Source: Candidatus Moraniibacteriota bacterium
GTDB taxonomy: Bacteria > Patescibacteriota > Minisyncoccia > Moranbacterales > UBA2206
Assembly: GCA_026396175.1 (NCBI GenBank)
Contig: JAPLXG010000013.1
Location: 65,267 to 129,266 of the forward strand
Length of the DNA: 64,000 nucleotides
Reading direction: 5' to 3'
The notes beneath the pieces were generated by a model. That model did not search any database and had not been told where the DNA came from. It worked only from the letters and a program-made list of their open reading frames with translations. This document shows positions 1 to 64,000 of this stretch, in pieces. Numbering within the stretch: the first letter of the stretch is position 1; each line of letters begins with the position of its first letter. A program made the translations under genes and the position numbers.

Positions 1-328
1 TTGGAATAAGTCCCAATTGTTCTCGCAATGAGGCATTTTGATTTTTTTCTTCTTGCAGGCTAGCCACCTGCGCCACCAAAGAATTATTTTCCCGAGAAAG
101 TTCCGCGTTATCTTTTTTTATTTCGGAAATAGAGGTCAAGAAAGCAGCCGTCTCTCCGATTTTTTGACTCGCTCCATAGAATACTTTTTGAAAAGGAAGC
201 GCGACAGTCAAAAAAATTCCCCGCACGGGATTCATAATCCCGCTGGGATTAAAAAAAATCAAAAGCGCGCAAATAATCATCGTAACGACTAGCTTGACTA
301 TTTTCGATGTAAAATATTTTTTAGGCAT
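1..328 (-). CDS. mreC: rod shape-determining protein MreC (partial; C-terminal part lies beyond window start)
   Basis: Minus-strand ATG at 326-328, 4 nt after the mreB stop. Translation MPKKYFTSKIVKLVVTMIICALLIFF... has an N-terminal TM helix then a coiled-coil-like segment (AELSRENNSLVAQVASLQEEKN) typical of MreC. Position is immediately downstream of mreB. Not in the ORF track because there is no stop inside the window. Confidence 0.6.
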   Translation of the reverse strand, partial: MPKKYFTSKIVKLVVTMIICALLIFFNPSGIMNPVRGIFLTVALPFQKVFYGASQKIGETAAFLTSISEIKKDNAELSRENNSLVAQVASLQEEKNQNASLREQLGLIP

Positions 329-331
329 AAT

Positions 332-1417
332 TTAATCGAACGATTTTTCGTGCTGATTTTCCACTAAAATATCGCGCAAAGCGTCAATATCCTCCAGCAC
401 AATACCTGTCCCGCGCACGACCGCCGTGAGCGGATCTTCCATCATTCGCACCGGAATTTCCGTGTGATTGGCAATTAGCCGATCAATTCCCCGAATCAGG
501 CCACCGCCGCCAGCCAGGATTATGCCTTTTTGCATAATATCTGAAAGTAGTTCCGGTGGCGTTTCTTCCACGGCTGTTTTGATGTTGTTGATGATAATGC
601 GAATCGAGCGTGACAGCGCTTCGCGCGCTTGATCATCAGTGATGGTCACTTCTTTCGGCAGTCCCGTCACCAAGTCCCGGCCACGCACCTGCATTTGCCT
701 TTTTTCTTTCTGCACGCACGCGCTGCCAATCGCAATTTTCACGTCTTCCGCCGTTTTCTCTCCAATGAGCAGATTAAATTCATCCCGACAATAACGCACA
801 ATATCTTCATTCATTTCATCGCCGGCAATGCGCAAATTGCGTGAAACTACAATTCCGCCCAAAGAAATAACTGCGATATCAGTCGTTCCTCCGCCAATGT
901 CCACTACCATATTACCAGAAGCTTCTTGCACCGGCAGACGCGCGCCAATCGCCGCCGCCATCGGTTCATCGATCAGATAGGCCTCACGCGCACCAGCATT
1001 GAGTGTCGCATCAATCACCGCTCTTTTTTCCACCTCAGTCACGTCCGATGGAATGCCCACAATCACGCGCGGACGGGGAAAGAGCGTAAAACTGCCGCGA
1101 TGCACTTTGTCGATAAAATATTTGAGCATCTGCTGAGTAATTTCAAAATCACTTACCACGCCGTCTACCAGCGGTCGGACTGCCACGATATGTCCGGGAG
1201 TTTTTCCCACCATTTTTTTGGCTTCTTTCCCAATAGCTAAAATTTGTCCGGTTTTTTTATTAAGCGCTACCACGGAAGGCTCGTTAATCACAATTCCCCG
1301 CCCCTTCACATAGACCAAGGTATTTGCTGTTCCCAAATCAATTCCAATATCTTTGGAAAATCCTCCAAAGAGATCACCCGATATTTTTCTCGATAGATTT
1401 TTGAGTTTCTTTAGCAT
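332..1417 (-). CDS. mreB: rod shape-determining protein MreB (actin-like ATPase)
   Basis: 361 aa. Motifs DLGTANTLVYV, VVDIGGGTTDIAV and the phosphate/adenosine motifs of the actin/Hsp70 fold are present, matching MreB along the full length. Confidence 0.95.
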   Translation of the reverse strand: MLKKLKNLSRKISGDLFGGFSKDIGIDLGTANTLVYVKGRGIVINEPSVVALNKKTGQILAIGKEAKKMVGKTPGHIVAVRPLVDGVVSDFEITQQMLKYFIDKVHRGSFTLFPRPRVIVGIPSDVTEVEKRAVIDATLNAGAREAYLIDEPMAAAIGARLPVQEASGNMVVDIGGGTTDIAVISLGGIVVSRNLRIAGDEMNEDIVRYCRDEFNLLIGEKTAEDVKIAIGSACVQKEKRQMQVRGRDLVTGLPKEVTITDDQAREALSRSIRIIINNIKTAVEETPPELLSDIMQKGIILAGGGGLIRGIDRLIANHTEIPVRMMEDPLTAVVRGTGIVLEDIDALRDILVENQHEKSFD

Positions 1418-1439
1418 AAATAATAACAGTTAATCTGAT

Positions 1440-2759
1440 TTAGAAAAGCTTAGCAATATCTTTATACGTCACCGCAAGCATAAGCAGCATAAGTAGCGCA
1501 AAAAAGAAAGTATGAAAAGCCTGCTCCACTTTTGGACTGACCGGCGAGCCTTTTATTGTTTCGATAAGCACAAATAAAATTCTTCCGCCGTCCAGTGCCG
1601 GAATTGGCAAGATATTGATGATGCCCAAATTGATACTAAGAATTGCCGCGAATTGGATGATATACACCAAGCCGAGATTGGCCACTTCTCTGGTGAGAAT
1701 GGCAATTCCCACTGGCCCAGAAACATCCGCTGAAGATCCGTGCCCAGCAAAGAGCATTTTAATGAGACCAAATAGTCCGACAAAAATCATCATTGTCATG
1801 TCCCTTACTGCCAAAAGCCCCTTCCAAATTGCCGCGTACCACGGATATTTAACTAACACTGTTTCCGAAAGCGCGATTCCCAGCGCACCTTGTCCCTGCG
1901 GCGCATCAACTCTCGGTGTGCCCTTCAGCTCCAATTTTTCCTTGCCCCGCAAAATTTCCAAAGTGATTTCTTTTCCTCGGTTAGCATTCACATAATCTTG
2001 CACCTCTTTGACATTTTTTAAATTAATGCTTTCTCCCGCTGGATCTTTTTGCGTCTTGGTAATTTCATCTCCAACTTTGAGCCCCATGAGACCCGCCGGT
2101 GCATCAGCGATTATCCCAGAAATTTGAATCTTGGAGTTGGCATTATTAGTATTTGCATCAGGGCTAATTTCTTCCGGCGCGCCAAGCATAAATGTAACCG
2201 AAAGCAAAATCCACGCGAAAATAAAATTCATCGCCACTCCCGCCGCCAAAATCTTAATCCGCTTCCAAGCGCTTTTGTTGGCAAAGCTATCTTCATCACC
2301 CGCATTTCCGCCATCTTCGCCTTTGATCCGCACAAAACCACCCAAGGGAAACCAATTCAAGGAATAAATCGTTCCGCCGCGAAATTGTTTTTCGTGCGCT
2401 TCTTGCAAATCTTGCCTCTCATTTTCATCATCGCCATCTTTATTGCCCCAAATAATTCTCCATTTTCCCACCGGCACATTTTTTTCCACATTGTGAAATT
2501 TTTCCGTGATGGTTTCTTGGATGATTTCTTCATCGCCAATTTTGATATCAATTTTTTCCCTTTCCACGCTTTCCATCTCGAAAAATTTCTTCTGCTCTTG
2601 ACCACTGATAAATTGGATGCCAACAATTCTTGGTGGAAAACCAAAACCAAATTCCGGCGCCTTCACGCCATTCCGCCGCGCCACCATAAAATGCCCCAAC
2701 TCGTGGACAAAAACGAGGAGCCCTAAAATTATGATGAAAATCAAAATCGCTACGAACAT
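1440..2759 (-). CDS. rseP: RIP site-2 zinc metalloprotease RseP/YaeL family
   Basis: 439 aa. HELGH zinc motif at the N-terminus, an internal PDZ-like segment, and the C-terminal LDGGR motif (PIPALDGGRILF). Confidence 0.9.
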   Translation of the reverse strand: MFVAILIFIIILGLLVFVHELGHFMVARRNGVKAPEFGFGFPPRIVGIQFISGQEQKKFFEMESVEREKIDIKIGDEEIIQETITEKFHNVEKNVPVGKWRIIWGNKDGDDENERQDLQEAHEKQFRGGTIYSLNWFPLGGFVRIKGEDGGNAGDEDSFANKSAWKRIKILAAGVAMNFIFAWILLSVTFMLGAPEEISPDANTNNANSKIQISGIIADAPAGLMGLKVGDEITKTQKDPAGESINLKNVKEVQDYVNANRGKEITLEILRGKEKLELKGTPRVDAPQGQGALGIALSETVLVKYPWYAAIWKGLLAVRDMTMMIFVGLFGLIKMLFAGHGSSADVSGPVGIAILTREVANLGLVYIIQFAAILSINLGIINILPIPALDGGRILFVLIETIKGSPVSPKVEQAFHTFFFALLMLLMLAVTYKDIAKLF

Positions 2760-2981
2760 AGTAGTTTATATTAAAAAATTATTTTATTTTTTGTTTTCAC
2801 CTTCGCAGGTTCAGCTTTCCTCGCCCTTGCAAGTTCGGGTATCTTCGCCCTTGCAGGTTCAGGCGTCCTCGCCTGAACCACATATTCCTGGGAGAGCTTA
2901 CTATTTTTAAATAGCCTTGCCAGAACTAGGTGGTTCAATCGAGACGATTAAACCTGCTTGAAAAGAATATTTTATCTAACC

Positions 2982-3527
2982 TCAAACCTGCATAATCTCC
3001 GCTTCTTTTTTCTTTCTAATCTCTTCAATCATCGCGTTATATTCTTCCACCACTTTTTGCAATTTTTCCTTGCCCTGAAACTTATCATCGTCCCCAATCG
3101 CAAGTGCCTGAATTTCATCCGAAATATCTTCACGCAATTTCCGCACGGCGACGCGCGCACCTTCTGCTTCAAGATTTAGAATCTTCACAAATTCTTTGCG
3201 TCGCTCTTCGGTCAGTGCCGGGATATTGATTCGGATTAATATTCCATCATTCATCGGATTGAGTCCCAAATCAGATTCCTTGATCGCTTTTTCGATGAGC
3301 GCCAAAGTACTTTTGTCCCAAGGAGAAATCACAATCGTGCGCGGTTCCGGGACAGACACGCTCGCCACCTGCTTCAGTGGGGATTTCGCGCCGTAATAAT
3401 CCACCGTCAAGTCGTCCACGAGTGCAGTTGAAGCTCTCCCTGTCCGTACCTTCCCCAAATTATCCTTGAAGTGCGCAATAGTTTTTTCAAAATTAACTTT
3501 GCTTTTTTCAATTAGTTCTTTGTACAT
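2982..3527 (-). CDS. frr: ribosome recycling factor
   Basis: The ORF extends to 3578, but conserved RRF sequence starts at the internal Met (MYKELIEKSK...). Matches include KVRTGRASTALVD, VPEPRTIVISPWD and LTEERRKE. Confidence 0.9.
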   Translation of the reverse strand: MYKELIEKSKVNFEKTIAHFKDNLGKVRTGRASTALVDDLTVDYYGAKSPLKQVASVSVPEPRTIVISPWDKSTLALIEKAIKESDLGLNPMNDGILIRINIPALTEERRKEFVKILNLEAEGARVAVRKLREDISDEIQALAIGDDDKFQGKEKLQKVVEEYNAMIEEIRKKKEAEIMQV

Positions 3528-3544
3528 AGTTTTTAAAAAAATTA

Positions 3545-3770
3545 TCTTAGGACTTATGCGCTTGAATAGATTTGTCATCCTGAGCGGAGTCCGTACTCGG
3601 ACGCAGTCGAAGCCTGCCTGCCGGTAGGCAGGGATCTACCGACTATTATCGCTGGCTTAGTGATACATAGTAAGACCTAGGATTATCACAAGCAGATCCT
3701 TCGACTCCGCTACGCTTCGCTCAGGATGACATGGTTTGGTTATTTTTTTTGCAAATGCGTAAGTCCTAAA
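3545..3770. repeat. MITE-like long hairpin element, family A (copy 1)
   Basis: Terminal inverted repeats ttaggacttatgcg...tgtcatcctgagcg // cgctcaggatgaca...gcgtaagtcctaa. The interior contains the REP palindrome cctgcctgccggtaggcagg. Three more copies sit at 38633, 45219 and 62901. Confidence 0.6.
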
Positions 3771-3783
3771 AAATAAATTATTT

Positions 3784-4860
3784 TTATTTGGCACTAAACC
3801 CAGCATAAATGATGCTTGGATTCAGTGGATTATATTCCAAAATATTTATCGGCTTTGGGACATCAAATTGTGCCGGTGTCCAAGTCTTGCCTTCATCAAT
3901 CGATTTATAGGTTGCTTGCATAGCGCCATACATAATTTCTCGTGAATTTTGCGGATTAATCGCGAGCGCTCCCACTGGCGAGTTTTGCGGATTATTCAAA
4001 GTCAAAATAGATTCCCATTTATCTCCCGCGTCCTTACTGCGAATGATGCCCGTTTTTCCTCCCAGATAGACCCATTTGCCGTTAGTGGGATCTGTTTCCA
4101 AAACACCGAAACCTGATCCAGCTGAAACAGTCACCACAATCTTTGCGGTCAAGCTTTCAAATTTATCCCCGCCATTAGAACTGACAAAAGCTTCGCCATT
4201 TTGCGTCAGCAGATAGACTAAATTGCCGTCTCGCGCATCAACGGCAATTTTCACTACCGGAGATTGCGCCTGAAGCAGACTGCGCCAAGAAATTCCTCCA
4301 TCCGCACTTTTCAGTACTTGATTATCGCTCGTCGCCGCATAGAGTGTCTGTGGATTTTTCTTGTCCACTGTCATTTGCACCACCAATGGTCCATTCGTCG
4401 CCGCGGTATAGATTTCCGTCCAAGAGTCTGTCGCTCCAGCGGCGGAATTTTTGAATATTTTTCCTCGTCCGGCAATGACAGTGCTGGCATAAATTGTTTG
4501 TGAATTATTTGGATCAACCGCCAACCCATAGATCTTGTCTGATTTAAACGTCAAAAATTCCCAACCATCCCCGCCACTGGTCGTCTTCATAATTCCCCCA
4601 CTGCGTAATCCAACATAAGCAATGTTTTGATTATTCGGATCCATCGCCAAACTGAGCGGATTGATGTCCGTCACTGTCGGCTTATTGGTCGCCACACTGG
4701 AATCCTTCCAACTCTTTCCGCCGTCACGGGAAATCCAGATGCTTTTGGAAATAGGATACGTCTGAACTGCTCCTGGAGTGGAAGCCACGGGCGTCAAAGC
4801 ACACCCGGTTAAAGCCAGGGTAAACGTAGCACAAGCTAGGATAACGACACCTTTTTTCAT
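3784..4860 (-). CDS. lipoprotein with BNR/Ycf48-like beta-propeller repeats
   Basis: Probable start MKKGVVILACATFTLALTGC with a lipobox (LTGC). Repeated S-x-D-G-G-x-S/T-W motifs (SRDGGKSW, SADGGISW, SNGGDKFE, SIDEGKTW) are typical of BNR/sialidase-like propellers. Confidence 0.65.
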   Translation of the reverse strand: MKKGVVILACATFTLALTGCALTPVASTPGAVQTYPISKSIWISRDGGKSWKDSSVATNKPTVTDINPLSLAMDPNNQNIAYVGLRSGGIMKTTSGGDGWEFLTFKSDKIYGLAVDPNNSQTIYASTVIAGRGKIFKNSAAGATDSWTEIYTAATNGPLVVQMTVDKKNPQTLYAATSDNQVLKSADGGISWRSLLQAQSPVVKIAVDARDGNLVYLLTQNGEAFVSSNGGDKFESLTAKIVVTVSAGSGFGVLETDPTNGKWVYLGGKTGIIRSKDAGDKWESILTLNNPQNSPVGALAINPQNSREIMYGAMQATYKSIDEGKTWTPAQFDVPKPINILEYNPLNPSIIYAGFSAK

Positions 4861-4917
4861 TTTTCCATTATACAACACAAAACAAAAAAAATCCAATATT
4901 GGATTTTTTTGCTTTTA

Positions 4918-5095
4918 GTGCGCCCACCAGGATTTCCGCCAGTGGGCGGATGACCGTTTGCTTAAAAGTCCGCCGGCTGGCGGATCTACCAGCGAGTTTT
5001 TTATTTGTGCGCCCACCAGGATTTCCGCCAGTGGGCGGATGACCGTTTGCTTAAAAGTCCGCCGGCTGGCGGATCTACCAGCGAGTTTTTTATTT
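4918..5095. repeat. two tandem units of about 89 bp that are degenerate tRNA-Lys copies disrupted by palindromic inserts
   Basis: The units at 4918-5006 and 5007-5095 share tgcgcccaccagga... and ...ccgtttgcttaaaag... with the authentic tRNA-Lys next door. The T-arm and anticodon-arm segments are replaced by the palindromes tccgccagtgggcgga and tccgccggctggcgga. Confidence 0.6.
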
Positions 5096-5096
5096 G

Positions 5097-5170
5097 TGCG
5101 CCCACCAGGATTCGAACCTGGGACCGTTTGCTTAAAAGGCAACTGCTCTACCAGACTGAGCTATAGGCGC
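5097..5170 (-). tRNA. tRNA-Lys (anticodon TTT)
   Basis: The minus-strand sequence gcgcctatagctcagtctggtagagcagttgccttttaagcaaacggtcccaggttcgaatcctggtgggcgca folds as a cloverleaf (7-bp acceptor, D-arm agctcagtctggtagagc, anticodon loop cttttaa, T-arm ccaggttcgaatcctgg). It is close to canonical bacterial tRNA-Lys. There is no encoded CCA. Confidence 0.8.
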
Positions 5171-5183
5171 ATGGTTTAAATTT

Positions 5184-5232
5184 AAGACCGTTTACTTAAT
5201 AGTCCGCCAGCCGGCGAATCTACCAGACTGAA
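5184..5232. repeat. tRNA-Lys-derived fragment with palindromic insert (left direct repeat flanking the GIY-YIG gene)
   Basis: ccgtttacttaatagtccgccagccggcgaatctaccagactgaactaacg is about 85% identical to the right-hand copy at 5519-5580. Confidence 0.5.
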
Positions 5233-5511
5233 CTAACGACATAAATTATTATTTTCTATTAAATTTTTTACAAACATTCTTCCTTGACAGCTTTTTAATT
5301 CCTTTTCTCTTTTCATTGCTTCACCCCTACTTCCAAAACTTTCCTCGTAAATCAACTTCCAGCATCCACTATTCTTACTCGTAAACGATGTCTTCTTATT
5401 TTTTAATACTCCATTATGTCTCAACAACCTATTTTCTAAATCAGCAGTCTGTCCAATATAGATCGCGTCTTTTTCTTTATTGTAAATTACGTAAGCTTTA
5501 AACATACTCAC
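5233..5511 (-). CDS. GIY-YIG nuclease domain protein (small, Slx1/YhbQ-like)
   Basis: 92 aa. The N-terminus AYVIYNKEKDAIYIGQTADLENRLLRH carries the GIY...YIG...R motif, followed by the conserved E (EAMKREKELK). Confidence 0.8.
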   Translation of the reverse strand: MSMFKAYVIYNKEKDAIYIGQTADLENRLLRHNGVLKNKKTSFTSKNSGCWKLIYEESFGSRGEAMKREKELKSCQGRMFVKNLIENNNLCR

Positions 5512-5518
5512 TTCCTAG

Positions 5519-5580
5519 GACCTTTTGCTTAATAGTCCGCCGGCTGGCGGATCTACCAGACTGAGCTATAGGCGCATAAT
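5519..5580. repeat. tRNA-Lys-derived fragment with palindromic insert (right direct repeat flanking the GIY-YIG gene)
   Basis: ccttttgcttaatagtccgccggctggcggatctaccagactgagctataggcgca ends with an exact copy of the 5' end of tRNA-Lys. Confidence 0.5.
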
Positions 5581-5729
5581 TCGATTTTATGACAACTTTG
5601 CCAGTATAAACACTAAAAAACTTTCCGTCAAGGAGTTTTTCGCTTCAGTTATTCGCTGCGCGAACCCCCGCTACGAATGGGGGACATGCGAATTGTTATT
5701 TTTTGAAAAATTATATGCTAAAATCTGCC

Positions 5730-6251
5730 TTATCTGAGAATTCTTTTGTGGATCAGAAACATAAACACCAGCGGAGCCAGCATCCAAAAAAAAGCGAAAT
5801 TGGGCGAAACTAGATAATCATAGGAGCTGGGAGAAACATAGCCTAGGGCGATTTTTTTCGGCATAATAGTTAGCGCCACACTGAGCAGTAGCATCACTTC
5901 CAGAAAACTCATCACAAACACTCGCCAGAGAAAACCTTTGCCGGAACCAGAAAGTTGAATCTCAAACATTTTCTTTCCCAGCACGGTGAGTAAAATTATT
6001 ATGCCAAAAAATAGCATCAAGCTATAGGTATAGTCAGGGAGAATCCCCTTGGGAAAAACGCCCAGGAGCGCGACAGAAACATAGATATTGATAAGCACCG
6101 TGATTAACTTGAAGCGGCCAATCGACATCCCGAACACAAAACTAATGAGCGCGATGGCTAGAAATAGCATCACGTCCTGAGATGTTTTTGAGGAAAGTCC
6201 CAATTGAGAAAAAATCAAACTAAGATTCATTTTGGTTTTATCCCCCACCAC
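5730..6251 (-). CDS. hypothetical polytopic membrane protein
   Basis: 173 aa with four or five hydrophobic helices and no recognisable motif. Confidence 0.45.
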   Translation of the reverse strand: MVGDKTKMNLSLIFSQLGLSSKTSQDVMLFLAIALISFVFGMSIGRFKLITVLINIYVSVALLGVFPKGILPDYTYSLMLFFGIIILLTVLGKKMFEIQLSGSGKGFLWRVFVMSFLEVMLLLSVALTIMPKKIALGYVSPSSYDYLVSPNFAFFWMLAPLVFMFLIHKRILR

Positions 6252-6513
6252 TTTTTTGCTCGCACTTATTAAGTGAACAGGGAATGTTTTGTTAGTTTTT
6301 TTATTAGTTTATCAAAATAATTCTGCAGATAAATAAAACTCCCAAAGCAAAAAAGTGGTAAGGGATGAATTATTTTTATACTCTTATCTTACTCTCTTTT
6401 TATTTTTTTGTCACGAAGAAAAATTACATCAAGAGGCAGGCAAACTCGAACCTGCAAAAGCTTCAAAATTGAGCCCTTCCTGTTCACTGATTCCTGTTCA
6501 TTGTTCACTGTTT

Positions 6514-7629
6514 TTACTCCCCCAACTGGCCCAACTCCTCAAGCAATCTTTTTTGCTCACGGTTTAGACGTTTCGGAATCCGCACAATCACTTTCACGAT
6601 CTGATTGCCACGCGATCCCGAATGCAGATTGGGTACACCCTTGCCTTTGACGCGAAACTGCTCGCCCGACTGCGTCCCGGAAGGAATTTTCAAAGTTAAG
6701 CGACCATCAATCGTTTCAATGATCGTCTCGCCACCCAGCGCCGCGACCGAAAAAGGAATTTCCACTGAACTCAAAATATCCTGTCCATTTCTTTTAAATT
6801 CCTTATGCGCCCGGACATGGACATTAATATATAAATCACCAGGAACTCCACCAACTCCGCCCGCTTCTCCCGCGCCTTGCATCGAAAGCGTCTGCCCATC
6901 AGCAATTCCCGCCGGAATCTCAATGTCTAATTTATTCTCTGCCATCACCCGACCATCCCCTCTGCACTTAGAGCATTTCTTTGAGATAATTTTGCCAACA
7001 CCGTGACAATCCGGACACTCTGCCACTTGCGAAAAACTGCCGAAAAAACTACGACTGATTTTTTGCACGCGCCCCGCTCCACCGCAAGTCGCACAAGTCT
7101 TGAGTTCACTGCCTTTTTCACCGCCAGCACCATCACAACGATCACAAATTGTGCTTTTGCGTAAATTGATTTGTCGCTTTGCGCCACTGACCATTTCAGC
7201 AAAATCTATTTCCACATCCACTTGAATATCTTTTCCGCGCTTGCGGCGAGTTGTACTGCCGCCGCGACCACCACTAAAAATTGAAGAAAAAATATCTTCA
7301 AAGTCTCCTCCATCAAAACCGAAGCCCTGACTCGAAAAGTCCCAGCCCGAGGCGGGTCCGCCTTGGGAGGAAAAGCCACCAAAACCTTGTCCACCGCCCG
7401 CACCTGACCTCCCCGCTTGATCAAATGTCTGACCATATTGGTCATATTGCGAACGTTTAGATTTGTCGGAAAGCACCTGATAGGCCTCGTTAATTTCCTT
7501 GAACTTCGCCTCGTCACCACCAGTCTTATCTGGATGATGCTTGTGCGCCAACTTGCGATAAGCTTTTTTGATCTCATCGTCGCTGGCGCCTTTGGAAACG
7601 CCTAAAATATTATAGTAATCGTTAGACAT
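6514..7629 (-). CDS. dnaJ: chaperone DnaJ
   Basis: J-domain YYNILGV...HPDK. G/F-rich region. Four CxxCxGxG zinc-finger repeats ([32 protein letters not shown]). C-terminal domains present. Confidence 0.95.
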
Positions 7630-7687
7630 AAAAATAGTTTAAATTAGAGAAAAATCACACTCCAAATATTAGCATGAATTAAAAAAA

Positions 7688-7714
7688 TTAGCAATCCCCT
7701 GCGGTGAGTGCTAA
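7688..7714. promoter_or_regulatory. CIRCE-like HrcA operator upstream of dnaJ
   Basis: TTAGCAATC-N9-GAGTGCTAA differs at one position from the consensus TTAGCACTC-N9-GAGTGCTAA. It lies 70-100 nt upstream of the dnaJ start. Confidence 0.7.
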
Positions 7715-7734
7715 TTTGCCTTTTTAGGCCCCCT

Positions 7735-8736
7735 CTATTCAATCACTTCCATTTCCACCGGGACCTTTTTTATCGTCACGATGTTCGTGGAAAGAAAAAT
7801 CCAAAAGATAAGACTGATCAAATGCACCAAAATTCGAAGCAAAAATGCCCCCAGTGAAAGTACGGTTAAAAACAAGATCAGTGCCATCCCAAGAGGAACA
7901 GCCGGGAAACCTTCATTGGCATAATCCGGCGAAGCAAAGCTTTGAATTTTTTGATTCATAATTTCCGTGAGAACAGTGGATACTTTTTCCGTTCCATTCA
8001 GTTTCTGATTAGCCATTTTCCCCATCTGTTCCCTGCCCGCTTCTAGGATTTTTTGTTTTTGCAGCTCTTGCACTTTTTGCAGATTAACCGCAGAAATCGC
8101 CTGATTATCTTGAGCTAAATTAAGCAAATCTGCTTCCCCACTACCAACTTGGCTTTCCTCGTAATTTTGCAAAATCATCTGATCAACCGTCAAATTTTTA
8201 TCATTCAATTTTTGTAAATCGGGATTAATTTTATAGAGAAATTCTTGCGCCAATTTATTATCCACAATCACGCCCGCATCAAAAGCCGGCAGCTTTAAAA
8301 GCCCCACCGCTGCCGCTTCGAAATAGTATTGGCTAGAAATAACGAGCGCCAGTGCGAAGATGAAAGAAACCTTTCCCATCCGCAAAGTTTTTGGCAGATG
8401 CAATTTCACGTTCATTCCCAGGTCACTTCTGATTTGCCGGAAAGAAACATAAACCAGCCCCGAAGCTAAAAGCAAAATCAAAAAATGCCAAACGTTGGGC
8501 GCAAAAATTAGACTCAAAAAAATTCCCAGCCCGATAGAAAGATTGATCAGTATTTTTTCTTTGACCAGAATAAATTTCAAAGAATAGACAACATACAAAA
8601 GGGAAAGCCACAGCATCGGCACGAGCCAAACGCTCGACCCAGAAACAGTAATCGCAGAACTCACTGAAAACCAAGTAAAGAAGGCCGCGATAAGTGAAAG
8701 AAAAAAGAGCGAAAACTTAAGAATATTTTTTTGCAT
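7735..8736 (-). CDS. hypothetical membrane protein
   Basis: 333 aa. N- and C-terminal clusters of TM helices flank a central soluble, Q/N/E-rich segment. No recognisable motif. Confidence 0.45.
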   Translation of the reverse strand: MQKNILKFSLFFLSLIAAFFTWFSVSSAITVSGSSVWLVPMLWLSLLYVVYSLKFILVKEKILINLSIGLGIFLSLIFAPNVWHFLILLLASGLVYVSFRQIRSDLGMNVKLHLPKTLRMGKVSFIFALALVISSQYYFEAAAVGLLKLPAFDAGVIVDNKLAQEFLYKINPDLQKLNDKNLTVDQMILQNYEESQVGSGEADLLNLAQDNQAISAVNLQKVQELQKQKILEAGREQMGKMANQKLNGTEKVSTVLTEIMNQKIQSFASPDYANEGFPAVPLGMALILFLTVLSLGAFLLRILVHLISLIFWIFLSTNIVTIKKVPVEMEVIE

Positions 8737-8877
8737 TTTTTAGTTTTGGAAAGTTATGCTTTTATTTTAGCAAAAATTAGCAAATTAAGAAAGACCTTGC
8801 CAAAAGAAGCCTCCCGTGCTAATAATGATGCAGATAGAAAAATGTATTTTCTAAAAACCATCCTGAAAGGAGGAAGT

Positions 8878-9192
8878 ATGGCGAAGCCAAACATTGAAAA
8901 ATGGTGTGAGAATGTGCTTGGGGGTACTTTTTGCTATAAAACACTCCCCCTGCAGACAGCCATAGGAAACGGAATGGATTTGAACATCTTCAGGGAATAC
9001 CTGACTTGCCTGGAAAGGGGCGAGGATGGAATACGGTGCTCCTCCATATTGATGCAGAAATACAAGTTCAAAACGGTATTTCTGTGGGTTGCTTTCAGAA
9101 ACGGAAGGGACATTGTCAATATACTCCGAAAATATATTGACCTCTTGGAAGCTGAGATGTCTAACAATAGAAAGATGGAGGAACGTTCATGA
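8878..9192 (+). CDS. hypothetical small Cys-containing protein (cassette gene A)
   Basis: 104 aa from the ATG preceded by the SD-like run GGAGGAAGT. The track ORF begins earlier at a TTG. The region is GC-rich compared with its flanks. The stop overlaps the next start (ATGA). Confidence 0.5.
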   Translation: MAKPNIEKWCENVLGGTFCYKTLPLQTAIGNGMDLNIFREYLTCLERGEDGIRCSSILMQKYKFKTVFLWVAFRNGRDIVNILRKYIDLLEAEMSNNRKMEERS

Positions 9193-9413
9193 AAAAAAGC
9201 GTAATCGTTTTTCTGGTGGTGGTATTTTTTGTCGCTACCGCCACGACTGAAGTACTGGCCTGCTACCATCCAGTGGTAATCGCACTCCATCGCCCGAAAA
9301 CGGTATGTTTCGGGTTCGTCCGCCACTTTGTCAGAGTGCGCGGAGTGGATAATATTTTACGTTATCGCATTGTAGAAGTCCTAGAGGAGCTTCCCTGCCC
9401 ACCAAAAAAGTAG
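9189..9413 (+). CDS. hypothetical small secreted protein with signal peptide (cassette gene B)
   Basis: 74 aa. MKKSVIVFLVVVFFVATATT looks like a signal peptide. The mature part is Cys/Arg/Val-rich. GGAGGAACGTTC precedes the ATG, and the start is coupled to gene A by an ATGA overlap. Confidence 0.5.
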   Translation: MKKSVIVFLVVVFFVATATTEVLACYHPVVIALHRPKTVCFGFVRHFVRVRGVDNILRYRIVEVLEELPCPPKK

Positions 9414-9495
9414 CACCAATGACGGATCCTGGAATTCTCCCGGGTCCGTTGTATTATTTTCTAAGATAATTCAGCTTCTCGGTTTTTTTCGGAGC

Positions 9496-9524
9496 TTGAC
9501 AAAAAGCCGGATTAAGCGTATAAT
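9496..9524 (+). promoter_or_regulatory. perfect consensus sigma70-type promoter (TTGACA-N17-TATAAT)
   Basis: ttgaca at 9496-9501, a 17-nt spacer, tataat at 9519-9524, about 65 nt upstream of gene C. Immediately upstream are GGATCC (9424-29), GAATTC (9432-37) and CCCGGG (9439-44). Confidence 0.55.
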
Positions 9525-9591
9525 TAAGAGTTAGTGGATGTTGAAAATTCAATCAAAAACAGCCCTGAATCTAGGGCAAAAGGAGGAAATC

Positions 9592-9849
9592 ATGTTTTTT
9601 AAAAAACCTATCGCCGTAATGGCGATACTATGTTTGTACGTTGTGTTCTGCGGCCATGGGGGCTGCGGACATATGGCAGTTCCCTTGGTAGTGGGCGCGA
9701 TAGTCGGTGGAATTCTCTTGGCTCCTCCTCCACCTTGTTACTTTCGGTACCCGCCACCAGGTTATTATGCACCCCCACCAACGTATTACCCTGGTGGCGA
9801 ATGGCGGCATGATTATTATGGCCGCCTCTATTGGCATGCATACTACTGA
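9592..9849 (+). CDS. hypothetical small membrane protein with Pro/Tyr-rich tail (cassette gene C)
   Basis: 85 aa from the ATG preceded by AAGGAGGAAATC. Two hydrophobic segments are followed by PPPPCYFRYPPPGYYAPPPTYYPGGEWRHDYYGRLYWHAYY. The track ORF starts at 9538, which falls inside the predicted -10/5'UTR. Confidence 0.55.
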   Translation: MFFKKPIAVMAILCLYVVFCGHGGCGHMAVPLVVGAIVGGILLAPPPPCYFRYPPPGYYAPPPTYYPGGEWRHDYYGRLYWHAYY

Positions 9850-9878
9850 CCATAAAGAGCGCTATATCGATAGTCCAA

Positions 9879-9930
9879 CCCACGGCAAGCTCAAGGATTT
9901 CTCTTGAGCATCTGCCGTGGTTTTTTTATT
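9879..9930 (+). terminator. intrinsic terminator
   Basis: Hairpin ccacggcaagctcaagg...cttgagcatctgccgtgg followed by a T-run (ttttttt), immediately after gene C. It sits between convergent genes and could act in both directions. Confidence 0.6.
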
Positions 9931-9932
9931 TT

Positions 9933-10505
9933 CTAAATTTCCTCCAAATGCTTCACGCAATTTTCCAAAATAATCTTTCCTTTCACTCCATCTTTTAATT
10001 CATAGATATACACCGAAGTATTTTTCGGTTTCTCCACTTCAGAAAAACGATCTACTGGAATTCCCAGTATAATAGCATGAAGGACTCGGCCAAACCCACC
10101 ATGAGAGATAATAAGCACATTTTCCTGCGGATGCTTTTTATAAATCTCGCCCACCGCGCGAGCGACTCTTTCATATAACTGCGCGATTGTTTCCACGTCT
10201 GCTGGAAGATTGTCCCAATCGACCTCACTCGCTATCTTTCCTTGATAGCTTCCCAGGTTTCTTTCCCGCAGATTTTCCTTAAAATATATCGGAGCCTCGT
10301 GATGGACAATTATTTTTTCCGCCGTATCCACCACTCTTTTAAGATCACTGCTATAGATGACGTCAAACTTGATGTCTTTCAATCTTTCGGCCACTTTTTC
10401 CGCCTGACGCAAACCCTCTTTTGAAAGTTTGCCTGGACGATGACCCTGCAGGATAAACTTAGCATTATCGACTGTCCGTCCATGTCGCACGATGTATAAT
10501 TTCAT
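9933..10505 (-). CDS. histidine phosphatase family protein (phosphoglycerate mutase-like)
   Basis: Probable start MKLYIVRHGRT carries the RHG catalytic motif. ISHGG is present downstream. The track ORF extends upstream to 10610. Confidence 0.75.
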   Translation of the reverse strand: MKLYIVRHGRTVDNAKFILQGHRPGKLSKEGLRQAEKVAERLKDIKFDVIYSSDLKRVVDTAEKIIVHHEAPIYFKENLRERNLGSYQGKIASEVDWDNLPADVETIAQLYERVARAVGEIYKKHPQENVLIISHGGFGRVLHAIILGIPVDRFSEVEKPKNTSVYIYELKDGVKGKIILENCVKHLEEI

Positions 10506-10519
10506 AGTTTTAAAAAAAA

Positions 10520-10885
10520 TTAATCCACCCGCTCCAACATCAAAATTCTTTTCCGAAATCCGCCTCTTTTCTCCGCTTTTTCTTTTTGCACTTTTTTGAC
10601 TGTTTCCCAATCCAGTCCGCTAAACTCAAGAATGGTGTCAAGTAGTTCCGTCACGTCACTCATCTCTTCGATCAAATGCTCCTTGTCCGTTGTGTTGGCC
10701 AGCTCATTGGCTTCTTCTTCGACTTTATGCAACAGATATTGCAAATATTCCTTATCGTCTTCGAGGATTCTCGTTTTCACTTTCTGGCCTTTTAATTTTT
10801 CCACAATCTCAGGAATATTATCCCGCACAAGTTTGGGATATTCATTTTCTTTTTTTAGGTCTGTTTCAAAGTGTTTGAAATTCAT
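10520..10885 (-). CDS. MazG-like nucleotide pyrophosphohydrolase (HisE-like all-alpha NTP-PPase)
   Basis: 121 aa. YPKLVRDNIPEI, EEANEL, EEMSDV and LEFSGLDWE match the MazG/PRA-PH helical fold motifs. Confidence 0.7.
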   Translation of the reverse strand: MNFKHFETDLKKENEYPKLVRDNIPEIVEKLKGQKVKTRILEDDKEYLQYLLHKVEEEANELANTTDKEHLIEEMSDVTELLDTILEFSGLDWETVKKVQKEKAEKRGGFRKRILMLERVD

Positions 10886-10948
10886 AGAATTTGTCTCAAA
10901 AGATTAAACCATTGACAATAGAGCCAAAGTAGCCTACTTTAAATTTTA

Positions 10949-11081
10949 CAGGATTAAGGATAAAAATACGAGAGCCACAAAACACCGAGGAATCGTTGGT
11001 ACAATCAAACTTGCTATGCTTTTGAGGCAAGGGCGAACCAACTCGACGGGTGCCAGAGTATAACCTTAATCCTGTTTTTTT
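10949..11081 (+). ncRNA. candidate structured small RNA (unknown family)
   Basis: A long-range closing stem (caggattaagga...taaccttaatcctg) around a central region of about 100 nt, followed directly by a T-run (ttttttta). It lies in a 245-bp gap with no ORF. Confidence 0.25.
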
Positions 11082-11130
11082 ATTGGCTTATTCTCACTTT
11101 GCATAATACAAGTTTATGCGGTTTTATCAT

Positions 11131-11774
11131 TATCCAGAATAATTTTTTCTTTTATTATACAACCTTTCTGTAAATCCACCTTGCTGTAAGAAGTCTTGAC
11201 TAAGTTTTTTTAGTTGTTGATCCAGCAAGTAATTCGTTTGATGAATAAGACAGATTAGCGCATTAGCAGCCGTTTCTGCATTTTTCAAATAAGTCTCATA
11301 CGTCCTATACGACCTATCTTGACTATAAGCAAGATTACGAACTGTTTTCGCTTCTTGCGAATCCTTGACCCATATTCACAACCTACCCTGCCGCAAGAAA
11401 TCTTCATAATCAATTAGCAATTCCTCCAAACTCGCCCGAGCCACACTGGTCAATTTTATTTCCGTCTTTTTTGAAGTTCCAGAGGCCTGGCTTCCTTCGG
11501 CAATATTTTGTCGACCGCTTCTCGCCGCTTGCACCATTTGATCATGCGTCCTATTTGTCCCATATGTCCTATCGATGAATTTTTTGCAAAAATCCACCGT
11601 TAAGTCATAGACCAAAGTAGCCATTTGGTATGATTTTAGATTGCGGTATCCTCCATGCTTAAAGAGCAACTCGTTTCTATCAGACAGATCGGACCCATTG
11701 GACATATTTTTGAGATAATCGCCCATGATTTGCCAAGAAACAGCGAGGAGAAAAATCCCCTCGCTGTTTATCAA
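11131..11774 (-). pseudogene. four-helix-bundle protein (PF05635-like) with apparent frameshift
   Basis: ORF 11376-11774 encodes the core (SYQMATLVYDL...NIAEGSQASG...LEELLIDYEDFLRQ). The family's usual C-terminal continuation (WVKDSQEAKTVRNLAYSQ...ANALICLIHQTNYLLDQQLKKLSQDFLQQGGFTERL) is readable in another frame at 11131-11375. Confidence 0.55.
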
Positions 11775-11777
11775 AAT

Positions 11778-13700
11778 TTATTCTTTTTTACCTTCTTCTT
11801 TTGACTCATCCTTCGTCTCCGCATCTTTCACCCCGTCCGCCGATGAGGCGGGTTCGCCTTCCTTTGGTTGTTCCCCAGCTGGTGGCGTCTGCGCCTCCTG
11901 CGCAGCCTTATACAACTTCTCCCCAATCTTCTGCGCTTCTTGAGAAAGCTCTTCAGTCGCTTTTTTGATCGCTTCAGAGTCATCGCCGTCCTTTACTTTT
12001 TTCAAAGCCTCAATTTTTTCTTCGACTGGTTTTTTCTCGTCGGCAGTTATTTTGTCTCCGGCGTCGCGAAGGGCTTTTTCAGTTGTATAGACCAGCGTGT
12101 CGGCCATATTCTTGGCTTCGATGGCTTCTTTCTTTTTTTTGTCTTCTTCCGCGTGGACTTCGGCGTCTTTTTTCATCTTCTCGATTTCTTCCTTGGAAAG
12201 TCCCGTGGAAGCTTCGATGCGGATTGATTGTTCTTTATTCGTGGCTTTGTCTTTCGCTTTGACGTTTAGGATTCCATTGGCATCGATGTCAAAAGTCACT
12301 TCGACTTGCGGAATGCCCCGAGGTGAAGGTGGAATGCCATCGAGAATGAACCGTCCTAAAGTTTTATTGTCAGCAGCCATTTCTCTTTCGCCTTGCAGAA
12401 CATGAATTTCCACGGATGGTTGATTGTCAGCGGCGGTTGAAAAGACTTGAGATTTGGATGTTGGGATTGTCGTGTTTCGGTCGATGAGCGGTGTGCGCAC
12501 GCCTCCCATTGTTTCAATTCCAAATGTCAGTGGTGTCACGTCAAGAAGCAAAACATCTTTCACATCTCCTTGCAAAACTCCACCTTGAATGGCGGCGCCG
12601 AGCGCAACCACCTCATCAGGGTTCACGGTGATATTTGGTTTTTTGCCAAAGAATTTTTCCACGGTCGTTAGCACGAGTGGCATTCTGGTCATTCCTCCAA
12701 CCAAGACCACTTCGTTGATGTCAGTTACAGAAAGTTTTGCATCAGCCAAAGCTTTTTTGGTTGGCTCAAGTGTTTTTTGGATCAAATCCCCTACCAATTC
12801 TTCCAATTTGGAACGAGTCAGTTTCATCACCAGATGCTTTGGACCATTGGCGTCCGTTGTAATGAAGGGCTGATTAATTTCTGATTCCATCGCCGTGGAA
12901 AGTTCAATCTTAGCTTTTTCCGCTGCTTCTTTGATTCTCTGCAAGGCCAATGAATCCTTGGAAAGATCAATTGCTTCTTGTTTTTTGAATTCGGAAATGA
13001 TCCAGTTGATGATGATTTGATCAAAGTCGTCTCCTCCAAGGTGCGTGTCACCATTGGTTGATTTCACTTCCACTGTGTCTTCCGACACTTCCAAAATGGA
13101 AATGTCAAAAGTTCCCCCGCCTAAATCATAGACAGCAATTTTCTCGTCTTTCTTTTTGTTGAAACCATAGGCCAAAGCAGCCGCTGTTGGTTCATTGATA
13201 ATTCGGCGCACATTGAGGCCGGCAATTTCACCGGCTTCTTTGGTCGCTTTTCTTTGCGCGTCGTCAAAGTAGGCTGGAACAGTAATCACGGCTTCAGTAA
13301 TTTTCTCACCCAACTTTTCCTCCGCATCCGCTTTCAGTTTTGCCAAAATCATCGCCGAAATTTCTTGTGGAGTATATTCTTTATCGCCCATCACTACTTT
13401 CACGCCACCATTGGCTTTCACAATTTTATAGGGAAGCAACTTTAAATCACGTTGCACTTCTTCGTCTTCAAACTTTCGTCCAATCAATCGCTTGATGGAA
13501 TAGAGCGTATTGCCCGGATTGGTCACAGCTTGGCGCTTAGCCAAAAGCCCGACCAATCTTTCATTGGACTTGGAAATCGCCACCATCGACGGTGTTGTGC
13601 GATTTCCCTCCTTGTTTTCGATAATGCTGGGCGAACCACCTTCCACGACTGCCATGGCAGAGTTGGTCGTCCCCAAATCGATTCCTAATATTTTACTCAT
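11778..13700 (-). CDS. dnaK: chaperone DnaK (Hsp70)
   Basis: 640 aa. [16 protein letters not shown] and the other Hsp70 signatures run along the full length, ending in an acidic C-terminus. Confidence 0.97.
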
Positions 13701-13916
13701 ACATATTGGTTAGCGATACTTTGCATCATTTATGTCGATGCCTAGCACGCCTTACTTTAAATAATTTTATTATAATTCTAAATTTTAAATTAGTCCTCAA
13801 AGGATAAGCTTGGGGCAAAAAATTTTAAACCAATATCAAATGCTAAATTTTTAAATCATTAAAACATTTAATAATTTAGCCTTCATTTCAAATTTTAAAT
13901 TGCAAATTTCAAATTT

Positions 13917-14543
13917 TCACTCCACGATTACCCGCGCCGCCCGGATTACCTTTCCCCCGAGCTTATAACCTCTTAAAACAACTTTTTTAATTTTATTCTC
14001 CAATTCCTCATTATTGTTCGTAGATTCAGATACGTTTCGTAGTTTCGAATCGGTGACAGCTTCATGCAAATTCGGATCAAACTCATCCCCCACTTTGACA
14101 TCCATTTCGGTCACTCCATTTTCCTTGAGCACATCTTCCAATTGTTTTTGGATATATATAATGCCCACTACCCATGGCACGTTTTTTTGCTCTTCCGGAA
14201 TATGCTCAGTTGCGCTGTGAAAGTTATCAATCACCGGAATAATCTGAAGCATAAAATCTTCTTTCACATATTCTCCAAGACTTTTCTGATTCTCCTGTTG
14301 ACGCTTTTTATAGTTTTCGAAATCCGCCATGCATCTCCGCCAACCAAGTAGATACGTGTCCGCCAAAGCTTTCTCGTCCGCCGTAGCTTTAGCAGAGGAG
14401 GAAGCGTCGGAGGATTCTTCTTCTTTACTCTCCTTCTTTACTGCTTTTTTAAAAATACTCTTTTTTACATCTTTTATTTCTCCCCTGCCTGCATCGCTAT
14501 GCGAAGCATTGCAGGCAGGTTCAATTTTTTTTTCATCCGTCAT
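13917..14543 (-). CDS. grpE: nucleotide exchange factor GrpE
   Basis: 208 aa. Contains LLGWRRCMADFENYKKR and a C-terminal beta-domain. The N-terminal region carries a REP palindrome inserted in frame, and the C-terminal region carries a TTCGTA-type repeat in frame. Confidence 0.85.
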   Translation of the reverse strand: MTDEKKIEPACNASHSDAGRGEIKDVKKSIFKKAVKKESKEEESSDASSSAKATADEKALADTYLLGWRRCMADFENYKKRQQENQKSLGEYVKEDFMLQIIPVIDNFHSATEHIPEEQKNVPWVVGIIYIQKQLEDVLKENGVTEMDVKVGDEFDPNLHEAVTDSKLRNVSESTNNNEELENKIKKVVLRGYKLGGKVIRAARVIVE

Positions 14544-14546
14544 ATT

Positions 14547-15284
14547 TTAGATAAAATTTATAACAATTAAAAGCACTGCACTCGAACTTAAAAACTTTTT
14601 CATATATTCCATCAAGGATTTGTTTTTGGCATATTTCATCCGCTTTGGTCCGATGATCGCAAGCAGTCCTTTTTCGCCTTCCTGCGTTTCATAGGGCGAA
14701 ACAATCATTGAACAGTTGGAAATGCCTTTGATGGGGTTTTCTTTACCGATAAAAATCTTCGTTTCTCCCAGTTTGATTTTTTTTAAAATTGCATCCACAT
14801 TTTCGTCGATATAGTCCAGGGCTTCTGCCACTTTGCAAAACTCGTCAATTTCTTGGAATTCTGGATTTTCCAAAAGTTCCTTCATTCCAAAATCATAGAA
14901 TTGTTTTTCAAAGCCAGTCACCGCGAGACTACCGCTGAGCGAAGAAAGAAGTTTCGCAGTCGCCCGCGAAAGTCGATTGTTTTGTGCTTTCATTTTCAAA
15001 AGTTCCACTTGCATCTTTTTCTGTTCCGCGAGGCTCAGCTCTTGCTCAGCCATTATCTCTTCGACAAAATAGCGATAACCCTTGTCAGTGGGAATGCGAC
15101 CGGCTGAAGTATGCGGTTGATAGAGATAGCCAGCTTTTTCCAGCTCGGCCATATCGTTTCTGATTGTCGCCGAACTCAAACCAAGCGCATATTTTTCCGC
15201 CAAAACCTTTGAACCGACCGCCACGGCTGTTGCGGTATATTCTTCCACCACGGCCGCCAAAATTTTTTGTTGTCTTTCTTCCAT
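14547..15284 (-). CDS. hrcA: heat-inducible transcription repressor HrcA
   Basis: N-terminal winged-helix region (QQKILAAVVEEYTATAVAVGSKVLAEKY...SSATIRNDMAELEKAGYL...HTSAGRIPTDKGYRYFV), directly upstream of grpE-dnaK. Confidence 0.85.
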   Translation of the reverse strand: MEERQQKILAAVVEEYTATAVAVGSKVLAEKYALGLSSATIRNDMAELEKAGYLYQPHTSAGRIPTDKGYRYFVEEIMAEQELSLAEQKKMQVELLKMKAQNNRLSRATAKLLSSLSGSLAVTGFEKQFYDFGMKELLENPEFQEIDEFCKVAEALDYIDENVDAILKKIKLGETKIFIGKENPIKGISNCSMIVSPYETQEGEKGLLAIIGPKRMKYAKNKSLMEYMKKFLSSSAVLLIVINFI

Positions 15285-15301
15285 AGTTCTATTCTAAATC
15301 A

Positions 15302-15328
15302 TTAGCACTCGAGTGTCAAGAGTGCTAA
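15302..15328. promoter_or_regulatory. CIRCE operator (perfect) upstream of hrcA
   Basis: TTAGCACTC-GAGTGTCAA-GAGTGCTAA, 18 nt upstream of the hrcA start codon. Confidence 0.85.
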
Positions 15329-15442
15329 ATCTAATTTTACACGGATTATTTTTGCTGTCAATAGCTTAGAATATTTGGCTTAATTTAAGACAAAAAACCC
15401 ATGCTATTTCCGCCTTCATTTTCACGAGAATAAACTCTAATG

Positions 15443-15600
15443 TGTCATTCCCGCGAAGGCGGGAATCCAGGTTCCGCTAGCCATAGACTCTGAAAAATCG
15501 AATTATAAATCCCCCAACTTTTATTTTCTAACAAGCAAATCTCGCTTTTCTTTTTTTATAGCCTGAGGCGCCTGGATCCCCGCCTCCGCGGGGATGACAC
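15443..15600. repeat. MITE-like element, family B (gtcattcccgcgaaggcgggaatccag TIRs)
   Basis: Left end gtcattcccgcgaaggcgggaatccag, right end ctggatccccgcctccgcggggatgac. The same termini flank an 87-bp in-frame insert in elp3 (52504-52590). Confidence 0.55.
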
Positions 15601-15763
15601 GATGCAAAAAAACGAGCGCGTGGCCCGTTTTTATAAAGTTAGCTGTTCAGGATTTGAAGGTTCAATTCAGGAGAATTGAACCGACATCGACTTCTATGGG
15701 AAATTCTTGTTTCTTGCTCGCCTGCCGAATCCGCCAGCTGGCGGAGTAGGTAGGTTTCTTGTT

Positions 15764-16774
15764 TTACAGCCCCGCCCTTTGCTTGTTCGCCAAATGCTCA
15801 TCATAGGTTTTGGCGTAATAGGTTTTTTTATCTGCGCCGGTTCCCGCGGTGAGAAAATAGGCATAATCAGATTTTTGCGGGCTGACTACCGCCAAGATTG
15901 CCTGCATCCCCGGGTTGGCAATCGGTCCTGGCGGCAGGCCTTTATTGGCATAGGTATTATAGGGCGAAGCTATTTTCGTTTGTTCGATGGTGTGACTAGA
16001 AACTGTGTCGTCCAGGACATAGGAAAGTGTGGCATCGCTTTGCAGTGGCATCCCCGCGTCTAGTCTATTTTCAAAAATTCCCGCCACAATTTTCATATCC
16101 GCCGCCGTCGGCACTTCTTTTTCCACGATGCTAGCAAGAATAATCACCTCATTCAGTTTTTTATTTTGGGTTTTTATCTCCGCAAGTAGCGTATCATCAA
16201 TTCTATTTTCAAAATTATCCAGCATTTTTTTGGCAATACTTTCCGCCGTCAAATCTTTTTTGAAAAAATAGGTATCAGGAAAAAGATAACCTTCGAGACT
16301 ACTGATTTTTGTGTCAGTGAGAAAGGCGTAGCGCGTGCGAAAACTGTCCGGAATATTGTTGACCAGTTGCAAAAATCCAGCGCCGTCAAAATTATTTTTC
16401 TTGAGCAATTCCGCCATATCTTTGGTAGTCAATCCTTCGGGAAAAGTGAGCTTCACCGCCTGCGCTTCAGGATTGGTAATCACGTGCGCGACTTCGGGGA
16501 TACTCAGGTTTCCGCTCAGCATATACACGCCCGGCATAATCTTGTTCAACAGATGGTTGGTATAGATGTAATAATAGAAATAGAATTTATGGGAAATTAT
16601 TTTCTTGCTTTCCAAGTTACTCGCAATTATTGCGTTGCCTTCGCCTTTTTTCACTTCAAAAACAATGACAGCTTTTTCGTTTCCGTGAGAAAAATAGACC
16701 TGATGGCGAAAATAAAAAAATCCACCAAGGAGGAGCAAGATCAAAATTACTAGAAAAAATAAAATTTTCTTCAT
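15764..16774 (-). CDS. mltG: endolytic murein transglycosylase MltG (YceG-like)
   Basis: N-terminal TM helix. YceG signature YNTYANKGLPPGPIANPG is present. Confidence 0.9.
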   Translation of the reverse strand: MKKILFFLVILILLLLGGFFYFRHQVYFSHGNEKAVIVFEVKKGEGNAIIASNLESKKIISHKFYFYYYIYTNHLLNKIMPGVYMLSGNLSIPEVAHVITNPEAQAVKLTFPEGLTTKDMAELLKKNNFDGAGFLQLVNNIPDSFRTRYAFLTDTKISSLEGYLFPDTYFFKKDLTAESIAKKMLDNFENRIDDTLLAEIKTQNKKLNEVIILASIVEKEVPTAADMKIVAGIFENRLDAGMPLQSDATLSYVLDDTVSSHTIEQTKIASPYNTYANKGLPPGPIANPGMQAILAVVSPQKSDYAYFLTAGTGADKKTYYAKTYDEHLANKQRAGL

Positions 16775-16787
16775 TTGTTGTGGTGAC

Positions 16788-17405
16788 TTAGCTTGTAATT
16801 AGGGGCACAAAAGAAAAGCCGGGATATTTCTCTTCGCTAAATTCTTCTTCGCTTTTTTTCTCAAGAAACACTAAGCTATTTCTGACTGGGATGACCATTT
16901 TCCCGCCAACTTTCAATTGCTTTTTCAACTCTTCTGGAATCTCCTCGGCAACGGCAGAAACTAAGATGCGATCAAACGGCGCCTCGGACGGATAGCCTAA
17001 ACTTCCATCTCCCAAAAAAATCTGCACTCGACCATCTTTGATATATTTGAATTTATCCACGTTATACTCACCAATTTTTTTCAACGCTTCTTTCCTTTCG
17101 ATTCCGATTACCTTCCCATTTTCTCCGACGATATAGGCAAAAAGTGCCGTTGTCCAACCCGATCCAACTCCCACATCCAAAATTTTATGCCCTTCTTGTG
17201 GGTCAAGCAGTTCAAACATTAGCGCAACTGTTGATGGCTGAGAAATTGTTTGTCCATAGCCAATTGGGAGCGCCACATCGGCGTCTGCTTGCGCGACAAA
17301 TTCCTCCGGCACAAATTCAATCCGACCTATTTCGGAAAAGGCATCGACTGTCCGGCTTGTTTGTAACGTTCCTATCCTGACTAGTTCGCTTACCAATTTA
17401 CTCAT
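16788..17405 (-). CDS. pcm: protein-L-isoaspartate O-methyltransferase
   Basis: 205 aa. GYGQTISQPSTVALMFELL, the SAM-binding stretch LDVGVGSGWTTALFA, and the PCMT C-terminal motifs are present. Confidence 0.9.
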   Translation of the reverse strand: MSKLVSELVRIGTLQTSRTVDAFSEIGRIEFVPEEFVAQADADVALPIGYGQTISQPSTVALMFELLDPQEGHKILDVGVGSGWTTALFAYIVGENGKVIGIERKEALKKIGEYNVDKFKYIKDGRVQIFLGDGSLGYPSEAPFDRILVSAVAEEIPEELKKQLKVGGKMVIPVRNSLVFLEKKSEEEFSEEKYPGFSFVPLITS

Positions 17406-17472
17406 AAATAAGTTTACCCCCGCATTCGTAAATTAGCTATCCACTTTTAGTCTAAAATTTAGATAAATTTAT

Positions 17473-17616
17473 GGCTTACGCGTTCACCAAAATCAATCTT
17501 TAAAGCGCGGGGTATTTCAGAGTTTGTTTTTTGTTTATTTTAGCCCCCAAAATCATTGGGGTTTTCTCAGCTTAATCTTGGCTATAGAAAAGCTTGCTTT
17601 TGGCAAACGCGTAAGC
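17473..17616. repeat. hairpin element with ggcttacgcgtt / aacgcgtaagcc termini
   Basis: Inverted termini sit about 130 bp apart and enclose an internal hairpin, cccccaaaatcattgggg. The gcgtaag motif also appears in the family A element flanks. Confidence 0.4.
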
Positions 17617-17624
17617 CTTGAAAT

Positions 17625-18065
17625 CTAAAGTCCCATCACTTGGATGATGATATCGCGCTTTCTCGCGCCGTCCATTTCCGCCACAAAAATATTCTGCTTG
17701 GAAGTAAGGATCATATGCCCTTTTTCCAAGGGAACCGTTTCACTGACTCCCAAAAGCATCACCTTACAATGCGAATGACCGTTGCTCCTCCCATCCGATT
17801 TATTTTTTTTAGCCAGCTCAAAAAGATCATGGGAATAGCGCTCGTCAACCGGCGCCAAGCGATAGAGTACACGGGTAAAGTCTTGCAAAAGCATCGGTTC
17901 GTTGTGATTGACGAAAATTCCAGCCGAAGTATGCGGAGAATAGATCAGCACCGTCCCTTCGCGTACGCCGGAAAGACTGACCACTTCCGCCACCTTGTCG
18001 GTAATGTCAATAATTTCCACACTTGTGGTGCTGGTTATTTCGATTTTTTTGCGGAATATTTTCAT
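17625..18065 (-). CDS. YjbQ/UPF0047 family secondary thiamine-phosphate synthase-like protein
   Basis: 146 aa. Pattern IDITDKV...SPHTSAGIF...HSHCKVMLLG...TSKQ is typical of the YjbQ family. Confidence 0.7.
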   Translation of the reverse strand: MKIFRKKIEITSTTSVEIIDITDKVAEVVSLSGVREGTVLIYSPHTSAGIFVNHNEPMLLQDFTRVLYRLAPVDERYSHDLFELAKKNKSDGRSNGHSHCKVMLLGVSETVPLEKGHMILTSKQNIFVAEMDGARKRDIIIQVMGL

Positions 18066-18175
18066 ATTATTATCCGATACGAAACTACGAATTGAATCCG
18101 AATCTACGAAAAAAATTCAGTAGCATTTCGTAGAGTTCGTAGATTCGCATATATTTCGTTGTTTCGAATCGGTTA

Positions 18176-19300
18176 TTATTTTTTAAACACGCCCGCCACC
18201 TTTTTGACCACGCTTTTATCCAGCGCTCTTGGAATTATTCTATCACGAGTTGGCTTTTTTACCAAACTGGCAATCGCATAGGCGACTTTAATTTTATGCT
18301 CTTCGGTAATTTTTTTAATTTTATTATCCAACACGCCACGAAAAATTCCCGGAAACGCCAAAACATTGTTAATTTGATTGGCAAAGTCCGAGCGGCCAGT
18401 CGCCACAATGCGCGCGCCACCAGCTTTGGCACGGTCCGGCAAAATTTCCGGAATGGGATTAGCCATCGCAAACACAATTGAATTTTTATTCATCTGCGCG
18501 ATATCTTCTTCCGTGAGAATATTGGGCGCTGAAACGCCAATAAACACGTCCGCGAGATGAAGTGCGTCACGCACATTACCTTTGACATTTTCCGGATTCG
18601 TAATTTTGGCAATTTCCATTTTTGATCCATTAAGCCCACCCGCTCTTTCTCGATAGATTATCCCCATCCGATCGAGCATAATGATATTTTTCGCCCCCGC
18701 TTTAATGAGCAATTTGGCAATCGCCACACCCGCCGCGCCTGTCCCGGAAATGACAATTTTAATTTTTGCTAAATCTTTTTTAACCACTTTCAACGCATTG
18801 ATGAGTCCGGCCAGAACCACAATCGCCGTCCCATGTTGGTCATCGTGGAAAACCGGAATATCCAATTCTTTTTTCAAGCGTTCCTCAATCTCAAAACAAC
18901 GCGGCGCGCAAATATCTTCCAGGTTTATTCCGCCAAAAGTTGGCGCCAGTGCTTTTATTATTTTAATAATCTCCTGCGTATCTTGCGTCGCAAGCACAAT
19001 CGGAATCGCATCCACTCCGGCAAGTTCTTTCATCAGCAAAGCTTTGCCTTCCATCACCGGTAGCGCCGCTTCTGGACCAATATTGCCCAGGCCTAGTACC
19101 GCCGAGCCATCAGAAATCACCGCCACAGTATTTTTGCGAATGGTATATTGAAAAGATAATTTTTTATCCTTGGCAATTGCCTTCGACACTTCCGCCACCC
19201 CCGGAGTATACAAAACCGCCAGATTCTTATCTGTTAATTTAACTTTACTGCAAATTTCAATTTTCCCGCCGATTTTTTTGGAAAGCTTAATTGAATTCAT
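18176..19300 (-). CDS. NAD(P)-dependent malic enzyme (short form)
   Basis: 374 aa. LAVLYTPGVAE, NIGPEAALPVMEGKALL, the Rossmann stretch ISGTGAAGVA, and FAMANPIPE are present. Confidence 0.9.
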   Translation of the reverse strand: MNSIKLSKKIGGKIEICSKVKLTDKNLAVLYTPGVAEVSKAIAKDKKLSFQYTIRKNTVAVISDGSAVLGLGNIGPEAALPVMEGKALLMKELAGVDAIPIVLATQDTQEIIKIIKALAPTFGGINLEDICAPRCFEIEERLKKELDIPVFHDDQHGTAIVVLAGLINALKVVKKDLAKIKIVISGTGAAGVAIAKLLIKAGAKNIIMLDRMGIIYRERAGGLNGSKMEIAKITNPENVKGNVRDALHLADVFIGVSAPNILTEEDIAQMNKNSIVFAMANPIPEILPDRAKAGGARIVATGRSDFANQINNVLAFPGIFRGVLDNKIKKITEEHKIKVAYAIASLVKKPTRDRIIPRALDKSVVKKVAGVFKK

Positions 19301-19408
19301 AAATTATTCTAAGTGCTCTAATTGCCCTAATTATTCTAATGACCCTTTTAATTATACGGCGATTCTATCTCAGGTTAATTAGAACAATTAGACTAATTAG
19401 GTCAATTT

Positions 19409-20332
19409 TTATTTTAACTTAAGCATCTTATACGCCCCATTGGCAGCAATTGCGCCTTCAGCAGTGGCCGTAATAATTTGGCGAAATTTGTTTGATCCCG
19501 TGGTGATGTCGCCGGCGGCAAACACGCCGGAAATATTTGTGCTCATATCCGCGCTAACTTTAATGTAGCCCTGTTCATCAATTTCCACTCCCAGTGTCCT
19601 TGCTAATTCCACGCCTGGCTCAGAACCGATTTCTACAAACACGCCGTCCACATCCAGATGGTTTTTGTCTTCATAGGCTTTATCCAAAACCACGTTTTCC
19701 ACTTTTTGTTCACCTTTAATTTCGATAATATTGGTATTTCGAATCACTTCAATTTTTGGATTGGCCGCCACCTTTTCGAGCCAAATTGGTTCAGCTGGCA
19801 AACGATCTCCGCGATAAATTAGATAGACCTTGGACGCAAAATCAGTGAGCCCCAGTGCCGAAGTGACCGCCGCGTTTCCGCCACCCACCACGCAAATCAC
19901 TTTGCCGCGAAAAAACATCGCGTCACAGGTCGCACAATAAGAAACTCCTTTGCCGGTCAGTTCCTTTTCTCCAGGAATATTCATTTTGCGATACTCCGTT
20001 CCCATCGCCATAATGACAGCGCGTGTTTTGTGCGTATTTTTTCCTGTCTCCACTTCAAACAGATTTTCCGCGTTTTTTTTCACCGACACAACTGATTCGC
20101 TTTGCGCGGTCACCCCAAGACTTTTGGCGTGCTCCACGAAGCGCGAAAGTAAGTCATATCCAGAAACTGAAATGTCCCCCGGCCAATTTTCCAGATTTCT
20201 TATTTCATTGATTTGCCCACCGATCGTCGCGCCCAAAAGCAAATGATTCAGCTTATACCGCGAAGCATAAATCGAAGCCGCCAGTCCCGCTGGTCCAGCA
20301 CCGATAATGATTAAGTCATATGTTTCTTGCAT
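19409..20332 (-). CDS. trxB: thioredoxin-disulfide reductase
   Basis: 307 aa. FAD motif IIGAGPAG, redox-active CATCD, and the NADPH-binding GGGNAA motif. Confidence 0.93.
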   Translation of the reverse strand: MQETYDLIIIGAGPAGLAASIYASRYKLNHLLLGATIGGQINEIRNLENWPGDISVSGYDLLSRFVEHAKSLGVTAQSESVVSVKKNAENLFEVETGKNTHKTRAVIMAMGTEYRKMNIPGEKELTGKGVSYCATCDAMFFRGKVICVVGGGNAAVTSALGLTDFASKVYLIYRGDRLPAEPIWLEKVAANPKIEVIRNTNIIEIKGEQKVENVVLDKAYEDKNHLDVDGVFVEIGSEPGVELARTLGVEIDEQGYIKVSADMSTNISGVFAAGDITTGSNKFRQIITATAEGAIAANGAYKMLKLK

Positions 20333-20349
20333 AATAGTTTATTTACTTC

Positions 20350-20480
20350 GCAGGAGCGGGTTTATAACCCGCTCCTTTTAGTTTACAAGCTGGCTAATTC
20401 TTGATTTTAGTTTTATATGCCCGAATTCTTAAATTTAAAGTCAGTGAACTATGCGAAACGGGTTACAAACCCGTTCCTGC
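20350..20480. repeat. bipartite MITE-like element, family C (copy 1)
   Basis: 5' hairpin gcaggagcgggtttataacccgctcct and 3' hairpin cgaaacgggttacaaacccgttcctgc. The outer 13 bp are inverted repeats of each other. A second copy at 56299-56428 has the same architecture. Confidence 0.55.
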
Positions 20481-20496
20481 AAATACACAAACGACA

Positions 20497-20811
20497 TTAC
20501 GCTTTCTCCAACGCATCCTTCAAAACCTCTTTCGCCTGCATTCCCACAAATTCTTGCACGACTTTTCCGCCTTTGAATATTTTTAGCGCGGGAATCGACA
20601 TAATGGCAAAATCTTGCGCTGTTTTGGAATTTTCATCTACATTAATTTTTCCCACCACTGTCTTACCATCAAGTTCCTTGGCCAGTTCTTCAATGATTGG
20701 TCCCATCGCGAGACATGGTCCGCACCAGGGCGCCCAAAAATCCACCAGCACTACTCCGTCATTTTTCAAAACCTCAGCCTCAAAATTTTGATCCGTAAAT
20801 ACTTTTTCCAT
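20497..20811 (-). CDS. trxA: thioredoxin
   Basis: 104 aa with the WAPWCGPC active site. Confidence 0.95.
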   Translation of the reverse strand: MEKVFTDQNFEAEVLKNDGVVLVDFWAPWCGPCLAMGPIIEELAKELDGKTVVGKINVDENSKTAQDFAIMSIPALKIFKGGKVVQEFVGMQAKEVLKDALEKA

Positions 20812-20878
20812 AAATTTAAAAAATTAAAAATTATATTTGTATATTCGTACATTCGTACAAATTCGTAATTCGTAGAGA

Positions 20879-21592
20879 CTAACTACCAAACCGTCTCTGC
20901 CTCCTCGCATACTCCTCCAGCGCTTCTTCAAATTTTTCTGGCGTAAAATCAGGAAATTTTTCGGGAGAAAAAAATAGTTGCGCATCAGCCGTGTCCCACA
21001 TCATAAACCCGGTGCTATTGTGCGGCTCTCCTCCAGTTCTAATCAAATAATCCACAGCGGGAATCCCCGCGGTCATTAAATTTTCTTTAATTATTTCCGT
21101 TGTGATTTTCACCCCTTTTCCACAACTAGCATTAATTTTTTCGATGGCATAGAGCATTTCGTCCGTTCCGCCATAGGCTAACATAAAATTCAAAATTCTT
21201 TTTCGATAATTTTTAGTTTTTTCAATCACCGCGTAAATTATCTGCTTCAAAGAATCAGGAAATTGCTCCTCCCAGCGTCCGATAAAATTCACTTGCACTT
21301 CATTCTCATGGATTTCATTGCCTTCCAGCATTTTGGTGAAATATTTTTTGTAGATTTCCAAAAGGGCTTTTTTTTCTTCCAGTGGTCGTTTGGTCAAATT
21401 ATCAATTGAAGAACCCCAAATCGACAGGCATTTGATCCCTTTTTTGAGCGAGTAACTGATCAGTTTTTCAAAATTTTCCGCTCCCGCCTCATGCCCCTTC
21501 CACGCTGGCAGTCCCCGCTCCCGCGCCCAACGCCGATTAGCATCAGGAATAATCGCGATATGCCCCGGTAAATTTTCCGCCATATTTTCCAT
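20879..21592 (-). CDS. uppS: isoprenyl transferase (undecaprenyl diphosphate synthase)
   Basis: HIAIIPDANRRWA and the cis-prenyltransferase fold motifs are present. Confidence 0.9.
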   Translation of the reverse strand: MENMAENLPGHIAIIPDANRRWARERGLPAWKGHEAGAENFEKLISYSLKKGIKCLSIWGSSIDNLTKRPLEEKKALLEIYKKYFTKMLEGNEIHENEVQVNFIGRWEEQFPDSLKQIIYAVIEKTKNYRKRILNFMLAYGGTDEMLYAIEKINASCGKGVKITTEIIKENLMTAGIPAVDYLIRTGGEPHNSTGFMMWDTADAQLFFSPEKFPDFTPEKFEEALEEYARRQRRFGS

Positions 21593-21611
21593 AATTCCAA
21601 TAATATTTACT

Positions 21612-22703
21612 TTAAACTTCTCTTTTTATGATATACTCCGCGATGCTCTCCAGGAAATTTTTCGCCTCATTGTTTTTAAACTCAATCTTTTCGAGAGCCA
21701 CCAGAGACTCTGCCACAAATCTTCCTGCCAACCCTTGCGAATACTCCAACGAGCCGGTTTCTCTCACAATCCGGCGAAAAGCCTCCGCCTCTTTCTCGGT
21801 CAAATCTTTTTTTCCAAGCAACCGATTTATCTCTTTGATTTGTTCTTTGGTGCCATTTTTGAGGGCTCTAAAGACCAAAAGCGTCTGCTTCCCTTCTATT
21901 ATATCAGCTCCCACGGATTTGCCTAGCTTTTTCTCATTGCCAAAAACTCCCAAAATATCATCACGAATCTGAAAAGCTTTCCCCACCGGCAACGAATAGG
22001 CGGAAAATGCTTCCAAGAGTTTCCCATTTTTTTTCTGCCCGGCGAGCACTGCTCCCAAATGCAACGGCCCTTCAAAAGTATAGCGCGCTGTTTTGCCTTC
22101 ATGCATCCGCGTGATTTCTTTTTCCGTCGCCGAGCCCTTCGCTCCCATCAAAACATCCAGCATTTCTCCGGGAATAGTTCGCGCCACAATTTTTTGCAAT
22201 TCTCTTAGTGCGTCCAAAATTACCTCCGGTTCAAAATCAATGTCATAGAGAATTTCATCAGCCAGCGCGTGCGCGTAATCACCGGTCGTAATTGCCATCG
22301 AATTGCCGAAATGTGTCGCTTCACTATCTCTCAGTCCCAGTTTTTTGCCCCACTTCTCATAATATTTATGCGCTGTTTCGATTCCATGACGCGTATCATC
22401 CCGATCAATAATATCATCATGAATAAGTAGAAATGCATGCGCCAGTTCTATCGCCGTTGAAGCCTTGATAATTTTTTCACTATCGTTTCCTCCGGCTGCC
22501 AAATAACCATAATAAACCAACGCCGGCCGAATCCTTTTTCCTCCGGAAAGCACGAGCTTTTCAATTATTTTAATGGTTTTTACCAGCAGTGGATCAACTT
22601 TTTCCGCTTGAGCAATTTTCCACAAAAAAAACTCTTTCAAATGAGGATCGAGCCGTTTTTTGTAGGCGGTGAGCATTTCAATGGCTTGCAGCTTGTTTTC
22701 CAT
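21612..22703 (-). CDS. polyprenyl diphosphate synthase (trans-IPPS, IspA/GGPPS family)
   Basis: First aspartate-rich motif LIHDDIIDRDDTRHG and second motif FQIRDDILG. Confidence 0.88.
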   Translation of the reverse strand: MENKLQAIEMLTAYKKRLDPHLKEFFLWKIAQAEKVDPLLVKTIKIIEKLVLSGGKRIRPALVYYGYLAAGGNDSEKIIKASTAIELAHAFLLIHDDIIDRDDTRHGIETAHKYYEKWGKKLGLRDSEATHFGNSMAITTGDYAHALADEILYDIDFEPEVILDALRELQKIVARTIPGEMLDVLMGAKGSATEKEITRMHEGKTARYTFEGPLHLGAVLAGQKKNGKLLEAFSAYSLPVGKAFQIRDDILGVFGNEKKLGKSVGADIIEGKQTLLVFRALKNGTKEQIKEINRLLGKKDLTEKEAEAFRRIVRETGSLEYSQGLAGRFVAESLVALEKIEFKNNEAKNFLESIAEYIIKREV

Positions 22704-22872
22704 TCGTTTAGCGCTTAGGTTTATTTTCCAACTTTCATCTTTATAATATACTAAAAAACCAACCGCTTGTCGAGAAGCTGGATTTTATAAAGACTTCCTT
22801 TGCCCCCCCACTATATTCGTAGATTCGCATTCATTCGTAGATTCGCATCGGTCTTTCGTAGTTTCGAATCGG

Positions 22873-23601
22873 TTATCCTAAGTAATGTTCCAAAGTATAA
22901 ATCCAATTTTCATCATTATTCTCCTCTTGATCGCGCGCACGAACTTTTTCGTTCAAAAGCCATTGGAGGTAATTTCGATCCTTCCCCGCAACATCCGCCA
23001 CGCTCATCCCGATATATTTCCCGAAGTTGAATTTTTTGACCAAAACCGGGCGCGCAGAAACATCCAGCATTTCTTGGATTATTATCGCTTCATCCTTCCC
23101 GCCAGTTAACATTTTTTCAAAATAGAAATCAAACAATCTTTCCAAAACGCGGATATCCCCCAACGCGTCATGCGCCTGGGCATTCGGCACTTCCAAGTCA
23201 TGATAGTAGCGCAAATATTGCAGCGCGTATTTGGGAATTTCTCCGGAAGCGTCAAGATATTGCGCCAATTTGAAAGTATCGATCAAATTTTTCGGTTCCA
23301 GTTTTTCGCGCTTGAGCATCTCTGCGTCAAACCCGGCGTTATGCGCAACCAAAATGTGATCACCGGAAAAAATTTCCGCTAACTTTTTATGCATCGCAGA
23401 GTCTAAAAATAATTCTTTATCCGCCACCATTTTATTCGTGATATGCGCCACCGCCATCGCGTCAATACTAATCGGCACCGGCGGCTTAAAAAGCGCTTCG
23501 TTTTCCGCATCTTGAAATTTATAGGCCACTTGGCATAAACGATCATCCGGCCCAATCCCGGTCGTTTCAGTGTCGAGAAATATCAAATGCGATTTGTTCA
23601 T
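22873..23601 (-). CDS. DEDDh 3'-5' exonuclease (DnaQ-like) with C-terminal helical domain
   Basis: Exo I motif FLDTETTG, Exo II HNAGFDAEML, Exo III HDALGDIRVL. Confidence 0.8.
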   Translation of the reverse strand: MNKSHLIFLDTETTGIGPDDRLCQVAYKFQDAENEALFKPPVPISIDAMAVAHITNKMVADKELFLDSAMHKKLAEIFSGDHILVAHNAGFDAEMLKREKLEPKNLIDTFKLAQYLDASGEIPKYALQYLRYYHDLEVPNAQAHDALGDIRVLERLFDFYFEKMLTGGKDEAIIIQEMLDVSARPVLVKKFNFGKYIGMSVADVAGKDRNYLQWLLNEKVRARDQEENNDENWIYTLEHYLG

Positions 23602-23772
23602 TTATTTTTTGAAAGTTATTTTTTAGTCTACAATGTGTTATGTGATGTCATTTTTTTATTCCTTATTGTAATTTTCTCAATCCGCTTTTTTATTCAAATT
23701 GTAAATAAGTTTTTTTGATTTTGGTTTTGGGCAGAGGGGTAGGGGTGAATGCCCAAAATCAAAAACTCCTTG

Positions 23773-24390
23773 CTACTTCTTTTTTAAAATAATTTTTCCT
23801 CTCGTTTTTCTATTCTCATCGTTTCCGTAAAAGCCACTAATCTCTTTTGGCTTACACTCTTCAAAATTAAGAATGGCAAAGCCACAATGTCCCACAAAAC
23901 CAGTATTTGCTAGGTCTGTTTCTGTCGGGTTATTTGTATATTTATAACCCAAAATCCATTCTTCTTTATTGTTTTGATTTTTTTCAAAATAATTAGAGGA
24001 GCTTTTAAATTTTGATTGATCAAAATTGCCAGAGTATATAAAACCGCCATCTGTCTTTTTGATTTCTATTTTGCCGATTCCTTTGGTATTGTATTGTGAA
24101 TTTTCCCAATCATATTTATAAGAACTAGAATATTCCATTTCCCATTTTCCCGTGATGTCTGGATATTCTTGAAATCCAATGAATATAAATATTTTTTTGA
24201 TTAACCAATGCTTATTCCATAAATATTTTTCGTAAATAAAATTTAGAAAATAAAGAATCAAAAAAATTATAGCCGAGACGATGCTGTATTTCCAGAAATT
24301 TAGCCTGGGAAATCTATTGCTTACTGCATAAAATGCAAAAGTCAATAATACAGATATCGAAACAATTTTTTTCAAATCTAATTTTGTCAT
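23773..24390 (-). CDS. 2TM membrane protein with beta-rich C-terminal domain; candidate effector (Cap15-like/SLATT-like) of the adjacent NTase
   Basis: Start MTKLDLKK at 24390 overlaps the upstream stop (ATGA). Two TM helices (IVSISVLLTFAFYAV, IVSAIIFLILYFLNFI) are followed by a soluble Gly/Tyr/Lys-rich domain of about 125 aa. The region is AT-rich. Confidence 0.55.
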   Translation of the reverse strand: MTKLDLKKIVSISVLLTFAFYAVSNRFPRLNFWKYSIVSAIIFLILYFLNFIYEKYLWNKHWLIKKIFIFIGFQEYPDITGKWEMEYSSSYKYDWENSQYNTKGIGKIEIKKTDGGFIYSGNFDQSKFKSSSNYFEKNQNNKEEWILGYKYTNNPTETDLANTGFVGHCGFAILNFEECKPKEISGFYGNDENRKTRGKIILKKK

Positions 24391-25319
24391 AGCTTTTCTA
24401 AAATAAGACCGGCACTTTTTGAGATAAATATTTTTGCATTGTCTAACCCCCATCCATTTTTAGATAAAAACAGTAAGTCTTGACCATTGGCACATTTATA
24501 ATACTGCAATGATCCATTTTCTGAATCGTTAAGTGTATTTTGCAATACATTAATCACGATGCTTTGATAGCTTCCGTTAAATACGGGAGCAGGACAATTA
24601 TAAATCAGATTTTCAATGAAATATGACGGAGCAAGCTTTGCATCCATTTCATTTTTTTCATTTAGTTTTTTTCTGATATTTTTAAAAATTCTTATTGAAT
24701 CTTTAAATTTACCCTCCGTATCGCGATTGAGAGCTTCACAATTTTTTTTATGTTCTTTTGGATAATTTATAATTAAATCATTTGTTTCTGTGTTGTAAAA
24801 TTTTATGCCAGCTACATATTGATCAGTCGTATAAAAAGTAAAACGCCCATACTTTCTGTGATGAAAGGCAGGAATTACATCAGCATTTACGCGTAAAGTA
24901 TTTTTAGGTATTTTTATGCTTTTTCCCCCATACTCAATGGTCGTTCCCGAAAAATATTTTTGCAAAGAAGCATAAACATCTTTTTTGAATTGAGCGAATT
25001 GATATGCGCTTTTATTTGAGTAAAATGAGTGAAAATCTTTCTTTTCTTCTTCTGTTAATTGGTTTATATCATACGAAAATACAGAATTTAATTCAATCAC
25101 CACATCAACATCGCTATCTTCGGTAATATTTGTGCTATTTGCATATGATCCTTGCAGATAAATTTCATAGTTTTCTGCCTTAATTTCATATCCATGATTA
25201 TTTTTTGCAAATTCCGATAAATAAGCCGCCAAAGCTTTTCTAATTTCTTCGTGGGTGTATTTATATTTTGTTGCAGTTGGCGATGAAGCCCATGATTGTA
25301 GTTGTTGCTCCGATATCAT
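24387..25319 (-). CDS. minimal Pol-beta-superfamily nucleotidyltransferase, SMODS/CD-NTase-like
   Basis: 310 aa. GS-x11-DVDVV (LQGSYANSTNITEDSDVDVVIE) is followed by a third acidic strand (VNADVIPAF). The start overlaps the vsr stop (ATGA). The pairing with a downstream 2TM protein fits CBASS-like modules. Confidence 0.6.
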   Translation of the reverse strand: MISEQQLQSWASSPTATKYKYTHEEIRKALAAYLSEFAKNNHGYEIKAENYEIYLQGSYANSTNITEDSDVDVVIELNSVFSYDINQLTEEEKKDFHSFYSNKSAYQFAQFKKDVYASLQKYFSGTTIEYGGKSIKIPKNTLRVNADVIPAFHHRKYGRFTFYTTDQYVAGIKFYNTETNDLIINYPKEHKKNCEALNRDTEGKFKDSIRIFKNIRKKLNEKNEMDAKLAPSYFIENLIYNCPAPVFNGSYQSIVINVLQNTLNDSENGSLQYYKCANGQDLLFLSKNGWGLDNAKIFISKSAGLILEKL

Positions 25320-25726
25320 ATAGCTCCTTTTATAAATAAACTTAATTTTTCAGCACTTTTGTCAATCCTTTTAAGATCATGCTCCCAAATTCTAAAAATT
25401 TTCCAACCTAATTTTTTATATTGTCTATTAACCTCCTTGTCTCGTTCTTTGTTCCTGTCGATTTTTGTTTCCCAAAATTTTTTTCGAGTTTGAGGCATTG
25501 AACCATGCTTTTTGCATCCGTGCCAAAAACAAGAATCTATAAAAATAACGGTTTTGTGTTTGGGCAAAACAATATCAGGCTTCCCGAAATATTTTGTCGA
25601 ATTTTTACGATAACGAAACCCCGCTTTCCATAATTTTTTCCGAAATTCAATTTCTATCTTACTGTCCTTGCTTCGAACTTTTGACATAATCTCACTGCGT
25701 TTCTTTTTGGAAAAAATATCAGTCAT
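25316..25726 (-). CDS. vsr: very short patch repair endonuclease
   Basis: 136 aa. RSEIMSKVRSKDSKIEI, GKPDIVLPKHKTVIFIDSCFWHGC and WE.K match the Vsr family. Confidence 0.85.
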   Translation of the reverse strand: MTDIFSKKKRSEIMSKVRSKDSKIEIEFRKKLWKAGFRYRKNSTKYFGKPDIVLPKHKTVIFIDSCFWHGCKKHGSMPQTRKKFWETKIDRNKERDKEVNRQYKKLGWKIFRIWEHDLKRIDKSAEKLSLFIKGAI

Positions 25727-25734
25727 GACTGTTT

Positions 25735-26823
25735 TTATTTCAGAAATCTGATTTGTAAATTCAACTTGAAAAACAACTTGCCGTTTTCTTCATACAATTC
25801 ACCATAGCCATATCTGGTCGTGCTTGGTGCGTCAAATTTGGTGTTTTCATACAAATAAGAACGAAATTCATCTCGATTATACAAATGGTAGCATACCACA
25901 TCTCCATTTTCTTTTACCACAATATAGCCTCCTTGCGCTTTCGAAAAACCATCCCATGGTTTGCTGGGCACCATGCCGAGCGCAATCGCATCTAAAAAGT
26001 TTTTTATTTTGTATTCGTAATTCGTGAGCGATAATCCGAATTTTTGTTTCATATCCTCATTTTTGGAAAGCTCTTTTGTTAAATCAGCAACGGTTCTGTG
26101 TGTATTCGAGAAAAAATCCAAAAGCATTTGAGCGATAAATTCCGGCAATGCAGTATCAATCATTTTCATATTGAATTCGAATTGTTCATTTGAAACTCCA
26201 GCATATCTGAAAACCCCGCCCTGTTCCGTGATTTTGCTTACACGATCACGAATTTGCGCATTTGTTTGAATCGCATTAACTTTTGAAAGGTCTCCACTGA
26301 ATTCACTGATTTCATAAATGAAATTTGTTGTTTGTCCCGGGTTTAACAACGTAGAAGCTCCGCCAACCATAGACTTGATGGAAAAACCGAGCATCGGCAT
26401 TGTTTTTGAAATTGTGTCATAAATAATTGCCACCAAATCAGCTTTCTTTGCATTGCTGGCTTTAACTTTTGTGCAAAGCAATTCTTTCATTAATTCTTGC
26501 GCTTCGGGAATATTAAAAGAACGACTTCTTTCGTTTTTTATTTTTTCAAATATTTTCAAAGTTTTTTCCTTGAGTGAGTCATTGTTAAATTCTTTTAACA
26601 ATACGCCTTCCTCGTTGGTTATTAAAACCTTGGTTGCCGACTCAGAAATGTCATAAATTTTAGTTGATTCATCTTTTTCTTCTCTGATAATTTTATGAAA
26701 AACAAAAAACTTACCGTCAATTATTTCAAGATTTTTATCGGCAGCAAAAATCTTTCTTTCCTCTAAAATTTTTAGAAAAGCGTAAAATTCCGACCATTCT
26801 CCTTTGTTATTTCCTGTTTCCAT
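25735..26823 (-). CDS. putative type II restriction endonuclease (HpaII-like size and context)
   Basis: 362 aa with no recognisable motif. It sits between the C5 methyltransferase and vsr, overlapping the methyltransferase gene by 17 nt. The M-R-V arrangement mirrors known HpaII-type cassettes. The call rests on context. Confidence 0.4.
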   Translation of the reverse strand: METGNNKGEWSEFYAFLKILEERKIFAADKNLEIIDGKFFVFHKIIREEKDESTKIYDISESATKVLITNEEGVLLKEFNNDSLKEKTLKIFEKIKNERSRSFNIPEAQELMKELLCTKVKASNAKKADLVAIIYDTISKTMPMLGFSIKSMVGGASTLLNPGQTTNFIYEISEFSGDLSKVNAIQTNAQIRDRVSKITEQGGVFRYAGVSNEQFEFNMKMIDTALPEFIAQMLLDFFSNTHRTVADLTKELSKNEDMKQKFGLSLTNYEYKIKNFLDAIALGMVPSKPWDGFSKAQGGYIVVKENGDVVCYHLYNRDEFRSYLYENTKFDAPSTTRYGYGELYEENGKLFFKLNLQIRFLK

Positions 26824-28486
26824 ATTTTTTTAAAGTTTTAACTATTTCTTCAGCCACCGCTTGAATTGCCGGAACGGCAACTGAATTTCCAAGTTGCTTC
26901 ATGGCCTGAACCGATGAAAAATTTGGTGGAAATTCGTACCAATCGGGAAAACCTTGCATTTTTAATCCCTCTTTCGGTCCAAGCTGAACAATCTTTCCAT
27001 TAACTCTGTAAGCGTCCCAATTTCTGCGATCGGTTATTTTGCTTCCGCGCCCACCGACACGCAATGTAAATCCTATTTCCTTGTCGCATTTTCCATTGAA
27101 AATATCTGACAAGGTATATTTCAATTCCTTGATTGGTTCGGGAAATTTAAAATCTATCGAAGTATCCTTAAAACCAACCATGAAAAGACGAGGACGGTGT
27201 TGAGGTAATCCAAAATCAGAGGCTCTGACAATTTGCGGAAAGAAAGAATATCCCAATTCTTTCGTAATAACCCTTTCTATGGTTTTAAATGTTTTTCCAT
27301 CGTCATGACTTAATAGGCCACGCACATTTTCCAGAAAAAATGCCTTTGGCTTTTTTTCTTTAATTATTTTTACAATATCAAAAAACAAAGTTCCACGAGT
27401 TTCGCTAAATCCTTTTTTGAATCCGGCTTGAGAAAATGGCTGACAAGGAAATCCCGCTGTCAAAATATCAAAATCCGGGATATCTTTTGTTTTAATTTTT
27501 GTAATATCGCCAATGAAATTTCCAGAATCAAACATTTCAGGAGAAATTTTATAAAGATTGTGTCTGTATGTTTTTTGAGCGGGTCCGTCCCATTCTGATA
27601 CGAAGACACATTCCGCTCCTGCATTATGAAATGCAATATGGAAACCGCCAATACCTGCGAATAAATCTATAAATCGCAAATTGTCACTCTTCTTTTTGTT
27701 TTTTGCCATTGAGTTATTATAAAAATATAATTGATTTGCATCTACCAGCAAATCAAACAGGGAGGCTTGCGAGCCTTCCGCCACATATTCCGTGTTTGTT
27801 AATTCCACATTCTTCAAGTCACCAAGTATGCTATGCACCCCGTTTTTTGCAACAATTAAAAAATCGATAACATTTACGCCCATTAATTGCCCGGCTTCAA
27901 TTATCCTTTTTGCGACCTGCTTGTCCTGCTCACTTGGTTTCGGATCACCTGATGGGTGATTGTGAATAAGAATTACACCCGCTGCGTGCATTTCCAATCC
28001 GGGGGCAAAAATTTCTCGCGGGTGAATAATGCTTTTGTCCAATGTTCCGATTGAAATGGTTTCTTTTTTTATCAGAGCGTTACGTGCGTTCAAATAAAGA
28101 CAAATGAGATGTTCTTGTTTCTTGTCTTTTAAGTCCAAAACAAGATTAATGGCGTCTTGTGCTGACAAAATTAAATTATCCAAAGAATTTTGTTTGTTAA
28201 AAATTCTTCCGGTTAATGCGAGTGCTGATGAAATCTGCAACGCCTTCGCTTGTCCTATTCCTGAAATTTTCATTAAATCAGCAACTGAAACATTTAATAA
28301 ATTATCTCCAAATTTTTTGATAATCTTTTGTGATAATACTTTTACATTAGTGCCTTTAATCCCACTGCCAAGCAAAATAGCCAAAAGCTCGCTATCAGTT
28401 AAAGCATCCGGTCCTTTTTCCAGAAATTTTTCTCTGGGGCGATCAAATTTTGGTATATCTTTAATTTTAGGCATATTTGATGACAT
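26807..28486 (-). CDS. RadC-like JAB/MPN domain fused to DNA cytosine-5 methyltransferase (Dcm)
   Basis: N-terminal part of about 230 aa: HhH region (LMKISGIGQAKA), then JAMM motif HNHPSGDPKPSEQD. C-terminal part of about 320 aa: motif I FIDLFAGIGGF, motif IV GFPCQPFSQAG, motif VI ENV, and C-terminal motifs. The reading frame is continuous. Confidence 0.75.
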   Translation of the reverse strand: MSSNMPKIKDIPKFDRPREKFLEKGPDALTDSELLAILLGSGIKGTNVKVLSQKIIKKFGDNLLNVSVADLMKISGIGQAKALQISSALALTGRIFNKQNSLDNLILSAQDAINLVLDLKDKKQEHLICLYLNARNALIKKETISIGTLDKSIIHPREIFAPGLEMHAAGVILIHNHPSGDPKPSEQDKQVAKRIIEAGQLMGVNVIDFLIVAKNGVHSILGDLKNVELTNTEYVAEGSQASLFDLLVDANQLYFYNNSMAKNKKKSDNLRFIDLFAGIGGFHIAFHNAGAECVFVSEWDGPAQKTYRHNLYKISPEMFDSGNFIGDITKIKTKDIPDFDILTAGFPCQPFSQAGFKKGFSETRGTLFFDIVKIIKEKKPKAFFLENVRGLLSHDDGKTFKTIERVITKELGYSFFPQIVRASDFGLPQHRPRLFMVGFKDTSIDFKFPEPIKELKYTLSDIFNGKCDKEIGFTLRVGGRGSKITDRRNWDAYRVNGKIVQLGPKEGLKMQGFPDWYEFPPNFSSVQAMKQLGNSVAVPAIQAVAEEIVKTLKKYGNRK

Positions 28487-28725
28487 AAAACTTAACTGCC
28501 TGTATTATACCTTAAATAAATATAAAATAAAAATCGCTTTTTCTGCGCCTTTCAATAGCAGAAAAACACCCTAAACCACTCATAAAAGATAAAAAAACTT
28601 ATTTTTCCTTATTATAAAAAAGCGGATTGATAAAAAATATAAAAAGTAAAAAAAATATTTATCCGCAGTTCTATTATGGCACATTATTTTTTTGTGGTAA
28701 ATAAACAATCTAAAAACTCCCCTCT

Positions 28726-29367
28726 CTATTCTTCTTTATCCGTAAACACCACCAATCGCTGGGGATAACTTTTGGCGTCTTTATTCCAAGCTCCTTCGCA
28801 AGTGATGAGATTGAGGTGCGCTTTCCCATCACTTGAACTAAATATCTCCGAAGCGTCTGCGCCCGGTTCATAGCTTCGACTTTCACGCACCACAAAAGAA
28901 ATACTCGCGCCATCAGCATCTTCGATAGATAATTTATCGCCTTTGCTCAATTTATGCAGATTATCAAACACAGATCCTTTTCCATTTTTCCATGTTCCAT
29001 AATGGCCAGCGATAACCGCGCTGCCATTTTCCCCGGGACGAGTCCCCAGCTTGAACCATCCCACCTCATCCGGACCTTTTGGCGTATCCATTGCTCCGGC
29101 AGAAGTGAGGCCCAGAGATTCAACAGCGGAGTCAACGCCAATCCCGGAGATTTTGAGCCGCACCGGCACACCGACACTTCCTTGTTCTTGTTTTGGAAGA
29201 GTATTGATATTTTCGAGAGGCAACGCTAAACTATTTTGAACCCGTCTATCCCCGAGCGGCCGAATAAAGTAAAACAAAAATACGGCAAACAATACCGCTC
29301 CCGCGAAATTAACTGCTAACAATATTCGTCCAGTTAAGTTTTTTGATGAATACATAAATAATCTCAA
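28726..29367 (-). CDS. sortase family transpeptidase (class E/F-like)
   Basis: N-terminal TM anchor, catalytic His region (IAGHYGTW), the TLxTC-type motif LNLITCEG, and a conserved Arg near the C-terminus. Confidence 0.75.
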   Translation of the reverse strand: MRLFMYSSKNLTGRILLAVNFAGAVLFAVFLFYFIRPLGDRRVQNSLALPLENINTLPKQEQGSVGVPVRLKISGIGVDSAVESLGLTSAGAMDTPKGPDEVGWFKLGTRPGENGSAVIAGHYGTWKNGKGSVFDNLHKLSKGDKLSIEDADGASISFVVRESRSYEPGADASEIFSSSDGKAHLNLITCEGAWNKDAKSYPQRLVVFTDKEE

Positions 29368-29485
29368 AAAAAGTCAAACCAGCTTCGGTCCGACTTTTTT
29401 TGTTTACTAGAAAATCAAGTAGGCAAAAATTTTTAATTTCTCCCAGATCTCAGGCTAAAACAAAAACCGCTTTTATTCTTTTAAG

Positions 29486-30745
29486 CTAATTGGCGAAGGA
29501 ATTAAAAAACGAAGACACTTTTTGGATAACGGTTTCCCATAGACTGCTATTTTCTTCATCCGGACCAATTCCAGCATTTGGAAGACCAGGAACAGAAACG
29601 GTGACAGTCGCTTTCGCAGTATCTTTCACCTCCTTGCCATTGGTTCCGCGAACGGTCGCTGTATTTGTCTCAGTTTGAGAAACTATTTTAGTGCAAGTGT
29701 ATCGCCATCTTTCATTAGTATCCAGTTTTGAATCATGATCACCATCGCCGGAAACAAATTTTACCGGGCTGCATTTATCATCTTTGATTGATACAAACTT
29801 CAACGCATTATCACCCTCATTTCTCACGTCATATGTATAGGTAACCAGTCCGGGACCGGAATATAGGGCTGAGGGAGTGGCTCTTTTTCGAACGCTTATA
29901 TCAACGTGGTTACTATCATTGTCCTTATTATCATTTGATGAATCATCCGGAGCTTTGCACACTGCATTGGTAATCGTGTTGTGATCCAGCGTAACATTGC
30001 CATCGCGGGCTAACAGACTTCCATCAACTCTTGCGCCATTTGCCACCGTGATTGAGTTAAGAGCCAGAATGTTTCCCACAAACACCGCAGTTGTATTAAT
30101 AGTGGCTGTATTCACTCGCCAAAAAACATTGCAAGCCTGGGCACTGCCTATTAATTCCACTTCAGCACCATTCGGTCCGACAGTCAGTCCGGTTCCATCA
30201 AAACCCATCTCAAAAATAAACACAGCGTTGGAATCGCCTTGTCCATCAAGAATCAGATGACCTGCTCCTTCCGTAATCTGAAACCTGGTATTGGCAGAGG
30301 AATATACGCCTGGGCTCAATGTCTGACCACCCAATTCGGTGGGAATAATTGTCCCCGGCCCTTGCCCGCTTGCATCGTCATATGCAGTTTCTAAGTCAGT
30401 TTTCGCCTTGTCTACCAAGGTTTTATCTGGTGCGGTACCCTTAAAACATGATGTGTCAATACCATCACCTACGTATGCCGAATTAACGCCGTATATTGTA
30501 CTCACACCGCTCATTTGTGAACACCATAGTCCGATACCAGCAGCGGTAGCCGGGCTCAACCCGACATTTCCAGTAATAGCAGAAGCATGACCGGCATCAG
30601 TAATATTAGGGGTCCCGGCCAATATCGCAAAATCATCGGCTGTGCCAAGATCCACCTGCGTCGCGGCATTAACTTTTCCGGAGAAACCAAGCGCAGTCGC
30701 AAAAGCTAATACAACGACCATTGCAATCCAATTAAATTTTTTCAT
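29486..30745 (-). CDS. secreted surface protein with DUF3494 (ice-binding-like) and DUF11 domains
   Basis: Signal peptide. LGTADDFAILAGTPNITDAGHASAITGNVGLSP matches the DUF3494 N-terminal signature. A C-terminal DUF11-like repeat (TYTYDVRNEGDNAL...RWRYTC) follows, and then LPNAG near the end, a possible sortase signal. Confidence 0.65.
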   Translation of the reverse strand: MKKFNWIAMVVVLAFATALGFSGKVNAATQVDLGTADDFAILAGTPNITDAGHASAITGNVGLSPATAAGIGLWCSQMSGVSTIYGVNSAYVGDGIDTSCFKGTAPDKTLVDKAKTDLETAYDDASGQGPGTIIPTELGGQTLSPGVYSSANTRFQITEGAGHLILDGQGDSNAVFIFEMGFDGTGLTVGPNGAEVELIGSAQACNVFWRVNTATINTTAVFVGNILALNSITVANGARVDGSLLARDGNVTLDHNTITNAVCKAPDDSSNDNKDNDSNHVDISVRKRATPSALYSGPGLVTYTYDVRNEGDNALKFVSIKDDKCSPVKFVSGDGDHDSKLDTNERWRYTCTKIVSQTETNTATVRGTNGKEVKDTAKATVTVSVPGLPNAGIGPDEENSSLWETVIQKVSSFFNSFAN

Positions 30746-30871
30746 ATATTTGTTTTATTTATTATTCATTTTTAAAGACAATCTCACTAGGTAAACTATA
30801 CCACAAGAGTAAAGAGTTGACAACACGCTTCTGGCAAAACTGTCAAGTACTGCCACGATACTTTAATAAAA

Positions 30872-30908
30872 ATAAAAACTACTGACTTATGTCAGTAGTT
30901 TTTATTTT
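30872..30908. terminator. bidirectional intrinsic terminator
   Basis: Perfect 8-bp stem ctactgac-ttat-gtcagtag, flanked by an A-run upstream and a T-run downstream. It lies just downstream of the minus-strand tRNA at 30916-30987. Confidence 0.6.
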
Positions 30909-30915
30909 CTTGTGG

Positions 30916-30987
30916 TAGCCCCAAGGAGAGTCGGACTCCTCTTTCCAGGATGAGAACCTGACGTCCTAACCGATAGACGATGGGGCC
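30916..30987 (-). tRNA. tRNA-Glu (anticodon CTC) with non-canonical T-loop
   Basis: The minus-strand sequence ggccccatcgtctatcggttaggacgtcaggttctcatcctggaaagaggagtccgactctccttggggcta folds as a cloverleaf (7-bp acceptor, D-loop with GG, anticodon loop ttctcat, T-stem aggag/ctcct). The T-loop reads tccgact instead of TTCRANY. Confidence 0.5.
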
Positions 30988-31179
30988 ATAAATTGGTACT
31001 AAGGTGAGAACTCACTATTTTTTAATAATAGCTAGGCCCTGTCCGCATCGCTACGCGAAGCGTTGCGGGCGGGCAAAATATCCAAAACGTAGCTTATCAG
31101 CAAATGAAAAAATTATCAAGCATTGATTACCCAGACGAGTCCGCCGGCTGGCGGACTCGTCTCTACCATTTTTACCACG

Positions 31180-32835
31180 TTACCGCACCGACATCACATA
31201 AAAAACATATTTACTATCATTAAATGTGTATTTGTCTGTGATGAGATTGGGACATTTTCCGCGATATTGATCTCTGAGCCACTGATCGGATTCCTGAAAA
31301 ACAATTTGCACGTCGTCGCAATTGATATTGTTCAGTCCATCCAGCGGACGAGAAAAAAGATAGTTTTTTATTTTTGGGTAAGCAATATATTCTGTTGTTT
31401 TCAAACTGGAAGTTTTGCTATTCTGATAGATGGCTGTGTTGTAGGCGGTAATCACATAATTATTCCGATGCACATCCAAATCTTTGATGAGCATCCCCAT
31501 CAGATAGATTTTTCTTTCAAATCCTCCGGCCGTGCGCAAATCGCTTGCCCAAAGTCCGAAATAGACATACATCTGCAAAAAACCACTGACCACGATAACC
31601 GCCACCAGTCCCAACATAAAAGTCAAGGTCAAGTTTGTGCCTCTCGTGCGCAGAGCGATGTCAGTCGAATCACGCATCTTGCGATAAATCTTCAAGATAT
31701 ATTCCAGCGGAAAAACACAAAAAAGGAAGACGCCGGGAATCGTCCCGATGATACGCAAAGAATGCGGAATGCCTTCGATGCTCAAAATTCCAGGCACAAG
31801 CATTACCCAAAAAATACTTTGCGCGAGAATTGAAGGATAAAATAGCCCGGAAAATTTAAAACTTTTTTCCACTTCGGCAATTTTTCTGAATTTTATCTTG
31901 CCCCAAATATTTTCCCCTATTTCTTTCAGACTGATGATAAAACCAATCACGAAAAAGGCCACCCAACCGGCCGGAATTAGTGGTTGATTGTTATAGTTAT
32001 GCCGCGGATTGTTGTCTCCATGCACAAAAAAAGCTTGCAAATGGACGCCTAAACTGGTGAAGAGTGCTTGACCGGTCGTCAATTTGGCAGAATTAAACAC
32101 CGAAACGGCTTGGCTTCGCGCCCAAAAATCACCAAAATGCGTCGAAAAATAAATCAAAATCGGCAAGGCACAAATAATGGAAGCAGTCATAAAAATAGTG
32201 ATGATTTTCCAATTTTTCAAGAAACCTTTTTTTTCAAAAAACAAATAGGCACAGCCGAAAATGATAAAAATGAGAGGCGCAATGCGAAAAGCGATATAGG
32301 AATAAAAACCTAAGCCCAAAAATAACCCAGCCAGAAGGAAAGACCAAAAAACTTTTTTGCTGTTTAAGCCCCGCAAGAAAAAATAAAGCGCCCAAATAAG
32401 ACAAAGTGGAACCATAATTGCCCGAAAGGCCGTGCGGGAAAAATCCAAATGCCAAAAGGAAAAGGCCAGCATAAATACGCCCAAAAGCACCGACAGACGC
32501 GAAAGTTTCAGCTCGCGAAGCAAAAAATAGAAACCGATAAGAGTGAGCGAACCCCACATCGCATTCGCCAGGCGAAGCGATAGACTACTTACACCGAAAA
32601 GTTTAATAAAAATAGCGATAACATTAATATGCAAACCTTCCCGACCGGTGTTTTCCGGATAAAATAATCTATAATCCCCCGTCTCATTGGCGTGAATCGC
32701 ATCAAGTCCGTTATAAGCTTCGTCGTATTGAATGCCCGGTGGAATTGAATCCAATTTCCAAAAACGCAAAAAAATTCCCGCAGCGAGAACTAAGATGACG
32801 AGAAAGTAAAAAATTTTTGAATCTTTTTTTAGCAT
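31180..32835 (-). CDS. GT-C family glycosyltransferase (ArnT/PMT, GT39-like)
   Basis: 551 aa and polytopic. The first periplasmic loop carries YDEAYNGLDA, the DE motif of ArnT/PMT enzymes. Confidence 0.75.
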   Translation of the reverse strand: MLKKDSKIFYFLVILVLAAGIFLRFWKLDSIPPGIQYDEAYNGLDAIHANETGDYRLFYPENTGREGLHINVIAIFIKLFGVSSLSLRLANAMWGSLTLIGFYFLLRELKLSRLSVLLGVFMLAFSFWHLDFSRTAFRAIMVPLCLIWALYFFLRGLNSKKVFWSFLLAGLFLGLGFYSYIAFRIAPLIFIIFGCAYLFFEKKGFLKNWKIITIFMTASIICALPILIYFSTHFGDFWARSQAVSVFNSAKLTTGQALFTSLGVHLQAFFVHGDNNPRHNYNNQPLIPAGWVAFFVIGFIISLKEIGENIWGKIKFRKIAEVEKSFKFSGLFYPSILAQSIFWVMLVPGILSIEGIPHSLRIIGTIPGVFLFCVFPLEYILKIYRKMRDSTDIALRTRGTNLTLTFMLGLVAVIVVSGFLQMYVYFGLWASDLRTAGGFERKIYLMGMLIKDLDVHRNNYVITAYNTAIYQNSKTSSLKTTEYIAYPKIKNYLFSRPLDGLNNINCDDVQIVFQESDQWLRDQYRGKCPNLITDKYTFNDSKYVFYVMSVR

Positions 32836-32862
32836 AAGATCATTACTGAACCCAACAAAGAA

Positions 32863-33306
32863 TTACCGCGGACTTTGCTCAAGACGTTTATATGTTTCGT
32901 AGGGATTTAAACCAAGTTTTGCGGCATCCATAAAAAGATTATTATAGATACTTTTTGCTTTTTTAACATCTTTTCCAACTGAAATGACTTGATCTGGCAC
33001 GGCCGGATCTTTTTGCTCGTTGCCGATTTTAATATCAGGAAAATAAATAACGTATTCATTGTGAACAGAATCCCAACTCAAAATCATATCAAATTTCCCT
33101 TCGTGCCCGTAAATAGTTTCTCGCTCATGATAGCGAGCCTGTTTTTCTTCTCTCAAAGAATGAGCTTCCTCCAATTGATCATTGGTGATTTCCAATCTTC
33201 CATCTGCCAGCTCTACCGCACCACCAGCCTTCAAAATATCATCATTAGCCTCTCGCGTTTTAATTATTTTTTCTTTCCGAGTCCGCTCGGGCATTTCCAT
33301 GCTCAT
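32863..33306 (-). CDS. hypothetical protein
   Basis: 147 aa, soluble and charged. No recognisable motif. Confidence 0.4.
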   Translation of the reverse strand: MSMEMPERTRKEKIIKTREANDDILKAGGAVELADGRLEITNDQLEEAHSLREEKQARYHERETIYGHEGKFDMILSWDSVHNEYVIYFPDIKIGNEQKDPAVPDQVISVGKDVKKAKSIYNNLFMDAAKLGLNPYETYKRLEQSPR

Positions 33307-33317
33307 ATTTTTTAATT

Positions 33318-35693
33318 TTACCGGATTATCTTACCACCCTTTCCAACCTGATCAATTTTCACTGAAAGCAATTTTGACATTCCGTCTTCTCCCATGGTAA
33401 CGCCATACAGTAGTGAAGCTTGGCGCATTGTTTCGCGATTATGCGTGATGATCACAAATTGCGTTGAATCGGAAAGATCTTGAATAATGCGACCGAAACG
33501 CTTCGAATTTGCTTCATCGAGCGCCGCTTCCACTTCATCTAGGATAGAAAATGGTGGCGGATTGTGCGCAATAATGGCGAAAAGTAGCGCAAGGGAAGTG
33601 AGTGAGCGTTCTCCACCAGAAAGCATCGCGAGACTGGCAATTTTTTTGCCGGCCGGACAGGCAGAAATGTCTATCCCGATTTCGTCCTTATCATCTTCTC
33701 CATCAGCTGGCGGATTCAACTCGCCTTCTTCCGTTTCATTCCCTTGCTCAGTTGCCTCACTTTCCAAAATTTCGTCTTTCGTCCGGCGCGTTTTTATTTT
33801 CACCTTAGTCAAATGCGCGTCCCCACCGCCAAAAATAATGCGGAAATATTTGGAAAATTCTTTGTTAATCTCATCAAAAGTTTCATGAAATTTTTCATTC
33901 ACCTTTTTCTCCATTTCTTTGATTACTTCACGAAGTGAAACAAGGGCGTTTTCCAAATCAGCCGATTCTGTCGTTAAAAATTGAAAACGTTTTTCCGTCT
34001 CATTATATTCCGTCAGAACCAGTGGATCGATGCCACCAATTTGCTCCATCTGGAATTTCAATTTGGCAATTTCTCGTTCCAAGGAAAATTGATCAACTGT
34101 TTCTAATTTTTTGTCCAGAAGCTCCGCTTCCATCTTCAGCTCTTCCAAAATCCGCGCCCGCAAATCTTCTTCACGCACCTCGATTTTTGCCAAAGAAATT
34201 TTAAAATCGTTATATTTATCCTTGAAAGAATTCGTCTCGTCCTGCTTCAAGCGTAATTCGCGCTCAACTTGAAAAAATTGCTGACGCTTTTCGCGATCCA
34301 AGGCAATTTCCGCTTGAATCTCTTTGGCAATTTTTTGTAAATCTTCTTCCAGTGTCCTTATCTCCGCGCGAACTTGGAAAGATTTAGCTCTCAAATCAAT
34401 AATCGCTTGAGAATCTGCTTGAACAACAACTTCAATCGGCTTCGCCTCAACTTTTTTCGCCGGCATAGAAGTTTCCTTTTTGCCTGCCTGCCGGTAGGCA
34501 TGGCCATTTTCAATATCCCCTCGCAATTCCGTCAATTTTTGCTGAATCCTGCGCGCCAATTCTCGCACCGCTTCAATATCTTTCAAATCTTTGGCAACGT
34601 TCAGTTTTTGCACTAAAATTTCCTGGTCGCGCCGAATCTCTTCCAGATTACCTTTGACGTAACTCAAATCTACCGGCTGGCTTTGAATTTTTATCTCTTC
34701 GATGATTTGGATGCTTTTTTGTTTTTCTTTTTCCAGCTCGATCCGTCCTTCGGAAATGATCAGCTCCCGCTCCAAATCATTGAGGCGGGTGCGTTTTTCT
34801 CTTTGGCTTTTTTCCAACTCCTGCAAAGTCTCATTGGTTTTTTCTTCCTTGGAACGTCGATTGACTTCGTCCATCAATTTGTCCGCTTCCCGCTGAATAT
34901 TATTCATCTTTGCGCCTAACGTATCTTTTTCTTCGTTTAATTTCAGCTTGTCCTCATTGAACTTATTCCACAGATAGGTATAGAGCTTAGTTTGTTTTTC
35001 TTTCAAGTCCTTCGCCACAATTTCACTCTGCGCCGCTTTTTCCGCTTGACGCTTGAGCACCCGAAGATGCGGCCTAATTTCTTCGATTAGCTCGGAAGCG
35101 CGCACTAAATTCGCTTTAGTCGTTTCCAGTTTGCGCAGTGATCGTTCTTTTTTGATCTGATATTGCTTCACTCCCGCCGCTTCCTCAATCACAAACCGCC
35201 GTTCCAGTGGCGTGGCGCTAAGAATCGAATCAGCCATTCCCTGATTGATGATCGCATAGCTTTCTTTGCCCACTCCCGCTTTCGCTAGGATGTCCACAAT
35301 ATCTTGCAGTCTCACTCGCGAACCATTGACCAAATATTCACTTTCCCCACTGCGAAAAATTTTGCGACAAATTGCCACTTCAGAAAAATCCAGGGGCAAT
35401 CGTTTTTCACTATTATCAAAATAGAGCGTCACTTGCGCGCTACCCAATTTGGCTTTTTTTCCTGATCCGGCAAAAATAATATCCTCCGATTTTTTGCTAC
35501 GCAAATTTTTCATCGACTGTTCTCCGATCACCCAACGCATCGCATCGGCAATATTGGATTTTCCCGAACCATTCGGTCCAACAATTGCCGTTATTCCCTG
35601 AGCTCCGCCATCTTTCGGTGACGTCGAAAAATCCAACACCGTTTTCGCTGCGAAAGATTTAAACCCATTGATTTCCAGTTTTTTCAAAAACAT
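33318..35693 (-). CDS. smc: SMC-family chromosome segregation ATPase (short form)
   Basis: Probable start MFLKKLEINGFKSF. Walker A GPNGSGKSN, long coiled coils, C-terminal signature LSGGERSLTSLALLFA, and Walker B/D-loop ILDEVEAALD. A REP palindrome is inserted in frame within the coiled-coil region. The track ORF extends upstream to 35729. Confidence 0.85.
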   Translation of the reverse strand: MFLKKLEINGFKSFAAKTVLDFSTSPKDGGAQGITAIVGPNGSGKSNIADAMRWVIGEQSMKNLRSKKSEDIIFAGSGKKAKLGSAQVTLYFDNSEKRLPLDFSEVAICRKIFRSGESEYLVNGSRVRLQDIVDILAKAGVGKESYAIINQGMADSILSATPLERRFVIEEAAGVKQYQIKKERSLRKLETTKANLVRASELIEEIRPHLRVLKRQAEKAAQSEIVAKDLKEKQTKLYTYLWNKFNEDKLKLNEEKDTLGAKMNNIQREADKLMDEVNRRSKEEKTNETLQELEKSQREKRTRLNDLERELIISEGRIELEKEKQKSIQIIEEIKIQSQPVDLSYVKGNLEEIRRDQEILVQKLNVAKDLKDIEAVRELARRIQQKLTELRGDIENGHAYRQAGKKETSMPAKKVEAKPIEVVVQADSQAIIDLRAKSFQVRAEIRTLEEDLQKIAKEIQAEIALDREKRQQFFQVERELRLKQDETNSFKDKYNDFKISLAKIEVREEDLRARILEELKMEAELLDKKLETVDQFSLEREIAKLKFQMEQIGGIDPLVLTEYNETEKRFQFLTTESADLENALVSLREVIKEMEKKVNEKFHETFDEINKEFSKYFRIIFGGGDAHLTKVKIKTRRTKDEILESEATEQGNETEEGELNPPADGEDDKDEIGIDISACPAGKKIASLAMLSGGERSLTSLALLFAIIAHNPPPFSILDEVEAALDEANSKRFGRIIQDLSDSTQFVIITHNRETMRQASLLYGVTMGEDGMSKLLSVKIDQVGKGGKIIR

Positions 35694-36118
35694 AACATCA
35701 TGAAACATGAAGCATGAAACATGAAACAAAAAAGCTTACGCCTAATTTGTCTTATGCTTCATGCCTGCCTGCCAGTAGGCAGGTTATATGCTATATGTTA
35801 TATGTGTTTTTATTCTACTACACTTTAAAAAATTGGACAACGCCGTTTTTGCTGATATAATTAAAATACGCTTACGCGCAATGAATTTTCTCCGCCAGCT
35901 GGCGGATTAAATTTGAAATCAAGATCAAGTGACTAAATGCTTAAATGATAATTTAAAAATAAACTTCCTCACAGCAAACTAATAAGGCATTAGGGAATCT
36001 ACTTTACCCATTATGTAGCAACCTGCTGGGAATCAAACCCCTGAGTAATTAAAAATTTAATAATTTAGATTTGATTTTAAATTTATAATTTTAAATTTCA
36101 AATTTTTATTGCACTCCT

Positions 36119-37024
36119 ATGCAAGAAATAAAAACCGAAAAATTTAGTTGGATCGATTTCGCGGAACCGAATGCCGATGACATCTTGAAAATCCAAAAAA
36201 GATTCAACCTCCATCCGCTCGTTGTGGAAGAATTTTCCACCCCGACGCTCCGGCCGAAAGCGGCAGAGTATGACAATTGCGTCTATCTGGCAATTCATAT
36301 TCCACTCTATGATAGCGAGAATAAAACCACCTACCCGGGAGAATTAGATATCGTGATTTGTGAAAACACACTAATTACCTCACACGATGTGGAAATTTAT
36401 CAGTTGACTGAATTTTTTAATGAACTCAAGAAAAACAAACAGAAGCGTGAACTCTATATGAACCAAAGCCCGGGAGCGCTCCTGCGCTATCTCTTGGAAA
36501 TGCTTTTAGAATCTTGTTTTCCCCGCTTGGATCATATTTCCAAAAAATTAGACAATATTGAAAAAGAAATTTTTGCCCAACACGAAAAAGAAATGGTCTT
36601 TGAAATTTCCCTCGTCAAAAGAGATATTCTCAATTTCCGTCGCACAATGAAACCGCAACGCACCGTCTTTGAATCACTGACGCAAGAGCACAAGTTTATT
36701 GAAAAAGAATTGCGCCCCTACTTTCAAGATCTGATCGGAACAAACATCCGCATCTGGAATATGCTCGAGAGCGCCAAAGAAACCATCGAGTCGCTGGAAG
36801 CCACCAATAATTCCCTGCTCTCCAACCAACTCGATATGACCATGAAGGTGCTCACGATTTTTTCCGCCATCCTCTTGCCTCTCACGGTTTATTCCAATAT
36901 TATGTCGATGAGCACCAACATCCCCTTCCACACCAGCCCCCTGGCTTTTTGGTTCCACGTTTCAATTATGCTCGCGCTGGCTGTTTTCACATTTATTATT
37001 TTTAAGTTGAAGAAATGGCTGTAA
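36119..37024 (+). CDS. corA: CorA-family divalent cation transporter-like protein
   Basis: 301 aa. Cytoplasmic alpha/beta domain plus two C-terminal TM helices, LPLTVYSNIMSM in place of the canonical YGMN, and a KK tail. Confidence 0.65.
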   Translation: MQEIKTEKFSWIDFAEPNADDILKIQKRFNLHPLVVEEFSTPTLRPKAAEYDNCVYLAIHIPLYDSENKTTYPGELDIVICENTLITSHDVEIYQLTEFFNELKKNKQKRELYMNQSPGALLRYLLEMLLESCFPRLDHISKKLDNIEKEIFAQHEKEMVFEISLVKRDILNFRRTMKPQRTVFESLTQEHKFIEKELRPYFQDLIGTNIRIWNMLESAKETIESLEATNNSLLSNQLDMTMKVLTIFSAILLPLTVYSNIMSMSTNIPFHTSPLAFWFHVSIMLALAVFTFIIFKLKKWL

Positions 37025-37026
37025 TA

Positions 37027-37160
37027 CTACGAATTACGAACAAATACGAATGTACGAATAAATGCGAAATACTTTAAGAAAAATTAGGCTCAGTTTAAAT
37101 TATATTCGTACATTCGTACAAATTCGTAATTCGTAGAGAAAACCGTAATTCGTAGAGAAA
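37027..37160. repeat. TTCGTA/TACGAA hexamer-rich repeat array just upstream of cysS
   Basis: tatattcgtacattcgtacaaattcgtaattcgtagag recurs nearly identically at 20838-20877. Related arrays are at 18076-18175, 22813-22876 and 61160-61200. Confidence 0.5.
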
Positions 37161-37165
37161 ATCAT

Positions 37166-38629
37166 ATGCTGAAACTATACAACACCCTCACCCGCACAAA
37201 AGAAGAATTTAAACCAATAAACCCCGGAAAGGTTGGTTTTTATACTTGCGGGCCAACCGTCTATGATCATTGCCATATCGGACATGCTCGCGGGTATGTT
37301 TCGATGGATGTGATTAGGAAGTACTTGGAATATTCCGGCTACGAGGTGAGATTTATTATGAACTACACTGACGTCGGCCATATGGTTGATGACGCCGAAG
37401 TTGGCGAGGATAAGATTCAAAAAAAGGCCAAGTTAGAAAAAATTGATCCACTAGAAGTGGTGGAAAAATATATTGAATCGGCCAAAGAAGATTTTGAGGC
37501 TTTGAATATCAAACCGGCTAATTTCAATCCCCGACCAACCCAATACATTGCTCAAATAATTAAATTTATCGAAGATCTGATTCAAAAAGGCTACGCATAT
37601 GAAGTTAACGGCTCAGTTTATTTTTCCGTGGAAAAATTTCCCGAATATGGAAAACTTTCCGGCCGAAAAATAGATGAGCTGATCGAGGGAGCGCGCGTGG
37701 AGATTAATCCGGAGAAAAAAAATCCGATGGACTTTGCGCTTTGGATCAAGGCAGAAGATATTCATATCTTGAAATGGAAAAGCCCCTGGAGTTTGGGTTA
37801 CCCCGGCTGGCATATTGAATGTTCCGTGATGTCGTCTGACCTCCTTGGTCAAGACACTTTTGACATTCATGGCGGAGGCAATGAAAATATTTTTCCCCAC
37901 AATGAAAATGAAATTGCTCAAAGCGAAGCCAGTCTTGGCAAAAAAATGGCCAACTATTGGACGCTCTGGAGTATGGTCAACATCAACGGCGAGAAAATGT
38001 CCAAATCCAAAAACAACCATACAACAGTCAAAACAATCCTGGCCAATTATGACCCGATGGTCGCACGGCTTTGGATTATCAGCTCTCACTATCGCAGCAT
38101 CATTGACTATACTGAAAGTTCTCTCTCTCAAGCCAAAACTAATCTGAAAAAAATCACCGACTGGGTCAATAATTTACAAAGTATCGCCACAGACGCTTCT
38201 GATGAAAAGTCTGAGATTAGTTTTACCCATATCTACCAAAAACGTTTCGAAGAAGCGATGGACGACGACCTCAATACTCCGCTGGCGCTGAGTGTGATTT
38301 ATGAATTGATTACAGAAACCAATAAGCTCCTTTCGGAAAATAAATTATCCCCCGCCACCGCCAAAGAAATTCTTTCTTTTTGGAATCGGATCAATAAAGT
38401 ATTAGGATTGAAATTAAAAATGACTCAATACGTGTATTCCAGCCTCACCTTAAACCGTACTATTGAAAACAATATCCCGGAAGAAATAATTTCTCTCGCT
38501 GAAAAAAGAAAAAATGCCAAATTAGATAAAGATTTTAAAAAATCAGATGAATTAAGAAAAGAAATAGAAAAATTAGGCTATGTGATAGAAGACTTAAAGG
38601 AAAATAATTATTCAATTAAAAAATTATAA
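37166..38629 (+). CDS. cysS: cysteine--tRNA ligase
   Basis: 487 aa. HIGH-type motif CHIGHARGY, zinc-binding Cys residues, and KMSKS. Confidence 0.95.
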   Translation: MLKLYNTLTRTKEEFKPINPGKVGFYTCGPTVYDHCHIGHARGYVSMDVIRKYLEYSGYEVRFIMNYTDVGHMVDDAEVGEDKIQKKAKLEKIDPLEVVEKYIESAKEDFEALNIKPANFNPRPTQYIAQIIKFIEDLIQKGYAYEVNGSVYFSVEKFPEYGKLSGRKIDELIEGARVEINPEKKNPMDFALWIKAEDIHILKWKSPWSLGYPGWHIECSVMSSDLLGQDTFDIHGGGNENIFPHNENEIAQSEASLGKKMANYWTLWSMVNINGEKMSKSKNNHTTVKTILANYDPMVARLWIISSHYRSIIDYTESSLSQAKTNLKKITDWVNNLQSIATDASDEKSEISFTHIYQKRFEEAMDDDLNTPLALSVIYELITETNKLLSENKLSPATAKEILSFWNRINKVLGLKLKMTQYVYSSLTLNRTIENNIPEEIISLAEKRKNAKLDKDFKKSDELRKEIEKLGYVIEDLKENNYSIKKL

Positions 38630-38632
38630 ATA

Positions 38633-38848
38633 CAGGACTTGCGCGTTTAAATTAAATTTGTCATCCTGAGCGGAGTCCTGTAATCAGGACGCAGTCGAAG
38701 GATCTGCTAACCGTAACCCATAGCTTTCTATTCGATATTAGGGCTTACGATAATGGAAAGTAGATCCCTGCCTACCGGCAGGCAGGCTTCGGCTTCGCTC
38801 AGGATGACATGGTTTAGTTGTTTTTAAACAAACGCGTAAATCCTAAAA
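38633..38848. repeat. MITE-like long hairpin element, family A (copy 2)
   Basis: aggacttgcgcg...tgtcatcctgagcg // cgctcaggatgaca...acgcgtaaatcct. The interior contains the REP palindrome. Confidence 0.6.
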
Positions 38849-38853
38849 ACACT

Positions 38854-39129
38854 ATGGATGATTTTTGCGATTGCTCAAGTTGCCCGCACCATTGCGGTGG
38901 AGATGATGAAATAGATACTCCGGCCGATGATAAGCTGGGAACAACAACTCCAAACTCAGACGAATCCGGCGAAGCTTCTGATGACGAAGACGCCGCCAAG
39001 GTTTCGGCTGTCGAATCCGCCGACGCTAAAGCTATGGCGGACAAGAAAGTAGATCATCTCAAAAAAGACATCATTGAGCTTGGTTTTAAGTTGGAAGATA
39101 CTGAGGATGGGATTAGAGTGATGATGTAA
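38854..39129 (+). CDS. hypothetical small acidic protein
   Basis: Starts at the internal ATG (MDDFCDCSSCPHHCGGDDE...). Cys/His cluster, then an acidic tail. Confidence 0.4.
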   Translation: MDDFCDCSSCPHHCGGDDEIDTPADDKLGTTTPNSDESGEASDDEDAAKVSAVESADAKAMADKKVDHLKKDIIELGFKLEDTEDGIRVMM

Positions 39130-39339
39130 TAAATATTTTATCCCACAATCATTCTCTGTAAAATGAGAATTGAGCAGCAAAAGCATGGCTCATTAACCAT
39201 GAGTTTAGTTGTTGGCAACATAGGTCATTGGCAGTAAGACTAGTTATAAGTTTTTGGTCTTAAGATTTTTCTAAAGACTTATAGCTGAAGACCTATCTTA
39301 TTGCCAACGACCATTGTTACTTACGACCATTATCTTTAT

Positions 39340-40365
39340 ATGAATAATTTTTGGTCAAAAATACCACGCCCAATCCTCGCCCTCGCTCCAATGGCCGGAA
39401 TTACCGACAGTGCTTTTCGGCAGATTTGCCGCAAGCACGGCGCTGATGTGACCTATTCCGAAATGGCGAGCGTGAGCGCGCTGTTTTATAAACCCGCCAA
39501 AACTCTGGAATTAGTGCGATTTAATAAAAAAGAACGACCCTATGTCGTGCAATTGTTTGGCAATAAGCCGGAGCATTTTGCTGTGGCCACGAAGATTATT
39601 ACAGAAAAAGTAAAGCCTGACGGGATTGATATTAACTTCGGCTGTCCGGCCAAGAAAGTTTTCAAACACGGCTCTGGTTGCGCGCTCATGCCGCAAATCG
39701 AACTGGCGCGTGAAATTATTTCGGCCGTTTGTGATAATACCAAACTTCCTGTGTCTATAAAAATTCGAGCAGGCGTTTCCGAGAGCTCAGCTCTCGGTTC
39801 TCCGAGAGCTGAGCTCTCGGATGCTAGAAATATATCCGCCCTAGAATTCATCGAAAAAACCAAAGACCTTCCCTACTCGGCTGTGATGGTGCACGGCCGC
39901 ACCTACGAAGGCGGATTTTCCGGCAATGTCGACTGGGAAATAATTTCGCAGATCAAGAAAATTATTCCCGAAAAAATCGTCCTGGGCAACGGCGGAATCA
40001 CCACGCCTGAAGGCGCTTTGGAAATTTTGCAAAAATACCCCAACATCGACGGCCTCGGCATCGCCCGCGGCGCGTGGGGTAAGCCCTATCTTTTTGAACA
40101 AATTAAAAAATACGCCCATACCGTAGGGGCGGTTCATGAACCGCCCCTACAAAAACAACCACCCCTACCGCCGGATTTTTCCAAAATAAAAAAAATAATG
40201 ATCGACCACGCCGAACTGATTTTCAAAGATAAAAAATCTTTCGGTCTTTTTGAAATCAGAAAACACCTCGTCTGGTACATTAAAGGTTTTCCCGGCGCCG
40301 CGGAACTGCGCCAAAAATTAGTGAGAGCTGAAAGTGTCGAAGAAATCAAGGAAATATTGAAATAA
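39340..40365 (+). CDS. dus: tRNA-dihydrouridine synthase
   Basis: Probable start MNNFWSK. LAPMAGITDSAFRQICRKHGADVTYSEM and the catalytic Cys region NFGCPAKKV are present. A 42-bp perfect palindrome is inserted in frame at 39779-39820. The track ORF starts at 39301. Confidence 0.85.
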   Translation: MNNFWSKIPRPILALAPMAGITDSAFRQICRKHGADVTYSEMASVSALFYKPAKTLELVRFNKKERPYVVQLFGNKPEHFAVATKIITEKVKPDGIDINFGCPAKKVFKHGSGCALMPQIELAREIISAVCDNTKLPVSIKIRAGVSESSALGSPRAELSDARNISALEFIEKTKDLPYSAVMVHGRTYEGGFSGNVDWEIISQIKKIIPEKIVLGNGGITTPEGALEILQKYPNIDGLGIARGAWGKPYLFEQIKKYAHTVGAVHEPPLQKQPPLPPDFSKIKKIMIDHAELIFKDKKSFGLFEIRKHLVWYIKGFPGAAELRQKLVRAESVEEIKEILK

Positions 40366-40440
40366 AAAACAGGAGCAACAATCATTTTCGGTTTTTACCA
40401 AAAACAAACATCGCTCCCTTGTTTTGCCCCGCACCCAAGC

Positions 40441-40944
40441 TTAGACGAAATCCTCCCAATAACTTCCCTGTCTCCGAATATAATCAATCACAACCTGGGG
40501 AGGTTGCGGGCAATCCAATCCACGCCCCTCTCGATACATTACTTCGTCAGCAATTGCAATGAGTTGTTCTTTGGGCTCCAGTTTTTTAATCCTCTCGAGC
40601 ACTGGCGCGCCAAAAAAATCAATTTTTTTAGCATAATCCATCAATTCATCCGAAAGATTTCTAATCGGTTGATTGATTGCCGGCGGAGTTTGAATACCAT
40701 CGACTTCCCCGCAATATTTATTGTATTCCTCCGGAGAAAATCTTTCGCCCGTAAAAACGACCGAATCCCCATTCATAAACCGAAGAATGATTTGCTGATG
40801 AGGTCCGCAAGGTATGGAACGACAACTAGCAAGCATTCCGTCACCTGCAGTTTTGATTATTAACTCCACTTTTTCTGCCATAAACTTTTCCTCCTTTTCG
40901 CTTGTCATTTGTCCAATAGTAGCGACTAGATAGATCTTTATCAC
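40441..40944 (-). CDS. hypothetical protein (GC-rich two-gene cassette, gene 2)
   Basis: 167 aa in the ORF, with an alternative start at MAEKVELIIK. The start overlaps the upstream gene's stop by 4 nt. Confidence 0.4.
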   Translation of the reverse strand: MIKIYLVATIGQMTSEKEEKFMAEKVELIIKTAGDGMLASCRSIPCGPHQQIILRFMNGDSVVFTGERFSPEEYNKYCGEVDGIQTPPAINQPIRNLSDELMDYAKKIDFFGAPVLERIKKLEPKEQLIAIADEVMYREGRGLDCPQPPQVVIDYIRRQGSYWEDFV

Positions 40945-41222
40945 GGAAGCCGTATCCCCAGATGTCGATACTCTCGATAGACAAGCTCAACAACTTGCTT
41001 GCACTCTTCAATATTAGTGGAACAAAGATGTTTCATCTTATCTCTCCGCGCACAATGAAGTTCCCTCCATTTTTCCAAAAAAACTTCAGCTTCCTTGGTT
41101 TTGAGCTTTTTTATTTTTTTTACAATTCTCCCGGTAGCTTTTTTATTTAGAACTTCTATAAGCGCAATCATATATCTAAACACTGCGCGATCGGGCAATG
41201 GCCACTCTCTTGATTTTGCCAT
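40941..41222 (-). CDS. hypothetical small basic protein (GC-rich two-gene cassette, gene 1)
   Basis: 93 aa, Lys/Arg-rich. Antisense to the flanking dus and dnaB genes. Confidence 0.4.
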   Translation of the reverse strand: MAKSREWPLPDRAVFRYMIALIEVLNKKATGRIVKKIKKLKTKEAEVFLEKWRELHCARRDKMKHLCSTNIEECKQVVELVYREYRHLGIRLP

Positions 41223-41368
41223 AAAAATACTCCTTTCAGCCCAGATTTGGACTTATTCCTCTATTGTTAAAGAAAAGTTCATTGTTTCTCCTTGTGCACA
41301 ATCATTGCATAAACTGGGCAAAAGTGCAAGTTGCCGACTTTCTTTCCTCCTGCTAGAATAGATTAGCT

Positions 41369-42730
41369 ATGGCTACGACTGAAACTAAAGACCTCAAATT
41401 ACCACCCCAAAACATCGACGCGGAAAAATCCGTGCTCGGTGCTTTAATGTTGGATAAAGATGCCATTATCCGTGTGGCCAATCTCATCCGCCAGGGTGAT
41501 TTCTATAAAGACATCCACAACCTCATTTATGAAACGATGCTTGACCTCTATGAAAAACGTGAGCCAATTGATGTACTCAGTCTTTCCAATCGCTTGGAAG
41601 AAAAAGGCCAGCTTGATGCGATTGGCGGATCAAGTTATCTCGCGACACTCGTCAACACTGTTCCATCCAGTTCCAATGTTTCGCATTATGCGAAAGTCGT
41701 TCAGAAAAAATCCACCTTGCGAAAATTAATCGAAACGGCCAGTGAAATTGTCGAACTCGGTTATCACGAAGAAGAAGACGTGGACAAACTGCTTGATGAA
41801 GCGGAGCAAAAATTATTCGCTGTTTCGCAAAAATATATCAAACAAGATTTCGTGCCAATCCGCTCGATTTTGGAAGCGGCTTTCAATCGCATCGATGAAC
41901 TGCACAAGGGCGATCATCAATTGCGCGGAATCCCCACTGGCTACACTGATCTCAATAACATCCTCGCCGGTTTCCAAAAATCCGACCTCATTATTCTCGC
42001 CGCCAGGCCAAGTATCGGAAAAACAACACTAGCCTTGGATTTTGCCCGCAAGATTGCCATCAAAGAAAAAATTCCGGTGGGAATCTTTTCTTTGGAAATG
42101 GGCTCTGATCAGTTGATCGATAGGATGCTCGCCGCCGAGTCTGGCGTTGATTTGTGGCGTTTGCGCACCGGCCGACTAAAAACAGAAGAGGGCGATAATG
42201 ACTTTCAAAAAATCGGCGAAGCAATGGGAGTCCTTTCCGAAGCCCCAATTTTCATTGATGACGCCGGCTCGGCTAATATTATGGAGATTCGCACGATGGC
42301 ACGACGGCTGCAAATGGAACATAATGTCGGCCTCATCATTATCGACTATTTGCAACTAATGGAAGGCCGCTCAACCGGCGGTGATAACCGCGTCAATGAA
42401 ATTTCCGAAATTTCAAGATCCCTAAAACAACTGGCTCGTGAACTAAATATTCCTGTCATTGCCCTTTCCCAGCTTTCGCGTAACGTGGAATCCCGCAGCC
42501 CACAAATCCCAAAACTCTCCGACCTGCGTGAATCCGGTTCGATCGAGCAAGACGCTGACATCGTGATGTTCCTCTATCGTGAAGACCGCGAAAAACCGGA
42601 CACGCCAAACAAAAATATCGTCGAAGTCCACATCGCCAAACATAGAAACGGCCCAGTCGGAAAAATGTCCCTCTACTTCGACGAAGCCTCGACAACGTTT
42701 AAGTCACTAGAGAGAGTGCACACGGAATGA
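41369..42730 (+). CDS. dnaB: replicative DNA helicase DnaB
   Basis: 453 aa. N-terminal primase-interaction domain, Walker A ARPSIGKTTLAL, the H2/H3/H4 motifs, and SQLSR. Confidence 0.95.
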   Translation: MATTETKDLKLPPQNIDAEKSVLGALMLDKDAIIRVANLIRQGDFYKDIHNLIYETMLDLYEKREPIDVLSLSNRLEEKGQLDAIGGSSYLATLVNTVPSSSNVSHYAKVVQKKSTLRKLIETASEIVELGYHEEEDVDKLLDEAEQKLFAVSQKYIKQDFVPIRSILEAAFNRIDELHKGDHQLRGIPTGYTDLNNILAGFQKSDLIILAARPSIGKTTLALDFARKIAIKEKIPVGIFSLEMGSDQLIDRMLAAESGVDLWRLRTGRLKTEEGDNDFQKIGEAMGVLSEAPIFIDDAGSANIMEIRTMARRLQMEHNVGLIIIDYLQLMEGRSTGGDNRVNEISEISRSLKQLARELNIPVIALSQLSRNVESRSPQIPKLSDLRESGSIEQDADIVMFLYREDREKPDTPNKNIVEVHIAKHRNGPVGKMSLYFDEASTTFKSLERVHTE

Positions 42731-42864
42731 AATTTCTAATTTTAAATTTCTAATTTCTAAACAATTCTCAATTTTTTAATGATATAATTTTCTAAACTAA
42801 TTTAAAATTTAGTAATTGGAAATTGTTTGAAAATTGAAAATTAGAAATTGAAAATTTACCCAAA

Positions 42865-43458
42865 ATGTATCCCAAAAGCTTCAAAAAACTCATCGATAAC
42901 TTCGCCGCTCTGCCTTCTGTCGGTCCCAAAATGGCCGAGCGTTTGGTGTTATTTTTATTCAAGGCCGACAATGAAAAATTGTCTGATTTTGCGAGAAGTC
43001 TCGAAGATTTCAAAAAAAATCTCAGGCATTGTAAAAAATGTTGGAACATCAGCGAAGAAGAATTTTGCCAAATTTGCAAAGATAGCTCGCGCGACCAAAA
43101 AACTATCTGCGTCGTGGAAGATACGCTCGATGTTTTTGCGATTGAAAAAACCAAAAAATATACCGGACTCTACCACGTTCTCGGCGGAGTCTTGAGTCCA
43201 CAAAAAACCGTCGGCTCGGAAAATTTGCATTTTAAGGATTTAGATAATAGGATAGAAAAAGAAGGCATTTTGGAAGTTATATTGGCAATGAACCCCACCA
43301 CCGAGGGAGACGCCACAGCTCTTTATATTAATAGAACACTCAAAGACAAGGGTGTAAAAATCACCCGCCTCGCCCGTGGCCTCGCCACTGGCGCCGATAT
43401 TGAACACGCAGACGAGCTGACACTTAGCTCATCGCTTGCCAATAGGAGAGAAGTTTAA
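42865..43458 (+). CDS. recR: recombination protein RecR
   Basis: HhH motif, C4 zinc finger CKKCWNISEEEFCQIC, and a Toprim domain. Confidence 0.92.
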   Translation: MYPKSFKKLIDNFAALPSVGPKMAERLVLFLFKADNEKLSDFARSLEDFKKNLRHCKKCWNISEEEFCQICKDSSRDQKTICVVEDTLDVFAIEKTKKYTGLYHVLGGVLSPQKTVGSENLHFKDLDNRIEKEGILEVILAMNPTTEGDATALYINRTLKDKGVKITRLARGLATGADIEHADELTLSSSLANRREV

Positions 43459-43486
43459 AACTCAAACACACAGGAAAGGAGGCCGT

Positions 43487-43663
43487 TATGTCAAAAGGAG
43501 GAATTGAAAACAGAAGAACAGGTCCAGACGAAATTGCTTTTGAAGCTTGGCAAAGATGGGCCGAAAATGATCCTCAGTGTGAGCTTCTCAGGAGAAAACA
43601 TGCGGAAGAAGAAGCTCGGAAAAATCCAGACCAGACTGATTGGATTAGAAACCAATCCCAATA
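43487..43663 (+). CDS. possible small protein (58 aa), below the ORF-track size cutoff
   Basis: The ATG is preceded by AAGGAGGCCGTT (strong SD). Translation MSKGGIENRRTGPDEIAFEAWQRWAENDPQCELLRRKHAEEEARKNPDQTDWIRNQSQ. It fits the local gap better than the overlapping 81-aa track ORF. Confidence 0.3.
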
Positions 43664-43774
43664 ACGGCCAACGAGCCACAAAAAAGCCCGACAGGAAATA
43701 TCCTGCCGGGCTCGAATTTTTTTTAAGAACATTTTTGTCATTCCAGTAAAATCTATATCCCCTTCTCCATTAGG

Positions 43775-43900
43775 GAGAAGCCTGCCTGCCGGTAGGCAGG
43801 GTGGCCCCGCCGTGGCGGGGATGAGGGAGAAGAGGTATTGAAAGACTATTCCGTAGCCTCACCTGTCACGACGTAACGTCGGGACATCCTCTCCCTAAGT
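43775..43900. repeat. compound palindromic repeat cluster
   Basis: The REP palindrome cctgcctgccggtaggcagg, then ggccccgccgtggcggggatg, then the module gactattccgtagcctcacctgtcacgacgtaacgtcgggacatcctctccc. The same module recurs at 53870-53910. Confidence 0.5.
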
Positions 43901-43991
43901 ACGAGAAGAATATTAAGCCACAAAAAACCCGAACCATTCCAGTCCGGGATTTTTTTATTCAAACAATACCAGATACTTTATACTAAATACC

Positions 43992-44300
43992 TTATACTAT
44001 CTTGCTGATTTCCACTTCCGTAAAAATTTGGCGATGTCCGAATTTCACCTTATATCTTTTCTTGGCTTTGAATTTGATACCAGTCACTTTGTCGCCTTGC
44101 TCGGTGCGAAGAATTTTGCCTTCCACTTTCGCTTCAGTGAGAAACGGCGTGCCGACTTTGATGGCTTTTTCATCGCCCACAAAAAGCACTTCCGGAAAGA
44201 CGATTGTGCTTCCAACCGCGTCTTCCAGTTTTTCAACCTTGATTTTGTCCCCGACTTTGACCTTGTATTGCTTGCCGCCGGTTTTGATAATTGCCAACAT
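43992..44300 (-). CDS. rplU: 50S ribosomal protein L21
   Basis: 102 aa. MLAIIKTGGKQYKV...FKAKKRYK match L21. Confidence 0.93.
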   Translation of the reverse strand: MLAIIKTGGKQYKVKVGDKIKVEKLEDAVGSTIVFPEVLFVGDEKAIKVGTPFLTEAKVEGKILRTEQGDKVTGIKFKAKKRYKVKFGHRQIFTEVEISKIV

Positions 44301-44453
44301 AATAGTAAATTCGCTATCTAATTAAAAAGCTTTAACTTAGCCATTGTACCGTACTTTTTAGCTCCTGTCAACCCCGTAAAATCGCTACGCTCACACGGGG
44401 CAGGCCCCAGTCCAAAAGCTAGTTCGCCTTGGACAAAAAACATACTGAAATCC

Positions 44454-45185
44454 CTAAATTTCTGGCCTGTCGATGCCGATGCTTACAAGGAGCTCCAGCT
44501 GCTCCGGGCCTTCAATTTCGCGGTATTCCCGCGTTTTCAGGCCGCCAAGGTGTATATTCATGATCCGCACACGCTTGAGCTCAGTGACGTGTCTTTCTAA
44601 TTTTTCACACATCCTTCGGATTTGTCTTTTCTTGCCTTCCGTGAGCACAATGGAAAAAGCTAACTCATTGATTTTTTTCACTTCGCAGTTTCTAGTCCGA
44701 TATCCATCATCCAAGACGACTCCCTCAGTCATATTTTTCAAAAACCCCGGACTAATCGTACGATCAACTTTAACTACATATTCTTTTTCGTGATAGTGAT
44801 CGGGATTAAGCAGGCGATCCGTCACCCGACCATCATTAGTAAGCAGAATTAGTCCGTGCGAATCTTTGTCGAGCCTTCCTACCGGAAAAACTTTTTGCGA
44901 ATAGTTGAAAATATCCTCAATGCTTCTCTCGCCTTTTTGCGGACTGTGCGTTACAATGCCTGCCGGTTTATTGTAGGCTAAATAGACCAACTTTTTGTTG
45001 CGCCGAATATCTTTGTCAATCGTCACCTCATCAGTTTCATTAACTTTAGCACCAAGCACGGCCACATTGCCATTGATTTTTACCCGACCGGATTTGATGA
45101 TTTCATCCGCCGCTCGGCGCGTGCAAAAATTATTGTAAGCCAGATACTTATTGATCCTGATGGGAAAAATTATTTCTTTTTTCAT
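44454..45185 (-). CDS. pseudouridine synthase, RsuA/RluB family
   Basis: N-terminal S4-like domain. Catalytic motif VGRLDKDSHGLILLTNDG. Confidence 0.85.
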   Translation of the reverse strand: MKKEIIFPIRINKYLAYNNFCTRRAADEIIKSGRVKINGNVAVLGAKVNETDEVTIDKDIRRNKKLVYLAYNKPAGIVTHSPQKGERSIEDIFNYSQKVFPVGRLDKDSHGLILLTNDGRVTDRLLNPDHYHEKEYVVKVDRTISPGFLKNMTEGVVLDDGYRTRNCEVKKINELAFSIVLTEGKKRQIRRMCEKLERHVTELKRVRIMNIHLGGLKTREYREIEGPEQLELLVSIGIDRPEI

Positions 45186-45218
45186 TTAATTTGAAGTTAC
45201 CAGACTTTTAAATTTAAA

Positions 45219-45427
45219 ATGTCATCCTGAGCAAAGTCCGTACTCGGACGAAGCCGACCGCGTGCCGCCTTAGCTTTAGCGGTGGAGCAAGGATCTGCCA
45301 TCCACTACCGCAAGTTTTCTGTAATATAGTAAAACTTACGACAACCTATAGCAGATTCTTCGACTCCGCTGCGCTACGCTCAGAATGACAAGAGTTGTTT
45401 ATTTTTTCATGCAAATGCGTAAGTTTT
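45219..45427. repeat. MITE-like long hairpin element, family A (copy 3)
   Basis: atgtcatcctgagcaaagtccgtactcggacg ... cgctcagaatgacaagag...gcaaatgcgtaagtt. Confidence 0.55.
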
Positions 45428-45430
45428 ATT

Positions 45431-46267
45431 CTAGCACATTTCTTTTATCTTGTCCACCACTTCATCAATCAAAAACTGCGCGGTGGAGGCACCGGCGGCT
45501 ACGCCAACTTTTTGAACATTTTCAAACCATTCCGGTTGCAGCTCTCCGGCAGTTTCAATGTGTTTGGTCGGCGTTTTCTGCGCTTCGCTCAGTTGCACCA
45601 ATTTTCCCGTATTACTAGAATTTTTTCCCCCAATCACAATCATCAAGTCAACCTCTTTTGCTAGAGCAGAAACCTCTGCCTGCTTGGTCGAACTATCAAG
45701 ACAAATCGTGTTTTCCACGGCTAGCTTTTTTGTTTTCTTTGAAAGTTCCGCCACGACATTATCCAACAACTCTTTTTTTTGGGTCGTCTGGCTCAAAACG
45801 CCGACCGTGCCTTTGAAATTCAAGTTTTTGACTTCGTTGGCATTATGGATTATTTTTGCGGAATTTCCAGCCCACGCGTTAATCCCAACCACTTCCGCGT
45901 GCGCAGGATCTCCGCAAATAACAACGTCACATCCATCATCATAAAATTTTTTCGCGACAAGTTGCGCGCGTCGCACAAACGGACAAGTGGCGTCCAAAAT
46001 TTCCCCGCCTCGCGCGACAATCTCTTCCACAATGCCCGGATCAATCCCATGACTACGCACAAGAAAAACACTTCCCGCCGGAATTTCCGCCGAATCCCTG
46101 ACTGTCACAAGACCTTTTTGCTCCAGTTTTTCAATCACCTGCTGATTGTGAATGAGGGAACCCAGACAATAGACCCTGTGTCCACCCTCCAGCGCTTTTT
46201 CCGCCATATCCACGGCTCGCCTGACTCCGAAGCAAAATCCAGCGTGTCGTGCAATTTTTATTTCCAT
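45431..46267 (-). CDS. ispH: 4-hydroxy-3-methylbut-2-enyl diphosphate reductase
   Basis: 278 aa. Three conserved Cys (GFCFGV, ATCPFV, NTIC) and the LytB fold motifs. Confidence 0.92.
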   Translation of the reverse strand: MEIKIARHAGFCFGVRRAVDMAEKALEGGHRVYCLGSLIHNQQVIEKLEQKGLVTVRDSAEIPAGSVFLVRSHGIDPGIVEEIVARGGEILDATCPFVRRAQLVAKKFYDDGCDVVICGDPAHAEVVGINAWAGNSAKIIHNANEVKNLNFKGTVGVLSQTTQKKELLDNVVAELSKKTKKLAVENTICLDSSTKQAEVSALAKEVDLMIVIGGKNSSNTGKLVQLSEAQKTPTKHIETAGELQPEWFENVQKVGVAAGASTAQFLIDEVVDKIKEMC

Positions 46268-46337
46268 AGTTATTCGCTTCGCGAACCGGCATTACGAATG
46301 CCGGACATGCGAATTATTAGCATGCTGGTATTCCCGC

Positions 46338-46410
46338 GCAAAGTTCCGAGGCTAGGACTCGAACCTAGATTAACAGAGTCAGAGTCTGTTGTCCTATTCA
46401 TCCCGCACCA
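46338..46410 (-). pseudogene. tRNA-like fragment (anticodon-arm plus T-arm, no matching acceptor 5' strand)
   Basis: The minus-strand read shows an anticodon arm acaga-ctctgac-tctgt and a T-arm ctagg-ttcgagt-cctag, but no complementary acceptor 5' strand. The motif tggtgcggga is shared with an inverted partial copy at 46509-46545 on the other side of tRNA-Gln. Confidence 0.35.
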
Positions 46411-46422
46411 TTTTTTAATCTG

Positions 46423-46494
46423 TTGGGTCGGTAGGATTCGAACCTACGCATGATGGGATCAGAACCCATTGCCTTACCGCTTGGCTACGACCCA
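46423..46494 (-). tRNA. tRNA-Gln (anticodon CTG)
   Basis: The minus-strand sequence tgggtcgtagccaagcggtaaggcaatgggttctgatcccatcatgcgtaggttcgaatcctaccgaccca has a U1:A72 pair and GCCAAGCGGTAAGGC D-arm as in bacterial tRNA-Gln, anticodon loop ttctgat, and T-arm gtaggttcgaatcctac. Confidence 0.8.
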
Positions 46495-46508
46495 GTTTGT
46501 TTTTAAAA

Positions 46509-46634
46509 AATGGTGCGGGACAAATTAGACGATCTCGGAACTTTAAGCGGGATAAACGCCACCCATTGCCCTACCGGCTCCGCCTGCCTACCCTGCCTAC
46601 CGGCAGGCAGGCGGCAGGCAGAGCTACGACCCAA
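46509..46634. repeat. degenerate tRNA-derived and REP composite
   Basis: The inverted partial copy of the 46338-46410 fragment (tggtgcgggacaaattagacgatctcggaacttt) is followed by a degenerate tRNA-Gln 5' half (cccattgccctaccggc ... agctacgacccaat). That half is split by tandem REP palindromes (tccgcctgcctaccctgcctaccggcaggcaggcggcaggcag). Confidence 0.5.
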
Positions 46635-46725
46635 TATGACTTCTAAATCATATTACAAAACACTCGCTTTGGCAAAAAAATTCAGGCCGGAGAGGCCTGA
46701 ATTCTAAGACTTATCAAAAATTTGC

Positions 46726-47949
46726 CTATTTACCCATTTTGCGCCGGATGAAGGCTGGGATTTCCAATTCATCGTCGTCATCTTCATCACTCAGCTCTTT
46801 ATCTTTTTGAATGAAAGCCGAGGTTCTTTGAATTTTTGGTGGAACTTTTTCTTCAATAATCATTTTCGGTTCATCTCTCACTGAAAAAGTATTACTAAAA
46901 TCTTCTTCCGGTTCATCGACAGAGATTTCCGGTTCTACTAATTTATTTCTCGTCAATCTTTCCATTGGAGACATCCGCGCCTCACTGACTCTTTCTTCAT
47001 CAAAGCCAGTCGCCACAACCGTAATTTGCACTTCGCCTTTTTTGAGCGTCTCATCCACAACAGCTCCAAAAATCACTTTCGCATTCGGATCAATCGCTTC
47101 CGTGATGATGTTGGCTGCTTCATTGATTTCAAGCATTGTGAGATCAGACGATCCGGAAACATTAAATAGCACGCCCTTCGCTCCATCGATGGAAAGTTCC
47201 AAAAGCGGACTGTTGATAGCGGCCTTGGCGGCTTCGGCGGCGCGATTTTCTCCCGTGCCGATTCCAATTCCCATCAGAGCTGAACCACTATTACTCATAA
47301 TCGCTCGCACATCAGCAAAGTCAACATTAACAATACCCGGCTTCGTGATTAAATCAGAAATTCCTTGCACGCCTTGCCTAAGCACGTCATCCACAATTTT
47401 GAAAGAATTTATGAGCGTCGTTTTTTTATCAATAATTTGCAAAAGTTTATCATTAGGAATCGTGATCAAAGTATCCACGCGTTCGCGCAAATTCGCCAAA
47501 CCTTCTTCGGCAATCGCGCGTCTTTGGGCGCCTTCAAAACTGAAAGGTTTTGTGACCACCGCCACAGTCAAAGCTCCCAGTTCTTTGGCCGCTTCTGCCA
47601 CAATCGGAGCAGCGCCTGTTCCGGTTCCACCACCCAACCCGCAAGTTACAAAAACCATATCAGCCCCTTTCAATACCTCTTGAATTTCGTCCCGATTTTC
47701 TTCCGCTGCTTGACGTCCGATATCCGGATTCATTCCCGCACCAAGACCTTTGGTTAAGTTTTTTCCGATGTGCACTTTTTCCGCTGCTTTATTGTGATGC
47801 AAATCTTGCGCGTCTGTGTTAACTGCCACAAATTCCACGCCTTTAATTTTCGTTTCGATCATGCGACTGATTCCATGTCCTCCTGATCCGCCGACACCAA
47901 CAACGATGATGCGCGCAAAAGTTTCTACTGGTGGTTTTATTTCTGCCAT
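46726..47949 (-). CDS. ftsZ: cell division protein FtsZ
   Basis: Tubulin signature GGGTGTG, the T7 loop, and a C-terminal tail ending with a conserved peptide. Confidence 0.96.
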   Translation of the reverse strand: MAEIKPPVETFARIIVVGVGGSGGHGISRMIETKIKGVEFVAVNTDAQDLHHNKAAEKVHIGKNLTKGLGAGMNPDIGRQAAEENRDEIQEVLKGADMVFVTCGLGGGTGTGAAPIVAEAAKELGALTVAVVTKPFSFEGAQRRAIAEEGLANLRERVDTLITIPNDKLLQIIDKKTTLINSFKIVDDVLRQGVQGISDLITKPGIVNVDFADVRAIMSNSGSALMGIGIGTGENRAAEAAKAAINSPLLELSIDGAKGVLFNVSGSSDLTMLEINEAANIITEAIDPNAKVIFGAVVDETLKKGEVQITVVATGFDEERVSEARMSPMERLTRNKLVEPEISVDEPEEDFSNTFSVRDEPKMIIEEKVPPKIQRTSAFIQKDKELSDEDDDDELEIPAFIRRKMGK

Positions 47950-48161
47950 ATATTTTTTAGGGATTAATAGAAAAATTTAAATAAACAAAAACAGAGATTT
48001 ATGAAAATCTATTCTTAAGGTTTTGTTTTTTATTTTGGTTTTACTGGCTACCAATCGGCATCGGCATTCAGCCTCTTTTTCATTAGTTAAATCTAGCATA
48101 ATAGGACAATGAATGTCAAACAGAGAATTAAAAACTCCTGAAAGTAGCTTTTATGGCTATT

Positions 48162-49427
48162 TTAAGGCAAAAATTTCCCGAACCACTTCTTCATTCCATC
48201 CATCTTTCCGCCCATTTCTGAAATTACGCCACCAACCATCTTATTCCCAAAACCGCTTCCGCCTCTTTTCTGGCCCTGATTCTCCTCCTGTCCCCATAGA
48301 ACTAAACCAATCACTGTGGCAAAAGCTGGATCATCAATTTTGTCGACGAGTCCCCCTAGCGGAACAGGAAAACCGGTTTGCGAGGGAAGCGCTAAAATAT
48401 TTTTTGCCAAATCCACGCAACCCGGTAGTTTTGCTGTGCCACCGGTAATCACTGCTCCGGCCGGAAGCAAACGTTCTTTCCCAATCAGTTTCAATTCCTT
48501 GTTTACCATCGTAAAAATTTCTTCCAAACGCGCCTCAATTATTTCCGCCACGTGATGGCGAGAAACAATCCCTTCTTCGCTCGAATCTAACTGAGACAGA
48601 TCAATATTTTCTTTTTTATTAATTTCTTTCGGACTGGCATTGCCAAATTCCAACTTAACTTTTTCCGCCACATCAATCGAAGTGCGTAGCCCGATGGCGA
48701 TATCGTTCGTTATATGGTTCCCCCCGATCGGAATCACCGAGACGCGCAACAAATCATTTTCTTCAAATACTGCCACTGAGGTTGAACCGCCACCAATGTC
48801 GACAAGCACGACGCCGAGTTCTTTTTGCCGCTTGGAAAGCACTGCTTTGGCCGCCGCGAGAGGTGAAAGCACAAAACTTTCCGCCGCAACGCCAGATTCT
48901 TCAATGCATTTATTCAGATTTTTGATGTGTGGAGTTGAGCCTTCGATAATCATCGCATCGACTTCCAGACGCACGCCGCTCATCCCTAATGGATCGCGGA
49001 TGCTTTTTTGATCGTCCAGGGAATAGCTTTTAGGAATAATATGGATGATCTCCTTGTTGGCGGGAATGGAAATGGCTTGAGCGGCGTTAATCACGCGAGA
49101 AATGTCATCTAGCACAACCTCACCATCCGCCCGACCGACCGCGATCACGCCCTTGGAATATTGCGAAGAAATGTGATTGCCGCCGATGCCAGAAATCACA
49201 TATTTGACTTCCACGCCAGCAGTTCTTTCGGCTAGAGCAATGGACTCATTGATTGATTTGATAATTTCCTCCAAATCAACAATAATTCCGCGTCTCACGC
49301 CAAAAGATGGAGCCATTCCCACGCCAATCACTCGCAAATTTTCATCAGAGGGAATAATCTGCGCAATCACCGTTCGAACATATGAGGAGCCAATATCTAA
49401 GCCCACGATAATCTCTTTTTTAGCCAT
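48162..49427 (-). CDS. ftsA: cell division protein FtsA
   Basis: 421 aa actin-fold protein (GLDIGSS, VDIGGGST) positioned directly upstream of ftsZ. Confidence 0.93.
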   Translation of the reverse strand: MAKKEIIVGLDIGSSYVRTVIAQIIPSDENLRVIGVGMAPSFGVRRGIIVDLEEIIKSINESIALAERTAGVEVKYVISGIGGNHISSQYSKGVIAVGRADGEVVLDDISRVINAAQAISIPANKEIIHIIPKSYSLDDQKSIRDPLGMSGVRLEVDAMIIEGSTPHIKNLNKCIEESGVAAESFVLSPLAAAKAVLSKRQKELGVVLVDIGGGSTSVAVFEENDLLRVSVIPIGGNHITNDIAIGLRTSIDVAEKVKLEFGNASPKEINKKENIDLSQLDSSEEGIVSRHHVAEIIEARLEEIFTMVNKELKLIGKERLLPAGAVITGGTAKLPGCVDLAKNILALPSQTGFPVPLGGLVDKIDDPAFATVIGLVLWGQEENQGQKRGGSGFGNKMVGGVISEMGGKMDGMKKWFGKFLP

Positions 49428-49590
49428 GCTTTCTTTTTATTTTTTAACTCGTATTTTAGATTATATTACATTTTAAGCCAACCGACAACTTCCTCGTCAC
49501 ACCGTAGCTTTTTTAGACTAAGCTCGCCTTCGCGTATCCACGGCAGACTGCGTCACGCCGTAGCTACGCTTTGGGCGTAGCGCAGGCGGA

Positions 49591-49962
49591 TCAAAATTTT
49601 ATCAGCGCAAAAATATAGGGCAGGAAAATAATCAATCCGATAATCACCGCAAAAATGGCCGAGATCAGCACAATCGCCGCCATCAAGTCTTTGATGAGGC
49701 GCGCATAGGGATGAATCCGAGGTTTCAAAATGTCCACCACTCTTTCCACGACCGTATTCAGAAGCTCCATAATCAAAACTCCAGCAATCACGAGAACCAG
49801 GGCGACTGTTTCTGTCCGGGTGACATCAAAATAGACCATCGCAATAATCACTATAAAAGCTATAGCTAACTCATTTTGGAAATTTTTTTCGTTCTTGAGC
49901 ACATGCACAAGTCCGCGCATCGCGCAAGTTAGGCTTTTAGCAAATTGATTAATTCGGTTCAT
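49591..49962 (-). CDS. dgkA: diacylglycerol kinase family (undecaprenol kinase-like)
   Basis: 123 aa. Three TM helices and the ELLNTVVE..VD motif of prokaryotic DAGK. Confidence 0.85.
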   Translation of the reverse strand: MNRINQFAKSLTCAMRGLVHVLKNEKNFQNELAIAFIVIIAMVYFDVTRTETVALVLVIAGVLIMELLNTVVERVVDILKPRIHPYARLIKDLMAAIVLISAIFAVIIGLIIFLPYIFALIKF

Positions 49963-50474
49963 TTTTTTGTTTTATAGAAAAAATTAAAATTCTTCTTCGT
50001 CATGCCGTAGTCCCGCCGAGGCGGGACGAAGGCGGATGCCACCTCATCCTGAATGGCAAACATTTTTTTGCCATGAGAAAAGCCGAGCAAATGCAAAACG
50101 CCGTGGGCAATAATTTTTGCCAGTTCTTTTTGCAATTCAGTTTCCGAGGTACAGTCTTGCGCAGATTCTTTGATATAATTATAGCACAAAATCAATTCTC
50201 CGAGAAATAAATCCGATTCGGATGACTTTTTCAACCGCCCCGCGTCTTCAAATTCACAAAAAGACAAGACATCCGTTGCCTTGTCCTTTTTGCGATACTG
50301 CTTATTGATTTTTTTTATCTCAACCTCAGAAACCCAAGCCAGGCTTAAATTAAGCCTTTTTTTAGCTAATTCCAAGTAGCCGCTTTTTTCCAGCGTCCTT
50401 GCGACCACTTTTTTGATAAAAGCTTTTTTCACCGGGCTTTTGTCGGTGTTGTTGATTTCGACGGTTAGTTTCAT
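49959..50474 (-). CDS. ybeY: rRNA maturation endoribonuclease YbeY
   Basis: HGVLHLLGFSH zinc motif. The C-terminus (VASAFVPPRRDYGMTKKNFNFFYKTKK) extends past the usual YbeY end, through a palindromic repeat at 49997-50036. Confidence 0.88.
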   Translation of the reverse strand: MKLTVEINNTDKSPVKKAFIKKVVARTLEKSGYLELAKKRLNLSLAWVSEVEIKKINKQYRKKDKATDVLSFCEFEDAGRLKKSSESDLFLGELILCYNYIKESAQDCTSETELQKELAKIIAHGVLHLLGFSHGKKMFAIQDEVASAFVPPRRDYGMTKKNFNFFYKTKK

Positions 50475-50477
50475 AAT

Positions 50478-51044
50478 TTATAGCAATTTCCTAGGTTTAA
50501 ATAATATTCCAAAAAAGGAAACCAGGGAAAGTAGCGACATTAAGATAAATAAGGTTTCGAATCCATAATTATTTACTATAATTCCTCCTGCGATTATTCC
50601 CGCCGCAGACGTCAAGTTAGCAATCAATAACCACTCGGAATATTCTTTTACGTGTCTATTTTTATCTAAATGATCCGCAAAAAGCACATTGAAAGATGGA
50701 CTACCAAGCGATTCACCTAGACCTAGGAAAACTTGAACCAATACCAACGCTGCCAAGCTATGAACAAAAATTAACAAGAGCCAGCTTATTATTCTTACCA
50801 AATAACCGGCAAGCAAAAGATACTCTCTTTCTTTTACCTGATCGCCCTTCTTGGAAACAACATACGTGAAAAATGACGTGGAAATTAAAAATGCTGCCCA
50901 TGAAATACTCACAGCGATTACCCCGTCCACAAATCTTACAACATAAATCGCATATAGTGGTCCGAGCATTGCAGCTGCCATCACAAATATTCCATTGTAT
51001 ATAAACAGCGCTTTTAAGGCATTATTTTTAAACTGTGCTTTCAT
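50478..51044 (-). CDS. membrane protein resembling one half of an MFS transporter (possibly a truncated remnant)
   Basis: 188 aa with about six TM helices. Only 28 bp separate it from the upstream gene, so the other MFS half is absent. Confidence 0.35.
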   Translation of the reverse strand: MKAQFKNNALKALFIYNGIFVMAAAMLGPLYAIYVVRFVDGVIAVSISWAAFLISTSFFTYVVSKKGDQVKEREYLLLAGYLVRIISWLLLIFVHSLAALVLVQVFLGLGESLGSPSFNVLFADHLDKNRHVKEYSEWLLIANLTSAAGIIAGGIIVNNYGFETLFILMSLLSLVSFFGILFKPRKLL

Positions 51045-51072
51045 TGTTTATAAAATTAAAACGGCTCGCTAT

Positions 51073-51783
51073 CTATTTTTTTCTTGCGACCAAGACAATA
51101 TTCTTCCCATTCGCTAAATAGCATTTTTCAATTTCAAATCCGGCTGATTGAAAAACAGCGGAGAGGCTGCTTTTAGTATACACCCGATGATAGCGCTTGA
51201 AAACATTTCCTTCGTTATTACGAAATGGGATTAAAACATCGCCAAGACCATACCCATGATATGCTCCAGTTTGAAAAATTTTTCCCAGAATAGCCGAAAA
51301 ATTGAAAATATTTTTGCGTCTTTTTTTCTGCCAAAGGTTCCAAGCCGTGATAACCACTGTTCCGCCAGGCTTAGTTATGCGACATAGTTCCCGCGCCATC
51401 TCCGTAGCATATTTTTCGGGAAAGTGATGAAAAACCGCCACGGAAATAATTCTGTTGAAAAAATCAGCCGGAAATGCTAGACTAGTTTGACCGGTGATCT
51501 TTTGAAAAGACTGACTGTACTTGGGATATTTTGCCTTCGCCAGATCGATCAGTTTTTGGGAAATATCCACACCAACATATTCGATTTTTTTATCTTTCAG
51601 AATTTCCAAAAGCCGACCGTTGCCACAACCATAATCCAGAATTTTGTCCCCATCAGTTATATAATCAGCGATAAAAGCCAAATCACCCCAGAAATTTTTT
51701 CGGGTGTGGGAGAATTTATCGGCCATTTGGTCGTAGCCAGATTCAGTCTCATACAATATTCGGTTAATTATCTCTTTTCGCAT
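51073..51783 (-). CDS. class I SAM-dependent methyltransferase
   Basis: Motif I ILDYGCGNGRL, an acidic post-I residue, and the Rossmann-fold pattern. Confidence 0.8.
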   Translation of the reverse strand: MRKEIINRILYETESGYDQMADKFSHTRKNFWGDLAFIADYITDGDKILDYGCGNGRLLEILKDKKIEYVGVDISQKLIDLAKAKYPKYSQSFQKITGQTSLAFPADFFNRIISVAVFHHFPEKYATEMARELCRITKPGGTVVITAWNLWQKKRRKNIFNFSAILGKIFQTGAYHGYGLGDVLIPFRNNEGNVFKRYHRVYTKSSLSAVFQSAGFEIEKCYLANGKNIVLVARKK

Positions 51784-51957
51784 AAATCAACTACTTTCTG
51801 CTATTGCTCGAAAAATAATTTGAAATTTTCAATTCTAAATTTTAATTCAAAACTAAATTTATAAATTTTAAATAAATCTCTCACTTGCCTCCATTTAATC
51901 ATTTAGTCATTTAGACTTGATTTTAAATTGAAAATTGAAAATTGAAAATTTAGCCCC

Positions 51958-53667
51958 ATGCTTAAAGCTTACGACAATTTCGTTAAACTGGCAATGAAAG
52001 AACCCGTCGCCACTTCCGGCGAATTTTTGCGCGTTAAAAAAAATGTTTCCAAGATTTTGCAACTTCCCGTGCCGACCAACGCTGATTTGCGCGAGGCTTA
52101 TGAAAAATTAGTTGCGGGGAAAAAGATCAAAAGAAACCCAGCTTTCGAAAAAATTCTCATCAGCAAAAAAATCCGTACCCGCTCCGGCGTGGCCGTCGTC
52201 GCCGTTCTCACCAAGCCCTATCCTTGCCCCGGAAAGTGTCTCTATTGTCCGAGCGAAGCCAAGATGCCCAAGAGCTATCTCAAGAATGAGCCGGCAGTTA
52301 TGCGCGCCATTTCTGTGAAATTTAGCCCTTACAAACAAGTGCAAAAACGTCTCCACGCACTGGAATTGAACGGTCACAAAACCGACAAAATCGAGCTGAT
52401 TGTGATGGGTGGCACTTTTTCCTATTTTCCCAAAACCTATCAAAATTGGTTTATCACGGAATGTTTTCGGGCGGTGAATGAATATGGCAAAAAAATCAAA
52501 AGTCCCTTTCTTTGTCATTCCCGCGAAGGCGGGAATCCAGTGTGTAAACTTAAAGATGCGAGACTAGATTCCCGCCTTCGCGGGAATGACATTAACTGTG
52601 CGGTTCCTAAATCGATTATTAAAAATTTAAAAAAGGACCTTTTAACCGAACAGAAAAAAAATGAAACTGCCAAGCGCCGGATTATCGGCTTAACCTTGGA
52701 AACCCGCCCGGATTACATTTCCGAAAAAGAAATTTTGAATTTTCGCACGCTTGGATGCACGAGAGTGGAGCTTGGCGTGCAAAGTGTTTTTGATGACGTG
52801 CTCAAAAAAAATAATCGCGGGCATAACGTGGCCGAAACAATTCGCGCCACAAAACTCTTGAAAAACGCCGGCTTTAAAATCAACTACCATATTATGCCGG
52901 GACTTTATGGCTCAGATGCTTTGAAAGATTACCAGATGTTCAAAACTCTTTTTTCCTCACCAGACTTCCAGCCAGATATGCTCAAAATTTATCCCACAGT
53001 CGTTCTTCGCGATAGCGCACTCTACTCGGCGTGGAAAAAGGGAAAGTATCAGGCCTTGGATGATAAGCAATTTGAAAAATTTATTCTGCGCGTGAAAAAA
53101 AATCTCATCCCGCCCTATGTCCGCATTGCGCGCCTGGTGCGTGATGTCCCCGCCGAATCAATCATCGCTGGACCACTCGTCTCAAACTTACGTCAAATGA
53201 TTGCCGAAAAATCCCAGTGCCTGTGCATCCGTTGCCGAGAGGTGGGGGGGGATTTTAGCCCAAATGAAGGCATCGTTCTAAACCGCATAGATTATGATGC
53301 ATCAGATGGAAAAGAGATATTTTTAGAATACGCGACAAAAGACACAAAAAAACTATTTGCTCTTTTGCGCCTACGTATAAATCCGCTTGAATTAGAAAAT
53401 CGGAAAACCACAGTTCCCGCCCTCAAAAACTCCGCCATCATCCGCGAGGTGCATACTTATGGAACGATGACGCAAATTGATAAGAAAAATAGTAAATCAC
53501 CGCAACATATCGGCCTCGGAAAAAAACTAATCGCCGAAGCCCAAAAAATCGCCAAGCAGGAATTCGGTCTCCAAAAAATCGCCATCATTTCCGGCGTTGG
53601 CGCCCGCGAGTATTACCGAAAACTAGGTTATCGCTTGAAGGATAGTTATATGGTAAAATGTATTTAG
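51958..53667 (+). CDS. Elp3-like radical SAM / GNAT acetyltransferase (tRNA U34 carboxymethyltransferase homologue)
   Basis: 569 aa. Radical-SAM cluster CPGKCLYCPS, a C-terminal GNAT fold, and an 87-bp family B palindromic element inserted in frame (residues ...SREGGNPVCKLKDARLDSRLRGNDI...). Confidence 0.85.
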   Translation: MLKAYDNFVKLAMKEPVATSGEFLRVKKNVSKILQLPVPTNADLREAYEKLVAGKKIKRNPAFEKILISKKIRTRSGVAVVAVLTKPYPCPGKCLYCPSEAKMPKSYLKNEPAVMRAISVKFSPYKQVQKRLHALELNGHKTDKIELIVMGGTFSYFPKTYQNWFITECFRAVNEYGKKIKSPFLCHSREGGNPVCKLKDARLDSRLRGNDINCAVPKSIIKNLKKDLLTEQKKNETAKRRIIGLTLETRPDYISEKEILNFRTLGCTRVELGVQSVFDDVLKKNNRGHNVAETIRATKLLKNAGFKINYHIMPGLYGSDALKDYQMFKTLFSSPDFQPDMLKIYPTVVLRDSALYSAWKKGKYQALDDKQFEKFILRVKKNLIPPYVRIARLVRDVPAESIIAGPLVSNLRQMIAEKSQCLCIRCREVGGDFSPNEGIVLNRIDYDASDGKEIFLEYATKDTKKLFALLRLRINPLELENRKTTVPALKNSAIIREVHTYGTMTQIDKKNSKSPQHIGLGKKLIAEAQKIAKQEFGLQKIAIISGVGAREYYRKLGYRLKDSYMVKCI

Positions 53668-53689
53668 TCTAATACGACATTTAACTTTT

Positions 53690-53960
53690 GCGGAAATCTT
53701 TACTAATATCCTCTTCGCCCTCCGGGAGAAGGTGCCCGAAGGGCGGATGAGGGAAAGGGTTCAATATTAGGCAAAAACCAAATTAACTTAGATCATTCCC
53801 AACTTATAGCCCTTGCCCTCACCTGTCATGAGTACATGACATCCTCTCCCGAGGGGAGAAGAGGAATTAAAGGGACTATTCCATAGCCTCACCTGTCCTC
53901 CGGACATCCCTGCCTACCGGCAGGCAGGCTCTCCCGAGGGGAGAGGAGGATATTCCTAAG
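53690..53960. repeat. compound palindromic repeat cluster
   Basis: Contains gccctccgggagaaggtgcccgaagggcgg, two copies of the cctcacctgtc...gacatcc module, the REP palindrome ccctgcctaccggcaggcagg, and ctcccgaggggagag hairpins. Confidence 0.5.
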
Positions 53961-53997
53961 CTGAAAAAATAAATTTAATTCTTTTACTAAAAATCAT

Positions 53998-54408
53998 ATG
54001 CCAAAAATCATCATCGCCTCCGGTCCGGTTATTGTGGAAGATAACAAAGTTCTCCTGAATCAACATGGGGATACTGAATTTTGGAAATTTTGTGGCGGGA
54101 AAGTCGAAAATTACGAAACAACTTTAATTGAAAATGCCAAGCGAGAAGTTATGGAAGAAATGGGAATCGAAATCGAAATTCTCGATGAAAAACCATTTCT
54201 AATACACACAACAAAAGAAACTGCGGATGGAACGATTGATGTAATTTTAGTTCACTATTTGGCAAAACGAATTGGCGAAATCACACCAGGCGCAGATATC
54301 CGCGAGTGGAAATGGATTCCACTTTCCGAGTTGGAAAAAGAAAATTTAGCGCCGAATATTCTTCCGACGCTAAAGCACTTTGGATTTATAACAACAAAAA
54401 ACTTATGA
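53998..54408 (+). CDS. NUDIX hydrolase
   Basis: Nudix box GGKVENYETTLIENAKREVMEEMGI. Confidence 0.88.
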   Translation: MPKIIIASGPVIVEDNKVLLNQHGDTEFWKFCGGKVENYETTLIENAKREVMEEMGIEIEILDEKPFLIHTTKETADGTIDVILVHYLAKRIGEITPGADIREWKWIPLSELEKENLAPNILPTLKHFGFITTKNL

Positions 54409-54890
54409 ACGAGTGGCCGAAGCAGAAAAAAAATACGCAAGAAAACAATCAATCTTCGCTAGAATTAGAACAATCAATCATAGCCAGTGGGGAGAAATTA
54501 CTAAAAGAAGACCCCGCTAAATGGCCCGGTTTTTTGAATAATTTCCATATGTTCGTTCTCCCTGAAGAAAATAAACGATGGCGAACAAAAAGAGAACAGG
54601 CAAGAAAGCTTGGCTATTGGGATAAGAAAAATAAAGAAACCACAGATAATCCGGAAAAACACTCTGCCTTATGGCTAGAACAAACATCGGAAGAATTTTT
54701 TGAAACTATAGATAGAGTAATTGCCGAATTGGATACGGATGGAGAAATAAAGCAAGCAATAGACAGATTTTGTAATGTTACCAATTATAACGAACGAGTT
54801 TTGGCACAAAACAAGCTCGATGAAAAACTTATTCTGATTTTTGCACGACTGGTAGCTATGGGATACACCATGCGAGAATTAAGGGGTTGA
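54405..54890 (+). CDS. hypothetical protein
   Basis: Start at the internal ATG (MNEWPKQKKN...), overlapping the NUDIX stop. Charged and helical, with no recognisable motif. Confidence 0.4.
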   Translation: MNEWPKQKKNTQENNQSSLELEQSIIASGEKLLKEDPAKWPGFLNNFHMFVLPEENKRWRTKREQARKLGYWDKKNKETTDNPEKHSALWLEQTSEEFFETIDRVIAELDTDGEIKQAIDRFCNVTNYNERVLAQNKLDEKLILIFARLVAMGYTMRELRG

Positions 54891-54928
54891 AGCGGATTTA
54901 ACGAGCTTTCTTCCCAGCCCATCCCGCA

Positions 54929-55225
54929 CTAACTTTTGCTTAAAGATTTTTTCATTCTTCTTTTTAGCTGTCCTAACGCTTGCCCATATTGTTTTAGCTG
55001 TTTTTCTCTTTCCCAAGCATCCTCCTCTGCAAAATACGCCTCATAATAAACAAGGCGCCATTTATGTCCTTTTGTAAATTTAGAATCATTGTTATTGTGC
55101 TGAAAAAATCTTTTTTTCAAATCATCAGTACAGCCATAATACAATTCTTCATCTTCATTTTTTAGAACATACACATATTGCATACTCGTAAAAGCAAAAG
55201 TTAGTGCGGGACAAGCTGCCCGCAA
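54929..55225 (-). CDS. GIY-YIG nuclease domain protein (second copy)
   Basis: YVYVLKNEDEELYYGCTDDLKKR gives the GIY/YIG/R motifs, with EREKQLK downstream. It overlaps the rlmN start by 25 nt. Confidence 0.75.
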   Translation of the reverse strand: MRAACPALTFAFTSMQYVYVLKNEDEELYYGCTDDLKKRFFQHNNNDSKFTKGHKWRLVYYEAYFAEEDAWEREKQLKQYGQALGQLKRRMKKSLSKS

Positions 55226-56286
55226 GCGCCTTGGACCTCTTGCCCAAGACTTTTCCGAATCGTCACACTCATCCCGCCTTTTTTCAAATAGTTTTTGAAT
55301 AAATGCGTTTTATTGCCAGAAGACGACTTAAATTCTTTGCCGGTTTCATTGTAGGCGATTAAGTTAATATGCAAAAGTTGGCGATTGCCGATGGATTTTA
55401 GATAGGTCGAAAGCGCATAGGCGTCTTCTTCGCTATCGTTTATGCCTGCGAGCATCACGTATTCCACGAAAACTTGCCGATTGGTTTTGGAAAAATAATC
55501 CTTGAGCGCTTTTTTTAATTCTTCTAGATTATATTTTTTGTTGATCGGCATATATTCATTTCTTTTGACGTCACTCGCGAAATGCAGAGAAATAGCCAAG
55601 TTGATTTGCGGAAATTCCTGGGCGAGAGACTTTATCCCTTCGGGAATTCCAGCGGTCGAAACAGAAATTGAGCGCGAACCAAAAGCAAATAAATTCTTGT
55701 CGGTCAAATCTTTGAGACTTTTTTTCACTTCCTCCCAATTCAAAAACGGCTCCCCCATACCCATATAGACAATGTTATTCACATTGTAATTTTTAATTTT
55801 TAATTTTTCCGCCCAAGGCGGACCAGCCTGGGGCTGGTAATTTTTAAACAAATTAGAATTTTTTTGCAGGTGCTGTTTCCAAAATAAAACCTGATCGCTG
55901 ATTTCTTCAGCCGTTAAATTCCGTTGAAATCCGTTTTTTCCCGTTGCGCAAAAAGCACAATTCAAAGGGCAGCCGACTTGCGAAGAGATACAAACCGACC
56001 ACTTCCCCGCAATCGGAGAAAGTAACACAGATTCAATTTTATTCCCATCGGCCAATTTCAAAAGAGCTTTCAAGGAATTTTTATCCTTCGATACTAAAAC
56101 TTTTTCCACATCAAAGGAAAGGATTTTTATTTCTTTTTCCAAGTGTTCGCGCAAGTTTTTAGAAATAGTTGAAATTTCTGAAAAATCAGAAACGCCATCT
56201 TGATAGATGGCTTTTTGAATTTGGCTCAAGCGAAATTTCGGTTCGCCACTTTCAGTGAGAATTTTTTTTAGTTTTTCGATTTGCAT
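55201..56286 (-). CDS. rlmN: 23S rRNA (adenine2503-C2)-methyltransferase / tRNA m2A37 methyltransferase RlmN
   Basis: Radical-SAM motif SQVGCPLNCAFCATG. The C-terminal catalytic Cys region and full-length similarity in layout match RlmN. Confidence 0.9.
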   Translation of the reverse strand: MQIEKLKKILTESGEPKFRLSQIQKAIYQDGVSDFSEISTISKNLREHLEKEIKILSFDVEKVLVSKDKNSLKALLKLADGNKIESVLLSPIAGKWSVCISSQVGCPLNCAFCATGKNGFQRNLTAEEISDQVLFWKQHLQKNSNLFKNYQPQAGPPWAEKLKIKNYNVNNIVYMGMGEPFLNWEEVKKSLKDLTDKNLFAFGSRSISVSTAGIPEGIKSLAQEFPQINLAISLHFASDVKRNEYMPINKKYNLEELKKALKDYFSKTNRQVFVEYVMLAGINDSEEDAYALSTYLKSIGNRQLLHINLIAYNETGKEFKSSSGNKTHLFKNYLKKGGMSVTIRKSLGQEVQGACGQLVPH

Positions 56287-56298
56287 ATTTTTTTATTA

Positions 56299-56428
56299 GC
56301 AGGAGCGGGTTTGCAACCCGCTCCTCTTAGTTTACTATCTATACAATTATACAGATTTATATCCAAACACTTATCGTAAATTAGTAAATTAGTAAAATAT
56401 GCGAAACGGGTTAAAAACCCGTTCCTGC
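56299..56428. repeat. bipartite MITE-like element, family C (copy 2)
   Basis: gcaggagcgggtttgcaacccgctcct ... cgaaacgggttaaaaacccgttcctgc. Same architecture as 20350-20480, with a different interior. Confidence 0.55.
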
Positions 56429-56438
56429 AAAATACGGA

Positions 56439-56771
56439 TTATTTCCCAAAAACAAACAATTTCTTCTCAAAATCCACCACTTTCCCGTCCTTTACTTTTA
56501 CCTCTTCTTTGGCCAAAAGTCCAGCCTTAGCCCGAGTGCCATATACAAAACCACCGATTTCTCCATTGGACTTGACTACTCGGTGGCATGGTACGACCGG
56601 CACATAGGGATTGCAATTGAGCGCATTACCCACTGCCCGCGAAGCTTTCGACTTACCGATCGCCTTGGCAATCTGACCATACGTCGTCACACGACCACGT
56701 GGAACCAGTTTAGTTTTGGCATAAACTAAATCAGAAAATGCTTGGGAAATATTTTTAGAAAGACGCTTCAT
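56439..56771 (-). CDS. ogt: methylated-DNA--protein-cysteine methyltransferase (DNA-binding/active-site domain)
   Basis: Active-site PCHRVV. Start at the internal Met (MKRLSKN) avoids overlap with porB. The track ORF extends to 56813. Confidence 0.8.
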   Translation of the reverse strand: MKRLSKNISQAFSDLVYAKTKLVPRGRVTTYGQIAKAIGKSKASRAVGNALNCNPYVPVVPCHRVVKSNGEIGGFVYGTRAKAGLLAKEEVKVKDGKVVDFEKKLFVFGK

Positions 56772-56772
56772 C

Positions 56773-57777
56773 CTAAAGTTCGCATAAATTAGCCAGCCGT
56801 GCAAATTCATCATTCACAATTTTTTGCACTTGAGCGAGGACTAGTTTATTTTTCTCCGAAAAAAGATGCTTGAACCGTCCTTGAGTTTTTAGAAATTCCG
56901 TCACCGGCTTCAATGTTTTCGGTTCCCAATTCAGTTTATATTTCCCATTTTCAATTTCATAGAGCGGCCAGAAATTTGTCTCTGTCGCCAATTTGGCGAT
57001 GGCGACATATTGCGAGGTGGGAAATTTCCAATTATTTGTGCACGGCGAAAAAACCGTGAGAAAACTTGGCCCATCGACAGCCAAAGCTTTTTTCGCTTTC
57101 ATTTTGAGATCAGCAAGGTTGGCAATATTAGCTTGTGCGACATAAGCAATATTATGCGCTGCCACAATTCCCATCAAATTTTTGCGCAGCTCGACTTTGC
57201 CAAAAGATTCTTTTCCGATTGGTGTCGTTTCCGTCGCGGCGCCATAGGGCGTGGCGGAAGATCTTTGATTGCCGGTGTTCATGTACCCCCCATTATCATA
57301 GACCACATAGAGAAAATTATGCCCGCGTTCAAATGCGCCAGAAAGCGCTTGGAGTCCGATGTCATAGGTCCCGCCGTCTCCACCAAAGGCTACGAACTTG
57401 ATTTTTTTCGGCAAATCTAATTTGCCGCCCTGAGCTTGTCGAAGGGTCCCGTCCTGAGCTTGTCGAAGGGTCCCGTCCTGAGCTTGTCGAAGGGTCCCGT
57501 CCTGAGCTTGTCGAAGGGTTTTTTTCCGTAAAGCAAGATAGGCTCGCTCCACACCAGAAATAGTCGCTGCCGCATTTTCAAAGGCGCTGTGAATATATGG
57601 CACGTTCCATGCGGTGTAGGGATAGATGGTCGAAGTCACTTCAAGACATCCCGTCGCATTGGAAATGACCACCGGAGTCGCCGCCTCACCCAAAATTGTC
57701 CTAACAATCGAAGGAAACGCGCATCCCGCGCAAGCACTGTGACCGGGAGCTAGGTTTTTTGATAAATTTTCGTTCAT
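56773..57777 (-). CDS. porB: pyruvate:ferredoxin oxidoreductase, beta (TPP-binding) subunit
   Basis: Cys cluster GHSACAGC and TPP motif GGDGGTYDIG. It contains an in-frame 24-bp tandem repeat encoding (TLRQAQDG) x4. Confidence 0.9.
   Translation of the reverse strand: MNENLSKNLAPGHSACAGCAFPSIVRTILGEAATPVVISNATGCLEVTSTIYPYTAWNVPYIHSAFENAAATISGVERAYLALRKKTLRQAQDGTLRQAQDGTLRQAQDGTLRQAQGGKLDLPKKIKFVAFGGDGGTYDIGLQALSGAFERGHNFLYVVYDNGGYMNTGNQRSSATPYGAATETTPIGKESFGKVELRKNLMGIVAAHNIAYVAQANIANLADLKMKAKKALAVDGPSFLTVFSPCTNNWKFPTSQYVAIAKLATETNFWPLYEIENGKYKLNWEPKTLKPVTEFLKTQGRFKHLFSEKNKLVLAQVQKIVNDEFARLANLCEL
57429..57520. repeat. 24-bp tandem repeat (about 3.8 copies) inside porB
   Basis: cctgagcttgtcgaagggtcccgt repeats head to tail. 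The unit contains the cctgagc / gtcgaagg motifs seen in the family A MITE termini. Confidence 0.8.
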
Positions 57778-57831
57778 AAATGAAATTTTTAATTTTTGAA
57801 TTTTTACAATTTTTGAAATAATTTCTAAATC

Positions 57832-58182
57832 TTAATTTTTATCAGTGCAATTTCTTGATATTTTAGCGAAAATCAATGTCAATTCATGTGCTTCTTTCCA
57901 CAACTCCCTGCACTTTTCTTTTTTATCGGGAACGGCAATAGAAATCATTCTCGACCAATGATTTGATTCATTTGACTCCTTTTGACAAATCCTAATTTTA
58001 TTTTTAAAGTCTTTCCTGGAGCTAGCCTGATTAGCTTCCATATAATTAGCTCCCACGCTGGTAGCCGCCCGAACAAATTGATTGATCAATGGTTTTGTTA
58101 TTTGATTAACCGAAACTGACATGCAAAACAAAATTACATTCTCTCCAAATTTAGCCACTCTCTCTTCCAAGTCGTAGTCCAT
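57832..58182 (-). CDS. four-helix-bundle protein (PF05635-like), inserted between porB and porA
   Basis: 116 aa. QFVRAATSVGANYMEANQASSRKDF matches the 23S rRNA-IVS / four-helix-bundle family core. Confidence 0.7.
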   Translation of the reverse strand: MDYDLEERVAKFGENVILFCMSVSVNQITKPLINQFVRAATSVGANYMEANQASSRKDFKNKIRICQKESNESNHWSRMISIAVPDKKEKCRELWKEAHELTLIFAKISRNCTDKN

Positions 58183-58237
58183 TTGAAAATTAAAAATTAA
58201 GTCTTATTTAAAAATTACAAAATTAAAAATCCAAAAA

Positions 58238-59422
58238 TTATTGCAAGTATTTTTCCTTAAACTTCCCTCCCAAAATCTGCTCAATCTGTTTTTTGAAAAC
58301 ATCTCTCCCGCCCAAGCCATAGACAATGCTTTGTATTTGGTATTTAGTATCTGGCCCGCCTGCCGACGAGGCAGGTATTTGGTATAGGGAATTAATTATC
58401 TCAGAATACAAAGGTGGATGAGAGCCAATTGATTGCGCGCGATCCATCACAATTATTTCTTTGGCCTTTTTTAATGCACCGGCAATTTCCGCAAACGGAA
58501 ACGGCCGAAATAATTCAATTTTAATAAGCCCGACTTTCATGTTTCTCTTTTTTAATTCATCAACCGCATCCTTGGCTGTGCCTGCAACTGACCCGATCAA
58601 CACTAAAACTTTTTCCGCGTCTTTTACGTTGTATTCTTCAAATAAACCATATTTTCTGCCACTAATTTTCTCATATTCTTCTGTGACTTTTCTGTACTCT
58701 TCTGTGACCTTTTCTGTGGCCAATTCTTGATCAATCTTGAATTCAAAATAGGATTCTTGCAGGGCGACTGGACCATAGGTCACCGGGTTTTCAATGTCGA
58801 GCAGCGAATGTTCCGGAAGATAGTCTCCGATAAATTTTTTGACAATTTCGGCATCCAAAATTTCTAAATTTTCCACACTGTGCGAAGTATTAAATCCGTC
58901 CATAATCACCATTACCGGCAACCCAACGCGTTCGGCCAGTTTCATTCCGATGATTGTTTTGTCATAGACTTCCTGTGGATTTTCACAAAAAATTTGAATC
59001 CAGCCAGAGTCACGAGAACCCATCACATCACTGTGATCACCGTGAATGCTAAGCGGTGCTGAGAGCGCACGCGCCGCTACAACCATCAGAATCGGCAAAC
59101 GCATACCCGAGGCGATATAGAGCATTTCGTGCATATACGCCAAGCCCTGTGAGCTTGTGGCCGTCACTGTGCGCGCTCCGGCCGCTGAAGCGCCAATCGC
59201 CGCGCTCATCGCGCTATGCTCCGATTCCACTTCAATCATTTCCGTCTCCACCTCGCCGTCCGCCACAAATTTGGCATACGTTTCAATGATCGGTGTCTGT
59301 GGAGTAATCGGATAGACAGGCATCACATCCGGCTCAATTTGCTTCAAAGCGTACGCTGCTGCGTACCCACCAGTCAATGCTCTTCTGGTATTTGGTATTT
59401 TGTATTTAGTATTTGGTATCAT
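58238..59422 (-). CDS. porA: pyruvate:ferredoxin oxidoreductase, alpha subunit
   Basis: 394 aa. Matches the layout of the 2-oxoacid:ferredoxin oxidoreductase alpha domain. A REP palindrome is inserted in frame near the C-terminus (IPASSAGGPDTKY). Confidence 0.9.
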   Translation of the reverse strand: MIPNTKYKIPNTRRALTGGYAAAYALKQIEPDVMPVYPITPQTPIIETYAKFVADGEVETEMIEVESEHSAMSAAIGASAAGARTVTATSSQGLAYMHEMLYIASGMRLPILMVVAARALSAPLSIHGDHSDVMGSRDSGWIQIFCENPQEVYDKTIIGMKLAERVGLPVMVIMDGFNTSHSVENLEILDAEIVKKFIGDYLPEHSLLDIENPVTYGPVALQESYFEFKIDQELATEKVTEEYRKVTEEYEKISGRKYGLFEEYNVKDAEKVLVLIGSVAGTAKDAVDELKKRNMKVGLIKIELFRPFPFAEIAGALKKAKEIIVMDRAQSIGSHPPLYSEIINSLYQIPASSAGGPDTKYQIQSIVYGLGGRDVFKKQIEQILGGKFKEKYLQ

Positions 59423-59802
59423 GAATTTTTAATTCTCTTTAGGCCACTTATGAGCTTTGCTACTCTTATGCTTTGTGCCGCCAGTTTATCAAACTCTTCT
59501 TTTTTTAGATACTTTGTATCTCTTGCGATTATCAGTTGATTTTGAAGTTCGGTCAATGAGCCATGCGCCATACAATAAAATTGATATTTATCTTTCGAAG
59601 TATTCCTGCTGAAACCTTCTGCGATATTAGAAGTGATAGAAACAGCCGCTCTGCGCATTTGATTTGTCAATCCGAATATCTCTTTACTTGGAAATTTTTC
59701 GGTTACTTTATAAACTATCAAAACAAATTTATGCCCTTCCTGCCAAGCAACCAAATCTGTAAAGGATCTTATTTTTATTTTTTGTTCCATACTATATACC
59801 AA
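59419..59802 (-). CDS. four-helix-bundle protein (PF05635-like), inserted between porA and porD
   Basis: SFTDLVAWQEGHKFVLIVYKVTEKFPSKEIFGLTNQMRRAAVSITSNIAEGFSR is the canonical family core. Confidence 0.8.
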   Translation of the reverse strand: MVYSMEQKIKIRSFTDLVAWQEGHKFVLIVYKVTEKFPSKEIFGLTNQMRRAAVSITSNIAEGFSRNTSKDKYQFYCMAHGSLTELQNQLIIARDTKYLKKEEFDKLAAQSIRVAKLISGLKRIKNS

Positions 59803-59805
59803 ATA

Positions 59806-60117
59806 CTATCTACCAGATACCATTTTAATTGCGCGGGCGGGGCAAACCTGAGCGCAAACTCCGCATCCTTTGCAAAATTCATAATCTATTTCCGCAATGC
59901 CTTTTTTATTCTTACTATTCACTGACTTCTGCTTGCCTGCCGAAGCCTTAGTGTAGGCAGGCTCACTGCTCATTGTTATCGAAGCATCGGGACAAAACGG
60001 CACGCAAGTCGCGCAACCGATGCATTTATCTTTGTCCACTTCCGGCTTCATATACCGCCAAGAACCAGTCCGGGGAGATTTTTTGATATCGTGTTTGATG
60101 ATTGCACCGTGCTCCAT
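59806..60117 (-). CDS. porD: pyruvate:ferredoxin oxidoreductase, delta (2x[4Fe-4S] ferredoxin) subunit
   Basis: CIGCATCVPFCPD and CKGCGVCAQVCPA. A REP-like insert (EPAYTKASAGKQKS) lies between the two cluster motifs. Confidence 0.88.
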   Translation of the reverse strand: MEHGAIIKHDIKKSPRTGSWRYMKPEVDKDKCIGCATCVPFCPDASITMSSEPAYTKASAGKQKSVNSKNKKGIAEIDYEFCKGCGVCAQVCPARAIKMVSGR

Positions 60118-60165
60118 GTGAGTTCTTTACTAATTACGAATAGCTTACTAATATACTAATTTTTG

Positions 60166-60570
60166 CTATTTAATATTTACAATTCTTTTATATCTAATTC
60201 CGTCGTTGGTAAAATAAACCAAGATTCCTAACTTTAAATTCACTGCTTTGAGATAAGAATATAGTTGCTCTATATCTTTCTTGGAAAAATAATTCTTCTG
60301 TTTTAATTCGATAACAATCCTATCTAGAACCAAAAAGTCAAAAAGATAGTATCCAATTTCTTTGCCTTTAAACTTTACTCTTGCTTTTAACTGCTCCTTG
60401 AGGGTTATGCCGTTTTCAGTAAAAATATTAGCAACTGCTTTTTGATAAAACTTTTCTTTATGTCCGTAACCAACATTATTAAAAACCTCAAAAATAAGCC
60501 CGATAATTTTATAACACTCCTCTTTATAAATTAACTCCTCCCTTGCTCTCATTAGTATATTCGTACACAA
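60166..60570 (-). CDS. GxxExxY family protein (PD-(D/E)XK-like), inserted between porD and porG
   Basis: ECYKIIGLIFEVFNNVGYGHKEKFYQKAV...YLFDFLVLDRIVIELK matches the GxxExxY family pattern. Confidence 0.7.
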   Translation of the reverse strand: MCTNILMRAREELIYKEECYKIIGLIFEVFNNVGYGHKEKFYQKAVANIFTENGITLKEQLKARVKFKGKEIGYYLFDFLVLDRIVIELKQKNYFSKKDIEQLYSYLKAVNLKLGILVYFTNDGIRYKRIVNIK

Positions 60571-60587
60571 TTAGTAATTCGTAAAGA

Positions 60588-61157
60588 CTACACTACATCA
60601 TATGCCTTCTCAATCGCCAAAATATTCTTTTCACAATTTTCTTTCCCAATCTTATCTTCAAAAATCTTGCGGAATTCTTCGAGGATACTTTCCAGCTTCA
60701 CCACTTCGGTCACTTTGATGATTTTGCCCAAAATCACTGTGTTTGGCCTTGGTTGACCAACGATGGCCATGGAAATTCCATTGGCATCCACGGCGTGAAT
60801 TTTTCCATCAAAACGAATAATGTCCCTGATTTCATGCGGGTGCTTGGTGGAATTGATAATCAACGCTTCATTTTTGTCCAAGCCTTCCGTCACCTTCTGA
60901 CTATCGAGCAGTGTGTCGTCGAGTACAACAACCACATCCGGATCAACCACCGGCTCCTTGGTACGAATAGCCTTGTTCGAGATGCGCAAATAGGTCTTGG
61001 TCGGCGCACCGCTCCGTTCCGGACCGAAGTTAGGAAAAGTTTGCACAAAATTCCCTTCAAGCACCGCCGCCTGCGCAATAATTTCCGCGGCCGTCTTTGC
61101 CCCTTGCCCGCCCCGCGCAAAAAAGATAATTTCCATTGTGTCCTTGTGATACTTCAT
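60588..61157 (-). CDS. porG: pyruvate:ferredoxin oxidoreductase, gamma subunit
   Basis: FFARGGQGAKTAAEI matches the POR gamma N-terminus. An alternative start at MEIIFF is possible. Confidence 0.88.
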   Translation of the reverse strand: MKYHKDTMEIIFFARGGQGAKTAAEIIAQAAVLEGNFVQTFPNFGPERSGAPTKTYLRISNKAIRTKEPVVDPDVVVVLDDTLLDSQKVTEGLDKNEALIINSTKHPHEIRDIIRFDGKIHAVDANGISMAIVGQPRPNTVILGKIIKVTEVVKLESILEEFRKIFEDKIGKENCEKNILAIEKAYDVV

Positions 61158-61342
61158 GTAGTCTCTACGAATTACGAATTTATACGAATATACGAATTCA
61201 GTAAATTAAAAACAACATTTACTTACTAAGATAAGTATAGCACAAAAAGACACACAAAAATAGAGCTGAAATAAAAAAGCTGTTCCGAGTCATTCCGACC
61301 AAGAACAGCTCGATTATACCCGCAGCATCTACACCGGCGTAG

Positions 61343-61690
61343 TTACTCCGTAGGCATGGTTACCACCCTACCATTCTGCAAAAATGTTTTACAGTTAAAA
61401 ACGGGAGAAGAAAAAACAACCTCTACCTCATCCCCTTCTCCCATTCCCAGTGCAGCAAAGGCGAACGCTGCAGCCTTGTGATCACCACCAGCATCACGGC
61501 AAGATGGTGTAATTTTGATGAAATCTCCCCTGTTTTCACTGCCGGCGAACCGATCCGCCTCGGGATAGAAAGAGACAACGACCTTCGGTCTTTCAGGGAA
61601 GGACACTTTCATCGAATTAACAATAAAAGACCGGATTGCCTTTTTGCGCTTTTTAATCTTTCCCTTAAAACCATGAACCTCAATTTCCAT
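61343..61690 (-). CDS. hypothetical protein
   Basis: 115 aa. No recognisable motif. Locally GC-richer than its neighbours. Confidence 0.4.
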   Translation of the reverse strand: MEIEVHGFKGKIKKRKKAIRSFIVNSMKVSFPERPKVVVSFYPEADRFAGSENRGDFIKITPSCRDAGGDHKAAAFAFAALGMGEGDEVEVVFSSPVFNCKTFLQNGRVVTMPTE

Positions 61691-61799
61691 AGCATACCTC
61701 CTTCATTAGAAAAATGTGCACTGCAACCTTCCACTGCCAGATACTTCGTTGAAGTATTTTGGCGCTCTAGAATATACGAACACTGCCAAATAAACAAAT

Positions 61800-62852
61800 C
61801 TATTTACTCAATTCCCCATCAATCGCTGTTTTCAGTTGATCATAGGAAACCGCGCCCTCTTGGAATTGGTCGTTGACAAATACTCCCGGAGTTCCGGAAA
61901 CGCCGAAGCTGTCGGCTTCTGATTTATCGCTGTCGATCTTAGCTTGATATTTTTTGCTATCCAAACATTGATTGAATTTGGCGGCGTCGAGTCTCAAGGT
62001 TCTGGCATATTCTTTGAATTTATTGGTGTCTTTGGCTGCGCCCCAGACTGTTTGGTCGGCATAAAGCTTGTCAGCATATTCCCAGAATTTTCCTTGCTCC
62101 AGTGCGCAATTCGCCGCGAGAGCCGCGCCGTTGGCTTGCAGATGAGATTCTAGTGGCAAGAATTTATAATCAAACGCAACTTTGTCGCCATAATTTTTCA
62201 TCGCATCGCGCATTGCTTTGTGAAAAAGCTTGCAATAAGGACATTGAAAATCGGAGAAAACCACAACCTTGACTCTCGCGTCTTTTGCTCCCGCCACGGC
62301 ATCGCCATCATTTATGCCGGGAGTCGCAAGATACTTTCCCACTGGGATGCCAATATCTTGCGTCCGCAAAGAATACTGGGTATCTTTTTGATCAAAGAGC
62401 GTCTGCGCTTGAGTATAGAAATCGGTCTTAGTGACAGCCGCGTCAAAAACAAAAGCGGGCAAAGTTTTGATGCCAAATTTATCAATCAACGCCTTTCCCG
62501 CATCTGAATTGTATTCCACTTTTTCCGTGGAAACGGTCGGCACAATGCGTCGGAGCCACACCAAAACATCATCGACATTGCATTTATCACAAGCGCTATC
62601 ATTGATCACGGAAACTGTCACGGCTGGCTCACTATAAGCCACCCAGGTTTTTCCGCTGGCTTCAAAGATGTCGGATTTGCCAAGATTCTTGGCGGAAAAA
62701 CCACTTTTTTGAATGAGCTGAGCGGTGTCGATAAACAGACTGCCCACAAACATTCCCGCGAGTAAAATGATGACGGAAATTAAATTTTGCATTTTTTTCT
62801 TTTGCTCGGCTTTTTCCTCGGCCTCAATTTCTTTGAAAATATCTTCTTCCAT
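61800..62852 (-). CDS. DsbA-family thiol:disulfide oxidoreductase, membrane-anchored
   Basis: N-terminal TM helix. Thioredoxin-fold active site CPYC in the C-terminal domain. A degenerate N-terminal thioredoxin-like domain has a CDKC site. Confidence 0.8.
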   Translation of the reverse strand: MEEDIFKEIEAEEKAEQKKKMQNLISVIILLAGMFVGSLFIDTAQLIQKSGFSAKNLGKSDIFEASGKTWVAYSEPAVTVSVINDSACDKCNVDDVLVWLRRIVPTVSTEKVEYNSDAGKALIDKFGIKTLPAFVFDAAVTKTDFYTQAQTLFDQKDTQYSLRTQDIGIPVGKYLATPGINDGDAVAGAKDARVKVVVFSDFQCPYCKLFHKAMRDAMKNYGDKVAFDYKFLPLESHLQANGAALAANCALEQGKFWEYADKLYADQTVWGAAKDTNKFKEYARTLRLDAAKFNQCLDSKKYQAKIDSDKSEADSFGVSGTPGVFVNDQFQEGAVSYDQLKTAIDGELSK

Positions 62853-62900
62853 AAAATTAGTTTAAATTTATTATTATGACTTAAGCATTTAAATTAAAAT

Positions 62901-63076
62901 TGTCATCCTGAGCGAAGCGAAGCGAAGTCGAAGGATCTACTTTCCATTATCGTAAGCTCTGTTGTTAAGTAGAAAGCCCTGGGTTACGGTTAGCAGATCC
63001 TTCGACTGCGTCCCGAGTACGGGACTTCGCTCAGGATGACAGAACTGTGTTGTTTTCCGGAAAATGTGTAAGTCCT
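62901..63076. repeat. MITE-like long hairpin element, family A (copy 4)
   Basis: ttgtcatcctgagcgaagcgaagcgaagtcgaaggatct ... gatccttcgactgcgtcccgagtacgggacttcgctcaggatgaca. Its central segment is the reverse complement of the central segment of copy 2. Confidence 0.6.
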
Positions 63077-63091
63077 GATTTATACTAAGCT

Positions 63092-63553
63092 TTAATTTTG
63101 TACTTGATTAGTTGCCCCTCCCGAGCTGCTCTGTCCGCTATCTGGCACCGGGGCGCTGCCTGAATCAGTTGCACCGCCCGAATCAGTCGCATTTCCCGAA
63201 GTAACATCCCCGCTCTGATTCGCGGCCGCGGCCTGCGCTTGCTTTTGCAAGTTGGTCTGAATATCATTGATATTATAGCTCTGCGATTTTATCTTCATCA
63301 GATAGTCATCATAACCGATAGTAATTTTCTTGAGCGCTTCAGTTTTCACCGCAATACCGATCAGCAGTCCTAGAATAAAAGTCAAAATCAAGCGGGAACG
63401 AAATTCCGCTTTCATTTTTTTGGCCAGCGCTTCCCGATCAAGTTCAGCGTCAGCGGTCATAACTTCTTCCGTCTTTTCTTTTTGCGGTTCTTCAGAAGCA
63501 ACATCCTGAGAAATTTCCGCATCTTGAATCTTGTTTTCTTCGTTGGTTTCCAT
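63092..63553 (-). CDS. hypothetical membrane-anchored protein
   Basis: 153 aa. Acidic N-terminus, one TM helix, and a Ser/Gly/Ala/Thr-rich low-complexity C-terminus. Confidence 0.4.
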   Translation of the reverse strand: METNEENKIQDAEISQDVASEEPQKEKTEEVMTADAELDREALAKKMKAEFRSRLILTFILGLLIGIAVKTEALKKITIGYDDYLMKIKSQSYNINDIQTNLQKQAQAAAANQSGDVTSGNATDSGGATDSGSAPVPDSGQSSSGGATNQVQN

Positions 63554-63657
63554 GTAGTTGCAAGGTTATTGCTTAAGTTCCTTTTCAAGCAGTCTACCAC
63601 AAACAAAAAAGCGCTACAACTTGCGCTTTTTGGGATTTATTGTGTAATTTTTATGCC

Positions 63658-64000
63658 CTAATCTTTTCTGAGTGCTTCCATCGGACTTAACCGCGAAGCC
63701 GCGCGAGCTGGGTAATAGCCGAAGATGACTCCGGTTGCCACGGAAAAACCCACGGCGAGGCTAATCGCATTTACGCTAAGACCAAAATTTATCGGAAAAC
63801 CAAAAGAAGCGGCAGCGTAAGAAAGCACGAGTAGCAAGAGATAGCCTAAAATTATTCCCACCATTCCGCCAAAAAAAGTGATGAAGATCGCTTCCCAGAG
63901 AAACTGGCGCAAAATATTTTTGGCTTTAGCACCAACCGCTTTTCGCAGACCAATCTCAAATGTCCGCTCAGCGACCGCCACATACATCACATTCATAATC
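63658..64000 (-). CDS. ABC transporter permease, FtsX-like (C-terminal part; the gene's 5' end lies beyond the window end)
   Basis: Final two TM helices and a conserved FtsX/MacB-type C-terminal end (...ARAASRLSPMEALRKD). Confidence 0.7.
   Translation of the reverse strand, partial: IMNVMYVAVAERTFEIGLRKAVGAKAKNILRQFLWEAIFITFFGGMVGIILGYLLLLVLSYAAASFGFPINFGLSVNAISLAVGFSVATGVIFGYYPARAASRLSPMEALRKD

Follow-up and report, generated by a model that had tools for sequence, protein, structure and literature searches.

Gene-less inverted pairs of an SRM-like hairpin motif in a Moranbacteriota genome, probable non-autonomous relatives of Ssn nuclease gene units

The window analyzed here, a 64-kb stretch of DNA from a Candidatus Moraniibacteriota genome, carries four copies of a repeat element that an earlier note on this DNA had described as a MITE-like family. 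All four were found where they had been placed, and the whole units extend over positions 3549-3767 (copy 1), 38634-38844 (copy 2), 45202-45427 (copy 3) and 62876-63076 (copy 4). The strictly intergenic position claimed for them holds in every case: the spacers concerned lie between frr and the gene of a BNR protein, between cysS and a small ORF, between an rluA-like gene and ispH, and between a dsbA-like gene and a 153-aa ORF. The neighbors are housekeeping genes with no theme in common. The elements sit between co-oriented genes, three of them between genes of the minus strand and one between genes of the plus strand, and all four are oriented alike on the plus strand despite the differing strand of their neighbors.

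Each copy is a long imperfect palindrome around TGTCATCCTGAGCG...CGCTCAGGATGACA. A scan of the window for the core GTCATCCTGAGC returned eight matches at no more than one mismatch, which form four inverted pairs (3574/3719, 38660/38797, 45221/45378, and 62902/63029). At up to two mismatches, dinucleotide shuffles averaged 2.46 core matches, and none of 100 shuffles reached 10; two additional matches in the window at two mismatches are unrelated. The long imperfect inverted repeats reported earlier were recovered as the outer repeat AGGACTTAnGCG / CGCnTAAGTCCT, which is degenerate in copy 3. The shared sub-modules also proved to be real, with the palindrome CCTGCCTRCCGGYAGGCAGG present seven times in the window.

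The inner arms of the elements resemble Ssn-related motifs (SRM), the name given by Chenal et al. (2025; PMC11893778) to CGTC-tagged REPs (dRS3 and the Neisseria Transformation Sequence, NTS, of Neisseria). In copy 1, the left outer repeat AGGACTTATGCGC (3549-3561) is followed by an 11-nt spacer and the inner element (3573-3731), and a 25-nt T-rich spacer leads on to the right outer repeat GCGTAAGTCCT (3757-3767). The left arm (3573-3637, plus strand) starts with TGTCAT-CCTGAGCG and continues with the side hairpin GTCCGTACTCGGAC of the loop, CAGTCGAAG, the nested palindrome CCTGCCTGCCGGTAGGCAGG (3613-3632) and GATCT. A weakly conserved 56-nt center (3638-3693), oriented as that of copy 4, separates it from the right arm TGTCATCCTGAGCGAAGCGTAGCGGAGTCGAAGGATCT (3694-3731, minus strand). 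Upon folding, the plus strand of copy 1 formed a single long hairpin of -96.5 kcal/mol (z = -8.5), and the minus strand reached -89.5 kcal/mol (z = -7.5). Copy 2, with its outer repeats at 38634-38644 and 38834-38844, consists of a left arm with the side hairpin GTCCTGTAATCAGGAC in its loop (38659-38705, plus), a 56-nt center that is the reverse complement of that of copy 4 (38706-38761), and a right arm (38762-38809, minus) broken by the nested palindrome CCTGCCTACCGGCAGGCAGG (38767-38786). In copy 3, the left outer repeat has decayed to AGACTT (45202-45207) and the right one reads GCGTAAGTTTT (45417-45427); the left arm (45220-45296, plus) carries the side hairpin GTCCGTACTCGGAC and a 33-nt insertion ahead of GGATCT, and beyond the 56-nt center (45297-45352) the right arm (45353-45390, minus) has a core with one mismatch (GTCATTCTGAGC). 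Copy 4 is bounded by ATGACTTAAGC (62876-62886) and GTGTAAGTCCT (63066-63076). Its left arm (62901-62938, plus) has the loop GCGAAGCGAAGCGAAG without a side hairpin, its 56-nt center occupies 62939-62994, and its right arm (62995-63041, minus) bears the side hairpin GTCCCGAGTACGGGAC. Compared to copies 2 and 3, the inner segment as a whole lies in the opposite orientation. The center measures exactly 56 nt in all nine copies from this lineage, a constancy that the Ssn-motif model leaves unexplained.

Canonical hairpins of the same superfamily occur elsewhere in the window. A solo NTS/SRM hairpin, TGTCATTCCCGCGAAGGCGGGAATCCAG, is located at 15443-15470 on the plus strand and fits the published SRM pattern, HGTCWYN(0-2)YYVSBRHN(0-5)WNVSBRGN(0-2)RNCYNB. 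In addition, a miniature inverted pair of canonical hairpins (52513-52591), composed of 52513-52540 (plus) and 52564-52591 (minus) around a 23-nt center, lies within an ORF for an ELP3-like radical-SAM protein. Run over the window as a regular expression, the pattern gave three matches (15443, 52513, and 52564; shuffle mean 0.1) and none in the four elements. The dRS3 sequence, to which TGTCATTCCCGCGAAGGCGGGAATCC palindromes in the window point, was present only at 52513-52591 and absent from the four elements. Literature searches with sequence strings of the element returned no description of it, and at most unrelated primers.

No ssn gene flanked by the motif was found in the 64-kb window. 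Its two small GIY-YIG ORFs (54929-55183 and 5233-5511) scored 51-55 bits against the Ssn profile, compared to 146 for a true member, and their flanks are unrelated to the motif. The ORF at 54929-55183 is probably not the cognate enzyme, as its relatives at other loci are always bounded by a different inverted repeat of 17 nt, CCCGCACTAACTTTTGC, and no GTCAT motif was found near them. Viral contigs searched with both GIY-YIG proteins yielded no match. A phmmer search with two Moranbacteria Y1_Tnp proteins detected no Y1 transposase in the window, and no recombinase gene adjoins any of the copies.

The arms follow the motif TGTCAT-CCTGAGC-loop-CGAAGG-ATC. All eight window arms begin with the TGTCAT head, and across 362 arms conservation sets in sharply at TGTCAT and continues through NAGCGAAGGATC. 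The stem is formed by A-T, T-A, C-G, C-G, and T-A pairs, followed by a tandem G.A/A.G and a closing G-C pair. A GCGNAGC mini-hairpin makes up the loop in some arms, and a longer hairpin insert, the 'ccgtactcggac' module of the earlier note, in others. GCGNAGC, already known as an extraordinarily stable DNA mini-hairpin (PMC13037366), was found in 152 of 360 arms. The window arms measure 14-52 nt from GAGC to CGAAG, a form with a 3-5-nt loop occurs in 150 of 360 arms across phyla, and the hairpin is followed by an ATCT or ATCC tail. Two features of SRMs are present, namely the orienting unpaired 5′ head (H)GTCWY and, after it, an imperfect inverted repeat (20-50 nt in SRMs) for a hairpin on one DNA strand, with an RNCY tail, although the loops of the window arms are expanded.

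Covariation was determined on 96 distinct short arms, which were picked solely on head, GA and tail. The outer stem was fully complementary in 72 of them, with eight compensated stem types, whereas 1000 partner shuffles averaged 14 such arms and never exceeded 24, and the dinucleotide facing GA was itself GA in 73. By nearest-neighbor folding the local hairpin reached only -2.7 kcal/mol and shuffles were as good, under parameters that give no credit for sheared G.A pairs or GNA loops. The covariation follows a local fold typical of DNA (G.A tandem, GNA loop) and not the perfect Watson-Crick duplex that the conserved part makes in the long fold.

The core is common to many phyla, and therefore the repeat family is not confined to the Moranbacteriota genome. 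A genome scan with TGTCATCCTGAGC-N105-135-GCTCAGGATGACA returned at least 120 loci, which place the inverted pair in 14 phyla or more: Chloroflexota, Acidobacteriota, Verrucomicrobiota, Planctomycetota, Bacteroidota, Gemmatimonadota, Actinomycetota, Bacillota, Pseudomonadota, Bdellovibrionota, Eremiobacterota, Ignavibacteriota, Lentisphaerota, and Patescibacteria. The association of the motif with genes was determined at 80 metagenome loci, each coding for a relative, at 46-100% identity, of one Ssn-type GIY-YIG protein. The core GTCATCCTGAGC, with up to two mismatches, lay within 250 nt of the gene at 55 of the 80 loci of this Ssn clade and on both sides of the gene at 40, with chance expectation estimated at about 0.04 matches per locus. 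It typically heads outward, 30-70 nt from the gene ends. The remaining loci carry variant or canonical NTS motifs, and a perfect NTS consensus flanks the homologs at L150 and L160. The bracketed proteins comprise about 90-100 aa and match Pfam PF01541 alone; single-domain GIY-YIG (Ssn) genes are thus flanked by the motif, often on both sides, as SRMs flank them.

The same arrangement was found in Moranbacteria, where ssn lies between GTCATCCTGAGC...CGAAGGATCT arms at L166 (P0177; Ca. Moranbacteria according to NCBI), L219/L220 (P0181), and L217 (P0225). The loop hairpins of these arms resemble those of the window arms, and at L217 an ORF-less pair is also present, 1.3 kb from the ssn unit. A possible origin of the center from the leader and trailer of an ssn unit found only a 10-nt match, TACGATAATG, to L217, which is at most suggestive. 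Tandem arrays of arms were observed at L046 and L047.

Occupancy of orthologous sites was compared among syntenic relatives with 82-86% identical IspH. The cysS site of copy 2 is occupied in the window alone and empty in L205 and L207; a site between a radical-SAM and a methyltransferase gene is occupied in L205 and L209 and empty in L207 and the window; and the RlmN site is occupied only in L207. Copy 3 has orthologous copies in L205 and L207, and its spacer in L209 holds a canonical NTS-type copy instead. A check for target-site duplications, proposed in the earlier note, revealed none between occupied and empty orthologous sites, at junctions whose divergence limits precision. Two Logan contigs running into an element (L123 and L204) both end inside that element.

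The interior had been claimed to occur in either orientation, and this was observed both between copies and at one orthologous site. Copies 2 and 4 are indeed inverted relative to each other: 38659-38767 and 62933-63041 show 88% complementarity over 109 nt, and their inner segments are 78% identical when reversed versus 56% in direct comparison. As the inverted segment takes in the side hairpin, the flip covers everything between the 13-nt cores. Between copies 1 and 2, the reversal is limited to the part inside CGAAG...CTTCG. Two related genomes differ in this way at one orthologous site, where the flanks align in the same orientation with 81% identity, while the inner segment aligns (77% identity) only after reversal. 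The proposed assembly from nested smaller palindromes is also supported.

We consider it probable that the window elements are gene-less inverted SRM-like pairs and non-autonomous relatives of the SRM-ssn-SRM unit. A 56-nt spacer occupies the place where the ssn gene would be, which points to non-autonomous relatives built like Neisseria intergenic mosaic elements (NIMEs). The elements are MITE-like in one sense: a unit with the same inverted ends carries a gene, and they are its counterpart lacking an ORF. The motif itself belongs, as a divergent form, to the CGTC/TGTC-tagged REP superfamily, and the elements would be neither a new transposon nor a new RNA.

On one DNA strand, an SRM folds into a small hairpin that leaves the GTCAT head unpaired. 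This hairpin is bound by Ssn, a GIY-YIG nuclease of about 90 aa, which cleaves a few nucleotides upstream; cutting is restricted to single-stranded DNA and to the strand reading GTCAT, and RNA is not a substrate (PMC11893778). An SsnA homolog is encoded by 81% of the genomes with more than 200 SRMs (Chenal et al., PMC11893778). By analogy, the arms in the Moranbacteriota cell may be recognized by an Ssn encoded beyond the 64-kb window. A strand that turns single-stranded, during replication or the uptake of transforming DNA, would expose a single site for cleavage, placed at the pair's outer edge. Spread and flipping could then proceed by single-strand breaks with hairpin or template-switch repair over the long inverted repeat, and a transposase would not be the driver of either.

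A wider reading, in which SRM-ssn-SRM units and ORF-less pairs form a mobile DNA class of their own and a GIY-YIG single-strand nuclease takes the place of a transposase as its driver, is tentative and rather unlikely. A nick just outside the GTCAT head of exposed single-stranded DNA would be followed by fold-back or hairpin-transfer synthesis, and synthesis over the palindrome would copy the element to hairpin-prone spacers and flip its interior, a behavior that resembles the flip/flop of hairpin ends in parvoviruses and poxviruses. Gain and loss, the flip in situ, and nested and tandem-mirrored arms are compatible with such a class rather than a demonstration of it. If true, it would explain the 25-nt sequence identity over about 14 phyla.

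It is improbable that the elements are genes for a structured non-coding RNA or cis-regulatory RNA hairpins, such as terminators or mRNA stabilizers. Such roles are frequent proposals for REPs, and the very stable fold predicted for both strands, the position in spacers of co-oriented genes and the T-rich tract past the right arm on the plus strand would agree with them. However, at the gathering threshold Rfam identified only tRNAs in the window and nothing in 18 loci from other phyla, with one chance match at E-values up to 10, and RNAalifold found no conserved or covarying fold in nine centers (covariation term +0.18); the structured RNA suggested as an alternative in the earlier note was thus not borne out. 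Promoter and terminator scans gave nothing element-linked above shuffle expectation. All four copies keep one plus-strand orientation next to genes of either strand while the inner part flips freely, and the conserved part covaries for the local DNA-type fold rather than the long duplex, which argues further against a role as RNA. A self-cleaving ribozyme core (hammerhead or twister), considered for the CUGAGCG/GAAG strings, was rejected as stem I and an Rfam match were lacking. A passive influence of the elements on mRNA stability or termination may occur.

There is very little probability that the elements are classical MITEs, in which TGTCA...TGACA would serve as terminal inverted repeats for a DDE (IS630/Tc1, IS5 etc.) or IS200/IS605 transposase encoded elsewhere and the elements would move by cut-and-paste. 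Inverted ends starting TG...CA, the short, ORF-less and intergenic nature of the elements, and their variable presence at orthologous sites of relatives would fit, as would Y1_Tnp genes in related genomes (L209, 19785-20471; L215, 1256-1936). But the palindrome and the copied unit run 25-40 nt past TGTCA, so that the 'tgtcatcctgagcg TIRs' of the earlier note are not transposon termini, and neither a target-site duplication at occupied versus empty sites nor a Y1 transposase gene in the window was found. The partner, supposed to be an IS200/IS605 or IS630 transposase, is instead a single-domain GIY-YIG Ssn-type nuclease of about 90 aa, the gene beside the repeats at 55 of 80 loci. A survey of CGTC/TGTC-tagged repeats moreover detected no transposase linked to them (Di Nocera et al., PMC3733652), and a 25-nt end identical over about 14 phyla is atypical for pairs of MITE and transposase. 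The designation as MITE-like consequently stands for the inverted repeats and the variable presence, and falls for the TIR ends, the target-site duplication and the transposase. The tandem arm arrays also suggested a DDE transposon end (TG...CA) that carries several binding sites; this was rejected, as the palindrome extends past this 'end' and the linked gene encodes a nuclease. Finally, an inverton, a phase-variable switch that controls a neighboring gene and is flipped at its inverted repeats by a site-specific recombinase, is extremely unlikely: both interior orientations do occur against fixed flanks, also at one orthologous site, but no recombinase gene lies beside any copy, the flipped segment has no promoter-like site above chance, the housekeeping neighbors lack a common theme, and the break points vary (13-nt cores in one case, CGAAG/CTTCG in another), which a fixed crossover site explains less well than recombination or template switching at any point of a long palindrome.

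The CCTGAGC/CGAAGG variant is not captured by the published pattern, and therefore pattern-based surveys would miss a form of the Ssn system seen in at least 14 phyla. Assignment to the Ssn type supplies a testable partner, a single-strand DNA nuclease of about 90 aa, for a repeat of very distant phyla whose distribution includes the reduced genomes of Patescibacteria. The variant may also offer a new sequence specificity for tools that cut single-stranded DNA. In practice, the elements often give rise to spurious small ORFs and break short-read assemblies. The flip at an orthologous site, together with gain and loss among close relatives, makes them a tractable case for the movement of tagged palindromic repeats.

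Among known systems, MITEs such as Correia of Neisseria and Nezha of cyanobacteria are likewise short, ORF-less, bounded by inverted repeats, intergenic and variable between relatives. In contrast to these, the window elements have no target-site duplication, do not end at the conserved inverted repeat, and have a gene-carrying counterpart that encodes a GIY-YIG nuclease and no transposase. REPINs and RAYTs (Bertels and Rainey) share the inverted doublet of a tagged hairpin repeat as the replicating unit, as well as the flanking of a single small nuclease-type gene acting on single-stranded DNA hairpins by the same repeats. However, the window elements have a TGTC tag in place of GTAG and a GIY-YIG nuclease as partner in place of an IS200-like HUH tyrosine transposase, and a RAYT (Y1_Tnp) is absent from the window, which places the elements outside this group. 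NIMEs are similar in that two inverted small hairpin repeats enclose a variable unit of 50-150 bp in intergenic clusters, interleaved with other small repeats. They form large arrays by surface-protein genes and are flanked by dRS3 inverted repeats (ATTCCC-N8-GGGAAT), whereas the window holds single units among housekeeping genes; with a different stem sequence and no dRS3 sequence, the four elements are not NIMEs.

Closer are the CGTC-tagged REPs, including dRS3 and RPE-4/RPE-6 of Rickettsia, in which the tag is often TGTC, an 8-9-bp stem starts from A-T, inverted dimers prevail, a transposase is lacking, and nesting in bigger palindromes is sometimes seen (Di Nocera, 2013; PMC3733652). The window elements have the TGTC/CGTC tag, the stem of 8-9 positions from A-T, an organization in inverted dimers with the capacity for larger hairpins, and no dedicated transposase, and both are at times nested or intragenic. 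The four described families, reported in five phyla and chiefly in Alphaproteobacteria, combine loops of 4-5 nt with perfect stems and a CCA tail (PMC3733652). The window arms, from Patescibacteria, fall outside these families, with mismatches in their stems, loops that are long, and CTR as the tail. The closest likeness is to SRM/NTS with SsnA, for which NTS CGTCATTCCCGCGMAVGCGGGAATCYRG and NTSvar CGTCATACTCGGG-N5-CCCGAGTATC have been published. The window motif differs in its CCTGAGC/CGAAGG stem with tandem G.A mismatches, compared to the perfect CCCGCG/CGCGGG of SRM, and in a loop often extended to 14-64 nt by an extra hairpin. Its head, the A-T start of its stem and its ATC tail agree with NTS and NTSvar, and both systems share the unpaired (C/T)GTCAT head, a stem from A-T/T-A, the ATC(Y) tail, high copy number, intergenic location, and the heads-outward bracketing of single-domain GIY-YIG genes of about 90 aa.

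All four hairpin elements proposed in the earlier note were found where it had placed them; the whole units span 3549-3767 (copy 1), 38634-38844 (copy 2), 45202-45427 (copy 3) and 62876-63076 (copy 4), and all lie, as claimed, in spacers between housekeeping genes of this Candidatus Moranbacteria (Patescibacteria) genome: frr and a BNR protein gene, cysS and a small ORF, an rluA-like gene and ispH, and a dsbA-like gene and a 153-aa ORF, respectively. Allowing one mismatch at most, the window contains eight occurrences of GTCATCCTGAGC, a number that no dinucleotide shuffle attained, and these form four inverted pairs. Every copy is a long imperfect palindrome; for the + strand of copy 1 the predicted folding energy is -96.5 kcal/mol (z = -8.5), and the - strand is nearly as stable. 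The outermost part of each unit is an inverted repeat, AGGACTTAnGCG / CGCnTAAGTCCT, followed inwards by asymmetric spacers (left about 11-13 nt and TTTAAATTAAAAT-like, right 24-26 nt and T-rich) and by two arms, which start with TGTCATCCTGAGCG, end with CGAAGGATCT and enclose a centre (3638-3693, 38706-38761, 45297-45352 and 62939-62994). Between GATCT and AGATC, the centre has the same length, exactly 56 nt, in each of the lineage's nine copies (window and the syntenic relatives L205, L207 and L209), although their sequence identity is only about 50-70%; its dyad symmetry (2 x 28 nt) is weak. An ORF-less pair of a relative has a 32-nt centre. At 17468-17622, between two - strand genes, a frame-like inverted repeat, GGCTTACGCGTT ... 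AAACGCGTAAGCC, surrounds 87 nt that lack the GTCAT motif, and the outer frame may also occur without the inner pair.

The arms accept insertions, namely a side hairpin, GTCCGTACTCGGAC, between GAGCG and CAGTCGAAG, and an oriented palindrome, CCTGCCTRCCGGYAGGCAGG, between CGAAG and GATCT. The latter is present seven times in the window: it is nested at 3613 (left arm of copy 1) and 38767 (right arm of copy 2), and stands alone, beside further small G+C-rich hairpins, at 34482, 35764, 43781, 46592 and 53909. No RAYT-type gene, the Y1_Tnp-type partner of REP repeats, was found in the window. Two further intergenic repeat families, one of TACGAAT-rich direct and inverted repeats and one of A/T-rich AAATTTnAAATT arrays (together at 18059-18187, 20840-20878, 37027-37139, 60556-60594 and 61159-61197, also at 13862, 36051, 42803 and 51897), may represent promoter or operator regions.

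The flanks have the same orientation on the + strand in all four units, and the modular, invertible interior described earlier proved correct: copies 1-3 carry the side hairpin in the left arm and copy 4 in the right, and copies 2 and 4 have centres that are reverse complements of each other (109 nt, 88%). The inner segments of these two copies match at 78% when reversed versus 56% directly. Between copies 1 and 2, reversal is confined to the part inside CGAAG/.../CTTCG. The palindrome has undergone inversion at different depths.

The window also contains TGTCATTCCCGCGAAGGCGGGAATCCAG palindromes, which were recognised as dRS3-like. The Neisseria repeat dRS3 belongs to a longer motif that has an orientation, the Neisseria Transformation Sequence (NTS, CGTCATTCCCGCGMAVGCGGGAATCYRG), and NTS and related 'Ssn-related motifs' (SRMs) flank genes for the ~94-aa single-domain GIY-YIG protein SsnA in many phyla (Chenal et al. 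2025, PMC11893778). When the motif is folded as an ssDNA hairpin, SsnA binds it and cuts just upstream; the protein is inactive on dsDNA, RNA or the reverse strand (PMC11893778). An earlier name for these repeats is 'CGTC-tagged REPs'; their tag is often TGTC, their 8-9-bp stem begins with A-T pairs, and they occur mostly as inverted dimers, some nested in larger palindromes and some intragenic, with no transposase (Di Nocera et al. 2013, PMC3733652). In a scan of the window the published degenerate SRM pattern matched three canonical hairpins versus 0.1 expected by chance, and none of the four elements, which thus fall outside the formal definition. The elements are a divergent variant of this known class (CGTC/TGTC-tagged REPs, dRS3/NTS and SRMs being the same).

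Within an ELP3-like radical-SAM ORF (51958-53667, +), two canonical NTS-type hairpins form a 79-nt inverted pair (52513-52591) that is in frame, encodes ...LCHSREGGNPV...LDSRLRGND... and recalls the palindromic elements inside Rickettsia genes; in L205, L207 and L209 the orthologues, 83-87% identical overall, do not have these ~21-34 additional residues, which fall in a variable loop. Four 24-nt units in tandem, CCGTCCTGAGCTTGTCGAAGGGTC, at 57425-57519 have CCTGAGC-N4-CGAAGG in common with the element core. A long ORF with a TPP_enzyme_C domain (56773-57777, -) contains them, either as coding sequence or upstream of the true start.

The local hairpin of the arms is supported by covariation rather than energy, because standard nearest-neighbour folding yields -2.7 kcal/mol and does not rate it. 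Among 96 distinct arms, chosen on head, GA and tail alone, the outer stem was fully complementary in 72 (partner shuffles: mean 14, maximum 24), with eight compensated types (TCCT/AGGA, TCCC/GGGA, TTCC/GGAA, TTCT/AGAA, TGTC/GACA, TTTC/GAAA, TGCT/AGCA and TGCC/GGCA), and GA faced GA in 73, as a tandem G.A/A.G. The loop is GCGNAGC in 152 of 360 arms, the others mostly carrying 14-64-nt insertions there; GCGNAGC is an extraordinarily stable DNA mini-hairpin (PMC13037366).

The element core is common to many phyla and not confined to the window genome. Searching a single genome of each species with TGTCATCCTGAGC-N105-135-GCTCAGGATGACA yielded at least 120 loci from at least about 14 phyla, the matches listed including cultured Hymenobacter, Granulicella, Taibaiella, Sphingobacterium, Reyranella and Bifidobacterium. 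The conserved stretch of the arms starts sharply at TGTCAT and continues with GCG-N-AGCGAAGGATC, and centres vary from lineage to lineage. In loci of other phyla (L046, 2611-2900; L047, 5850-6048; L024; L027), TGTCATCCTGAGCG... arms form tandem arrays of 4-6 units to the left of a single small central palindrome and are mirrored to its right, with differing left and right spacers, an arrangement suggestive of repeated rounds of nested insertion or of a symmetric expansion.

In a Victivallales locus (L118), a GIY-YIG gene is directly bracketed by the motif. With its protein as query, 80 metagenome loci were obtained (46-100% identity), of which 55 carried GTCATCCTGAGC (at most 2 mismatches) within 250 nt of the gene and 40 on both sides; the estimated chance expectation is about 0.04 per locus. 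Usually the motif points head-out, 30-70 nt off each gene end, in 25-35-nt inverted repeats. The remaining loci carry the variants GTCATTTCGAGC..CGAGAAATC, GTCATGTCGAGC..CGAGACATC or GTCATGTCGACC..TGGAGACATC, or canonical NTS, which ties the protein clade to the published Ssn family. GIY-YIG was the only Pfam match of these proteins. Closer to the window, the Ca. Moranbacteria ssn genes (NCBI naming) for P0177 (L166) and P0181 (L219/L220), and that for P0225 (L217, whose sample also contained a close relative of the window organism), have GTCATCC(T/C)GAGC...CGA(A/G)GGATCT arms with window-like loop hairpins on both sides; L217 has an additional ORF-less pair at 1.3 kb distance.

No ssn gene bearing the element motif was found within the 64-kb window, and its two small GIY-YIG ORFs (54929-55183 and 5233-5511) are only distantly related to the Ssn clade (51-55 bits versus 146 for a true member). 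The first (84 aa, -) immediately follows rlmN and is bounded by a 17-nt inverted repeat of its own, CCCGCACTAACTTTTGC / GCAAAAGTTAGTGCGGG (55195-55211 and 54921-54937), whose downstream copy overlaps the stop codon. Homologues in L215 and L216 (75-77% identity) carry the same repeat at different sites. The gene is thus a separate unit, located at three distinct sites in three genomes, and resembles a small mobile cassette for a different kind of nuclease system. The second (92 aa, within 4908-5600, -) is flanked by tRNA-like fragments, which adjoin an intact tRNA (UUU anticodon, 5097-5170). At 4908-5085, two tandem units of 89 nt resemble tRNA copies in which GATCCGCCAGCCGGCGGAC takes the place of the anticodon arm and an SRM-like hairpin, GGTCATCCGCCCACTGGCGGAAATCC, that of the T arm.

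The window was compared site by site with L205, L207 and L209 (IspH 82-86% identical). The ispH/rluA site is occupied in the window (copy 3), L205 and L207, and L209 has the same build with canonical NTS-type arms, GTCATCCCCGCGAAGGCGGGGATCC / GGATTCCCGCCTTCGCGGGAATGAC (L209 10838-11041 versus window 45186-45430), implying either independent capture or a swap of one motif type for another. The cysS/small ORF site holds copy 2 in the window and is empty in L205 and L207, where the genes abut or overlap; the radical-SAM/methyltransferase site is occupied in L205 and L209, lacks the element in the window and is empty in L207 (2-nt spacer); upstream of rlmN, an element is present in L207 and absent in L205. 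The outer flanks move together with the element. In the radical-SAM/methyltransferase spacer, the flanks of L205 and L209 are 81% identical in the same orientation and the inner segment is 77% identical in reverse only, indicating a flip in place. Two same-strain short-read contigs running into an element (L123, L204) both terminate within it.

On each strand, a unit would present at its outer edge a single hairpin with a GTCAT head that can be cleaved, so that whichever strand is exposed as ssDNA would offer an Ssn site. Fold-back synthesis and template switching classically act on long inverted repeats nicked at their foot, and such a nick could give rise to the flips and to nested or mirrored arm arrays. 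In Neisseria, Ssn action restricts the integration of transforming DNA (PMC11893778).

Classical MITEs are a much less likely explanation: the target-site duplications sought on the earlier note's suggestion were not seen at the compared occupied and empty sites, where junctions are too diverged to fix exact ends; the ends do not coincide with the conserved repeat; and, as to a cognate transposase, the window contains no Y1 transposase and the partner gene does not encode a transposase. The structured RNA considered earlier, or a terminator, is likewise much less likely, as neither the window elements nor 18 cross-phylum loci matched any Rfam family, the nine centres of the lineage showed no conserved fold, orientation is independent of the neighbouring genes, and no element-tied promoter-like or terminator-like site exceeded chance. 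An inverton is much less likely as well, given variable break points and the lack of a nearby recombinase and of a promoter.

As a divergent variant of the SRM class, the elements add a G.A-tandem stem missed by the published pattern and spread over many phyla, Patescibacteria among them, as well as clear evidence that such units are gained, lost and inverted in place. Like Neisseria intergenic mosaic elements (NIMEs), they are gene-less inverted pairs. With SRM/NTS and CGTC-tagged REPs, their arms share the TGTCAT head, the A-T/T-A start of the stem and the ATC tail, but differ from them in the stem itself, CCTGAGC/CGAAGG.

Follow-up and report, generated by a model that had tools for sequence, protein, structure and literature searches.

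A minimal GIY-YIG nuclease gene, a 16-nt hairpin and disabled tRNA copies as a candidate selfish cassette in a tRNA-Lys transcription unit of a Candidatus Moraniibacteriota bacterium

Our analysis of a tRNA-Lys locus in a Candidatus Moraniibacteriota bacterium points, with somewhat better than even confidence, to a homing-type nuclease cassette, selfish in nature, that occupies the tRNA-Lys transcription unit. The cassette consists of a minimal GIY-YIG ORF without a promoter of its own, a partial copy of the resident tRNA flanking the ORF on its outer side and a 16-nt hairpin standing in for a fixed stretch of this copy. The package of nuclease, hairpin and disabled tRNA copy is apparently undescribed; no account of the arrangement was found in the searchable literature, whose coverage here is incomplete.

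The locus lies on the minus strand of the window, that is, the whole 64,000-nucleotide stretch of DNA analysed, to which all positions refer (Table 1). Read on this strand, a promoter is followed by a hairpin-bearing partial tRNA-Lys copy, the GIY-YIG ORF, a second partial copy with a hairpin, the intact tRNA-Lys(UUU), two 89-bp units and a likely terminator. The original prediction had located the tRNA-Lys, the two 89-bp units, the palindromes, the GIY-YIG gene and the flanking repeats, all of which we found where it had put them or a few bases away; it described the 89-bp units as upstream of the tRNA, and in the orientation of the tRNA both of them lie downstream (3').

Table 1. Features of the tRNA-Lys/GIY-YIG locus (coordinates in the window)
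Feature	Position	Strand	Details
Sigma-70-type promoter	5603..5631	-	TTGACG, 17 nt, TATACT; 10/12 matches
Partial tRNA-Lys copy 1 (ORF leader)	5518..5575	-	shuffle z=20.4
GIY-YIG nuclease ORF	5233..5505	-	90 aa, ATG at 5505; alternatively 92 aa, GTG at 5511
Partial tRNA-Lys copy 2	5186..5240	-	tRNA positions ~5-49; shuffle z=11.1
Intact tRNA-Lys, anticodon UUU	5096..5170	-	ARAGORN 5096-5170; Rfam tRNA 5097-5170, 70.2 bits, E=5.7e-15
Trailing unit 1, ORF-less	5007..5095	-	shuffle z=19.5
Trailing unit 2, tandem duplicate of unit 1	4918..5006	-	hairpins 4969-4984, 4935-4950; z=19.9
A/T-rich hairpin with T run	4879..4916	-	by reading the sequence

Judged from its motifs, the promoter would drive the entire tRNA-Lys/ORF unit. 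Its sequence, TTGACGGAAAGTTTTTT..TATACT, is common to loci L001, L081, L083 and L084, and the lone tRNA-Lys of relatives with an empty site is preceded by the same promoter. The first partial copy comprises tRNA positions 1-24, a hairpin (5536-5551), a mutated anticodon loop (CTATTAA), the 3' strand of the anticodon stem and the variable region, and the ribosome-binding site of the ORF comes after it. Homologues begin at the position equivalent to the ATG. The stop codon, TAG (5233-5235), is the U8-A9-G10 triplet of the second partial copy, which overlaps the end of the ORF, carries a hairpin (5203-5218) with a U.G pair in sense orientation, and is followed by a 15-nt spacer; a second partial copy is likewise present in L001. 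Trailing unit 1 is built from the spacer AAATAAAAAACTCG, tRNA positions ~16-24, a hairpin (5058-5073), positions 33-50, another hairpin (5024-5039) and positions 59-76, and the two 89-bp units are identical except for the first bases of the register. Units of this type are also found 3' of the tRNA in L084, L002 and L086, the last of these being ORF-less. The A/T-rich hairpin and T run downstream are the likely terminator of the unit, and an equivalent hairpin stands directly 3' of the tRNA in two relatives with empty sites (L082 and L083). This hairpin is absent from the terminator-scan list because the scan demands at least three G-C stem pairs, and the call is therefore based on reading the sequence.

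The additional units derive from tRNA-Lys, as had been proposed. Local alignment of the four degenerate copies to tRNA-Lys gave z = 11-20 against 2000 shuffles, and therefore they differ from random sequence, the resemblance that had been named beforehand as counting against a tRNA origin. The repeats flanking the ORF are also real, and the right-hand one includes a stretch that matches the tRNA 5' end exactly over 26 nt. None of the four copies is called as a tRNA, since ARAGORN gives only 5096-5170 and Rfam tRNA only 5097-5170 at E up to 10; the Rfam scan of the locus (4600-5900, E up to 10) returned tRNA only, with no intron, riboswitch or sRNA family. The degenerate copies have lost one side of the D and anticodon stems, and the trailing units one side of the T stem as well. 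In the trailing units, the first hairpin occupies ~positions 24-31/32, in place of the 3' half of the D stem, position 26 and the 5' half of the anticodon stem; the second, at ~positions 50-58, takes over from the 5' half of the T stem and some of the T loop. The palindromes had been thought to replace the anticodon region as well as the T loop, but the anticodon loop CTTTTAA is retained.

The palindromes TCCGCCAGTGGGCGGA and TCCGCCGGCTGGCGGA are found at 4935, 4969, 5024 and 5058, as well as at 5536 and, with one mismatch, at 5203; the window holds nine matches against 0.12 expected by chance, and three solitary copies lie elsewhere in it. The spacers of this genome also hold palindromes of several families. 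Across loci the hairpin is GC-rich and 16 nt long, with the consensus TCCGCC-N4-GGCGGA, and sits at 23|32 (replacing positions 24-31) in nearly all tRNA-Lys cases and at 13|17 in tRNA-Asn and tRNA-His (>100 copies). When the insert was defined by its flanks alone, 82 of 91 had a perfect 6-bp stem, and stem variants preserve pairing by changes on both arms (CCCGCC..GGCGGG, TTCGCC..GGCGAA, TCCGTC..GACGGA, TCCGGC..GCCGGA, TCAGGCT..AGCCTGA). Hairpin copies number 122 near ORFs and 3 elsewhere in 441 kb, and the ORF-less loci (123 kb) contain one off-consensus copy. Given this confinement and the fixed tRNA position, the partial copies, the hairpin and the ORF behave as one package, and the earlier view of the palindromes as independent dispersed elements does not hold.

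Since the hairpin replaces a fixed tRNA segment, the copy that bears it is unable to form a tRNA and the native sequence is gone there. The hairpin flanks track the local tRNA in each lineage (mismatches 1.3 vs 4.4 on the left, 2.3 vs 4.0 on the right), the hairpin sequence is near-fixed across phyla with covarying stems, and tRNA copies that are already dead gain second and third hairpins at other stems. A terminator made of the hairpin and the U-run of the Lys anticodon loop was rejected, because the CUCUUAA and CUAUUAA variants and the Asn D-loop site have no U-run. Growth of the hairpin from the native octamer GCAGYTGC (24-31) was also rejected, because the octamer varies widely by lineage whereas the hairpin does not, and because the same hairpin occurs in the D loop of the Asn and His cassettes.

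The GIY-YIG gene predicted at 5233-5511 (minus strand) is real, its product matching Pfam PF01541 with E=6.7e-15 and 55.6 bits (cutoff 22.6). Among 30 homologues Y5, Y16, G18 and E67 are invariant and R26 is nearly so, and the predicted model has a beta-beta-alpha-beta-alpha-alpha core (pLDDT 88.5), so that the catalytic domain and the Tyr, Tyr-x-Gly, Arg and Glu residues of the superfamily are all in place. The protein is a single catalytic domain in a family of 84-100 aa, and no C-terminal DNA-binding module (NUMOD, zinc finger or HTH) was found in its 90 aa. A match to TIGR01453 covers residues 5-43 only, with 24 bits against a cutoff of 56. UPF0213 proteins and Slx1 outrank the I-TevI catalytic domain in both sequence and fold searches, with profile matches to PDB 1zg2 and 1ywl at E=4.9e-8 and 1.7e-7, and Foldseek placing 1zg2 at the top, followed by Slx1 chains. 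The product also has the length (~80-110 aa), the domain-only build and the similarity to 1zg2 and 1ywl that characterize UPF0213 and stand-alone Slx1-like proteins, and these comparisons assign it to the minimal Slx1/UPF0213 branch, not to the I-TevI/Seg branch. A conserved loop, HNGxLKNKxTSFTSKN, is specific to the subfamily; a classical-type paralogue in the window (54929-55225) is without that loop and without the tRNA and hairpin context.

Purifying selection on the ORF is strong (dN/dS 0.04-0.18). Such selection over a long time is also compatible with a host-beneficial gene. The exact protein, from either start codon, is absent from sequence records. Viral contigs gave only three weak partial matches to the nuclease family, and therefore no vector is evident and a phage origin is unsupported. 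Of the PADLOC defence models, only a generic 'homing endonuclease' model and one for a candidate system gave matches, weak ones to the nuclease domain.

The cassette recurs on the chromosomes of CPR bacteria and of some Bacteroidota and Ignavibacteriota. A tRNA adjoins the ORF in 70 of 80 loci with ORF homologues (47-83% identity), always on the ORF strand (77/77 adjacent tRNAs), and the partner is tRNA-Lys, -Asn, -His, -Met or -Val. The hairpin lies 20-90 nt upstream of the start codon in 59 of the 80 loci and at no more than 700 nt in 70, and those loci scored as hairpin-less that were inspected proved to have variant hairpins; a hairpin-disrupted copy of the local tRNA is present in nearly all 80. 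Two mirror architectures exist, one with a partial 5' copy and hairpin, the ORF and the tRNA, and the other with the tRNA, the ORF and a hairpin with a partial 3' copy. When the ORF is upstream of the tRNA, its stop codon is inside the tRNA in 37 of 59 loci, and in 26 of those it is exactly U8-A9-G10. Tandem amplification of units or of whole cassettes is common, the distance between hairpin and ORF varies from 28 to 75 nt, and the hairpin of the Asn type has only a very short piece of tRNA copy on its ORF side. The nuclease tree is grouped by tRNA target, with a Lys clade, an Asn/His clade and a Bacteroidota/Ignavibacteriota clade.

Orthologous loci were sampled in an unbiased way through the neighbouring membrane-protein gene, and the metagenome scan was run with a 4-sequence alignment. 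Among the 31 orthologous loci, 27 have neither the ORF nor a consensus hairpin, three are filled and one has only an ORF-less trailing unit; in about 20 of the empty ones a lone tRNA-Lys directly follows the membrane-protein gene. An empty locus (L083) and a filled one (L084), both obtained from metagenome Ga0172379, have 96% amino acid identity in the neighbouring gene and identical promoter, leader and tRNA, and filled and empty loci are interleaved in the neighbouring-gene tree, with at least six sister contrasts. The ORF shows the presence/absence polymorphism, at a conserved target and with precise boundaries, that is looked for in a homing gene. These results bear out the original prediction in that the GIY-YIG gene is an insertion relative to close relatives and the tRNA gene its landing site, but its ancestral tandem tRNA-Lys array finds no support, because ~20 of the 31 orthologous loci have one lone intact tRNA-Lys and an intact tandem array is found in no relative. 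That idea was to be abandoned if relatives had the arrangement with no intact array and the nuclease gene at a different locus; the intact array is indeed absent, but the ORF occupies the same locus, and therefore only half of that outcome was obtained. The nucleases have for the most part diverged in step with the neighbouring genes, the closest cassettes differing by dS >1, and synonymous similarity of the ORF relative to its flank, sought as a sign of recent transfer, offered few sites and a dS near saturation. An insert of ~90 nt after tRNA position 7 (L081, L086, L001) was discarded as a degraded-ORF remnant, its similarity to the 3' end of the ORF not being significant.

From sequence we infer the activity and target of the nuclease, its cleavage site, the horizontal gain of the cassette and the role of the hairpin as follows. 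The ORF would be transcribed from the tRNA promoter, and the nuclease would break tRNA genes in relatives that have no cassette, within or close to the segment taken over by the hairpin, so that repair from the cassette-bearing allele would copy the package into the broken site. Short direct repeats (at least 23 nt) would permit precise loss, restoring the empty site, and repeated breakage and repair would generate tandem ORF-less units and hold the partial copies close in sequence to the local tRNA. One intact tRNA always adjoins the ORF, and therefore the host would suffer no loss. The level of expression is probably low, because most relatives have the stop codon inside the tRNA, where RNase P processing would sever it from the mRNA. 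As for the hairpin, the nuclease most likely binds or recognizes it specifically, as an immunity or autoregulatory site or as a structure-specific substrate. Destruction of the target needs no particular sequence and therefore, alone, leaves a hairpin near-fixed across phyla unexplained. Some observations speak against homing. The patchy distribution could also be obtained by vertical descent with repeated precise loss, and the protein has no DNA-binding domain and falls in the Slx1/UPF0213 branch, for which we know of no demonstration of sequence-specific homing. In addition, the intact tRNA beside the ORF retains the presumed target, so self-cleavage calls for further explanation.

Among the closest known systems are the homing endonucleases SegB of phage T4 and F-Tfl of T5, whose free-standing genes lie within clusters of tRNA genes. 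SegB, a GIY-YIG homing endonuclease, cleaves tRNA genes and shares transcripts with tRNAs, its target is a conserved tRNA-gene motif with cleavable sites remaining in its own genome, and its stop codon is parted from the ORF by tRNA 5' processing (PMC2330249). It drives segmental amplification around tRNA genes (PMC13096335) and carries a C-terminal DNA-binding motif (NUMOD3), in a layout suggested to resemble two-domain I-TevI (PMC2330249). Like SegB, the cassette places a GIY-YIG gene among tRNA genes, with the stop codon within the tRNA in many cases. However, SegB is larger and phage-borne, whereas the cassette protein is a chromosomal, catalytic-domain-only product of 84-100 aa, nearly absent from viral contigs, and SegB has neither the conserved hairpin nor the disabled partial tRNA copies of the cassette. 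UPF0213/YhbQ and stand-alone Slx1-like proteins have been described as the minimal GIY-YIG form (PMC1564403). UPF0213/YhbQ proteins (PDB 1zg2, 1ywl) are the best sequence and fold matches, of equal size and with a single domain, but the cassette subfamily differs from UPF0213 in general by its own HNGxLKNKxTSFTSKN loop and its strict tRNA and hairpin context.

Integrase-type islands and prophages in tRNA genes have an intact and a partial tRNA copy as direct repeats, and their loss can be precise (PMC9897764). Unlike these islands, the cassette has no integrase, its cargo is a single 270-bp ORF, the part duplicated is usually the 5' part of the tRNA and the copy is disabled by the hairpin; a search for a tyrosine or serine recombinase between the repeats found only the 90-aa ORF. 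A group I intron with a homing gene in a split tRNA was rejected, as no intron family was found at 4600-5900 (E up to 10) and the tRNA beside the ORF is uninterrupted. Edgell et al. (2004) reportedly described autorepression of I-TevI through an operator that resembles the homing site and is bound without being cut. By analogy, this operator may be a model for the hairpin in the ORF leader, although the operator is ordinary duplex DNA whereas the hairpin replaces part of a gene copy. REP/RAYT and IS200/IS605 systems use an HUH tyrosine transposase and have hairpins spread over the whole genome. The cassette is like REP/RAYT and the IS200/IS605 ends in tying a short conserved GC-rich hairpin to the single small nuclease-type gene it flanks, but a REP/RAYT-like system was rejected, with 122 hairpins in cassettes against 3 elsewhere in 441 kb and a gene that is GIY-YIG, not HUH.

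It is rather unlikely that the locus is a domesticated operon of benefit to the host, in which the GIY-YIG protein serves the co-transcribed tRNA through processing, repair of a highly transcribed locus or defence, the hairpin-bearing partial tRNA is a cis-regulatory leader or trailer and the empty sites are simple losses. The low dN/dS (0.04-0.18), together with dS >1 between neighbouring lineages, would mean long retention under selection, and the rough tracking of the flanking gene by nuclease divergence, the invariable placement of ORF and tRNA on the same strand, often overlapping, and the cellular, structure-specific nucleases of the Slx1/UPF0213 lineage are in line with this reading. 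However, the absence of the ORF in 27 of 31 orthologous loci, one of which has a neighbouring gene 96% identical to that of a filled locus, counts against it, and changing tRNA partners, mirrored architecture and tandem cassette amplification are habits of selfish DNA. The PADLOC defence models are also unfitting beyond their weak nuclease-domain matches. The history first proposed, a decayed tRNA-Lys array hit independently by palindromic mini-elements and, separately, by a homing-endonuclease insertion, appears highly improbable to us. The extra units are tRNA-derived, the spacers of the genome hold several palindrome families, this palindrome has three solitary copies in the window and the cassettes are formally derivable from a tRNA-ORF-tRNA ancestor; yet no relative has an intact tandem array, empty sites are single tRNAs, the palindrome is almost exclusive to the cassette and takes one fixed position per tRNA type in >100 copies, and hairpin, partial copy and ORF co-occur across phyla.

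The hairpin-bearing partial tRNA may, although this seems improbable, be no debris at all but the working partner of the 90-aa nuclease in a minimal homology-directed GIY-YIG system. An arrangement of this kind, to which we give equally little credence, would have the domain-only nuclease bind the hairpin as a handle, while the tRNA-matching flanks, as RNA or ssDNA, pair with the target and position the enzyme at the unpaired segment 24-31; in a variant, the enzyme would actively write the hairpin into any surplus tRNA copy. Such a partner would suit a nuclease without any DNA-binding domain, a hairpin that replaces target bases instead of being plainly inserted, flanks that both follow the local tRNA by lineage, a near-fixed hairpin sequence with covarying stems and dead copies that acquire second and third hairpins at other stems. 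However, duplication and gene conversion equally predict matching flanks, the distance between hairpin and ORF is variable (28 to 75 nt) and the ORF-side copy in the Asn type is very short. To our knowledge, no GIY-YIG enzyme uses a guide, and the homology-directed logic we are aware of belongs to TnpB/IscB-type enzymes, not to the GIY-YIG fold.

The package of nuclease, hairpin and disabled tRNA copy recurs in at least several hundred CPR species representatives and in some Bacteroidota and Ignavibacteriota, and it accounts for one class of the tRNA gene fragments in CPR annotations. It also explains odd extensions of CPR ORFs, for example N- or C-terminal 'DPPAGGL'-type tails, which are translated hairpins. 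Stand-alone Slx1/UPF0213-type GIY-YIG proteins gain a genomic context and candidate substrates, the tRNA gene and the hairpin, and so small a nuclease (90 aa), paired with a defined hairpin of 16 nt, might be of practical use as a tool. If the cassette does home, it shows how an essential single-copy tRNA locus can harbour a selfish gene without cost, and the cassette would mark recombination in the reduced genomes of uncultivated bacteria.

The table below lists the window locus in minus-strand order, starting at 5631 and ending at 4879. In each of the 89-bp units, a short spacer and a D-loop piece come first, palindromes lie on either side of the anticodon-loop region, and the intact tRNA 3' end closes the unit. 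The window has nine occurrences of the palindrome pattern, where 0.12 would be expected, and each degenerate copy aligns with the tRNA at z = 11-20 against shuffles, which confirms the original prediction of tRNA-derived, palindrome-bearing units. These 89-bp units had been placed upstream of the tRNA, but they lie 3' of it. The palindromes do replace tRNA segments, namely one strand of the D and anticodon stems and of the T stem, but the anticodon, also thought to have been replaced, is not.

Features of the tRNA-Lys locus in the window
Feature	Position	Strand	Description
Promoter	5631-5603	-	sigma-70-type, TTGACG-17-TATACT, good match (promoter scan)
Partial tRNA-Lys copy 1	5575-5518	-	tRNA positions 1-24, palindrome TCCGCCAGCCGGCGGA, anticodon-loop region, anticodon-stem 3' strand
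GIY-YIG ORF	5505-5233	-	Pfam E=6.7e-15
Partial tRNA copy 2	5240-5186	-	same kind of palindrome; source of the ORF stop codon
tRNA-Lys(UUU)	5170-5096	-	intact
Two identical 89-bp units	5095-5007 and 5006-4918	-	
Probable terminator	4916-4879	-	A/T-rich hairpin and T run, by reading of the sequence; absent from the terminator-scan list

The pseudo anticodon loop at 5527-5533 reads CTATTAA and not CTTTTAA, as in L084, L002, L045 and L046 (L numbers denote homologous or orthologous loci from other genomes and metagenomes), and with this T-to-A change the predicted fold of the leader has a longer hairpin, in which GGTAG can pair with CTATT. Read on the plus (antisense) strand, the 89-bp units each contain GCTGG..CCAGC, a hairpin resembling a terminator, with TTTTTTA after it (4976-4993 and 5065-5082); no plus-strand gene was found upstream of these hairpins within 3000-8000.

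The arrangement is a recurring package and no local accident. By annotation, the closest relatives of the ORF come from Candidatus Moranbacteria and further Patescibacteria, and the hairpin sequence, in translated form, is already present at the ends of some database homologues. At least 543 loci with a gene for a relative came out of a scan that took one genome for each species. Of the best 80, 70 have a tRNA immediately next to the ORF, and adjacent tRNAs always match the ORF strand (77/77). The ORF is upstream of the tRNA in 59 of the 80 (38 Lys, 18 Asn, 2 His and 1 called Leu) and the mirror order, tRNA first, is found in 11. A GC-rich hairpin precedes the start codon by 20-90 nt in 59 and is present within 700 nt in 70. 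Those apparently hairpin-less loci that were inspected have variant hairpins (TCCGCC-GT-GGCGGA, TCCGGC-N3/4-GCCGGA or TCAGGCT-C-AGCCTGA), and in every case read the hairpin lies within a partial duplicate of the local tRNA. The package recurs, TCCGCCAGCTGGCGGA included, beside tRNA-Val, tRNA-Met and tRNA-Asn in Bacteroidota (Sunxiuqinia, on a 2.9-Mb contig, and Arcticibacter) and in Ignavibacteriota. Among L026, L045 and L065, and L033, L037, L017 and L021, whole cassettes form tandem doublets with two ORFs, and some loci have partial tRNA units with hairpins in tandem, three to six of them, all to one side of the intact tRNA.

To locate the hairpin within the tRNA, the 10 nt flanking each copy on both sides were mapped to the adjacent tRNA. 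Almost all tRNA-Lys cassettes, with UUU and CUU anticodons alike, have it at 23|32; Asn and His cassettes have it in the D loop at 13|17, and the Val cassette has it at 24|35. When the insert was defined by its tRNA flanks only, 82 of 91 inserts had perfect 6-bp stems with 4-nt loops, the commonest being TCCGCC-[AGCT, AGCC, AACT or GGCT]-GGCGGA. Changes on both arms preserve pairing in several lineages (C1-G16, T2-A15, T5-A12, G5-C12), with two U.G pairs on the sense strand, and the sequence is nearly fixed; therefore, both the structure and the sequence of the hairpin are maintained. It is not a general genomic repeat: 122 copies lie within -700 to +1000 of ORF starts versus 3 elsewhere in 441 kb, and related loci without the ORF have one off-consensus hairpin in 123 kb. 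The 16-nt left flank shows 1.3 mismatches to the tRNA of its own locus versus 4.4 to those of other loci, and the right flank 2.3 versus 4.0. For the flanks to follow the local tRNA lineage by lineage, as they do, the insertions must be young, gene conversion must be continuing without touching the hairpin, or a match must be selected for.

Further hairpins are found at other stems of dead copies (the T-arm hairpin of the window; others in L004, L017, L021 and L076). A solitary cassette palindrome at 31140-31155, ~150 nt 5' of tRNA-Glu(CUC) (30913-30987, minus strand), has flanking bases that lengthen its stem to 12 bp (GACGAG..CTCGTC), and its flank contains the tRNA D-loop motif AATGGTAGAG; a cassette may once have stood there. 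Two more solitary, intergenic copies of TCCGCCAGCTGGCGGA lie at 15730-15745, in the loop of another GC-rich palindrome (GCCTGCC..GGTAGG) and ~50 nt from T-arm-like GGTTCAATTC sequences, and at 35891-35906. Other families of GC-rich palindromes occupy AT-rich spacers at ~35765-35790, 31040-31075, 15575-15595 and 5652-5690. One example, CCTGCCTGCC..GGCAGG, also follows the tRNA in L009 and L010. L081 has conserved the palindrome that precedes the promoter at 5652-5690, and a related hairpin occupies the same place in L083.

The protein has 90 aa and a single domain, modelled (pLDDT 88.5) as a GIY-YIG core with a conserved basic loop, HNGxLKNKxTSFTSKN, at lower confidence. Profile and fold searches rank BH0048 and EF2693, both UPF0213 proteins, and the nuclease domain of Slx1 nearest, with the I-TevI catalytic domain lower. 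The protein is therefore a member of the minimal Slx1-like branch of Dunin-Horkawicz et al. (PMC1564403) and not a two-domain Seg/I-TevI homing enzyme. The family is almost absent from the viral contigs searched. In the nuclease tree, cassettes cluster by tRNA partner. A second GIY-YIG ORF in the window, of the classical UPF0213 type (54929-55225, minus strand; 98 aa from TTG, 84 aa from ATG), is 37% identical to the tRNA-nested one and directly follows an rlmN-like radical-SAM gene (55201-56286), with no tRNA or palindrome nearby. Classical genes adjoin the tRNA-nested cassette at two unrelated loci (L004 2669-2944; L064 3516-3770), which suggests that the two subfamilies tend to cluster.

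A selfish, homing-type cassette is the most likely and best-supported reading of these sequences, and we consider it somewhat more probable than all others together. The promoter-less ORF borrows the tRNA promoter and one intact tRNA is always kept. The surplus partial copy is disabled by a hairpin that stands in for the native sequence at the presumed target and is probably recognised by the predicted nuclease. The stop codon lies inside the tRNA in 37 of the 59 loci with the ORF upstream (among the best 80 of at least 543), exactly at U8-A9-G10 in 26 of them, and, given the known action of RNase P, its cut would yield a stop-less mRNA. The closest documented system is SegB of phage T4. This GIY-YIG enzyme cleaves a conserved motif in tRNA genes and is co-transcribed with tRNAs; cleavable tRNA genes remain in its own genome, with low expression thought to be the restraint, and tRNA 5' processing has been proposed to sever the stop codon from the ORF (PMC2330249). 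SegB also drives segmental amplification around tRNA genes (PMC13096335), and the tandem units and tandem whole cassettes fit break-induced amplification. The stop-codon geometry is the same and is widespread among cassettes, but the differences are substantial: unlike SegB, the cassette has a minimal Slx1-like enzyme, cellular hosts, a reconstituted tRNA with a partial duplicate, and a conserved hairpin.

In Moranbacteria the locus is in conserved synteny, with a gene for a 173-aa membrane protein upstream and a BNR-repeat protein gene downstream. Sampling of metagenomes with the membrane protein as anchor, disregarding the nuclease, gave 31 orthologous loci. Neither ORF nor consensus hairpin is present in 27, ~20 of which have a lone tRNA-Lys(UUU) straight after the membrane gene, with the same promoter; three are filled (L084, L092, L100) and one, L086, has just an ORF-less trailing unit like those of the window. 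The empty L083 and the filled L084 come from one metagenome, with membrane proteins 95.8% identical (nucleotide 90.8%) and identical promoter, leader and tRNA; they differ by a block with a 23-nt direct repeat at its boundaries (hairpin, CTATTAAGCAAA, ribosome-binding site, ORF, spacer and tRNA 1-23). In the membrane-protein tree, filled loci are interspersed with empty ones, with at least six sister contrasts, and the cassette turns over across short evolutionary distances. The ancestral tandem tRNA-Lys array of the original prediction, decayed by palindromes and a GIY-YIG insertion, is therefore ruled out at this locus; the hairpin being cassette-specific also speaks against that model, which we regard as very improbable. 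L081, L086 and L001 have a ~90-nt insert between promoter and tRNA-Lys, after a duplicated tRNA 5' heptamer (GCGCCTA|CCCCG...); its 3' end resembles that of the ORF weakly and not significantly, and the insert may be what is left of a cassette or belong to another type of insertion.

Losses alone could produce the filled and empty pattern, because recombination between direct repeats would restore the empty site exactly. Nuclease divergence roughly parallels that of neighbouring genes, with one mild incongruence (the window ORF is nearer that of L084, its membrane gene nearer that of L001), and even the nearest cassettes are at dS ~1 or more. The ORF is under strong purifying selection (dN/dS = 0.04-0.18), which fits either continuing homing or host benefit. 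A domesticated gene with a host role would agree with this selection and the near-vertical divergence, but the many empty sites, changing tRNA partners, mirror architectures and amplification make it rather unlikely. A handle-and-guide or hairpin-writing system would account for the replacement geometry, the flanks matching the local tRNA and the missing DNA-binding domain, and we judge it improbable.

In a full-text literature search of incomplete coverage, no account was found of tRNA genes that host a small GIY-YIG gene together with tRNA copies disabled by hairpins; an earlier description may exist elsewhere. A study of rRNA insertions in CPR bacteria mentions GIY-YIG proteins in rRNA insertions only (PMC11270868). 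Free-standing homing-type nuclease genes at tRNA loci are a known kind, of which we rate the cassette a novel form.

What the first reader, a model, noticed from the sequence alone, without database searches (positions are those of the whole stretch)
23602..28725. AT-rich block of about 5 kb: five translationally coupled defence genes joining an m5C RM/Vsr cassette to a CBASS-like NTase plus 2TM effector
The five consecutive minus-strand genes are a RadC-Dcm fusion, a putative REase, vsr, a SMODS/CD-NTase-like gene, and a 2TM effector gene. Adjacent pairs overlap or abut: dcm/REase overlap by 17 nt; REase/vsr are 8 bp apart; vsr/NTase share an ATGA; and NTase/effector share an ATGA. This looks like a single operon. 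The block is clearly more AT-rich than the flanking genes (roughly one third GC against about 45% for dnaK, ftsZ and others, judged by eye). It lies between a DnaQ-like exonuclease gene and a sortase/surface-protein pair. Hard-wiring a restriction-modification cassette with its Vsr repair partner to a cyclic-nucleotide-type abortive-infection module is unusual. In a reduced genome that otherwise carries mostly core functions, it is the clearest candidate for an undescribed defence arrangement.
Basis: partly seen in the sequence, partly recalled or inferred. Interest (0 to 1): 0.9.

Follow-up and report, generated by a model that had tools for sequence, protein, structure and literature searches.

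The report
Mobile restriction-plus-CBASS defence cassette
A 5-kb piece of foreign DNA in a Moranbacteria (CPR) genome carries two already-known anti-phage systems in one tight operon: a HpaII-type restriction-modification system with its Vsr repair nuclease, and a two-gene CBASS suicide module. Related copies show the two are interchangeable modules rather than one new wired machine.

Summary
Five minus-strand genes at 23773-28486 overlap or abut exactly as described. The block is 33.2% GC against 42.6% for the rest of the window.

All five gene identities are confirmed:
- a RadC-fused m5C methyltransferase
- an HpaII-family endonuclease
- Vsr
- a clade-E CD-NTase (CdnE)
- a Cap15 membrane effector

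The block is a discrete insertion of about 5.03 kb (23636-28660), bounded by inverted repeats of about 65 nt. It is absent from the nine closest relatives examined. It sits between the exonuclease gene and that gene's own promoter.

The "hard-wired, undescribed system" reading is only partly supported:
- The same RadC-Dcm/HpaII backbone carries other cargo elsewhere: a TIR-domain pair, an OLD nuclease, or a second RM system.
- The same CdnE-Cap15 pair sits behind or inside type I, II and III RM operons elsewhere.

The window therefore holds two autonomous known systems joined in a cargo slot, which is a known pattern of defence-system embedding.

Moderately new points:
- a RadC-Dcm fusion conserved across CPR
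- recurrent RM-CBASS operon linkage
- an integron-like setting for sister cassettes (IntI/Xer-type recombinase plus an attC-like site)

Functional wiring is not excluded, but nothing here supports it.

The parts
28673..28701 (-). Host promoter-like site of the exonuclease gene (-35 TTTACC, TG-extended -10 CATAAT). The insertion has separated it from the exonuclease gene, and it now reads into the cassette.
   Evidence: Promoter scan. The same 'aataatgtgccataataga' lies about 30-45 nt upstream of the exonuclease ATG in the empty sites L015 and L019. Function is inferred.
23636..28660 (-). The inserted cassette as a whole, about 5.03 kb. Its ends are uncertain by about 10-15 nt.
   Evidence: blastn: window 29475-28670 and 23625-22879 are contiguous in L019, 12 nt apart. 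Window 28660-23636 is 86% identical to L003 467-5491, which has different flanks.
28591..28655 (.). Left arm of the terminal inverted repeat.
   Evidence: the repeat finder I1: 65 nt, 74% complementary. Local alignment score is 59 against a shuffle maximum of 37. The sister element L003 scores 106 against 36. The outermost GTTATGTGA seen in L003, L175 and L191 is not recognisable here.
28504..28509 (-). Cassette-internal TATAAT box, 17 nt upstream of the radC-dcm ATG.
   Evidence: Sequence. The motif TATAATA..CAGTTAA is conserved upstream of radC-dcm in L175 and L191. Promoter activity is inferred.
26807..28486 (-). radC-dcm. The N-terminal part is HhH (UPF0758_N) plus a RadC JAB domain with an intact HNHPSGxxxPSxxD motif. 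The C-terminal part is an m5C DNA methyltransferase with motifs FAGIGG, PCQPFS, ENV, QHRPR and GNSV.
   Evidence: Pfam, PADLOC and NCBIfam. PDB hits: M.HhaI 4e-64 and RadC 2QLC 2e-25. More than 110 fusion homologues were found. The linker is conserved. dN/dS is 0.04.
25735..26823 (-). HpaII-family type II restriction endonuclease. Predicted specificity is CCGG.
   Evidence: PF09561 RE_HpaII, E = 1e-109, profile positions 1-359 of 359. PADLOC REase_II, 3e-91. dN/dS is 0.05. Specificity is inferred from the family.
25316..25726 (-). vsr: very-short-patch-repair T:G mismatch endonuclease.
   Evidence: PF03852, 1e-29. E. coli Vsr 1CW0, 2e-19, with the PD...CFWH region aligned. dN/dS is 0.06.
24387..25319 (-). 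cdnE: CBASS CD-NTase of clade E.
   Evidence: PADLOC cyclase, 1.6e-88. The family profile hits RmCdnE 6E0K at 8.8e-83. Ser58, D70xD72 and D147 are invariant in 33 homologues and Gly57 nearly so (>=90%). dN/dS is 0.09.
23773..24390 (-). cap15: membrane effector with a hydrophobic N-terminus and a cyclic-nucleotide receptor domain of the Cap15 family.
   Evidence: PF18153, 7e-11, above gathering score. PADLOC 2TM effector, 8e-21 over residues 9-205. Hydrophobic segments at about 9-25 and 34-53. dN/dS is 0.04.
23712..23765 (-). Conserved hairpin immediately after cap15. It marks the 3' border of the variable cargo slot.
   Evidence: Inverted repeat I24. RNA fold is -16.7 kcal/mol, z = -1.85. It is conserved at 80-82% in L175 and L191 even though the upstream cargo differs. 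There is no T-run, so a terminator function is uncertain.
23636..23716 (.). Right arm of the terminal inverted repeat, including the terminal core TCACATAAC (GTTATGTGA on the + strand at 23637-23645).
   Evidence: Homology to L003, L175 and L191 stops exactly at 23636.

Best explanation
The block is a horizontally acquired defence cassette of about 5 kb in a Candidatus Moraniibacteriota (CPR) genome. It packs two self-sufficient, already-known immune systems into one co-oriented, translationally coupled operon.

**First layer: a HpaII-type type II RM system.**
- The m5C methyltransferase, here fused to an N-terminal RadC HhH-JAB module, protects host CCGG sites.
- The endonuclease cuts unmethylated incoming DNA.
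- Vsr nicks the T:G mismatches left by 5-methylcytosine deamination, which limits the mutational cost of methylation.

**Second layer: a type I CBASS.**
- If a phage gets past restriction, CdnE makes a cyclic nucleotide signal.
- Cap15 binds the signal and disrupts the membrane, killing the infected cell (abortive infection).

**How the two relate.** They are joined because the slot between the REase gene and a conserved 3' hairpin is a variable cargo position in this cassette family. Nothing found here indicates that either needs the other biochemically. Co-transcription gives shared regulation and joint transfer.

**Shown here.** Gene identities, junctions, composition, insertion boundaries, inverted repeats, modular swapping, and purifying selection on all five genes.

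**Inferred.** CCGG specificity, the nucleotide product, co-transcription, anti-phage activity, and the mobility mechanism.
- Sister copies lie next to an IntI/Xer-type tyrosine recombinase and carry an attC-like site.
- The window copy has neither.
For: **Gene families and catalytic motifs.**

**Junction geometry.**

**Composition.** GC is 33.2% against 42.6%, the lowest 5.1-kb window.

**Insertion.**
- The nine nearest Moraniibacteriota relatives lack the block. L019 shows a clean empty site.
- A discrete unit is shared at 86% identity with L003 in other flanks.
- The terminal inverted repeats are far above shuffle scores in both copies. The arms co-vary between copies.

**Modularity.**
- The same backbone and ends carry other cargo: L175/L176 have a TIR-domain pair, and L191/L192 have Vsr plus an OLD nuclease.
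- The same RM genes are followed by a Dam-type RM system in L177, L179-181 and L185-190.
- The CBASS pair is spliced exactly at its start codon behind other RM systems.
- The pair is embedded in type I and type III RM operons.

**Selection.** dN/dS is 0.04-0.09 with dS 0.55-1.04 for all five genes.
Against: - There are no expression or phage-challenge data.
- The census had no background control. RM components flank at least 13 of 39 distant CdnE loci and 4 of 4 close contexts. That rate may exceed ordinary defence-island clustering and could point to functional coupling.
- The left outermost repeat core and the attC-like segment are missing in the window copy, so its mode of arrival is unclear.
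- Cap15's first transmembrane segment is weak by simple hydropathy.
- Pfam Cap15_TM did not hit.
Confidence: 0.74

Rival explanations
1. Functionally wired two-tier system. The CBASS module monitors the RM module. In one version it works like PrrC guarding EcoprrI and fires when a phage anti-restriction protein disables restriction. In another version, DNA ends or fragments made by the REase activate CdnE.
For: - vsr/cdnE and cdnE/cap15 share ATGA stop-start overlaps, and L003 has the same overlaps.
- All four distinct contexts of close CdnE homologues (at least 58% identity) have an RM system directly upstream.
- In distant homologues the pair is inserted between hsdM/S and hsdR, or between mod and res, in the same orientation.
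- The trigger of most type I CBASS systems is unknown.
Against: - The partner RM systems belong to unrelated types (II, IIG/I-like, I, III, ISP). A specific protein-protein guard is therefore unlikely.
- The same RM backbone works with quite different cargo or with none of this kind.
- About two thirds of distant CdnE loci show no RM neighbour.
- Embedding of autonomous systems in RM operons is common (bioRxiv 10.1101/2024.01.29.577857).
Confidence: 0.13
2. Inverse (Panoptes-like) signalling. The cyclase is constitutively active, its product keeps the 2TM beta-barrel effector off, and phage nucleotide sponges or nucleases release the effector.
For: Cap15-like 2TM-beta effectors are used in this way by Panoptes systems (PMC12657218). 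There is no sensor or regulator gene in the block.
Against: The cyclase is a canonical clade-E CD-NTase closest to RmCdnE, not an mCpol or minimal Cas10-type polymerase. The PADLOC models that match both proteins are CBASS models.
Confidence: 0.05
3. The CBASS or RM genes are decaying passengers, or act chiefly as an addiction module that stabilises the selfish cassette, with little role in phage defence.
For: - RM systems are known to act as selfish, post-segregationally killing elements (established knowledge).
- CCGG is not depleted in the window: 243 observed against 225 expected.
- The window copy has eroded ends.
Against: - All five ORFs are intact.
- dN/dS is 0.04-0.09 over dS of about 0.6-1.0.
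- Catalytic residues are invariant.
Confidence: 0.06

Closest known systems
HpaII restriction-modification system with an associated Vsr ('V.' component of m5C type II systems)
   Same: - An RE_HpaII-family endonuclease, an m5C methyltransferase and a Vsr mismatch nuclease lie together in one cluster.
- Vsr proteins are a recognised accessory of type II systems and carry the prefix 'V.' (PMC4081073).
- That the Haemophilus HpaII locus itself carries a vsr homologue is from my own knowledge and was not checked here.
   Different: - The methyltransferase carries an N-terminal RadC (HhH + JAB) module. This fusion is conserved in more than 110 CPR protein clusters.
- The fusion is not among the RadC fusions listed in PMC3239186 or PMC5512222.
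- The gene order is M-R-V, with overlapping genes.
Type I CBASS with a clade-E CD-NTase and a Cap15 effector
   Same: - It is a two-gene cyclase-effector unit with no Cap2/Cap3 or HORMA/TRIP13 genes.
- The cyclase is closest to RmCdnE, EmCdnE and EfCdnE structures.
- The effector matches the Cap15 cyclic-dinucleotide receptor domain.
- The Cap15 membrane-disruption mechanism is from published work recalled from memory.
   Different: - It has no promoter region of its own. The cyclase start codon overlaps the vsr stop.
- The lineage is largely CPR.
- The nucleotide product and the trigger are unknown.
Defence genes embedded in RM operons (PrrC in EcoprrI; DarTG2 in an EPEC type I RM system; 'guilt-by-embedding')
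   Same: - An abortive-infection module is co-oriented and co-transcribed with an RM system.
- Relatives of this CBASS pair sit between hsdM/S and hsdR, or between mod and res.
- The phenomenon is documented in PMC12707154, PMC12255303 and bioRxiv 10.1101/2024.01.29.577857.
   Different: - Here the host system is a type II RM system, and the module is appended after vsr rather than placed between subunit genes.
- A PrrC-like guard relationship was not shown.
Integron gene cassettes that carry phage-defence systems
   Same: - Sister cassettes (L003, L175, L191) lie beside a divergent IntI/XerA-type tyrosine recombinase.
- They start at a GTTATGT core.
- They end with an imperfect palindrome of about 125 nt (ACATAAC...GGCATATCCGG...TCGGATATGCC...GTTAGGC) that folds strongly.
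- Integron cassettes encoding defence systems are known (bioRxiv 10.1101/2024.07.02.601719).
   Different: - The cassette is 5 kb with five genes.
- It has its own TATAAT box and inverted repeats of 65-80 nt.
- The recombinase scores below the integron-integrase threshold (230.6 against 265).
- The window copy has no recombinase, no attC-like segment and no left core.
Mobile RM units inserted with flanking repeats (comparative-genomics work on RM mobility; recalled from memory)
   Same: - An RM-containing unit is present or absent between conserved neighbours.
- L191 shows a 186-nt, 99% identical direct repeat on both sides.
   Different: - In this family, inverted termini and a recombinase-adjacent array accompany the unit.
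- The window copy shows no long target duplication.

Membership tests
Type II RM, HpaII family | Endonuclease homologous to R.HpaII over its full length | tested here: met
   PF09561, E = 9.6e-110, residues 6-360 on profile positions 1-359 of 359.
Type II RM, HpaII family | Adjacent m5C methyltransferase with the conserved catalytic motifs | tested here: met
   PF00145, 2.5e-80. TIGR00675, 273.6 bits against a cutoff of 100.65. FAGIGG, PCQPFS, ENV, QHRPR and GNSV are read directly from the sequence.
Type II RM, HpaII family | CCGG recognition, with methylation protecting against cleavage | not testable with these tools
   Inferred from the family only. Ten CCGG sites lie inside the cassette.
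Vsr endonuclease | Vsr fold with the catalytic Asp and the CFWH zinc/His region | tested here: met
   PF03852, 1.1e-29. Alignment to E. coli Vsr 1CW0 at 2.2e-19, with PD(I/F)V and CFWH aligned.
CBASS CD-NTase (clade E) | Pol-beta NTase core with GS...DxD...D catalytic residues | tested here: met
   Ser58, D70, D72 and D147 are invariant in 33 homologues; Gly57 is nearly invariant (>=90%). PADLOC cyclase, 1.6e-88.
CBASS CD-NTase (clade E) | Closest solved relatives are CdnE enzymes | tested here: met
   Profile hits: 6E0K at 8.8e-83, 6E0M at 6.6e-65, 7X4C EfCdnE at 1.7e-63. NCBIfam's closest model is below its cutoff: NF053871, 262.8 bits against 350.
Type I CBASS | Cyclase plus a nucleotide-sensing effector, and no Cap2/Cap3 or HORMA/TRIP13 genes | tested here: met
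   Only five genes lie between the host flanks. None matches E1/E2, Cap3-type JAB, HORMA or TRIP13. The RadC JAB domain also occurs in cassettes without CBASS.
Type I CBASS | Cyclic nucleotide synthesis on infection and abortive-infection protection | not testable with these tools
   Needs biochemistry and phage assays.
Cap15 effector | C-terminal Cap15 cyclic-dinucleotide receptor (beta-barrel) domain | tested here: met
   PF18153, 42.9 bits against a gathering score of 31.2, residues 75-204 on profile positions 2-122 of 122. There is no PDB sequence hit, and the fold itself was not modelled.
Cap15 effector | Two N-terminal transmembrane helices | tested here: inconclusive
   Hydrophobic stretches lie at about 9-25 and 34-53, but only the second exceeds Kyte-Doolittle 1.6 over 19 residues. 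Pfam Cap15_TM did not hit. PADLOC '2TM' models align from residue 9.
RadC family | HhH N-terminal domain plus a JAB domain with the H-x-H...S...D metal motif | tested here: met
   NF000642, 220.2 bits against a cutoff of 180. PF20582 and PF04002 both match. H175, H177, S179 and D188 are invariant in 14 fusion homologues.
Integron gene cassette | Adjacent integron integrase | tested here: not met
   tblastn of the L175 recombinase finds no homologue in the 64-kb window. In sister loci the recombinase passes NF040815 (238.6 against 220) but not TIGR02249 (230.6 against 265).
Integron gene cassette | attC recombination site at the 3' end | tested here: not met
   The window copy ends at ACATAAC and lacks the palindrome of about 125 nt present in L003, L175 and L191.
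TIR-bounded transposon / MITE-like element | Terminal inverted repeats | tested here: met
   65 nt at 74% complementarity, score 59 against a shuffle maximum of 37. L003 scores 106 against 36.
TIR-bounded transposon / MITE-like element | Target-site duplication and a cognate transposase | tested here: inconclusive
   Only an imperfect ATAAA(T/A)A repeat is seen at an AT-rich site. No transposase lies in the cassette or the window.
RM-guard abortive-infection module (PrrC type) | Effector held inactive by the RM complex and released when it is inhibited | not testable with these tools
   Only the genomic embedding is seen. The diversity of partner RM types argues against a specific interaction.

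The most novel reading that the evidence does not exclude
The CdnE-Cap15 lineage is selected to ride inside RM operons because it is functionally coupled to restriction. CdnE would be triggered by a generic consequence of RM action or failure, such as restriction-generated DNA ends or fragments, or loss of the co-translated RM proteins. The operon would then be a true two-stage sensor-executioner circuit. Separately, the conserved RadC-Dcm fusion would reveal the long-sought role of RadC as a nucleic-acid or DNA-protein-adduct processing partner of m5C methylation.
Probability: 0.12. Interest if true: 0.8.

Novelty: new variant of a known kind. Interest (0 to 1): 0.42.

Why it matters
- Even a reduced CPR genome acquires layered immunity (restriction first, suicide second) as a single portable operon.
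- The cassette family has a fixed RM backbone and a swappable cargo slot. That slot could be mined for new defence genes, for example the 134-aa protein paired with a TIR protein, or the 451-472-aa proteins paired with Dam-type methylases.
- The recurrent placement of one CBASS lineage inside type I, II and III RM operons gives a concrete, testable case for asking whether embedding means co-regulation only or real cross-talk.
- The RadC-Dcm fusion, conserved across CPR, offers a defined genetic context for the unresolved function of RadC.
- The recombinase-adjacent cassette arrays hint at integron-like gene capture in CPR bacteria.

Tried and rejected
- **RadC JAB as a Cap3-like CBASS regulator.** Rejected. 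The fusion is equally present in cassettes without CBASS.
- **RadC-Dcm as a frameshift or read-through artefact.** Rejected. The linker is conserved at the protein level across more than 110 clusters, and the internal Met is not conserved.
- **Assembly breaks as evidence of strain variation.** Logan contigs break at the cassette edges. I do not count this as evidence, because hairpins and repeats break de Bruijn graphs.
- **Exact look-up of the sortase protein.** No record.
- **Plasmid and phage databases.** Only short hits to conserved Dcm and Vsr motifs, and no cassette.
- **Viral contigs.** Two single, unpaired matches to the repeat core, and one distant Dcm.
- **Rfam on the cassette and on L191.** Nothing meaningful.
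- **The L175 134-aa protein as a diverged Vsr.** Rejected.
- **A clean target-site duplication in the window.** Not demonstrable at this AT-rich site.
- **The 3' hairpin as an intrinsic terminator.** Weak: z = -1.85 and no T-run.
- **Other low-GC kilobases of the window (about 51 kb and 60 kb).** They hold ordinary genes.
- **The 2015 comparative-genomics paper that defined SMODS/2TM systems.** Not available in the library, so prior mention of RM linkage there could not be checked.
- **Background control for the RM-neighbour census.** None was run.

Full report
**1. Observation**

The five minus-strand ORFs are present with the stated geometry.
- radC-dcm: 26807-28486.
- REase: 25735-26823, overlapping dcm by 17 nt.
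- vsr: 25316-25726, starting 8 nt after the REase stop.
- NTase: 24387-25319, sharing an ATGA with vsr.
- Effector: start ATG at 24390, stop at 23773, sharing an ATGA with the NTase.

The mechanical ORF list extends the effector to 24453, but the ATG at 24390 is the coupled start.

Composition:
- The interval 23602-28725 is 33.2% GC; the rest of the window is 42.6%.
- It is the single lowest 5.1-kb window, about 7 sd below the non-overlapping ones.
- GC3 is 23-34% in the five genes and 38-50% in the neighbours.

The flanks are an RNase_T/ExoX-like exonuclease gene on one side and a sortase gene followed by a surface-protein gene on the other.

**2. Gene identities**

- **Gene 1.** Pfam gives UPF0758_N + RadC + DNA_methylase. 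NCBIfam passes both RadC (220 bits against 180) and dcm (274 against 101). The closest structures are M.HhaI and the RadC JAB domain 2QLC.
- **Gene 2.** A full-length RE_HpaII match at 1e-109.
- **Gene 3.** Vsr at 1e-29, and 2e-19 to E. coli Vsr 1CW0 with the catalytic region aligned.
- **Gene 4.**
  - Only weak Pfam SMODS and NTP_transf_2 hits.
  - Matches a PADLOC CBASS cyclase model at 1.6e-88.
  - A profile of 33 homologues hits the CdnE structures 6E0K, 6E0M and 7X4C at 1e-83 to 1e-63.
  - Ser58, Asp70-x-Asp72 and Asp147 are invariant and Gly57 is nearly so.
- **Gene 5.** Passes the Pfam gathering score for the Cap15 cyclic-dinucleotide receptor domain. It matches PADLOC '2TM' CBASS effectors over residues 9-205.

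The window therefore holds a HpaII-type RM system with Vsr, plus a type I CBASS made of CdnE and Cap15. No Cap2/Cap3 or HORMA/TRIP13 genes are present.

**3. The block is an insertion with defined ends**

- **Host.** Homologues of the exonuclease place it in Candidatus Moraniibacteriota. The fusion methyltransferase is 100% identical to an NCBI protein from a Moranbacteria MAG.
- **Relatives.** None of the nine closest relatives examined (exonuclease 73-84% identical) carries any of the five genes upstream of the exonuclease.
- **Empty sites.**
  - In L019, sortase is followed after 88 nt by the exonuclease gene.
  - The two window flanks (29475-28670 and 23625-22879) are only 12 nt apart in L019.
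- **Sister element.** A contig with different flanks, L003, shares window 28660-23636 at 86% nucleotide identity and nothing beyond.
- **Inverted repeats.**
  - The unit is bounded by inverted repeats at 28591-28655 and 23652-23716: 65 nt, 74% complementary.
  - The alignment scores 59 against a shuffle maximum of 37. In L003 the arms reach about 80 nt and score 106 against 36.
  - The arms differ between elements but match within each element, so they are maintained.
- **Position in the host.**
  - The insertion lies between a conserved promoter-like site (TTTACC-17-TGcCATAAT, 28701-28673) and the exonuclease ATG.
  - In the empty sites L015 and L019 that promoter-like site lies about 30-45 nt upstream of the ATG.
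  - The host promoter now reads into the cassette. The exonuclease gene must depend on read-through or on an unrecognised promoter.
- **Internal promoter-like box.** A TATAAT box 17 nt upstream of radC-dcm is conserved in sister elements.

**4. All five genes are maintained**

Between the window and L003 copies, dN/dS is 0.04-0.09 with dS 0.55-1.04 for every gene. None of the five is a decaying passenger.

**5. Both halves are exchangeable modules**

Contexts of the RadC-Dcm + R.HpaII pair:
- **L175/L176** (MTase 93% identical).
  - They keep the left repeat, both RM genes, the 3' hairpin and the right repeat (window 28660-25730 and 23771-23636 at 82-83%).
  - They carry an unknown 134-aa protein plus a ThsB-like TIR protein in place of vsr-cdnE-cap15.
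- **L191/L192** (92%). They keep the same ends and carry Vsr followed, after a 1-nt gap, by an OLD-family ATPase-TOPRIM nuclease.
- **L177, L179-181, L185-190** (79-90%). The RM genes, with or without Vsr, are followed by uncharacterised proteins and a Dam-type methyltransferase, which looks like a second RM system.

Contexts of the CdnE-Cap15 pair:
- **L004** (81% identity): 13 nt behind a type I-like/IIG methylase and its S subunit.
- **L008** (77%): next to an MvaI/BcnI endonuclease and a LexA-S24-methylase fusion.
- **L010-13** (58%): next to a LexA-S24-Dcm fusion.
- DNA homology to the window starts exactly at the cdnE start codon (25320) and ends just after cap15.

Census of 39 more distant metagenomic loci (32-45% identity):
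- The immediately upstream gene is an RM component in at least 11 loci.
- The gene after the effector is an RM component in at least 8 of 32 loci.
- Explicit embedded architectures:
  - HsdS-CdnE-Cap15-HsdR (L098)
  - HsdM-CdnE-Cap15-HsdR (L095)
  - Mod-CdnE-Cap15-Res (L137-139)
- No background control was run for this census.

**6. Interpretation**

- Each half is a complete, known system.
- Each half occurs with alternative partners.
- The splice points coincide with gene boundaries.

The simplest reading is two autonomous defence layers joined in the cargo slot of a mobile RM cassette. They would be co-transcribed for shared regulation and joint transfer.

Same-orientation embedding of defence systems within RM operons is documented:
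- PrrC in EcoprrI (PMC12707154)
- DarTG2 in a type I RM system (PMC12255303)
- a systematic survey (bioRxiv 10.1101/2024.01.29.577857)

A PrrC-like guard relationship, or activation of CdnE by restriction products, is not excluded. The frequency of RM neighbours keeps that idea alive. The variety of partner RM types and of alternative cargo argues against a specific physical coupling.

**7. Mobility**

- No recombinase or transposase lies in the cassette or the window.
- In L003, L175 and L191 a divergent tyrosine recombinase gene lies just outside the left end.
  - The L003 and L175 copies are only 35% identical to each other.
  - The L191 protein passes NCBIfam 'site-specific tyrosine recombinase/integron integrase' (238.6 against 220). 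It falls short of the integron-integrase model (230.6 against 265).
- These sister cassettes begin at GTTATGTGA.
- After the right repeat they carry a conserved imperfect palindrome of about 125 nt: ACATAAC-AA-GGCATATCCGG...TCGGATATGCC-TAAC-GTTAGGC.
  - Its bottom strand folds at -20.4 kcal/mol, z = -5.1.
  - Conservation between loci stops at AACG|TT.
- L191 shows two consecutive units bounded by inverted GTTATGTGA cores: an HD-domain gene, then the RM-Vsr-OLD unit. It also has a 186-nt, 99% identical direct repeat on either side of the second unit.
- This resembles an integron-like cassette array, and integron cassettes carrying defence systems are known (bioRxiv 10.1101/2024.07.02.601719).
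- The window copy lacks the left core, the attC-like piece and a recombinase. It is best seen as a copy lodged at a secondary site, and how it arrived remains inferred.

**8. RadC-Dcm**

- The fusion is found in more than 110 protein clusters at 58-100% identity from several CPR lineages, always with all three domains.
- The RadC part and the linker are conserved even where the methyltransferase target-recognition region differs. The JAB metal motif is invariant.
- Published RadC fusions include HhH, ArdC, DnaG and DinG-type helicases (PMC3239186, PMC5512222). A Dcm fusion is not mentioned in the passages read.
- Its role here is unknown. Processing of nucleic acid or of methyltransferase-DNA adducts is speculation.

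**9. Verdict**

- The claim of a hard-wired, undescribed defence arrangement is only partly supported.
- The locus is a new variant of known kinds: an RM-anchored mobile defence cassette with type I CBASS cargo.
- Three moderately interesting side results emerged:
  - the RadC-Dcm fusion
  - recurrent RM-CBASS operon linkage
  - integron-like cassette arrays in CPR

Noticed in passing
window 26807-28486; proteins P0121-P0240: RadC (HhH+JAB) fused to an m5C methyltransferase is a conserved architecture in more than 110 protein clusters from Moranbacteria, Gracilibacteria, Beckwithbacteria, Kerfeldbacteria and Parcubacteria. It includes members with different target-recognition regions. NCBI labels them simply 'DNA repair protein RadC'.
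   Followed up: partly
L191 4928-12284; L003 1-5612; L175 6892-11935: Sister cassettes lie beside a divergent IntI/XerA-type tyrosine recombinase. They are bounded by inverted GTTATGTGA cores and followed by an attC-like palindrome of about 125 nt. L191 has two consecutive units and a 186-nt, 99% identical direct repeat. Together this looks like an integron-like array in CPR genomes.
   Followed up: partly
L008 7793-9658(-); L010 7942-9528(-); three of 39 metagenome loci: Proteins that fuse a LexA DNA-binding domain and an S24 autopeptidase to a DNA methyltransferase (N4/N6 or m5C type) lie next to the CdnE-Cap15 pair. This suggests SOS-type self-cleaving control of an RM methylase.
   Followed up: no
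L175 10773-11622 (also L176 3107-3956): In the cargo slot a 134-aa protein with no family match is paired with a 146-aa ThsB-like TIR-domain protein. This may be a small uncharacterised two-gene defence module.
   Followed up: no
L177 4008-6210; L179 11168-14047; L185 3323-5594: Uncharacterised proteins of 451-472 aa (or 364 + 306 aa) with no Pfam match precede a Dam-type (MethyltransfD12) methylase directly after the HpaII module. They are candidate novel restriction endonucleases.
   Followed up: no
window 28673-28701 and 22873-23601: The insertion separates the exonuclease gene from its conserved promoter-like site by 5 kb. Exonuclease expression may now depend on read-through from the defence operon.
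   Followed up: partly
window 30913-30987(-); L015 3613-3685: The tRNA-Glu gene (anticodon CTC) in the window lies upstream of the surface-protein/sortase pair; in L015 an unscanned tRNA-like sequence sits directly before the exonuclease gene. The stretch between the tRNA-Glu gene and the exonuclease gene differs among close relatives (nothing, sortase pair, SMC), so it behaves as a variable hotspot.
   Followed up: partly
L004 5661-6069: A small unit containing a 105-aa ORF, bounded by inverted GTTGTGTGA cores, lies just downstream of the CBASS pair. It may be another cassette of the same kind.
   Followed up: no
window 27731-27756(-): A terminator-like hairpin with a T-rich tail lies inside the coding linker between the RadC and Dcm domains. 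The linker is conserved as protein, so the hairpin's significance is unclear.
   Followed up: no
window, whole: CCGG is not depleted in the 64-kb window (243 observed, 225 expected from trinucleotides), whereas GGCC, CATG and GATC are under-represented (ratios 0.66-0.72). This hints at other past or present RM pressures.
   Followed up: no
window 23773-25319 vs 25316-28486: Synonymous divergence from the L003 copy is lower for cdnE and cap15 (dS 0.55-0.65) than for the RM genes (0.88-1.04). The CBASS half may have a more recent common origin, or the difference may reflect codon bias.
   Followed up: no
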